DNA of 64,000 nt from Escherichia coli (GTDB lineage Bacteria > Pseudomonadota > Gammaproteobacteria > Enterobacterales > Enterobacteriaceae). Shown here piece by piece: positions 1-64,000 of this stretch. The notes below the pieces were generated by a model. That model saw only the letters and a list, made by a program, of their open reading frames with translations, ran no database searches and had not been told where the DNA came from. Numbering within the stretch: the first letter of the stretch is position 1; each line of letters begins with the position of its first letter. The stretch is taken from the NCBI RefSeq assembly GCF_044324875.1, contig NZ_CP172185.1; one strand, given 5' to 3'. A program made the position numbers and the translations under genes.

Positions 1-661
1 GGGTTACCAGCAGCAGCGCCAGGGGATAATGTGATGCCAGAACATCGGTTCCCTTCCGGACATCCTGTTCACCGCTGATAAAGAACAGTTCCTCTTCCGA
101 TACCTTTGCCACATCCGCCAGCATGAGCGCCCGGTGCAGACACTCACGCAGTTGCGATATGCTCTGCCACAGGTCAGTCCGGATGTTGGGGTCAAAGCTG
201 ACCCTGCCGCCAGCCTGCCGGATGTTCTCCATGGCCTGAAACGTGGCGCTGCGGCAGGGCTCTGCACTCAGGGCATTGGAGCAGGTATGCAGCCATTCAC
301 CGGCACGAAAGGGCGGTAAATCATCAGGGGTAAGGAAAAGGTCTGCCGAAGGGCGCACCATAAATGTGAAGGTTCGTTCACCACCCGGCACCAGCGACAC
401 CACCACTGTGGAAGTCCGGTACAGAGGGTCGGTATGCATATACGCCGTGTCCACACCCTCATCAGCCAGGGTTTTGCGCATAAAACGCCCGAAAGGGTCA
501 TCCCCCACACACCCGACAAACCCGCTCAGGCCCCCCAGTCGGGCCACGCCCACGGCAACATTGGCAGGCGCACCACCAGGGCACTGCAACAGCGTGCCCG
601 GCTTCTCCGGTAATAAATCCACCACGGCATCACCGAGACCCCATACTTTTACTGTACTCAT
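1..661 (-). CDS. Fructokinase, PfkB family (CscK/ScrK-like); N-terminal ~220 codons, 3' end lies beyond window start
   Basis: Start codon is complement of 659-661; hand translation gives MSTVKVWGLGDAVVDLLPEKPGTLLQCPGGAPANVAVGVARLGG..., matching enteric fructokinase N-terminus; frame stays open to position 2 (checked at both ends). Confidence 0.85.
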   Translation of the reverse strand, partial: MSTVKVWGLGDAVVDLLPEKPGTLLQCPGGAPANVAVGVARLGGLSGFVGCVGDDPFGRFMRKTLADEGVDTAYMHTDPLYRTSTVVVSLVPGGERTFTFMVRPSADLFLTPDDLPPFRAGEWLHTCSNALSAEPCRSATFQAMENIRQAGGRVSFDPNIRTDLWQSISQLRECLHRALMLADVAKVSEEELFFISGEQDVRKGTDVLASHYPLALLLVT

Positions 662-690
662 TCATACTCCATGATTTTCATCAGTCATAT

Positions 691-1267
691 TCAGCGGATG
701 ACAGACAGCTCAAACATCGCCATATCCGTGGTTCCGGCTGGAATTGGATACCAACCCGCATTCCGGAGCAGGGCAGCGAGGGCAGACACATCGCCGGTCA
801 GGGGATGCAGCAACCTCCCCTGATAATCAAATGCCGCCTCAAGACGTGAGCGGGAAAGATAAAAGCTGCCGGCATCCCCGTTCGGAACCACGACATTACG
901 CCCCTCCCATTTCCGGTCGCTCAGTATCCGCCAGCACCAGCCCTGCTCCCTGATGGTTTCCAGGGCGAATGTCAGGCGGAACAGGTCAGTCTGTACCGAC
1001 ACATCACCAGAGCAGGCCTGCCACAGATACTCCAGCCTGCTGCGGATATCTTTCGCCCCGCTTTCACTCTGCAGGGCTCTGATATGTGCGGGGAAAACGG
1101 TGCTGTTTCAGTGCTGTGCTCCGCCAGCGGTTTAGAAACAGGTTTTCCTGGATTTTTGACGCAATCCGGCCATCCCGGCGGGCCAGATGCAGGGCTACCA
1201 GCCCGCACCAGGTCAGATGTGCGGCTTTCCCTGATACCAGCTGCCCGCTGGCGATATTGTCACTCAT
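691..1267 (-). pseudogene. Unassigned ORF broken across three reading frames (possible frameshifted gene)
   Basis: Three overlapping minus-strand ORFs (1064-1267, 972-1208, 691-1002) in three frames tile a ~190-codon span between the EIIA-like gene and the fructokinase; no family recognised. Confidence 0.3.
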
Positions 1268-1272
1268 GGCGC

Positions 1273-1803
1273 TTACTGGCTGCTGATATCAAAAACCGGT
1301 GTTTCTCCGGCGATGACCGGGCCGGAGAACAGGGTTATCTCCTGGACACGGTCAGAGTCCGCCACAATCACCGGTGTCAGCGTGGACTGTGCTTTCTTCT
1401 GAAGTAACGCAAGGTCAAACCCGATGACGGGGTCACCGGTGCTGATCAGCTGGTCTTCCTGGGCAATACGCCGGAAACCCTCTCCCCTGAGGTCAACTGT
1501 GTTAATACCGAAGTGCACGAACAGTTCAGTGCCACTGTCGGTGCGGATGGAAAACGCGTGGTTTGTCTCCAGTATTTTACCGATAGTGCCGCTGACAGGA
1601 GCCACCAAGGTATCGCCGCCGGAAGGACGGATAGCAATACCATCCCCCACTATTTTCCCGGCAAACACAGCATCCGGAACCGTGTCCAGAGGGACAATTT
1701 CACCGGACAGCGGTGCCATCACGCGGGTGACTTCCGCCGGTTTCTCATTTTCACTTATCAGTTGTTTAATCCTGCCCAGTAATCCCATTGTGCTTTCCTT
1801 CAT
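1273..1803 (-). CDS. PTS EIIA(Glc)-family protein, Crr paralogue (likely start at MGLLGRIK, 1788)
   Basis: Translation contains APLSGEIVPLDTVPDAVFAGKIVGDGIAIRPSG...GTIGKILETNHAFSI...GTELFVHFGINTVDL.GEGF....STLTPV, collinear with E. coli Crr. Confidence 0.85.
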   Translation of the reverse strand: MKESTMGLLGRIKQLISENEKPAEVTRVMAPLSGEIVPLDTVPDAVFAGKIVGDGIAIRPSGGDTLVAPVSGTIGKILETNHAFSIRTDSGTELFVHFGINTVDLRGEGFRRIAQEDQLISTGDPVIGFDLALLQKKAQSTLTPVIVADSDRVQEITLFSGPVIAGETPVFDISSQ

Positions 1804-1851
1804 TACGGGTGAACCGAAAGTACTGCCGTCACCGACGGCAGTGGAATTATT

Positions 1852-3282
1852 TCAGGCCAGCGTCCACAGTGAGCCGTCCGTCAGCACAGCCTCGCCGTGA
1901 GCTGCATATAGCGACAACCGGCGGGTTCCGGGCTGCGGGTAAATACGGCTGGACAGGGTGGCATCGCCATCGTTAACGAACACTTCCACCGATGAACGGT
2001 CCAGGAAAACCCGTAGCGTCAGATATTCTGCGCCAGGCAGCGCGATACTGCGGTAACCGTCCAGCCCCTCATCCGGGTAGTGACGCCAAAGCACCAGCCG
2101 TCCTGCCTGGTTATCCACATACAGCCGGAGCCCGTCTCCCAGGTGGATGCCGTAATGCTCTGCCTGACTGTCGAGGGTATGCCACGTCAGCACCAGTTCC
2201 ACGGCCTGTGCGTCCTCAGCCAGCAACTGCGTGCCACTGAGCCTTACAGGGTGTAACGGCTGGCACGTCCCGCGAAGGGATTCGGCTTCGCGAACCGGAC
2301 GCTGACACAGACGACCATGGCGTTCAAAAAGTTCCCTCGGCAGGGTCAGACATCCGGCCCAGGCCTCACGCTTTGTAGGCATCGGGGAGTCCCACATATT
2401 CATCCAGGCCATGATGATGCGCCGTCCGTCCTCCGCGACCAGGGACTGCGGGGCATAAAAATCATGACCGTGATCCAGTTCTTCAAATGCCCCGCTCAGG
2501 GCAAAAGCGGCCCCCGGCTGCCAGTGACCCGGTAAAACTCCGCTCTGAAAGCGGTTGCGGAACCGGTATCCGCCGGGCGTCATCCCCTGCGGGGAGAACA
2601 TCAGCCAGTGATGGTCGCCACAGCGGAAAAAGTCCGGACATTCCCACATATAGCTTTCTCCGGCTGCCGACTGCGCCAGAACCCGTTCCTGGCGCCAGTC
2701 CCGCAGGGATGTGCCGCGATACAGCAGCACCTGACCGGTGTCAGAGGTATCCCGCGCGCCGATAACCATCCACCAGTATCCCCCTTCCCGCCAGACCTTC
2801 GGGTCACGGAAATGCATGATGCCTTCCGGTGGCGTCAGCACGCAGCCCTGTTTCTCAAAGTGAATGCCGTCACGGCTGGTTGCCAGACACTGGACTTCGC
2901 GGATGATGCTGTCATCCCCCCGATCCTCCAGACAGAGATGACCGGTGTAGATAAGCGACAGCACGCCGTTGTCGTCCACTGCGCTGCCGGAAAAACAGCC
3001 ATCCCGGTCATATTCATCACCGGGTGCCAGCGCAACCGGCTCATGCTGCCAGTGCAGCATGTCCGGACTGGTGGCATGTCCCCAGTGCATCGGCCCCTGA
3101 TGTTCACTTGCCGGATGGTGCTGAAAGAATGCGTGATAGCGACCGCTGAAATAAATAAGCCCGTTCGGATCATTCATCCATCCGGCAGGTGGAGCCAGAT
3201 GAAAAACCGGGTACCAGGTATCACCACGACGGGCGCGGAGTGTATCAAGTGCAACCTGTGCAGAGGCAAGACGCTGTTTCAT
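1852..3282 (-). CDS. rafD: Raffinose invertase / sucrose hydrolase, glycoside hydrolase family 32
   Basis: 476-aa ORF with GH32 N-terminal block WMNDPNGL and FSGSAVDD; last gene of a rafR-rafA-rafB cluster. Confidence 0.9.
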   Translation of the reverse strand: MKQRLASAQVALDTLRARRGDTWYPVFHLAPPAGWMNDPNGLIYFSGRYHAFFQHHPASEHQGPMHWGHATSPDMLHWQHEPVALAPGDEYDRDGCFSGSAVDDNGVLSLIYTGHLCLEDRGDDSIIREVQCLATSRDGIHFEKQGCVLTPPEGIMHFRDPKVWREGGYWWMVIGARDTSDTGQVLLYRGTSLRDWRQERVLAQSAAGESYMWECPDFFRCGDHHWLMFSPQGMTPGGYRFRNRFQSGVLPGHWQPGAAFALSGAFEELDHGHDFYAPQSLVAEDGRRIIMAWMNMWDSPMPTKREAWAGCLTLPRELFERHGRLCQRPVREAESLRGTCQPLHPVRLSGTQLLAEDAQAVELVLTWHTLDSQAEHYGIHLGDGLRLYVDNQAGRLVLWRHYPDEGLDGYRSIALPGAEYLTLRVFLDRSSVEVFVNDGDATLSSRIYPQPGTRRLSLYAAHGEAVLTDGSLWTLA

Positions 3283-4571
3283 AAGCGAACCTCCGTCTGT
3301 GCTGTAGCGGTTTCTGCTGACGGGGCAGCCGTTTTACGGGTACTGCTCAGGGTGAAAGCCGATAACACGGTGACCGCAAGGACAATACCGCCCAGAACCA
3401 GATAGGTGTTCTGGAACCCCATGCGGTCATACAGGTGACCTGCAAAGGTTGAGAGGAATATCGCCGCCAGTTGTTTGGAGAACTGAAAGCCAATCAGATA
3501 AATGGTGGCCGACAGCCGGGTATCAAACACGCCGGTGATATACTTGAACGCACCAACCAGCAGGAATGGGACTTCAAGGGCATGCAGCATTTTCAGGATC
3601 ACCACTTCAGTAGCCGTGGTGGCAAAGGCCGACCCTGTGATGCGGATGGTCATAATCAGACCCGCGACAAGCAGTGTGTTTTTGGCACCAATGCGGTTGA
3701 TTATCCAGGGGGAGCAGAACATGATGATGGCATTGCAAATCTCGCCAGCCGTGGTGGCAAAACCAAATGCCCGGATCCCCGCCTGCGGCGTGTCAAAAAA
3801 TGCACGGAAGAACGTGGCAAACTGCTGGTCAAACACGTCATAGACGCAGGCCACCCCAATCATGTAAAGCACGAACATCCACATCTGACGCATACGAAAC
3901 AGACTGAACACCATTCCGGCGGAAATCACGGGCGAGTTGGCACCCAGCGCATTCATGACCATCGCTGTCTGACTGGTTCCGGGACGCGCCAGCGCCACCA
4001 GAAGGACCAGCAGCAATGCGCAGCCGGACCCCATCCAGAATACCAGGGACGGATCCACGTTGAAAAGCAGCCCTGCCGTGGTGGCACACAGCGCCCAGCC
4101 CAGACAGCCGAACATCCGGGCCTTACCGTATTCAAATCCGCTGCTGCGGCTGACACGTTCAATATAGGCTTCGATGGCACCGGCTCCCGCAGAAAAAACG
4201 AAGCCGATAAAAATCCCGCCGCTCAGTGCTCCGGCCCAGATGTTGAACCGCAGCAGCGGCGCAAAAACGTACAGAAAGAACGGTGCAAACAGGACCAGCA
4301 GCAGGCTGATGATCCACATCAGGTGTTTTTTCAGGCCAAGACGGTCTGAGATGACCCCCAGCAGCGGCTGGAAGCTGATGGCAAACAGGGAGAGGCATGA
4401 AAAAACAATCCCGGTATCCGTTTTACTCAGCCCCACAATGTCTGACAGCCAGACGGGCAGAAACGGGAAACAGGTTGCCATGATGAAAAAGTAGAGAAAA
4501 AAGAACAGACCAAATATCCAGAAATCGGGGTTTTTATGAGTACTGACAGTATTCATTATTGTTATCCTCAC
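3279..4571 (-). CDS. rafB: Raffinose permease, LacY-type oligosaccharide:H+ symporter (MFS)
   Basis: 430-aa ORF; N-terminal NPDFWIFGLFFFLYFFIMATCFPFLPVWL and the rest are collinear with LacY; stop overlaps rafD start. Confidence 0.9.
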   Translation of the reverse strand: MRITIMNTVSTHKNPDFWIFGLFFFLYFFIMATCFPFLPVWLSDIVGLSKTDTGIVFSCLSLFAISFQPLLGVISDRLGLKKHLMWIISLLLVLFAPFFLYVFAPLLRFNIWAGALSGGIFIGFVFSAGAGAIEAYIERVSRSSGFEYGKARMFGCLGWALCATTAGLLFNVDPSLVFWMGSGCALLLVLLVALARPGTSQTAMVMNALGANSPVISAGMVFSLFRMRQMWMFVLYMIGVACVYDVFDQQFATFFRAFFDTPQAGIRAFGFATTAGEICNAIIMFCSPWIINRIGAKNTLLVAGLIMTIRITGSAFATTATEVVILKMLHALEVPFLLVGAFKYITGVFDTRLSATIYLIGFQFSKQLAAIFLSTFAGHLYDRMGFQNTYLVLGGIVLAVTVLSAFTLSSTRKTAAPSAETATAQTEVRL

Positions 4572-4610
4572 GGGACTGAGTGCAGGGAGCCGTGACCGGC
4601 TCCGGTCCTT

Positions 4611-6737
4611 TTATGCCAAACGTTCAAGGGCAATCAGCATGGCGCTTTCCGGATCCAGTACGGGAAGCTGAATACCGGCCTGCGCCAGCCATTCCCCACT
4701 GATGTCGGAGGTCTGGTTCATCCAGCCGGGCAGCCTGCGCATGGTATGCCCGCCTTCACCGACCAGCTGAATATCCGGATGGTCAACAACACGAAGCCGG
4801 TAACGGGCCTGTGGTGCCAGCCCCGGAAAACGTAGAGCACCCGGCAGGGTGTGATCCGGCATGGCAAGCTGGCTCACCAGGAAGAGCGCCTGCGACTGAT
4901 CCGGGCTGACCACCCCCTGCACCTGTGTCGCCGCATCCGGCATATCCACCCGCCATAGGGTGCCCGTGTGGATAAGCTGCCGCCATTCTTTGTAGAGCGA
5001 GGCATAGCGGCGGTAACCGGCGGATTCCTCTTCTCCGGCCGTTACCGGATCCAGCTCCAGTCCCATATGACCGAACAGGGCCGTCAGACCGCGAAAGGCA
5101 ATGCTGTGCTGCCGGAAGGTGGCATGGCAGCGATGATGACCGATGTGTGCCCCCATAACCTCCGGCGGGAAAAAGTAACTCATGCCACGCTGTATGGTGC
5201 AGCGCTCCAGGGCGTCATTGTTGTCAGAAGCCCAGAAGCGGTGCGTGCGGGTCAGAACCTCAAAGTCGATACGTCCACCGCCGGAAGCGCAGGACTCAAA
5301 CTCAACACGGGGAAAACGTTCGCGCAGGAGATCCAGCAGCCGGTAAAACTGACGGGTCTGCGCGTCCGCCGCCGCCCGACCTTCATGCCCGGCCTGGACC
5401 AGCTCGCGGTTCATGTCCCATTTCACATAGTCAACTGGGTGTTCGCCCAGCAGCCATAAACAGCGTTCATAAATGTAAGCAAAGGCCTCAGGAATGTTCA
5501 GGTTGAGAACATACTGATGTCTCCCGGTTGGTTGTGTGTACCCCGGCATTGACAGTACCCAGTCAGGATGGCGGCGAAAGAGGTCAGAGTCCGGGTTAAT
5601 CATTTCCGGTTCCACCCAGATACCGAACTCCATGCCGAGTGATTTCACATGGTTAATCACCGGCATCAGTCCGTCCGGATACTTCTGTTCATCCAGATAC
5701 CAGTCGCCCAGAGCCGCATGGTCATCATTGCGCCCCTTAAACCAGCCGTCGTCGATAATGAAACGTTCAACGCCAAGCGCTGCCGCACGTCCGGCCATCT
5801 GCATGATGTAGTTCGGGTCGTGGTCAAAATAAATACCTTCCCAGGTATTGAGGTGCACCGGACGGGGTTTCTGCTCAGGAAAACGGATGATTTCATCGCG
5901 CAGAAAACGGTGGTACTGCTGACTCATACCATTGAGCCCCTCCGGGGAATAGCTGGCGTACAGCCACGGCGTGTACACGGTCTCATCCTTCTTCAGGGCT
6001 TTTTCTCCGGGCATCCACAGTGCTTCCGCCTGGAGGTAACGCCGTCCGTCAGTTTTGACCTCACATTTCATGCGATGGTTGCCACTCCAGCCCAGATGTA
6101 CGGCCCACACCTCGCCCTGCTGTTCTGAGAAACCGGGGGCACCGGCAATCAGTGCCGGAAAATGCTCATGGGACGTGCGGCCCCGGCGGTTCTCCAGCAC
6201 AAAACCGTCATGTGTGAGACGGACCCTGTGCGGCTGAAACTCACGAGTCCAGCGTCCGTGGAAGGCCATGACTTCCTCTGCCCTTTCAGCCACAGGGAGC
6301 GTGATGGCGAAGCGGTTCACCTGCCAGTCCCCTTCACGGAGGTTCGTCAGGGCATGACGCATCTTCAGCACACCGGACGATGTCAGCACCAGTTCACTGA
6401 CCATGCGCAGACCCGCCACTGCATCCTCACTGGTCAGGGTGAGTGATTCTCCGGCCTGTACCACGCTGATGGTACGGAACACAGGGGACGCATCCAGCCC
6501 GTTGCGGTGTCCCTCCAGCCCCGGCGAGCCAAAAAGTCCCGCGCCGTTTTCGGCCATCAGCGTCAGTGGGGTGTCGGTATCCAGACGACCATTCGCAACC
6601 GGCCTTTCCAGGCTGATACAGTCATCCGGTGAAAAGTGTTTCAGGGTGGATCCCCACCAGACAATCTCTGCATACGGGTGGGTTTTAATAATCAGGTCTG
6701 AGTGGGGACTGGTCAGCCTGCGGTACATCGGTTCCAT
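4611..6737 (-). CDS. rafA: Alpha-galactosidase, glycoside hydrolase family 36
   Basis: 708-aa ORF directly downstream of the LacI-type regulator and operators; length and position match RafA. Confidence 0.9.
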   Translation of the reverse strand: MEPMYRRLTSPHSDLIIKTHPYAEIVWWGSTLKHFSPDDCISLERPVANGRLDTDTPLTLMAENGAGLFGSPGLEGHRNGLDASPVFRTISVVQAGESLTLTSEDAVAGLRMVSELVLTSSGVLKMRHALTNLREGDWQVNRFAITLPVAERAEEVMAFHGRWTREFQPHRVRLTHDGFVLENRRGRTSHEHFPALIAGAPGFSEQQGEVWAVHLGWSGNHRMKCEVKTDGRRYLQAEALWMPGEKALKKDETVYTPWLYASYSPEGLNGMSQQYHRFLRDEIIRFPEQKPRPVHLNTWEGIYFDHDPNYIMQMAGRAAALGVERFIIDDGWFKGRNDDHAALGDWYLDEQKYPDGLMPVINHVKSLGMEFGIWVEPEMINPDSDLFRRHPDWVLSMPGYTQPTGRHQYVLNLNIPEAFAYIYERCLWLLGEHPVDYVKWDMNRELVQAGHEGRAAADAQTRQFYRLLDLLRERFPRVEFESCASGGGRIDFEVLTRTHRFWASDNNDALERCTIQRGMSYFFPPEVMGAHIGHHRCHATFRQHSIAFRGLTALFGHMGLELDPVTAGEEESAGYRRYASLYKEWRQLIHTGTLWRVDMPDAATQVQGVVSPDQSQALFLVSQLAMPDHTLPGALRFPGLAPQARYRLRVVDHPDIQLVGEGGHTMRRLPGWMNQTSDISGEWLAQAGIQLPVLDPESAMLIALERLA

Positions 6738-6772
6738 AAGACATCTCCGTTTTCGGGTATGCCTTACTGTTG

Positions 6773-6811
6773 ATCCGAATCGTTTCGGATAGCAACCGAA
6801 ACGATTCGGAT
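6773..6811 (-). promoter_or_regulatory. raf operator pair (two adjacent ~18-bp palindromes) in rafA promoter region
   Basis: atccgaatcgtttcggat (6773-6790) and aaccgaaacgattcggat (6794-6811) lie between rafR stop and rafA start. Confidence 0.7.
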
Positions 6812-6830
6812 TTGTGAGCGGGATTAAAAA

Positions 6831-7841
6831 TCAGGCGGAGGGAGCAAGCGTTGTCTTGCCAGGATGAAATTCCGGCTGCCAGAGTACTTGTAGCATTTCA
6901 GGTGAAACATTCGTGACCAGCTGGCGTATCATGTCGGCAATCTGACGACCGACGCGATGTCGTGTTGACTGAAGAACTGCAGCCACATCCTGTTCAATAA
7001 TACTGTCCTGCGGCAGACCATCATAAACCACAAGAGAGACGGCATCCTCTCCGGACAGATGACCGGATAACTGCAGCGACATGGCCGCGCCATCACCGAT
7101 CAGGTCACTGTCGGTAATAATGGCCGTCGGGGGAAGCGGAAGTGACATTAACTCAGTCACTGCCTGGAAACCTGAGCGTCGGGTGGGAGAGACCCGGCGT
7201 AGCCAGGTCTCAGGCAGACCATGTTCACTCAGGGCATCGCGCCATCCCTGACGTCGTGCAGTGACATAGGCACGGGAGTTGTCCTCACTCAGCAGGGCAA
7301 TTCGCTGATGGCCCAGGGCAATCAGGTGCTGTGTGGCCTGCCAGGTTCCTGCATGGTTATCAAAGTCAAACCAGGCACAGGGAAGACCGGACGGCACCTG
7401 ACCGAGTGCCAGAAACGGAATACCGGCCTCCTGCAGGTGTGTAAGACGCGGGTCATTATCCATCGTGTGCGCCACGATAAGGGCATCAACCCGGCGGCTT
7501 TCGACCAGACGCATATAGCTGTGGCTGTCAGCCCGTTCATCATCGGCTATCAGCAGTAAGTCAATATCATGGCGGGCCAGTTCCCGGCTGATACAACTGA
7601 CCATATCCACAAACACACTACTGCTGAACAGTACAGCATGTTCAGGGAAGACCAGGCCGACCGCATCGGTTTTACCGGTTTTGAGACGTCTTGCCAGGGT
7701 ATTCGGGCGATAACCACGACGCCGAGCTTCCGCTTCTACACGTGCACGGGTCGAAGCGGAAACGTCCGAAAATCCGCCAAGCGCCCGGCTGACTGTGGTG
7801 ACAGAGATCCCGAGTTCGGCGGCGATAGCCTTGAGTGACAT
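6831..7841 (-). CDS. rafR: LacI-family repressor of the raf operon
   Basis: 336-aa ORF; N-terminal HTH MSLKAIAAELGISVTTVSRALGG typical of LacI/GalR family. Confidence 0.9.
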   Translation of the reverse strand: MSLKAIAAELGISVTTVSRALGGFSDVSASTRARVEAEARRRGYRPNTLARRLKTGKTDAVGLVFPEHAVLFSSSVFVDMVSCISRELARHDIDLLLIADDERADSHSYMRLVESRRVDALIVAHTMDNDPRLTHLQEAGIPFLALGQVPSGLPCAWFDFDNHAGTWQATQHLIALGHQRIALLSEDNSRAYVTARRQGWRDALSEHGLPETWLRRVSPTRRSGFQAVTELMSLPLPPTAIITDSDLIGDGAAMSLQLSGHLSGEDAVSLVVYDGLPQDSIIEQDVAAVLQSTRHRVGRQIADMIRQLVTNVSPEMLQVLWQPEFHPGKTTLAPSA

Positions 7842-8266
7842 ATTTTCTCCTGCGGATAACTGAACAGCCCTGTCCCTGATGCGGGTGATCCGGGCAACAA
7901 ACCTGACAGAGACGCCTGCATAAGTGGTCGCGCTGTACCAGTATGAGCCTCCATCATCCTGATTTGTGTATTAACTTTCAATACCGGAGGACGATTTGAT
8001 TACCGGTTGTTAGCAGGAGTGCGAATATTAGACCGACGGTGGAGATCTAAGACTCAGTGAGCATAGCGATACACTATATTACTGTAATTAAGCCAGTAAA
8101 CTTCCTGTTCACTGGCTTAAACGCTAATGATGTATGCAGTTGAACAAGCTTTTAAACTAATGATTAATTGATATATAGACTGGCCCCCTGAATCTCCAGA
8201 CAATCAATATCACTTAAATAAGTGATAGTCTTAATACTAGTTTTTAGACTAGTCATTGGAGAACAG

Positions 8267-8632
8267 ATGATTGATGTCTTAGGGCCGGAGAAACGCAGAC
8301 GGCGTACCACACAGGAAAAGATCGCAATTGTTCAGCAGAGCTTTGAACCGGGGATGACGGTCTCCCTCGTTGCCCGGCAACATGGTGTAGCAGCCAGCCA
8401 GTTATTTCTCTGGCGTAAGCAATACCAGGAAGGAAGTCTTACTGCTGTCGCCGCCGGAGAACAGGTTGTTCCTGCCTCTGAACTTGCTGCCGCCATGAAG
8501 CAGATTAAAGAACTCCAGCGCCTGCTCGGCAAGAAAACGATGGAAAATGAACTCCTCAAAGAAGCCGTTGAATATGGACGGGCAAAAAAGTGGATAGCGC
8601 ACGCGCCCTTATTGCCCGGGGATGGGGAGTAA
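8267..8632 (+). CDS. insC: IS2 transposase OrfA
   Basis: [56 protein letters not shown]..., 121 aa. Confidence 0.9.
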
Positions 8633-9495
8633 GCTTAGTCAGCCGTTGTCTCCGGGTGTCGCGTGCGCAGTTGCACGTCATTCTCAGACGAACCGATGAC
8701 TGGATGGATGGCCGCCGCAGTCGTCACACTGATGATACGGATGTGCTTCTCCGTATACACCATGTTATCGGAGAGCTGCCAACGTATGGTTATCGTCGGG
8801 TATGGGCGCTGCTTCGCAGACAGGCAGAACTTGATGGTATGCCTGCGATCAATGCCAAACGTGTTTACCGGATCATGCGCCAGAATGCGCTGTTGCTTGA
8901 GCGAAAACCCGCTGTACCGCCATCGAAACGGGCACATACCGGCAGAGTGGCTGTGAAAGAAAGTAATCAGCGATAGTGCTCTGACGGGTTTGAGTTCCGC
9001 TGTGATAACGGAGAAAAACTGCGGGTCACGTTCGCGCTGGACTGCTGTGACCGTGAGGCACTGCACTGGGCGGTCACAACGGGTGGCTTCGACAGTGAAA
9101 CAGTACAGGACGTCATGCTGGGAGCAGTGGAACGCCGCTTTGGCAGCGAGCTTCCGGCGTCTCCAGTGGAGTGGCTGACGGATAATGGTTCATGCTACCG
9201 GGCGAATGAAACACGTCAGTTCGCCAGGATGTTGGGACTTGAACCGAAGAACACGGCAGTGCGGAGTCCGGAGAGTAACGGAATAGCAGAGAGCTTCGTG
9301 AAAACGATAAAGCGTGACTACATAAGTATCATGCCCAAACCAGACGGGTTAACGGCAGCAAAGAACCTTGCAGAGGCGTTCGAGCATTATAACGAATGGC
9401 ATCCGCATAGTGCACTGGGTTATCGCTCGCCACGGGAATATCTACGGCAGCGGGCCAGTAATGGGTTAAGTGATAACAGGTGTCTGGAAATATAG
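8590..9495 (+). pseudogene. insD: IS2 transposase OrfB interrupted by in-frame amber codon (TAG at 8974-8976)
   Basis: Frame reads ...KESNQR-TAG-CSDGFEF...; ORFs 8590-8976 and 9115-9495 are in the same frame; intact IS2 has W (TGG) here as I recall it. Confidence 0.8.
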
Positions 9496-9506
9496 GGGCA
9501 AATCCA

Positions 9507-9794
9507 ATCGTTAGCCATGGCCTCCCTACTCCAGAGATAATATAAAGGGGCGGGCTCAACAGATTTATCTTTACGTCGCTTGCACTGCAAATATTCAGAA
9601 ATTAGTCTATGCAGTTCACCAGTAAAATCAGCCATCAGAGAGGGAATTGCCTTATTCATACCTGGGCAAGGTATTAATTTAAATTGTAATAATTTAATTT
9701 TAGGATGTGTAGCTGCAGCCCGATACAGAGTTGCAAGGACACACTTTTGCCAGAGGACGTTACAGGAAAGCTTAATGTTTGATTCTGTATACAT
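9507..9794 (-). pseudogene. 5' fragment (96 codons) of an unassigned gene truncated by IS2
   Basis: Minus-strand ORF starting at 9794 (MYTESNIKLSCNVLWQKCV...) runs straight into the IS2 right end at 9506. Confidence 0.35.
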
Positions 9795-9821
9795 AATAAA
9801 TCACCTTACAGTTACAATAGG

Positions 9822-64000: not shown

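Follow-up and report, generated by a model that had tools for sequence, protein, structure and literature searches.

At the left end of the stretch analysed here (64,000 nt of Escherichia coli DNA, hereafter the window), where every gene lies on the minus strand, some 190 codons between a gene for an EIIA paralogue and one for a fructokinase are covered only by overlapping open reading frames (ORFs). A sequence-only reading had taken this pattern as the remnant of a formerly intact gene of the sugar cluster, broken by one or two frameshifts, and had advised a check of homopolymer runs near 1002-1064 for sequencing errors. This raises the questions of which gene was broken, how it was broken, and whether it ever belonged to the sugar pathway in which it is embedded. 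The window is chromosomal and not part of a plasmid, and its left end contains the following features:

1..661, minus strand: PfkB-family fructokinase-type kinase, ATG at 661, truncated by the window edge, with a GGAG Shine-Dalgarno sequence upstream
691-1267, minus strand: the stretch in question, interpreted below as a DUF2913 relic, between the Crr-like EIIA gene and the PfkB kinase
691..1002, minus strand: ORF of 103 aa, GTG start
972..1208, minus strand: ORF of 78 aa, GTG start
1064..1267, minus strand: ORF of 67 aa, ATG start
1273..1803, minus strand: EIIA-Glc (Crr)-like paralogue (PF00358); the RefSeq start corresponds to 1788
1852-3282, minus strand: GH32 invertase (rafD)

Both flanking genes are thus those that had been named. 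The RefSeq neighbours of the stretch are a LacI-type regulator, an alpha-galactosidase, an MFS permease, the GH32 invertase, the Crr-like EIIA, the PfkB kinase and a carbohydrate porin, in the order rafR-rafA-rafB-rafD-crr-like-(DUF2913 relic)-kinase-porin. The raffinose operon consists of rafABD, plus the porin gene rafY (PMC12987596), and the host cluster is a plasmid-type raf cluster with a RafY-type porin (pRSD2-type). The three minus-strand ORFs do lie in three different frames, their tops at 1002, 1208 and 1267 being 0, 2 and 1 modulo 3. On the other hand, the plus strand of the same stretch also contains ORFs of 60-107 aa (744..953, 953..1135 and 1084..1407), and with ORFs of similar size on the opposite strand the pattern alone is not convincing; proof of a former gene would have to come from homology rather than from ORF geometry.

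Such homology was found in two of the three frames, both matching DUF2913 (PF11140 / phrog_15786), a family of unknown function, which rules out a non-coding spacer. The two matching fragments are:

1064..1267, minus strand: N-terminal fragment, frame A, ATG at 1267, premature TGA at 1066-1064 after 67 codons; homologous part about 1234-1088, ending with the conserved ...ALKQHRFPR
691..1107, minus strand: C-terminal fragment, frame C, open from 1107 to the TGA at 693-691; homologous part 1050-703, comprising helices 4-5 and the C-terminal alpha/beta domain

In a PF11140 search, frame A matched positions 9-53 (21 bits) and frame C positions 66-155 (12.2 bits), each half alone remaining under the gathering cut-off of 23 bits, whereas the joined translation exceeded it (28.4 bits, E = 1.7e-6, positions 9-155 of 207). 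With a family profile of 203 positions built from 25 close intact relatives, and with filters off, frame A covered positions 4-55 (75 bits) and frame C positions 73-193 (118 bits), positions 56-72 being the only unmatched segment between the colinear pieces; the joined sequence scored 196 bits against this profile and matched phrog_15786 at 1e-45. The translated search that had been proposed for the locus, performed as tblastn with four intact relatives, returned the same two colinear pieces in two frames, with E values of 1e-44 to 1e-46 in three of them and identities of 57-63% to residues 1-56 for frame A and 43-51% to residues 73-197 for frame C. The claim of a formerly intact gene of about 190-200 codons is therefore borne out.

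Intact DUF2913 proteins have about 200 residues and, in a structural model, an N-terminal five-helix domain followed by a C-terminal alpha/beta domain; a search with the predicted fold (pLDDT 85.5) yielded no convincing solved relative, and PADLOC held no defence model corresponding to DUF2913. The joined sequence is 42-49% identical to intact members. When 60 diverse full-length representatives (about 29% identical to one another on average) were aligned, 20 columns proved at least 80% conserved, and the joined sequence agrees with 17 of them. Compared with members such as WP_004152389.1 from IncFII(K) Klebsiella plasmids, the relic has retained the order of segments and the native N-terminus (M-S-D..., against M-T-D... 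in P0007). In contrast, intact members are encoded by a single ORF of about 185-225 codons, whereas the relic is spread over two frames with a stop after 67 codons; and on an IncFII(K) plasmid DUF2913 lies beside repA and a ProQ/FinO-family gene, whereas the relic lies inside a sugar-utilisation cluster.

The damage itself can be assigned to a short interval:

1049-1088, minus strand: lesion zone, about 40 nt instead of about 21 residues (63 nt)

Frame A is correct through ...A-L-K-Q-H-R-F-P-R to 1088, and frame C homology begins at 1047-1050 (I-R-S-R-L-E-Y-L-W), while the approximately 40 nt between the pieces carry no family signal in either frame. When chimeras with a frame switch at every codon were scored against the profile, a flat plateau of 192.7-196.2 bits was obtained for switches from 1088 to 1043, peaking just after RFPR (196.2/195.9) and falling steadily outside; within 1049-1088 the score stayed at 194-196 bits. 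The frame change thus occurs at 1049-1088, and homopolymer miscounting near 1002-1064 does not account for it. Among the 60 aligned representatives, the segment from the Q-E-N-L-F-L motif to just past Y-L-W has 58-61 residues in 56 and exactly 60 in 51, against 52 residues at the best join in the relic. From 63 nt expected and 40 nt present, a net loss of 23 nt follows, equivalent to about 8 residues of predicted helix 3 (model residues 51-71) plus a +1 frame change, which leads to the TGA at 1066-1064. The nearly invariant helix 3 motif P-D-I-E-W-L-L-K-Q-G, of which D56, W59, L61, Q63 and G64 are common to all 25 close relatives, has no counterpart in either frame of the relic. The missing motif and the short segment argue for a dead member of DUF2913 and not for a non-member. 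A nucleotide alignment with one relative tentatively placed gaps of 11 and 12 nt; the 23 nt may have gone in one event or as 11 + 12 nt. The TGA may be a mutated Trp codon.

We consider it very likely that 691-1267 on the minus strand is a single inactivated DUF2913 gene, with one net 23-nt loss in 1049-1088, persisting as a passive relic of plasmid type. The loss removed about 8 residues in the helix 3 codons and shifted the frame by +1; translation from the native ATG at 1267 ends at 1066-1064, leaving the remaining 60% of the gene (1050-703) in another frame and deprived of its native start, and a working DUF2913 protein is probably no longer made. The relic is probably co-transcribed between the crr-like gene and the kinase and carried passively. 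Scans of the relic stretch for promoter-like sites, Rfam families and unusual RNA structure were all negative, and because the kinase has its own GGAG ribosome-binding site, its expression does not require translation of the relic.

The assignment to the sugar pathway fared less well than that of a broken gene, as DUF2913 is a backbone gene of plasmids and mobile elements. By tblastn, the family was found in 3249 plasmid records, 2276 of them conjugative, mostly from Klebsiella and Salmonella. On the IncFII(K) Klebsiella plasmid p12812 the gene comes shortly after repA and shares an overlap with the end of a ProQ/FinO-family gene. An Erwinia plasmid has it behind the replication genes, Salmonella has it in an island next to a type VI secretion cluster, and in Pantoea it is a solitary gene amid accessory plasmid genes. 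A raf-type cluster of Citrobacter braakii (alpha-galactosidase, LacY-type permease, porin, GH32, then EIIA, with an IS66 gene directly after), the one such cluster examined, shares the GH32-EIIA pair with the E. coli cluster and contains no DUF2913 sequence by tblastn at E<=10. A gene of conjugative-plasmid backbones and a DUF2913-free raf cluster in Citrobacter together suggest a hitch-hiking relic rather than a sugar gene, probably a trapped piece of plasmid backbone from outside the sugar pathway.

There are observations on the other side. The stop codon of the crr-like gene is only 5 nt before the DUF2913 ATG and the kinase begins 29 nt downstream of the relic; the G+C content of the relic (55-58%) is that of the remainder of the raf cluster, the local DNA being at about 57%. 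In addition, a Salmonella Saintpaul plasmid copy with the same split shows 37 differences over 5.4 kb (window 1-5397 vs L002 3402-8798), which are concentrated where the crr-like gene ends and DUF2913 begins, a hint that the adjacency predates the recent spread. A gene that truly served the sugar pathway before its decay, for example by regulating or assisting the EIIA paralogue or the kinase, is nonetheless unlikely, as the intact DUF2913 genes in the contexts examined occur in plasmid replication or maintenance regions, genomic islands and phage-derived families but in no sugar operon, and are absent from the Citrobacter cluster with the same GH32-EIIA pair. The 5-nt spacing and the cluster-like G+C content leave a long shared history with the sugar genes, or even an earlier function among them, as an alternative of low probability.

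Several side observations concern this neighbourhood. The Saintpaul differences are uneven, with 26 in 1-1800 (kinase, relic and crr-like gene) and 11 in 1801-5397 (rafD, rafB and rafA). Five of them lie in the N-terminal part of the relic (1213-1259). Relaxed constraint could explain this distribution, as could a patch acquired by recombination from a more diverged allele. On p12812 (L008 2077-3235) the intact DUF2913 gene overlaps the ProQ/FinO-family 3' end by 17 nt, and the same pair was listed in many of the plasmid tblastn matches, which suggests a translationally coupled module and a possible lead to the function of the family. The Crr-like protein shares 58-66% identity with housekeeping Crr proteins and with other EIIA paralogues, so that its next-best relatives beyond the raf island reach only that level; the EIIA of the differently organised C. 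braakii cluster (L013/L014 6001-6513) is 63% identical and occupies the same place directly after GH32. Raf-type clusters thus seem to include an extra Crr as a rule, despite the MFS/LacY-type (non-PTS) permease. A perfect GC-rich hairpin, ACTGCCGTCGGTGACGGCAGT, at 1822-1842, in the 48 nt that separate the rafD stop codon from the start of the crr-like gene, was scored as terminator-like on both strands and could part rafRABD transcription from that of the crr-kinase-porin genes, or attenuate read-through.

That the locus is more than passive junk, either because the C-terminal domain or both halves are still made and acting or because IS3-family elements insert preferentially in the lesion zone, is improbable. 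As to the halves, RefSeq annotates both as ordinary CDS of a "DUF2913 family protein" with no pseudogene flag (N-half, WP_072740748.1 / WP_001313182.1; C-half, WP_001313183.1, 691-1002, from the internal GTG), most of the conserved family positions are kept, and the C-terminal ORF corresponds to a separate alpha/beta domain in the model. Compared with the Saintpaul copy, synonymous and non-synonymous differences stand at 3:1 in the C-terminal piece and 1:4 in the N-terminal piece, counts too small for selection inference; the former ratio could reflect residual constraint, and the latter points the opposite way. Functional halves, whether as separate polypeptides (67 aa + about 103-138 aa) or as the product of a programmed +1 frameshift, appear less likely still. 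Even a perfect +1 shift would give a product about 8 residues short in a segment of nearly fixed length, devoid of D-I-E-W-L-L-K-Q-G, and frame C has no start codon ahead of the GTG at 1002, with only a weak GGTGAT upstream. In prfB-type genes the programmed shift is conserved in diverged homologues and yields a full-length product, neither of which holds for the relic: roughly 120 close and 150 distant relatives listed were all single ORFs or plain fragments, with no conserved frameshift. Reading by eye, no GGAGG-like element was seen just before the TGA at 1066-1064.

Of the one or two frameshifts that had been proposed, one stands. The ORF 972..1208 gave no Pfam match and no tblastn match to the four intact relatives, and with filters off it failed to match the profile even at E<=100. 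With two colinear homologous pieces and an empty third frame, the stretch corresponds to one gene with one frame change, and 972..1208 is a chance ORF. A gene with two frameshifts, of which all three ORFs would be pieces, would agree with their end-to-end overlap along the stretch but is very improbable, as profile positions 4-55 and 73-193 are already covered by the other two ORFs. The inactivated single DUF2913 gene resembles ordinary split-gene pseudogenes, in which adjacent same-strand ORFs likewise match consecutive parts of a profile; here the split is fixed in a recently spread island, and the sole oddity is that the annotation names both halves as proteins.

The distribution of the split was examined in 5,426 complete E. 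coli genomes. By megablast, 600-1400 was present at >=99% identity in 248 records, most of them chromosomal and 9 on plasmids, and it was also found in 9 PLSDB plasmid records, two of them from Salmonella. For positions 1000-1140, all 244 matching E. coli records fell in the >=99% identity band, the whole stretch was present in 225 records from 222 complete genomes, and the 37 full-length records listed, sampled evenly down the ranking, were all 100% identical; a Salmonella plasmid copy at 98.4% identity has the same split. A miscounted homopolymer in an intact gene, for which a G4A4 run beside the junction (1089-1096, plus strand) and other frame patterns in some error-rich assemblies (P0002, P0034) might speak, is refuted by the identical junction in 222 independently finished genomes and the Salmonella copy, the run being correctly read in frame A as the conserved R-F-P-R and the missing nucleotides numbering 23 and not 1, so that its probability is close to nil. 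P0002 and P0034, considered as apparent read-through variants, were rejected, both sequences being full of frame errors.

The lesion was fixed before the raf island spread, being present in every copy found on E. coli chromosomes and plasmids and on Salmonella plasmids. No intact relative exceeded 49% identity among 5.8 billion clustered proteins, and nothing closer than 49% appeared in the best 150 of 527 family matches from a library of 1.84 billion cluster representatives. Outside the lesion the relic is a good family member by its conserved positions, from which it follows that the inactivation is young relative to the divergence of the family.

Separately, in 19 of the 244 E. coli records the raf cluster breaks off precisely at window 1077, where it is joined to the end of an IS3-family element (...GGATTCCCGGGGCGGTTCA; junction segments L006 6947-7001 and L007 6947-7001); a group II intron in turn splits this element. 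Where the island is full-length, this IS end is found past the porin gene (L011 22750). The 1077 junction looks like an IS-anchored adjacent deletion of the C-terminal half of DUF2913, the kinase and the porin. That it falls within the 40-nt lesion zone is either chance (roughly 1 in 100) or a sign of a hot spot; if the latter, an earlier insertion with imprecise excision could have left the 23-nt loss as its scar, and such a scar would date the assembly of the raf island from a plasmid backbone.

Regarding the island as a whole (window 8000-33000), the raf cluster of E. coli strain 135, the closest matching chromosome, is bounded by an IS3-family element, and the island also carries a tyrosine integrase, a DUF3987 protein and inovirus Gp2-like genes, beside phoH-efeUOB-putP-putA. 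The cluster is 100% identical on the poultry E. coli plasmid pLH50-c-A. The gene rafB (MFS raffinose permease), intact in the window, is annotated as frameshifted in SUISSEKPC3NDM5 and strain 135 (L006 9203-10481 and L011 13947-15225, corresponding to window 3279-4571), and the raf island seems to be decaying in several lineages. The 64-kb window contains no tRNA gene, and the following RNAs scored above the Rfam gathering score:

20716-20852: RtT RNA
22224-22417: Ysr251 antisense sRNA
45705-45783: naRNA4
56466-56888: cspA thermoregulator

The relic is an ordinary pseudogene of a known family, whose name is already attached to both halves in RefSeq, as two proteins. Each pair of "DUF2913 family protein" CDS, annotated in over 200 E. 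coli genomes, represents a single pseudogene in two halves and should be left out of protein counts when the raf island is treated in pangenome or association work. The island is under discussion for adapting E. coli to life in the chicken gut. Although the overall significance is small, the relic may mark the seam between a rafRABD-crr module and a kinase-porin module, and a plasmid-backbone gene between these parts is a small clue to the assembly of the island on a plasmid.

What the first reader, a model, noticed from the sequence alone, without database searches (positions are those of the whole stretch)
1273..1803. Second EIIA(Glc) (Crr) paralogue embedded in the raffinose cluster
EIIA(Glc) mediates inducer exclusion by binding LacY-type permeases, and RafB is LacY-like. 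A horizontally acquired, cluster-linked Crr paralogue could give private regulation of raffinose uptake or act as a decoy for the host Crr. I do not recall this in the classical rafRABD operon.
Basis: inference. Interest (0 to 1): 0.5.

Follow-up and report, generated by a model that had tools for sequence, protein, structure and literature searches.

The report
Raffinose-operon copy of PTS regulator EIIA(Glc)
A second, diverged copy of the sugar-signalling protein EIIA(Glc) (Crr) is built into a mobile raffinose-utilisation operon and is switched on by raffinose. It probably lets the operon tune its own sugar uptake to the cell's energy state, but this role has not been tested.

Summary
Window 1273-1788 (minus strand; the ORF runs to 1803) encodes an intact 171-aa EIIA(Glc)/Crr-type protein. 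It is 60% identical to E. coli Crr and keeps both active-site histidines, the hydrophobic patch and the N-terminal amphipathic helix. It lies 63 nt after rafD, in the order rafR | rafA-rafB-rafD-crr'-DUF2913(frameshifted)-fructokinase-porin.

It is not a stray fragment of a PTS operon. Among 5.8 billion proteins its only close relatives are two further raf-linked lineages (Klebsiella michiganensis, Citrobacter braakii). They form one clade with a shared one-residue insertion, and each sits 63-65 nt after rafD. In those two lineages rafD-crr' is a separate unit with its own RafR operator copy. dN/dS is 0.13, similar to the raf enzymes.

Classical pRSD2-type raf operons lack the gene. About 4.5% of complete E. 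coli genomes carry it, alongside housekeeping crr.

Function is inferred only. The most likely role is a raffinose-induced, PTS-phosphorylatable regulator acting at the membrane on RafB ("private" inducer exclusion). Changed charged residues around the active site suggest narrowed or changed partner specificity. No held paper describes it. I rate it a new variant of a known kind, of moderate interest.

The parts
1273..1788 (-). crr' : 171-aa raf-linked EIIA(Glc) paralogue. The open frame extends to 1803. The His75/His90 equivalents of Crr are His77 and His92.
1796..1800 (-). Shine-Dalgarno sequence AAGGA, 7 nt upstream of the ATG at 1788
   Evidence: read from the sequence; AGGAG/GGAG at the same place in the Klebsiella and Citrobacter loci
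1822..1842 (-). 9-bp GC-rich hairpin in the rafD-crr' spacer with a poor U tract. It may be a partial terminator or an mRNA-stabilising element. It is specific to the E. coli-type cluster.
   Evidence: spacer folds at -20 kcal/mol, z -2.4; weak in Klebsiella, absent in Citrobacter
1852..3282 (-). rafD, GH32 invertase. It is the constant upstream neighbour of crr' in all three lineages.
   Evidence: (TIGR01322, 445 bits)
3279..4556 (-). rafB, LacY-family raffinose permease. It is the most likely target of the EIIA paralogue (inferred).
   Evidence: (TIGR00882, 679 bits)
4611..6737 (-). rafA, GH36 alpha-galactosidase
6775..6809 (-). twin RafR operators (CCGAATCGTTTCGG and CCGAAACGATTCGG) of the rafA promoter, preceded by a CRP-like half site. 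These are the only operators in the window, so crr' is read from this promoter.
6831..7841 (-). rafR, LacI-family repressor
691..1267 (-). DUF2913 gene broken by a frameshift (ORFs 1064-1267 and 691-1002). Its start lies 5 nt after the crr' stop. It is a relic of conjugative-plasmid backbone.
1..661 (-). fructokinase gene (5' part; cut by the window edge). A ScrY/LamB-type porin gene follows it outside the window.
   Evidence: NF006957, 476 bits against a cut-off of 450

Best explanation
crr' is a functional, raffinose-inducible EIIA(Glc)-class protein that belongs to the RafR regulon. Shown here: it is an intact EIIA(Glc) fold with both histidines. It belongs to a small clade found only next to rafD in raf clusters. 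It is transcribed from RafR/CRP-type promoters and is under purifying selection. Inferred: HPr~P phosphorylates it on His92. Its N-terminal amphipathic helix takes it to the membrane. In the dephospho form it binds and slows the co-expressed LacY-type permease RafB. Raffinose uptake would then track the PTS phosphorylation state, and hence the PEP:pyruvate ratio and the presence of PTS sugars. Because EIIA(Glc) inhibits permeases stoichiometrically (1:1), an operon-encoded copy would keep control over an abundant RafB without draining the host's Crr pool. The altered charged rim around the active site suggests it has shed or changed some of Crr's many other partnerships.
For: Identity and fold. 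Clade: a profile built from the raf-linked sequences scores them at 306-339 bits and every housekeeping Crr at <=265 bits. The NJ bootstrap for the clade is 99/100. All three lineages share a one-residue insertion after Pro54 and the substitutions E43G, E97D, I33L and V139I, which none of 104 housekeeping sequences has.

Linkage: the gene lies 63-65 nt after rafD in E. coli, Klebsiella and Citrobacter clusters, although those clusters are arranged differently. All the raf proteins have diverged to a similar degree (61-78% aa).

Co-regulation: the RafR operator palindrome occurs upstream of the separate rafD-crr' units. There are two copies in Klebsiella and one in Citrobacter, against 0.06-0.09 expected by chance, each preceded by the same CRP-like half site.

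Selection: dN/dS between Klebsiella and Citrobacter is 0.13 for crr', against 0.09 for rafD and 0.06-0.12 for rafA and rafB. crr' is retained in E. coli genomes where IS3 has removed the downstream fructokinase and porin genes.

Membrane targeting: the N-terminal pattern and hydrophobic moment resemble those of Crr, and the model shows a helix at residues 3-12. In Vibrio cholerae EIIA(Glc) this helix is needed only for integral-membrane partners (PMC6123446).

Precedent: IIA(Glc) binds LacY 1:1 (PMC8154325). RafB is a reported Crr target (Titgemeyer 1994, listed as ref. 7 in PMC4996493). The Firmicute permeases LacS and RafP carry a fused IIA(Glc) domain (PMC2848229).
Against: There is no direct evidence for phosphorylation or for binding to RafB. 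Classical raf operons work without the gene. The constant neighbour is rafD, not rafB. In Klebsiella and Citrobacter crr' is transcribed separately from rafB.

RafB from crr'-bearing clusters shows no clear compensating changes in the loops said to bind IIA(Glc). Ten positions differ, but they are equally explained by ancestry.

Several acidic rim residues that are near-invariant in housekeeping Crr are lost or reversed: E43G, E80K/R and D94N/S. From memory of the HPr-IIA(Glc) complex, at least D94 contacts HPr, so phosphotransfer could be weakened.

Within the almost clonal E. coli block, crr' carries an excess of differences, all of them amino-acid changing (4 of 9 in 6% of the length, p 0.0015). 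This could mean relaxed constraint in E. coli.
Confidence: 0.4

Rival explanations
1. It is an extra phosphocarrier: a working Crr duplicate that passes phosphate from HPr to EIICB permeases (PtsG, ScrA, TreB, MalX). This would raise PTS capacity for recapturing glucose that leaks out after intracellular raffinose and sucrose hydrolysis, or replace Crr tied up by RafB.
For: The protein exceeds the curated cut-off of the NCBIfam equivalog model for Crr. Both histidines, the hydrophobic patch and the membrane helix are kept. It is always paired with the invertase that releases glucose.
Against: No EIIB/EIIC gene lies in any of the clusters. All hosts already have crr. Rim residues that are near-invariant in housekeeping Crr are changed. 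Non-synonymous divergence between the Klebsiella and Citrobacter forms is high (dN 0.16), whereas housekeeping Crr of E. coli and Klebsiella is about 98% identical. That does not fit an unchanged set of partners.
Confidence: 0.2
2. It is a regulator with new logic or a new target. Either the phosphorylated form activates RafB (LacS/RafP-like, but acting in trans), or the protein regulates the adjacent GH32 invertase RafD as Crr regulates glycerol kinase.
For: rafD-crr' behaves as a two-gene module. It is always adjacent, it has its own RafR operator in two lineages, and it has diverged far more than rafA/rafB between Klebsiella and Citrobacter (83% and 75% against 96-98% aa). The active-site face is conserved within the clade and includes clade-specific residues. 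LacS and RafP are a precedent.
Against: The retained N-terminal amphipathic helix points to a membrane partner rather than the soluble RafD. Adjacency may simply reflect the ancestral gene order. There are no interaction data.
Confidence: 0.15
3. It is a decoy or buffer. It would compete with host Crr for RafB without inhibiting, or soak up HPr~P, so that raffinose use escapes glucose control.
For: The rim residues are altered while the core is conserved.
Against: The operon keeps a CRP-type half site and would not be induced in glucose anyway. No feature specifically indicates loss of inhibitory capacity.
Confidence: 0.08
4. It is a passenger that no longer matters in E. coli and is kept only because the block is young and clonal.
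For: All E. coli copies are >=99% identical. The neighbouring DUF2913 gene is already broken. crr' carries an excess of purely non-synonymous differences, including N76K beside His77 and K45E at an otherwise invariant site. A hairpin precedes the gene.
Against: The gene is intact in every annotated copy seen, while its neighbour is frameshifted. It has stayed open and under purifying selection across three lineages as far apart as 61% aa identity. The number of alleles per residue is no higher than for the raf genes.
Confidence: 0.12
5. It is the remnant of a separate sugar PTS operon (for example scrK-scrY-scrA) truncated next to raf.
For: Fructokinase and ScrY-like porin genes follow it, and IS fragments lie beyond the porin gene.
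Against: The same rafD-crr' pair occurs in Klebsiella and Citrobacter with no fructokinase, scrA or any EIIBC gene, and with RafR operators. A raf cluster with rafD-fructokinase-porin but no crr' also exists. G+C content matches the raf genes.
Confidence: 0.03

Closest known systems
Housekeeping EIIA(Glc) / Crr of Enterobacterales and Vibrionales (ptsH-ptsI-crr operon; PDB 1F3G, 1GLA, 1GGR, 4JBW, 3OUR)
   Same: Same size, fold (TM 0.95), both active-site histidines, the G47/A76/S78 equivalents, hydrophobic patch, and N-terminal amphipathic helix followed by a flexible linker. It scores above the NCBIfam equivalog cut-off.
   Different: It is only 58-63% identical to any housekeeping Crr, whereas those are 78-83% identical to each other across orders and about 98% within Enterobacteriaceae. 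It has a one-residue insertion after Pro54 and clade-specific changes of near-invariant rim residues: E43G, E80K/R, D94N/S, E97D, K132Q/V and the segment 142-151. It is encoded in a RafR/CRP-controlled raffinose operon on mobile DNA, not after ptsI.
Classical plasmid raf operon rafR-rafA-rafB-rafD(-rafY) (pRSD2 type)
   Same: rafRABD are collinear and about 79% identical in DNA. They share the same twin operators and CRP-like half site.
   Different: The classical form has no EIIA gene. The porin gene (L013) or fructokinase plus porin genes (L014) follow rafD directly. Relative to L014 the window carries a 1.14-kb segment (707-1848) holding the hairpin, crr' and the DUF2913 relic.
LacS / RafP galactoside and raffinose permeases of Firmicutes, with a C-terminal IIA(Glc) domain
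   Same: A non-PTS galactoside/raffinose transporter is coupled to its own EIIA(Glc)-type module that HPr can phosphorylate. In both cases the PTS signal is wired privately to one uptake system (PMC2848229, PMC8154325).
   Different: There the IIA is fused in cis to a GPH-family carrier, and the phospho-form is the active one. Here it is a separate gene next to the invertase gene, the carrier is LacY-family, and the protein derives from the gammaproteobacterial Crr lineage. The resemblance is convergent, not shared membership.

Membership tests
EIIA(Glc)/Crr (Pfam PTS_EIIA_1; NCBIfam NF006962) | PTS_EIIA_1 domain over the whole core, scoring above the curated equivalog cut-off | tested here: met
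   Pfam E 3.5e-42; NF006962 234.8 bits against a cut-off of 212
EIIA(Glc)/Crr (Pfam PTS_EIIA_1; NCBIfam NF006962) | Phospho-accepting His (His90) and the second active-site His (His75) in their conserved motifs | tested here: met
   NHAFS and FVHFG are aligned and invariant in all three raf-linked lineages (His77, His92)
EIIA(Glc)/Crr (Pfam PTS_EIIA_1; NCBIfam NF006962) | Beta-sandwich fold of IIA(Glc) | tested here: met
   AlphaFold pLDDT 84; Foldseek hits 1f3g and 3our_B at TM 0.95 (target-normalised), rmsd 1.4 A
EIIA(Glc)/Crr (Pfam PTS_EIIA_1; NCBIfam NF006962) | N-terminal amphipathic membrane-anchor helix followed by a flexible linker | tested here: met
   The hydrophobic/basic pattern is conserved (M1, K8, L10, I11, S12 invariant). 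The hydrophobic moment is 0.38-0.51 against 0.47 for Crr, though it is not significant against shuffles. The model shows a helix at 3-12 and low confidence at 12-18.
EIIA(Glc)/Crr (Pfam PTS_EIIA_1; NCBIfam NF006962) | Near-invariant charged rim of housekeeping Crr (E43, E80, D94, E97, K132, N142-K151) | tested here: not met
   These residues are changed in all three raf-linked lineages
EIIA(Glc)/Crr (Pfam PTS_EIIA_1; NCBIfam NF006962) | Encoded in the ptsH-ptsI-crr operon as the single cellular copy | tested here: not met
   It lies after rafD in a mobile raf cluster. Housekeeping crr is present as well in 5425 of 5426 genomes. For comparison, ptsHI-crr context is seen in L012.
EIIA(Glc)/Crr (Pfam PTS_EIIA_1; NCBIfam NF006962) | Phosphotransfer HPr~P to IIA to IIB(Glc), and inhibition of LacY, MalK and GlpK by the dephospho form | not testable with these tools
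   Needs biochemistry or genetics
raf regulon (rafR-rafA-rafB-rafD) | LacI-type RafR with twin palindromic operators at the rafA promoter | tested here: met
   rafR at 6831-7841; operators at 6775-6788 and 6796-6809
raf regulon (rafR-rafA-rafB-rafD) | GH36 alpha-galactosidase, LacY-family permease and GH32 invertase in that order | tested here: met
raf regulon (rafR-rafA-rafB-rafD) | crr' itself under RafR control | tested here: inconclusive
   Its position in the operon (E. coli) and the operator copies upstream of rafD-crr' (Klebsiella two, Citrobacter one) argue for it. No expression data were available.
LacS/RafP-type permease-IIA fusions | IIA(Glc) domain fused to a GPH-family carrier | tested here: not met
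   crr' is a separate 171-aa protein, and RafB is TIGR00882/LacY family with no IIA domain

The most novel reading that the evidence does not exclude
The raf-linked EIIA clade has evolved a private partner specificity. It would no longer serve the general Crr network. Instead it would make a LacY-family permease (or the paired GH32 invertase) directly dependent on PTS phosphorylation state. That would be a trans-acting enterobacterial counterpart of the fused IIA domain of the Firmicute raffinose/lactose permeases RafP and LacS, arrived at independently, and it travels with the operon as a portable regulatory plug-in.
Probability: 0.2. Interest if true: 0.65.

Novelty: new variant of a known kind. 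Interest (0 to 1): 0.5.

Why it matters
Crr is one of the best-studied regulatory hubs in bacteria, and it is normally treated as a single, chromosomal, highly constrained protein. An operon-encoded, substrate-induced paralogue that moves with a catabolic island would show that inducer exclusion can be carried and tuned by mobile DNA.

It also offers a natural experiment on EIIA(Glc) specificity. The core is conserved, but about a dozen otherwise near-invariant rim residues are changed.

There is a practical side. In this survey many of the genomes carrying this raf variant were listed as coming from poultry and pigs. Raffinose from soy meal is a major gut carbon source for poultry, and one held study reports chicken-associated variation in the raf operon (PMC12815263). 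The gene could therefore affect how efficiently such strains use raffinose. All of this can be tested with standard genetics.

Tried and rejected
1. Truncated PTS operon. tblastn of all cluster proteins against the Klebsiella and Citrobacter loci found no EIIBC, fructokinase or DUF2913 there, so I rejected this idea.

2. Plasmid survey by tblastn. Apart from nine records with the E. coli type, the hits at about 60% identity were housekeeping ptsHI-crr on records labelled as plasmids, or IIA domains of NagE and BglF. No further raf-linked lineage turned up.

3. Hits P0114 and P0086 (65% identity over 87% of the length). These lie after ptsI, so they are housekeeping genes.

4. Scan of 100,044 species-representative genomes for the clade signature HFGI[N/S]TVDL. 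It returned only unrelated Firmicutes and Bacteroidetes hits, so the clade is purely accessory.

5. DUF2913 as a functional partner. I rejected this. The gene is frameshifted, absent from the other lineages, and a common conjugative-plasmid backbone gene.

6. Conservation of the rafD-crr' hairpin. It is not conserved across lineages.

7. RafB co-variation. Ten discriminating positions were found, but none is convincing.

8. Literature. Ten full-text searches, including the RefSeq protein accessions, found no paper that mentions an EIIA/crr gene in an enterobacterial raf cluster. The strain Sanji genome paper lists a chromosomal 'rafRABDY' insertion without mentioning crr.

9. Primary structural papers (Chen 2013; Bao and Duong 2013; Titgemeyer 1994) are not held. 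Residue-level statements about the HPr, MalK and GlpK interfaces therefore rest on memory and are marked as leads.

Full report
**1. What is there**

The minus strand of window 1-7841 carries one sugar cluster:
- rafR (6831-7841)
- a 93-nt control region
- rafA (4611-6737)
- rafB (3279-4556)
- rafD (1852-3282)
- a 63-nt spacer
- the reported ORF (1273-1803)
- two ORF pieces of a DUF2913 gene (1064-1267 and 691-1002)
- the start of a fructokinase gene (1-661)

In identical copies elsewhere a ScrY/LamB-type porin gene follows the fructokinase gene.

The reported ORF most likely starts at the ATG at 1788, giving 171 aa. An AAGGA sequence lies 7 nt upstream. That start aligns with Met-Gly-Leu of Crr, and RefSeq annotates the same 516 nt as crr.

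The product is an EIIA(Glc):
- Pfam PTS_EIIA_1, E 3.5e-42.
- NCBIfam equivalog NF006962, 234.8 bits against a cut-off of 212.
- End-to-end alignment with solved E. coli and Vibrio EIIA(Glc) at E 1e-62 to 1e-64, with both histidine motifs intact.
- An AlphaFold model (pLDDT 84) that superposes on 1f3g at TM 0.95 and 1.4 A.

It is a second copy. 5425 of 5426 complete E. coli genomes hold housekeeping crr at about 68% nt identity, and 243-247 also hold this gene at >=99%.

**2. It is a distinct, raf-bound lineage and not a stray Crr**

In a search of 5.8 billion proteins there is a gap between the E. coli alleles (>=96% identity) and everything else (<=66%).

Three hits of 170 aa proved not to be housekeeping genes. 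These were the Klebsiella michiganensis type (two near-identical clusters, P0054 and P0047) and the Citrobacter braakii type (P0044). The contigs looked up, for P0054 and P0044, carry raf clusters in which the gene again lies 63-65 nt downstream of the GH32 gene rafD.

A profile built from the raf-linked sequences scores them at 306-339 bits and every housekeeping Crr at 265 bits or less. No further lineage appears.

The three lineages group together in 99 of 100 NJ bootstraps. Long-branch attraction is a caveat. Against it, they share a rare change, a one-residue insertion after Pro54, and substitutions at positions that are near-invariant in 104 housekeeping sequences.

They are 58-63% identical to housekeeping Crr of Enterobacterales, Vibrionales and Aeromonadales alike. 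Those housekeeping proteins are 78-83% identical to one another.

A signature scan of 100,044 species-representative genomes found no enterobacterial hit, so the clade exists only in accessory DNA.

**3. Co-regulation with raffinose catabolism**

The window holds the RafR twin operators (CCGAATCGTTTCGG and CCGAAACGATTCGG) only at the rafA promoter (6775-6809). No sigma-70-like promoter is predicted near crr'. crr' is therefore read as the fourth gene of rafABD-crr'.

The other two lineages are arranged differently:
- Citrobacter: rafR-rafA-rafB-porin, then rafD-crr'.
- Klebsiella: rafD-crr', then rafR-rafA-rafB-porin.

In both, the separate rafD-crr' unit has its own copy of the raf control region. 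Klebsiella has both operators, and that control segment is 89% identical to the window's over 55 nt. Citrobacter has one operator. Each copy is preceded by the same TTTTA-N6-TCACA CRP-like half site. Chance expectation is 0.06-0.09 sites per locus.

The EIIA gene therefore appears to be under RafR control in all three lineages. This is a sequence-based inference without expression data.

**4. Selection and history**

Between Klebsiella and Citrobacter, dN/dS is 0.13 for crr', 0.09 for rafD and 0.06-0.10 for rafA and rafB.

In that same pair rafA and rafB are 96-98% identical, but rafD is 83% and crr' 75%. The rafD-crr' pair therefore behaves as a separately exchanged two-gene module.

Classical pRSD2-type plasmids have rafRABD-porin, and another variant has rafRABD-fructokinase-porin. 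Both are about 79% identical to the window in DNA, and neither has crr'. A tblastn search of 72,556 plasmids found the gene only in nine records of the E. coli type.

Relative to the fructokinase variant, the window has a 1.14-kb extra segment (707-1848) holding a hairpin, crr' and the DUF2913 relic.

The window's rafD is closer to the classical rafD than to the Klebsiella and Citrobacter ones, yet crr' is shared with those distant clusters and has diverged in step with rafD. The simplest history is an ancestral rafD-crr' pair that the classical lineage later lost. Acquisition by recombination cannot be excluded.

The G+C content of crr' (55-58%) matches the raf genes and not the island flanks (38-48%).

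DUF2913 is a common conjugative-plasmid backbone gene, found in 3267 plasmids. Here it is frameshifted. I read it as a relic of a plasmid stage and not as part of the system.

**5. What the sequence says about mechanism**

Conserved in all three lineages:
- both histidines (His77 and His92)
- the G47, A76 and S78 equivalents
- the hydrophobic ring around the active site (F71L in the E. coli type only)
- the N-terminal amphipathic pattern

The model predicts a helix at residues 3-12 followed by a low-confidence linker. The hydrophobic moment is like that of Crr.

In Vibrio cholerae EIIA(Glc) this helix is dispensable for cytoplasmic partners and essential for integral-membrane partners (PMC6123446). 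Its retention therefore points to a membrane target.

Changed in all three lineages, at positions near-invariant in housekeeping Crr (literature numbering): I33L, E43G, +1 residue after P54, E80K/R, D94N/S, E97D, K132Q/V, V139I, N142D/E, M143S/T, E145x, K147x and K151L/P.

From memory of the HPr, IIB(Glc), GlpK and MalK complexes, several of these ring the active-site face. The relevant papers are not held, so this is a lead and not a test. The pattern fits a protein that can still be phosphorylated but has a narrowed or altered set of partners.

**6. Best explanation and rivals**

I consider a raffinose-induced, PTS-phosphorylatable regulator acting at the membrane on RafB the most likely reading (confidence 0.4). 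The supporting context is:
- IIA(Glc) inhibits LacY-type carriers by 1:1 binding (PMC8154325).
- RafB is a reported Crr target (Titgemeyer 1994, as listed in PMC4996493).
- An operon-encoded copy would keep the regulator in proportion to the permease without depleting host Crr.
- The Firmicute permeases LacS and RafP reach the same end with a fused IIA domain (PMC2848229).

The rivals are:
- a plain extra phosphocarrier (0.2)
- LacS-like activation, or control of the adjacent invertase (0.15)
- a passenger decaying in E. coli (0.12)
- a decoy (0.08)
- a remnant of a truncated PTS operon (0.03, essentially refuted)

The main evidence against the best explanation is:
- there are no binding or phosphorylation data
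- classical raf operons work without the gene
- RafB shows no convincing co-variation
- the constant neighbour is rafD, not rafB
- in the almost clonal E. coli block, 4 of 9 differences between the window and strain BEN5202 fall in crr', and all are non-synonymous, including N76K beside His77 (p 0.0015). This was a post-hoc comparison.

The number of distinct sequences (including fragments) per residue in the 90%-identity cluster is, however, no higher for crr' than for the raf genes.

**7. Novelty**

The gene is routinely auto-annotated as 'crr' in about 4.5% of complete E. coli genomes.

None of ten full-text searches found a paper that mentions an EIIA gene in an enterobacterial raf cluster. 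One genome paper describes a chromosomal raf-bearing insertion simply as rafRABDY (PMC6392093).

The held library misses most subscription journals, so prior description cannot be ruled out.

I class this as a new variant of a known kind: a known operon with an added, conserved regulatory-type component from a known protein family. Interest is moderate (0.5). It is a clean, testable lead on portable carbon-catabolite control, and no new mechanism has been shown.

Noticed in passing
window 691-1267 (-): The DUF2913 gene is split by a frameshift near 1064-1075. Its start lies 5 nt after the crr' stop. The same break is annotated as two ORFs in most E. coli copies shown. Intact relatives are a very common conjugative-plasmid backbone gene (3267 PLSDB plasmids, in some next to a ProQ/FinO-family gene), so this looks like a relic of a plasmid stage of the raf block.
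   Followed up: yes
window 1273-1788 compared with L001 16273-16788 and L002 11273-11788: Inside an otherwise almost clonal 8.2-kb block, crr' holds 4 of the 9 differences to strain BEN5202. All four are non-synonymous: V62M, N76K (next to His77), D112G and K131Q. Other alleles carry R22S/C, K45E, Q113R, P139A, S169N or S170R. I could not tell whether this reflects relaxed or diversifying selection.
   Followed up: partly
L002 22731-23045 (-) (E. coli PN43 record NZ_MG591698): A stand-alone 104-aa EIIB(Glc)-domain protein (TIGR00826, 53.9 bits against a cut-off of 45.75) sits inside a galactan-utilisation cluster about 4 kb beyond rafR. The cluster holds a LacI regulator, maltoporin, beta-galactosidase, endo-1,4-galactanase and ABC permeases. 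It is another orphan PTS domain in a non-PTS sugar cluster. It is not present in the window.
   Followed up: partly
L003 and L006 (Klebsiella michiganensis and Citrobacter braakii raf loci): These raf clusters are mosaics. rafA and rafB are 96-98% identical between the two species, but rafD is 83% and crr' 75%. The position of the rafD-crr' unit relative to rafRAB-porin also differs.
   Followed up: yes
window 1822-1842 (-): A strong 9-bp GC hairpin lies between rafD and crr', with a poor U tract. It belongs to the 1.14-kb segment that is absent from the crr'-less variant L014. It may set the rafD:crr' expression ratio.
   Followed up: partly
window 8176-20497: The raf block lies in a chromosomal island: an IS2-like element (about 8176-9500), an inovirus-Gp2-like gene (10914-11477), an IS21 transposase (16750-18396) and an integrase (19289-20497). 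The island abuts phoH, efeB, putP, putA and the tor genes. No tRNA gene is present in the window. The same raf block sits in a different island next to nfeF/aer in strain BEN5202 (L001), and on E. coli and Salmonella plasmids.
   Followed up: partly
L021 (E. coli M719 chromosome) 8207-9775: In about two dozen complete genomes an IS3-family element has removed the 3' part of DUF2913, the fructokinase gene and the porin gene. This leaves rafRABD-crr' as the minimal cluster.
   Followed up: partly
window 3279-4556 (RafB), LacY-equivalent positions 75 and 206: RafB proteins from crr'-bearing clusters share His and Pro at two cytoplasmic-loop positions where the crr'-less classical RafB proteins have Asn and Ser. 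This is one of ten such differences and is probably just lineage history.
   Followed up: partly

Follow-up and report, generated by a model that had tools for sequence, protein, structure and literature searches.

Introduction

IS2 moves by a two-step copy-out/paste-in pathway, through a figure-of-eight and a minicircle, in which the right inverted repeat (IRR) is the donor and the left inverted repeat (IRL) the recipient (PMC3299598, PMC3219604); IRL and IRR are 42 and 41 bp long, respectively (PMC3299598). Target duplications of insertion sequences can be lost through recombination between IS copies or through adjacent deletion, and the IS3-family element IS150 provides documented cases from the Lenski long-term lines, with losses growing stepwise from 14 bp to 49 kb: the element stays, the flank at one end is lost in growing steps and the duplication is erased (PMC11708052). 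Nonsense-inactivated copies, lost duplications, adjacent deletion or IS-IS recombination, and gene conversion between IS are all already well documented. With regard to the neighboring genes, rafRABDY has been described in chromosomal insertions and on plasmids (PMC6392093, PMC12987596), and raf has been linked to poultry-associated Escherichia coli (PMC12987596).

The DNA analyzed in this work (hereafter the window) is a stretch of 64,000 nucleotides of an E. coli chromosome displaying three differences from strain LR-31 over positions 5000-12500, one of them within IS2. It carries an IS2 copy flanked by the raffinose (raf) module on one side and, on the other, by a cryptic integrative island near dgcT. 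We consider it likely that the junction at this copy is a recombinant or deletion product, combined with a dead transposase.

Results

Structure of the IS2 copy

The segment 8176-9506 fitted IS2 in every structural respect, apart from autonomy and the insertion signature (Table 1). The terminal patterns TAGACTGG... (IRL) and ...GGCAAATCCA (IRR) had one exact match each in the 64-kb window (chance expectation 0), this being the single IS2 copy that the terminal-pattern search found there, and imperfect terminal inverted repeats were detected in the element (IRL arm at 8185-8217). Nucleotide identity was 97.9% with IS2A of K-12 (over the 1,040 bp fetched), 99.9% with the same-locus copy in eight E. 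coli chromosomes and 95-99% with IS2 copies in 6,747 E. coli records.

TABLE 1. Features of the IS2 locus and its surroundings (window positions).
Feature	Position	Strand	Remarks
rafR, LacI-family raf regulator	6831..7841	-	last raf-module gene before IS2
Left flank pentamer, atata	8171..8175	.	raf-module homology stops here in every context examined
Complete IS2 (IS3 family), 1,331 bp	8176..9506	+	exact terminal patterns; identity to K-12 IS2A
IRL, left inverted repeat, recipient end	8176..8217	+	raf side; starts TAGACTGGCCCCC
orfA, IS2 InsC/TnpA repressor, intact, 121 aa	8267..8632	+	translation identical to K-12 InsC1; NF006928
A AAA AAG, -1 programmed frameshift motif, intact	8584..8590	+	
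orfB frame, catalytic part of transposase, amber-interrupted	8590..9495	+	NF006918; Pfam rve, rve_3
Amber TAG for Trp (G-to-A at 8975)	8974..8976	+	orfB codon 129 of 301; OrfAB residue 237
Recombinant patch, C-type allele	9325..9961	.	covers the final 182 bp of IS2 and ~455 bp of adjoining flank
IRR, right inverted repeat, donor end (CA-3')	9466..9506	+	island side; ends GGGGCAAATCCA
Right flank pentamer, atcgt	9507..9511	.	in relatives separated from the IS2 end by 601 bp (state A) or 471 bp (state C)
First 96 codons of 188-aa YagK/YfjJ-domain gene, cut by deletion	9507..9794	-	FORC 064 protein

The orfA product scored 238.8 against the NCBIfam profile NF006928 (IS2 repressor TnpA; cut-off 229), and a slip at A AAA AAG gives an OrfAB reading frame of 409 residues. 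When the stop was read as Trp, OrfB reached 709.5 against NF006918 (IS2 transposase TnpB; cut-off 597) and the fusion protein 282.8 against the IS3-family profile NF033516 (cut-off 160), and OrfAB read in the same way matched HTH_Tnp_1, HTH_21, rve (232-335) and rve_3 (324-389) in Pfam. Within the rve match the amber codon is five residues from the start and precedes both the Asp of WCSDGF and the remainder of the domain, so that the DDE (rve) catalytic domain is interrupted and the copy is not an autonomous element. In the sister allele of strain AR_0085, OrfB differed from that of the window by T65M and the amber codon, with no other changes. The amber is a real, derived G-to-A transition and the sole disabling lesion of this copy; no damage was seen in OrfA, in either end or in the frameshift motif.

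A copy of this kind would be expected to make the OrfA repressor plus a DNA-binding stub of 236 residues, but no DDE transposase, and it would need OrfAB from another IS2 in order to move. Because it keeps both ends, the frameshift signal and OrfA, such mobilization by another IS2 seems plausible.

Several of these observations bear on an earlier note made from the letters of the window. Its claims of full-length IS2 ends and of an amber codon replacing a Trp at the start of the catalytic region agreed with our data: both terminal patterns were exact, at 8176 and 9506, and the Trp lies just before the first catalytic Asp and is encoded by TGG in K-12 IS2A and in 11 other aligned IS2 copies, the reference element thus lacking the TAG. 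Its further statement that the copy is immobile unless complemented appears reasonable. The note had also pointed to a missing target-site duplication. This absence is real, as the flanking pentamers are atata and atcgt instead of the 5-bp repeat that marks a primary insertion, and no abutting direct repeat of at least 4 bp appeared after shifting either IS2 end by up to 8 bp. Other IS2 copies within the same island module do carry 5-bp duplications.

Genomic context

To the left of IS2 the raf module comprised rafR, an alpha-galactosidase, a permease and an invertase, with the porin just beyond the window edge. The right side was occupied by a cryptic P4/CP4-like island (Gp2/YagK-YfjJ paralogues, a TOTE-primase fragment, DUF3987 and an integrase), followed by IS3, dgcT and then the core genes pga, efe, put, rut and tor. 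No tRNA gene marking an island attachment site was found in positions 1-25000 of the window. A composite IS2-raf-IS2 transposon was considered and discarded, as the far end of raf in LR-31 had no BLAST similarity to IS2; that end contained IS1414-like and other IS3-family fragments.

The island gene next to IRR was truncated. Its product was identical in 95 of 96 residues to the full-length FORC 064 protein, the 3' half of the gene was lost, and the open reading frame ran on into IRR up to 9420. In annotation terms, the element is an IS2 pseudogene with intact ends and OrfA, and the frame at 9420-9794 is a truncated YagK/YfjJ gene.

Junctions of the same locus in related genomes

The IRL junction, ...aattgatata/TAGACTGG (a slash marks the junction here and below), was constant and was paired with five different IRR junctions among the relatives. 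In state A (AR_0085, STEC384, STEC379, and GPEC60-12-649) the IRR junction was CCA/agtactattatcg (flank agtac), and IRR was followed by 601 bp that are absent from the window (L006 3508-4108). State C, with CCA/atggcgcag (flank atggc), was present in APEC O2-211 and many others; its IRR junction, which also occurred with non-raf left contexts in FORC 064 and STECUZB006, is apparently carried by roughly 190 genomes. State B, with CCA/atcgttagcc, was found in the window and nine genomes; state B', with CCA/ctccctactcc (flank ctccc), in MS 119-7, 15 bp farther on than B. The fifth junction, with right flank ttcat and the same left junction, came from a 354-kb record filed as a plasmid. The amber codon was found in state A copies (STEC384 and STEC379) as well as in state B copies.

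Compared with state A, state B was missing 601 bp, and compared with state C 471 bp (L022 4081-4551 in a C-type allele, with a 2-bp "at" ambiguity at the endpoint); B' was missing 15 bp more. Each loss started at the IRR tip, within 0-2 bp, and variation of the junctions was confined to the IRR end. Thus, one IS junction was conserved, the other was variable and the loss proceeded from the end of the IS. The reciprocal product of a deletion at this place would be a lost circle.

In hundreds of raf-less genomes the island read ...cccagagg/agtactattatcg uninterrupted, which indicated that agtac is ancestral island DNA. State A itself had no target duplication. In turn, no chromosome or plasmid examined had raf homology beyond ...gatata/, and homology to the island began at the other IS2 end, indicating that IS2 is the seam between raf and the island; the raf flank was 99.8-99.95% identical in all the strains compared. 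IS-free joints at gatata/ were found in a Salmonella plasmid and in a chromosomal form, gatata/ctattatcg, shared by 20 genomes.

Searches for the presumed original insertions in genomes, plasmids and metagenome contigs yielded no IS2/atata continuation, no gaggagtac/IS2 and no ...ggcatcgt/IS2. None of 5,426 complete E. coli genomes contained an IS2 resident in the island and flanked by an agtac duplication (...cccagaggagtac/IS2), and an IS2 at atcgt (...ggagtggNatcgt/IS2) was absent from the same 5,426 genomes and from the metagenome scan, the nearest IS2 insertion being that of RS571, 5 bp away. The plasmid search combining the IS2 right end, atata and the IS-free Salmonella plasmid sequence (L014), taken as the native raf-side continuation, gave no junction-spanning match, and with the IS2 right end plus atata no copy carrying a matching raf-side duplication was found among plasmids.

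Mosaic structure of the element and its right flank

Compared with FORC 064 and STECUZB006, the window presented a single mismatch across 9325-9961 and then 14 mismatches in 9962-10345. Conversely, compared with the state A right flank, 23 mismatches were counted in 9507-9911 and none in 9912-10889, so that the state A flank diverged by 6% along its first 405 bp, with no differences in the ~980 bp that follow. Within IS2, the window corresponded to the amber allele of state A (STEC384) except at 8781, 9204 and the cluster 9414/9435/9444; three of these five differences fell in the last 7% of the element, for which a simple binomial, our own estimate, gives ~0.003 if differences were evenly spread. 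The window is thus a state-A-type locus with a C-type patch, the left crossover lying inside IS2, because the last 182 bp of the element and the next ~455 bp carry an allele unlike the rest of the locus.

Exchange was also visible in other genomes. TUM9803 kept the B junction and right end but contained a foreign 8910-9328 segment with TGG, and MS 119-7 presented a K-12-type 3' half, also with TGG. An unrelated locus of FDAARGOS_1303 carried an IS2 that was flanked by a perfect ctaac duplication and combined a divergent left half with a window-type right half including the amber; this hybrid copy indicated that the amber segment has moved between IS2 copies, either by conversion or by mobilization in trans.

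Two simple origins of state B were discarded. A 601-bp deletion of the sequenced state A is ruled out by the 6% divergence of the first 405 bp of flank. A deletion between the 9-bp repeats ATCGTTAGC, one of which lies 9 bp past the IS2 end in state A and the other at the B junction, would have left agtactatt beside IS2, and this was absent.

Discussion

The arrangement probably arose as follows. A long-resident and now non-autonomous IS2 forms the seam between raf (rafR side, IRL) and the P4/CP4-like island (IRR). It may have acted as portable homology, with crossovers inside IS2 that linked the IRL half on the raf side with IRR halves from the island, as suggested by the constant IRL and variable IRR junctions, the raf-less IRR junctions and the mosaic IS2. 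The lineage of the window would then have lost the DNA abutting IRR (471 bp with respect to the best-matching allele, 601 bp with respect to state A), a loss that would have truncated the YagK/YfjJ gene and left atcgt beside IRR. The 5-bp duplication is missing, in this account, because the right-hand neighbor is no longer the DNA into which IS2 inserted. Separately, a G-to-A change turned Trp237 of OrfAB into the amber. The order of events that we infer, namely state A, then the amber, then state B, rests on parsimony and could be rearranged by recombination between strains.

The interpretation in the earlier note is right for the most part, with one refinement. It had described raf as joined to unrelated cargo, and IS2 is indeed where raf and island DNA meet; in relatives, however, this IS2 already links the two with either of two different right-hand junctions (states A and C), so the atcgt junction was not made by the joining event. 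It had also proposed a recombination or deletion junction, and IRR-adjacent loss and a mosaic IS2 were indeed found, although the junction arose as a local loss in an already joined arrangement.

The loss itself could have taken place through an adjacent deletion initiated at the IS2 end or through recombination with a transient second IS2 in the same orientation nearby. Both routes give identical products that the DNA sequence does not distinguish, and we regard the choice between them as roughly even. In the former, IRR alone, or the IRR-IRL junction of a transient IS2 dimer, would have been directed by the transposase to attack a nearby site. We hold this route, tentatively, as a candidate. 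All the losses in states A, C, B, and B' begin at the IRR tip, which is the end cleaved by the IS2 transposase (PMC3299598); the stepwise losses at IS150 provide a precedent within the family (PMC11708052), and a 12-bp adjacent loss was found at another island IS2 (strain 64.1). However, copies of state A and of state B alike carry the amber, and its occurrence in state A suggests that it predates the deletion; the resident transposase was thus probably already dead, and a deletion driven by transposase would need OrfAB in trans. Furthermore, the allele patch that extends from the IS2 interior into the flank shows that homologous exchange operated here too.

The second route is the one favored in the earlier note, and we regard it as a candidate only slightly less likely than the first. 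A second IS2 in direct orientation would have inserted at atcgt, 471 or 601 bp downstream, and RecA-dependent recombination would have deleted the interval together with one copy. The region is a hot region for IS2: four independent insertions in the same orientation were found in other genomes at distances of up to about 260 bp from the B junction, three of them with 5-bp duplications (tagcc, gaatg, and aaagc) and one with a 12-bp adjacent loss, and that of RS571 (duplication tagcc) is separated from the B junction by just 5 bp. In addition, a new junction is often accompanied by a new right-part allele, as in MS 119-7, where the K-12-type 3' half accompanies a junction 15 bp farther on, and in the window, whose right end carries three clustered differences from state A. 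Nevertheless, neither an IS2 at atcgt with a duplication nor a two-copy intermediate was present in the 5,426 complete E. coli genomes or the metagenome scan, and no reciprocal product or second IS2 copy was found in E. coli genomes or metagenome contigs. The four nested junctions would moreover require four separate second insertions, and the right end of the window equals the resident C-type right end, which would be expected from a plain end-initiated deletion as well.

The constant ...gatata/ boundary is not accounted for by the sequence of crossovers and losses that we favor. In different replicons the phosphodiester after ...aattgatata, at the rafR-distal end, is abutted by IS2, an IS2-like element of ~70% identity, a hybrid of these or an IS-free joint, and the base is the same every time. 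In the case of IS911, one element is reported to land on the inverted-repeat tip of another. A more speculative reading, which we regard as improbable, is that gatata/ is a specifically targeted position, with end-targeted insertion or replacement among IS2-group elements, and that the amber copy is kept as a trans-repressor. If this were true, raf would be a module carried by whichever IS2-group element occupies the gatata/ position, and OrfA and the 236-residue OrfAB stub of the amber copy could serve as a trans-repressor of IS2.

A simple transposition, the 5-bp duplication having been erased by point mutation or never made, is very hard to reconcile with the data. Nothing specific speaks for it, beyond the fact that IS copies without recognizable duplications are common in genomes (PMC11708052). 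On the contrary, atata and atcgt differ at three of five positions while the raf flank is more than 99.8% conserved, and atcgt lies 471-601 bp from the IS2 end in relatives, the intervening DNA being ordinary island sequence. An insertion without duplication would imply an IS-free ...aattgatata/atcgttagccatgg, but the IS-free relative reads gatata/ctattatcg... and not gatata/atcgt. Weaker still, and practically negligible, is the idea that the amber is a sequencing or assembly artefact in a really functional copy, since it amounts to one base of difference from otherwise intact sister alleles but the same 91-mer around it matched exactly in 11 of 5,426 complete E. coli genomes, which are independent assemblies from different laboratories covering two junction states and a second locus, and PGAP flagged an "internal stop" in LR-31, STEC384, and FDAARGOS_1303.

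Returning to the reading of crossovers inside a resident IS2 followed by loss at IRR, the locus provides a clean natural example in which four nested IRR junctions are paired with a single fixed IRL junction and a crossover within the IS can be seen. It shows an IS as the seam that lets the raf sugar-utilization module move between plasmids and chromosomal islands; beyond such bookkeeping its importance is little.

Comparison with described elements

Among the closest counterparts of the window copy is the state A sister copy (AR_0085, STEC384, and STEC379), which shares with it the IRL junction and the divergent IS2 allele and, in STEC384 and STEC379, the amber; it keeps the 601 bp of island DNA at IRR, and displays G-A-G vs. 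A-G-A in the window at 9414/9435/9444. With IS2A of K-12 (insC1/insD1) the window copy has in common the length of 1,331 bp, the IRL and IRR ends, the 121-aa OrfA and the A6G frameshift motif, whereas it differs by the amber at OrfB codon 129, by the absence of a 5-bp target duplication and by a divergent 3' half (~6% at the nucleotide level over 8910-9480, with 6-7 amino-acid substitutions).

In terms of the copy-out/paste-in pathway of IS2, the window copy keeps both ends needed for minicircles but cannot itself provide OrfAB; step I cleaves no end other than IRR, and it is there that all the variation at the locus is found. With respect to IS150, the window series was reconstructed from natural isolates instead of being followed in real time, homologous exchange between IS2 alleles overlays it and the resident transposase gene is dead. 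The locus is nevertheless like that case in its nested A, C, B, and B' junctions with a fixed IRL junction.

IS2 alleles and the IS-free locus

The amber codon of the window's IS2 was also found in a copy from FDAARGOS_1303, which lies in a prophage-like region near yfdR/glaH, at a locus unrelated to that of the window, and is flanked by a perfect duplication, ctaac. This copy combines a divergent left half with a right half of the window type (8826-9336), and this half-and-half structure indicates that the defective segment has been exchanged between IS2 copies. In STEC384/379, the amber IS2 at the same locus as in the window was itself interrupted in its left part by IS3, an example of IS-in-IS nesting.

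In those state C genomes that were examined (IRR junction atggc), a second altered allele occupied the raf junction. It lacks 243 bp internally, between two TTGCCCGG repeats (L002 and L010); the deletion joins OrfA codons 1-37 in frame to OrfB, with an annotated product of a 328-aa transposase, and removes both the frameshift site and the leucine-zipper region.

An IS-free form of the locus, gatata/ctattatcg, was present in 23CRST022 and in 19 other genomes. It corresponds to state A (IRR junction agtac) without IS2 and without 'agta'; the overlap is 2 bp, 'ta'. The ancestral island sequence, gaggagtactatt, has an 'ag' that is absent here, so this form looks like the product of a near-precise IS2 loss and not like an ancestral empty site.

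Features of the window and of the comparison loci (L-numbers, each in its own coordinates); window positions of the island genes (9823-11478) were converted from locus L001
Feature	Locus	Position	Source or remark
IS2 with internal deletion	L002	4677-5765	APEC O2-211
IS2 with internal deletion	L010	5677-6765	PN43 record
IS-free form	L003	4660-4690	23CRST022
IS2 with the window's amber	L021	3247-4577	FDAARGOS_1303
IS3 within amber IS2	L020	2176-3436	STEC384; equivalent to window ~8365
Inovirus Gp2-family pseudogene, internal stop	window	9823-10386	
Truncated fragment with a frameshift, annotated as TOTE conflict-system archaeo-eukaryotic primase	window	10450-10775	
Gp2-type gene, intact	window	10915-11478	
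Far side of raf module, past raf porin	L013	4158-9851	LR-31; outside window
IS2-like element/hybrid	L011	5677-7013	plasmid pS84-1
IS2-like element	L012	6492-7755	plasmid p135-1
IS2-like/IS2 hybrid	L023	2747-4080	STECUZB006
K-12-type IS2	L012	5039-6369	plasmid p135-1; inside truncated rafR

Surroundings of the junction

The island that adjoins IS2 on the right is built as a mosaic of paralogous modules and has decayed. Window positions 9507-9800, together with the homologous stretch in comparison loci L016-L019, form a hot region for IS2: in unrelated strains, four independent insertions, all in one orientation, were located within ~260 bp of this YagK/YfjJ module, three of them with duplications (tagcc, gaatg, and aaagc) and the fourth without duplication and with a 12-bp adjacent loss.

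A 9-bp direct repeat, ATCGTTAGC, was observed in the state A locus L006 at 3517-3525 and 4110-4118 (the second copy being window 9508-9516), with AGGAGT a few bases upstream of each copy. In state A, one copy lies 9 bp past the end of IS2; the other is situated at the window's junction (state B). Deletion between these repeats was rejected as the origin of the B joint, as it would yield a joint different from the one observed.

At the end of the raf module that faces away from IS2, LR-31 presented piled-up fragments of IS66, of IS3-family elements and of an IS1414-like transposase with an EAST1 remnant, as well as group II intron reverse-transcriptase genes, followed by a type I restriction-modification system; no IS2 was found in this stretch.

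An IS2-like element at the raf-side junction

On IncI/IncK plasmids the raf-side junction, gatata/T, was occupied at exactly the same position by an IS2-like element of the IS3 family. Strain 135 harbored both the chromosomal amber IS2 and a raf cluster on plasmid p135-1, where a complete IS2-like element stands at the gatata junction, ~120 bp past a K-12-type IS2 with an apparent duplication, ccgtt.

At least 413 E. coli genomes carried the IS2-like element, whose PGAP name is only generic. Hybrids with IS2 also occurred: in pS84-1 the final ~125 bp are IS2, and in STECUZB006 the initial ~140 bp are IS2-like and the remainder IS2. Compared with IS2, the IS2-like element displayed ~70% identity, and its IRL is TGAGCTGGCCCCCTGAAACACC.

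What the first reader, a model, noticed from the sequence alone, without database searches (positions are those of the whole stretch)
9507..9794. Gene truncated by the IS2 right end
A minus-strand ORF starting at 9794 (MYTESNIKLS...) runs 96 codons and then hits the IS2 boundary. The sequence on the other side of IS2 (7842-8175) does not continue it. This supports an IS2-mediated rearrangement and marks where the raf segment was joined to the island cargo.
Basis: seen in the sequence. Interest (0 to 1): 0.35.

Follow-up and report, generated by a model that had tools for sequence, protein, structure and literature searches.

The report
Island gene cut short beside IS2
The open frame is the real first half of a small genomic-island gene of unknown function whose second half was lost in a deletion next to an IS2 insertion sequence, which is an ordinary kind of gene decay.

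Summary
The minus-strand frame 9794->9507 is codons 1-96 of a 188-aa YagK/YfjJ-domain ("inovirus Gp2-type") island gene. It is 95/96 identical to the intact gene in other E. coli. It abuts the right end (IRR) of a 1331-bp IS2 (8176-9506) that has no 5-bp target duplication.

Comparative loci give an ordered series:
- Empty site: MMC-J-0085.
- Simple IS2 insertion with a perfect TAAAG duplication, 855 bp from the gene's ATG: CV839-06.
- The same right junction, but with raf on IS2's left and the gene intact: WP7-S17-ESBL-01.
- Shorter remainders of 759, 288 (this window plus 9 genomes) and 273 bp, each starting exactly at the IRR.

So the gene was truncated by a 567-bp IS2-anchored adjacent deletion after IS2 and raf were already present. 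In WP7 raf was joined by recombination inside IS2, as its hybrid IS2 shows. The island backbone appears to join by a crossover further right, at about 9900-10200. Position 9506/9507 is therefore a secondary deletion endpoint and not the raf-island join.

This is ordinary IS-driven pseudogenisation of an uncharacterised accessory gene. Interest is low.

The parts
9507..9794 (-). 5' fragment (codons 1-96 of 188) of a YagK/YfjJ-domain / 'inovirus Gp2-type' island gene
   Evidence: 95/96 aa identical to the intact gene L002:5722-6288. The intact protein scores 41.1 bits on PF11726 against a cut-off of 25.8. The fragment alone scores 13.8 bits.
9420..9506 (-). Read-through tail inside IS2 (28 codons plus stop) that completes a 124-aa chimeric ORF
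   Evidence: The same chimeric protein is on record as cluster P0014 (124 aa, 36 member sequences).
8176..9506 (+). IS2 (IS3 family), full length but with a nonsense codon in orfB; mosaic sequence
   Evidence: 1331 bp, 97.7% identical to K-12 IS2A, IRL and IRR present. Its makeup is T8204 as in the raf-linked IS2 copies, a middle section 8910-9324 identical to the FDAARGOS_1303 IS2 variant (Nissle 1917's copy differs only in lacking the stop), and A9414/A9444 as in the island-resident copies.
8974..8976 (+). TGG->TAG nonsense codon in IS2 orfB (the transposase)
   Evidence: Strain 135's annotation of the same copy reads 'internal stop'.
9506..9507 (.). Deletion endpoint: the IS2 IRR joined to codon 96 of the gene; 567 bp are missing relative to the original insertion
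   Evidence: DNA retained between the IRR and the ATG is 855 bp (CV839-06, WP7), 759 bp (FORC 064, ETEC1717), 288 bp (window) and 273 bp (MS 119-7). The exact window junction occurs in 9 of 5426 complete E. coli genomes.
7842..8175 (.). rafR upstream region abutting the IS2 IRL; this left junction is fixed
   Evidence: The raf|IS2 junction is present in 216 genomes and on plasmids. The same raf flank without IS2 occurs on a Salmonella plasmid.
6831..7841 (-). rafR (LacI-type repressor), the last gene of the raf block before IS2
   Evidence: Annotated WP_000053329.1 in strain 135.
9822..10385 (-). Upstream paralogue: Gp2/YagK-YfjJ family pseudogene with an internal TAA at 10185-10187; probable site of the island-side crossover
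   Evidence: The C-terminal 91 aa match PF11726 positions 79-170 with E 7e-28. The internal stop is shown. Identity switches from L010-type to L009-type at about 9900-10200.
10914..11477 (-). Third, intact paralogue (187 aa) of the same family
   Evidence: WP_000282092.1, 'inovirus-type Gp2 protein'.

Best explanation
The ORF is the 5' 288 bp of a 188-aa YagK/YfjJ-domain gene. It is the last of three tandem Gp2-like paralogues in a CP4-57-like integrative island next to phoH.

The likely history has four steps:
1. In an ancestor, IS2 inserted 855 bp downstream of the gene's ATG, in an IS66 remnant, and made a TAAAG duplication.
2. The raf block became linked to this IS2 by homologous recombination within IS2.
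3. DNA next to the IS2 right end (IRR) was lost in IRR-anchored adjacent deletions of 96, 567 (this window) and 582 bp in different lineages. The 567-bp loss removed the IS66 remnant and codons 97-188.
4. The IS2-plus-fragment module was placed in the present island backbone by recombination within the neighbouring paralogue.

Shown directly: the identity of the gene, the empty and simple-insertion states, the nested endpoints, and the hybrid IS2 sequences.

Inferred: whether each deletion was a direct intramolecular IS2 event, or a nearby re-insertion of IS2 followed by IS2 x IS2 recombination. Both routes give the same product.

The fragment is a pseudogene. Its product lacks the part that aligns with the family's HYH motif and C-terminal domain.
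For: - Gene identity.
- IS2 limits and absence of a target duplication.
- Empty site (L009), and a simple IS2 insertion with a perfect 5-bp duplication (L010).
- raf plus IS2 next to the intact gene (L004).
- Nested remainders of 855, 759, 288 and 273 bp, all starting at the last base of the IRR.
- Junction counts among 5426 complete genomes: 21 original, at least 24 with the 96-bp deletion, 9 window-type, 1 MS 119-7-type.
- The window's IS2 right end carries the resident-type variants A9414 and A9444, as in CV839-06, WP7 and FORC 064. K-12 IS2A, Nissle 1917 and FDAARGOS_1303 have G at both sites.
- Window 9507-9806 is 299/300 identical to the lineage that carries the original insertion, against 284/300 for the empty-site lineage.
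- BEN5202, which has the window junction, has no match to the gene's 3' half in its chromosome record. Its best match to that query is only a 77-bp IS66 piece (H246).
Against: - The window's IS2 is a mosaic. Its middle section (8910-9324) comes from a different circulating IS2 variant. A second IS2 copy, or gene conversion, was therefore involved at some point, and the order of events is not fixed.
- MS 119-7's IS2 right half is K-12-type. That fits a fresh IS2 insertion followed by recombination, at least for that step.
- The resident-type assignment of the right end rests on only two SNPs, plus the absence of two Nissle/FDAARGOS_1303-type SNPs.
- No genome was found with the window's exact IS2 sequence next to an intact gene.
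- The IS2 here now has a dead transposase. The deletion must predate the nonsense mutation, have been made by transposase supplied in trans, or have been purely recombinational.
Confidence: 0.85

Rival explanations
1. An IS2 inserted de novo into codon 96/97 of the gene, independently of the older IS2 567 bp away. The raf segment was then joined exactly here, by recombination with a raf-linked IS2 or by a one-ended or cointegrate IS2 event. On this view 9506/9507 is the primary raf-island junction.
For: There is no target duplication. The raf|IRL junction is fixed while the IRR side has at least five different partners: PN43 plasmid, EM03-18-08, WP7, the window and MS 119-7. raf-IS2 has therefore been re-joined to new DNA repeatedly. 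The window's IS2 is a mosaic.
Against: The same locus, the same IS2 orientation and four endpoints anchored on the IRR fit a single origin better. The IS2 right end carries resident-type SNPs. The adjoining 300 bp belong to the allele lineage that carries the original insertion. raf-IS2 already sits beside the intact gene in WP7 and at the second locus of strain 135.
Confidence: 0.11
2. The deletion was not mediated by IS2. It arose by replication slippage or illegitimate recombination and happens to end at the IS2 terminus.
For: The IS2 copy now encodes a truncated transposase. Such a deletion does not require transposase.
Against: Three independent deletion endpoints (-96, -567, -582 bp) all begin at the last base of the IRR. 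There is no microhomology at the junctions. This is the expected signature of IS-end-anchored events.
Confidence: 0.03
3. The ORF is a spurious open frame with no homologues.
For: The fragment alone is below the Pfam threshold (13.8 against 25.8 bits), and NCBIfam gives no hit.
Against: It is 95/96 identical to the N-terminus of an intact, annotated 188-aa protein. A homologous 188-aa cluster has 3028 member sequences. The intact protein passes PF11726.
Confidence: 0.01

Closest known systems
YagK / YfjJ of E. coli K-12 cryptic prophages CP4-6 and CP4-57 (Pfam PF11726, named 'inovirus Gp2 family' by NCBI)
   Same: The genomic setting is the same: a tyrosine integrase, an AlpA-like HTH protein, a DUF3987/YfjI protein, then Gp2-like genes. 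The intact orthologue passes the PF11726 threshold.
   Different: It is only 21-24% identical to YfjJ and YagK. The intact orthologue has Y-L-M where the family has H-Y-H. Here only residues 1-96 remain. The family's function has not been tested in any paper found.
IS2 (IS3 family), e.g. IS2A of E. coli K-12
   Same: 1331 bp, 97.7% identical, the same terminal repeats and the same orfA/orfB layout.
   Different: orfB has a TAG nonsense codon. The sequence is a mosaic of at least three IS2 lineages. There is no 5-bp target duplication at this copy.
IS-adjacent deletions that extend stepwise, as described for IS150 (IS3 family) in the E. coli long-term evolution experiment (PMC11708052)
   Same: The IS stays in place. 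Flanking DNA is lost starting exactly at one IS end, the target duplication is lost, and the deletions form a series of increasing size.
   Different: Here the series is reconstructed from natural isolates of different lineages and not from a time series, so the order and mechanism are inferred. A route through local re-insertion plus IS2 x IS2 recombination cannot be excluded.

Membership tests
YagK/YfjJ domain family (PF11726) | Score at or above Pfam's gathering threshold (25.8 bits) | tested here: inconclusive
   The 96-aa fragment scores 13.8 bits (E 0.057), below the threshold. The intact orthologue scores 41.1 bits (E 2.3e-10), above it.
YagK/YfjJ domain family (PF11726) | Orthology of the fragment to a full-length member | tested here: met
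   95/96 identical over residues 1-96 of WP_000287890.1. The DNA is 98-100% identical and at a syntenic position.
YagK/YfjJ domain family (PF11726) | Conserved H-Y-H (HUH-like) motif seen in YagK, YfjJ and the two neighbouring paralogues | tested here: not met
   The intact orthologue has TPYLMVLLL at the aligned position. The window's fragment ends 3 residues before it.
IS2 (IS3 family) | About 1.33 kb element with IS2 terminal inverted repeats and high identity to reference IS2 | tested here: met
   1331 bp, 31 differences from K-12 IS2A, IRL and IRR present.
IS2 (IS3 family) | 5-bp target-site duplication flanking a simple insertion | tested here: not met
   The window flanks are ATATA and ATCGT. 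The duplication is present (TAAAG/TAAAG) at the ancestral insertion in CV839-06.
IS2 (IS3 family) | Intact orfA-orfB transposase | tested here: not met
   TGG->TAG at 8974-8976 interrupts orfB.
IS-anchored adjacent deletion | An ancestral simple insertion exists, and the derived form lacks DNA contiguous with one intact IS end | tested here: met
   Empty site in L009, simple insertion in L010, and derived forms retaining 759, 288 and 273 bp with the IRR intact to the last base.
IS-anchored adjacent deletion | The lost DNA is absent from the genome, not moved elsewhere | tested here: inconclusive
   It is absent from the window. In BEN5202, one of the nine window-type genomes, the chromosome record's best match to that query is only a 77-bp IS66 piece (H246). 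Strain 135 has a second, intact copy in another island. The other genomes were not checked.
IS-anchored adjacent deletion | The deletion is made by transposase action and not by host recombination between two IS copies | not testable with these tools
   Both routes give the same sequence. The mosaic IS2 shows that IS2 x IS2 exchange did occur at this copy.

The most novel reading that the evidence does not exclude
The repeated, IRR-anchored losses at this one locus (-96, -567, -582 bp, plus a left-side loss into rafR at strain 135's second locus) are not neutral decay. They would instead reflect selection, for example against the HUH-less Gp2-like paralogue or for altered expression next to raf. 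Alternatively, the 124-aa chimeric product (the N-terminal 96 aa plus an IS2-encoded tail, present in 36 database sequences) keeps a function such as interfering with the intact paralogues.
Probability: 0.04. Interest if true: 0.4.

Novelty: already known. Interest (0 to 1): 0.12.

Why it matters
It matters little beyond correct annotation. The locus should be called a truncated YagK/YfjJ-family pseudogene abutting IS2 and not a hypothetical protein. The raf-island junction should be placed inside IS2, and in the neighbouring paralogue, not at 9506/9507.

The comparative series (empty site, simple insertion with duplication, hybrid IS2, nested deletions) is a clear natural example of how one IS2 copy both recruits a sugar-utilisation block into an integrative island and then erodes the neighbouring genes. 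All of these processes are well known.

Tried and rejected
- Second IS2 copy or the missing 3' half within the window: none found.
- tRNA attachment site in the window: none. The island abuts phoH, judged from strain 135's annotation.
- NCBIfam models: no hit for the fragment, the intact protein or the paralogues.
- Promoter and terminator scan around the gene: no more sites than in shuffled sequence, so uninformative.
- Literature on YagK/YfjJ function: nothing functional found.
- Literature on chromosomal raf islands in E. coli: nothing directly relevant.
- raf block as an IS2-bounded composite transposon: rejected. IS2 matches strain 135's locus only once. The far side of the raf block is bordered by IS66, IS3-family and IS1414 fragments and lies outside the window.
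- IS2 SNPs to decide between direct adjacent deletion and local re-insertion plus recombination: the mosaic pattern does not discriminate.
- Structure prediction and fold search: not run, because sequence orthology already settles what the fragment is.

Full report
**What is in the sequence**

IS2 occupies window 8176-9506. It is 1331 bp, in + orientation, begins TAGACTGG and ends GGCAAATCCA, and differs at 31 positions (97.7% identity) from IS2A of E. coli K-12. On the minus strand an ATG at 9794 has an AAGGTG Shine-Dalgarno-like sequence 8 nt upstream, and the frame runs 96 codons to 9507. It then reads on 28 codons into IS2 and stops at 9420-9422, giving a 124-aa chimeric ORF. The five bases on each side of IS2 are ATATA and ATCGT, so there is no target duplication. 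The left flank, 7842-8175, is the region upstream of rafR (6831-7841) and is unrelated to the gene.

**What the gene is**

A megablast of 9507-10100 against 5426 complete E. coli genomes finds the region in 1379 of them. In FORC 064 the same ATG opens an intact 188-aa gene annotated "YagK/YfjJ domain-containing protein" (WP_000287890.1). The window's 96 residues are 95/96 identical to its N-terminus (E 6e-73).

- The intact protein passes Pfam PF11726 (YagK_YfjJ_C) at 41.1 bits against a cut-off of 25.8.
- The fragment alone does not pass (13.8 bits).
- A search of 5.8 billion proteins returns only close relatives. Nearly all named hits are from E. coli, with a few from Klebsiella and Salmonella. 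One 188-aa cluster has 3028 member sequences. A 124-aa cluster of 36 sequences (P0014) is the window's chimeric ORF.

The gene is the last of three tandem paralogues of this family:

| Coordinates | State |
|---|---|
| 10914-11477 | intact |
| 9822-10385 | pseudogene with an internal TAA at 10185-10187 |
| 9507-9794 | this fragment |

They lie in an island with a tyrosine integrase, a DUF3987/YfjI-like gene and an AlpA-like HTH gene, next to phoH. This layout resembles CP4-57 of K-12.

In an alignment with YagK, YfjJ and the paralogues, the intact 188-aa protein is only 18-24% identical. It has Y-L-M where the others have H-Y-H, so it is a divergent member and possibly non-catalytic. No paper found assigns a function to the family.

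**How it was truncated**

Related loci give an ordered series.

| Genome (locus) | State | DNA retained, IRR to ATG |
|---|---|---|
| MMC-J-0085 (L009) | Same island backbone as the window, no IS2; the gene is followed by an IS66-family remnant | empty site |
| CV839-06 (L010) | Simple IS2 insertion in that remnant, same orientation as the window, perfect TAAAG\|IS2\|TAAAG duplication, no raf | 855 bp |
| WP7-S17-ESBL-01 (L004) | Identical right junction (IRR\|TAAAGAATG...), gene intact, raf block on IS2's left with the window's ATATA\|IRL junction | 855 bp |
| FORC 064, ETEC1717 | 96 bp next to the IRR lost | 759 bp |
| This window | 567 bp next to the IRR lost | 288 bp |
| MS 119-7 | 582 bp lost; its chimeric ORF reads ...SRE\|WICPY | 273 bp |

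Every deletion starts at the last base of the IRR, and no microhomology is visible at the junctions.

Sixty-base junction probes count each type among the 5426 complete genomes:

| Junction type | Genomes |
|---|---|
| Original (855 bp) | 21 |
| -96 bp | at least 24 exact matches; most of the 202 full-coverage genomes found with a longer probe |
| Window type (-567 bp) | 9 |
| MS 119-7 type (-582 bp) | 1 |

In BEN5202, a window-type genome, the 3' half of the gene has no match in the chromosome record (H246). At least there, the DNA is deleted and not moved.

This pattern of a fixed IS end, a lost duplication and nested losses is the signature of IS-anchored adjacent deletion. [quoted passage not shown]

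**Where raf was joined**

The raf|IRL junction is present in 216 genomes and on plasmids. A Salmonella plasmid has the same raf flank without IS2. By contrast, the IRR side of raf-linked IS2 has at least five different partners:

- plasmid PN43;
- a phosphoethanolamine-transferase fragment in EM03-18-08;
- the WP7 junction;
- the window junction;
- the MS 119-7 junction.

A site-by-site comparison of ten IS2 copies shows that the WP7 copy is a hybrid. It shares eight variants and a 228-bp internal deletion with the PN43 raf-linked copy, up to at least position 8970. From 9146 at the latest it shares about ten variants and a 6-bp insertion with the CV839-06 resident copy. In WP7, raf was therefore attached by homologous recombination inside IS2.

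The window's IS2 is also a mosaic:

- T8204, as in all raf-linked copies;
- a middle section (8910-9324) identical to the FDAARGOS_1303 IS2 variant, including the TGG->TAG nonsense codon at 8974-8976; Nissle 1917's copy lacks the stop;
- A9414 and A9444 at the right end, as in CV839-06, WP7 and FORC 064, and unlike K-12, Nissle or FDAARGOS_1303.

On the island side, window 9507-9806 is 299/300 identical to the lineage that carries the original IS2 insertion, against 284/300 for the empty-site lineage. From about 10200 rightwards the relation reverses, and the insertion-bearing lineage soon loses homology. The IS2-plus-fragment module therefore seems to have entered the present backbone through a crossover inside the neighbouring Gp2-family pseudogene. 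Strain 135, whose phoH island is 99.8% identical to the window, also carries a second raf-IS2-intact-gene locus in the other island type. Both partners for such an exchange can thus coexist in one cell.

**Verdict on the interpretation**

An IS2-associated rearrangement is supported. The claim that the 9506/9507 boundary marks where raf was joined to the island cargo is not supported. That boundary is a secondary deletion endpoint. In WP7 the raf join lies within IS2, and the window's mosaic IS2 fits the same route. The backbone join probably lies at about 9900-10200.

**Open points**

I cannot tell whether the 567-bp loss was a direct intramolecular IS2 event or a nearby re-insertion followed by IS2 x IS2 recombination, because the products are identical. 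The mosaic IS2 proves that inter-copy exchange happened at this locus. MS 119-7's K-12-type right half fits the second route, at least for that step. The resident-type call for the window's right end rests on few sites. The IS2 copy is now transposase-dead.

**Significance**

This is routine pseudogenisation of an uncharacterised accessory gene by a well-known insertion sequence, and the chimeric ORF is already present in public databases. It is a tidy natural example of an IS both recruiting cargo and eroding its neighbours, but nothing here is surprising. Interest is low and the novelty rating is "already known".

Noticed in passing
window 8974-8976 (and IS2 8176-9506 as a whole): IS2 orfB carries a TGG->TAG nonsense codon, so this copy cannot make its own transposase. 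The element is a three-part mosaic. The left end is the raf-linked type. The middle (8910-9324) is identical to the IS2 variant in FDAARGOS_1303; Nissle 1917's copy differs only in lacking the stop. The right end is the island-resident type.
   Followed up: yes
window ~16630-19268: An IS21-family element: istA-like ORF at 16750-18396 with rve and Mu-transposase C-terminal domains, istB-like ORF at 18170-19168, and multiple terminal repeats. It lies between the DUF3987 gene and the integrase, and is absent from the otherwise 99.8%-identical strain 135.
   Followed up: partly
window 9822-10385: The middle Gp2/YagK-YfjJ paralogue is a pseudogene with an internal TAA at 10185-10187 (Q->stop relative to FORC 064). 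Two of the three tandem paralogues are therefore dead in this island.
   Followed up: yes
window ~10450-10775: By position in strain 135's annotation, this stretch is a degraded fragment of a 'TOTE conflict system archaeo-eukaryotic primase domain' gene (frameshifted, internal stop). It lies between the Gp2-like paralogues.
   Followed up: no
window 9507-10400 compared with L009, L010, L002, L004: The island is a recombinant. The first ~400 bp right of IS2 are 99-100% identical to the island type that carries the original IS2 insertion. From about 10200 the sequence matches a different backbone (MMC-J-0085 type).
   Followed up: partly
L017 (strain 135, 4.85 Mb) 2993-5885: The same genome that has the window-type locus also has a second raf-IS2 locus with the intact 188-aa gene. 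There, IS2's left side cuts into rafR (N-terminus missing), which indicates deletion on the IRL side as well.
   Followed up: partly
L004 6301-7394 and L007 7377-8465: The raf-linked IS2 in WP7-S17-ESBL-01 (chromosome) and PN43 (a 354-kb record labelled plasmid) share the same ~228-bp internal deletion (window 8378-8605 equivalent). This links the chromosomal and plasmid-borne raf blocks.
   Followed up: partly
L016 (EM03-18-08) 5392-7116: raf|IS2 is joined on its right to a truncated phosphoethanolamine-transferase gene next to a dpt (DNA phosphorothioation restriction) cluster. This is another IRR-side partner for the same raf-IS2 module.
   Followed up: no
L002:5722-6288 (intact orthologue), alignment A1: The intact 188-aa protein lacks the H-Y-H motif conserved in YagK, YfjJ and the neighbouring paralogues (it has Y-L-M instead). 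It may be a non-catalytic member of a presumed HUH-type family.
   Followed up: partly
window 3279-4571: The rafB-like MFS transporter ORF is open in the window (430 aa), whereas the near-identical strain 135 copy is annotated as frameshifted.
   Followed up: no
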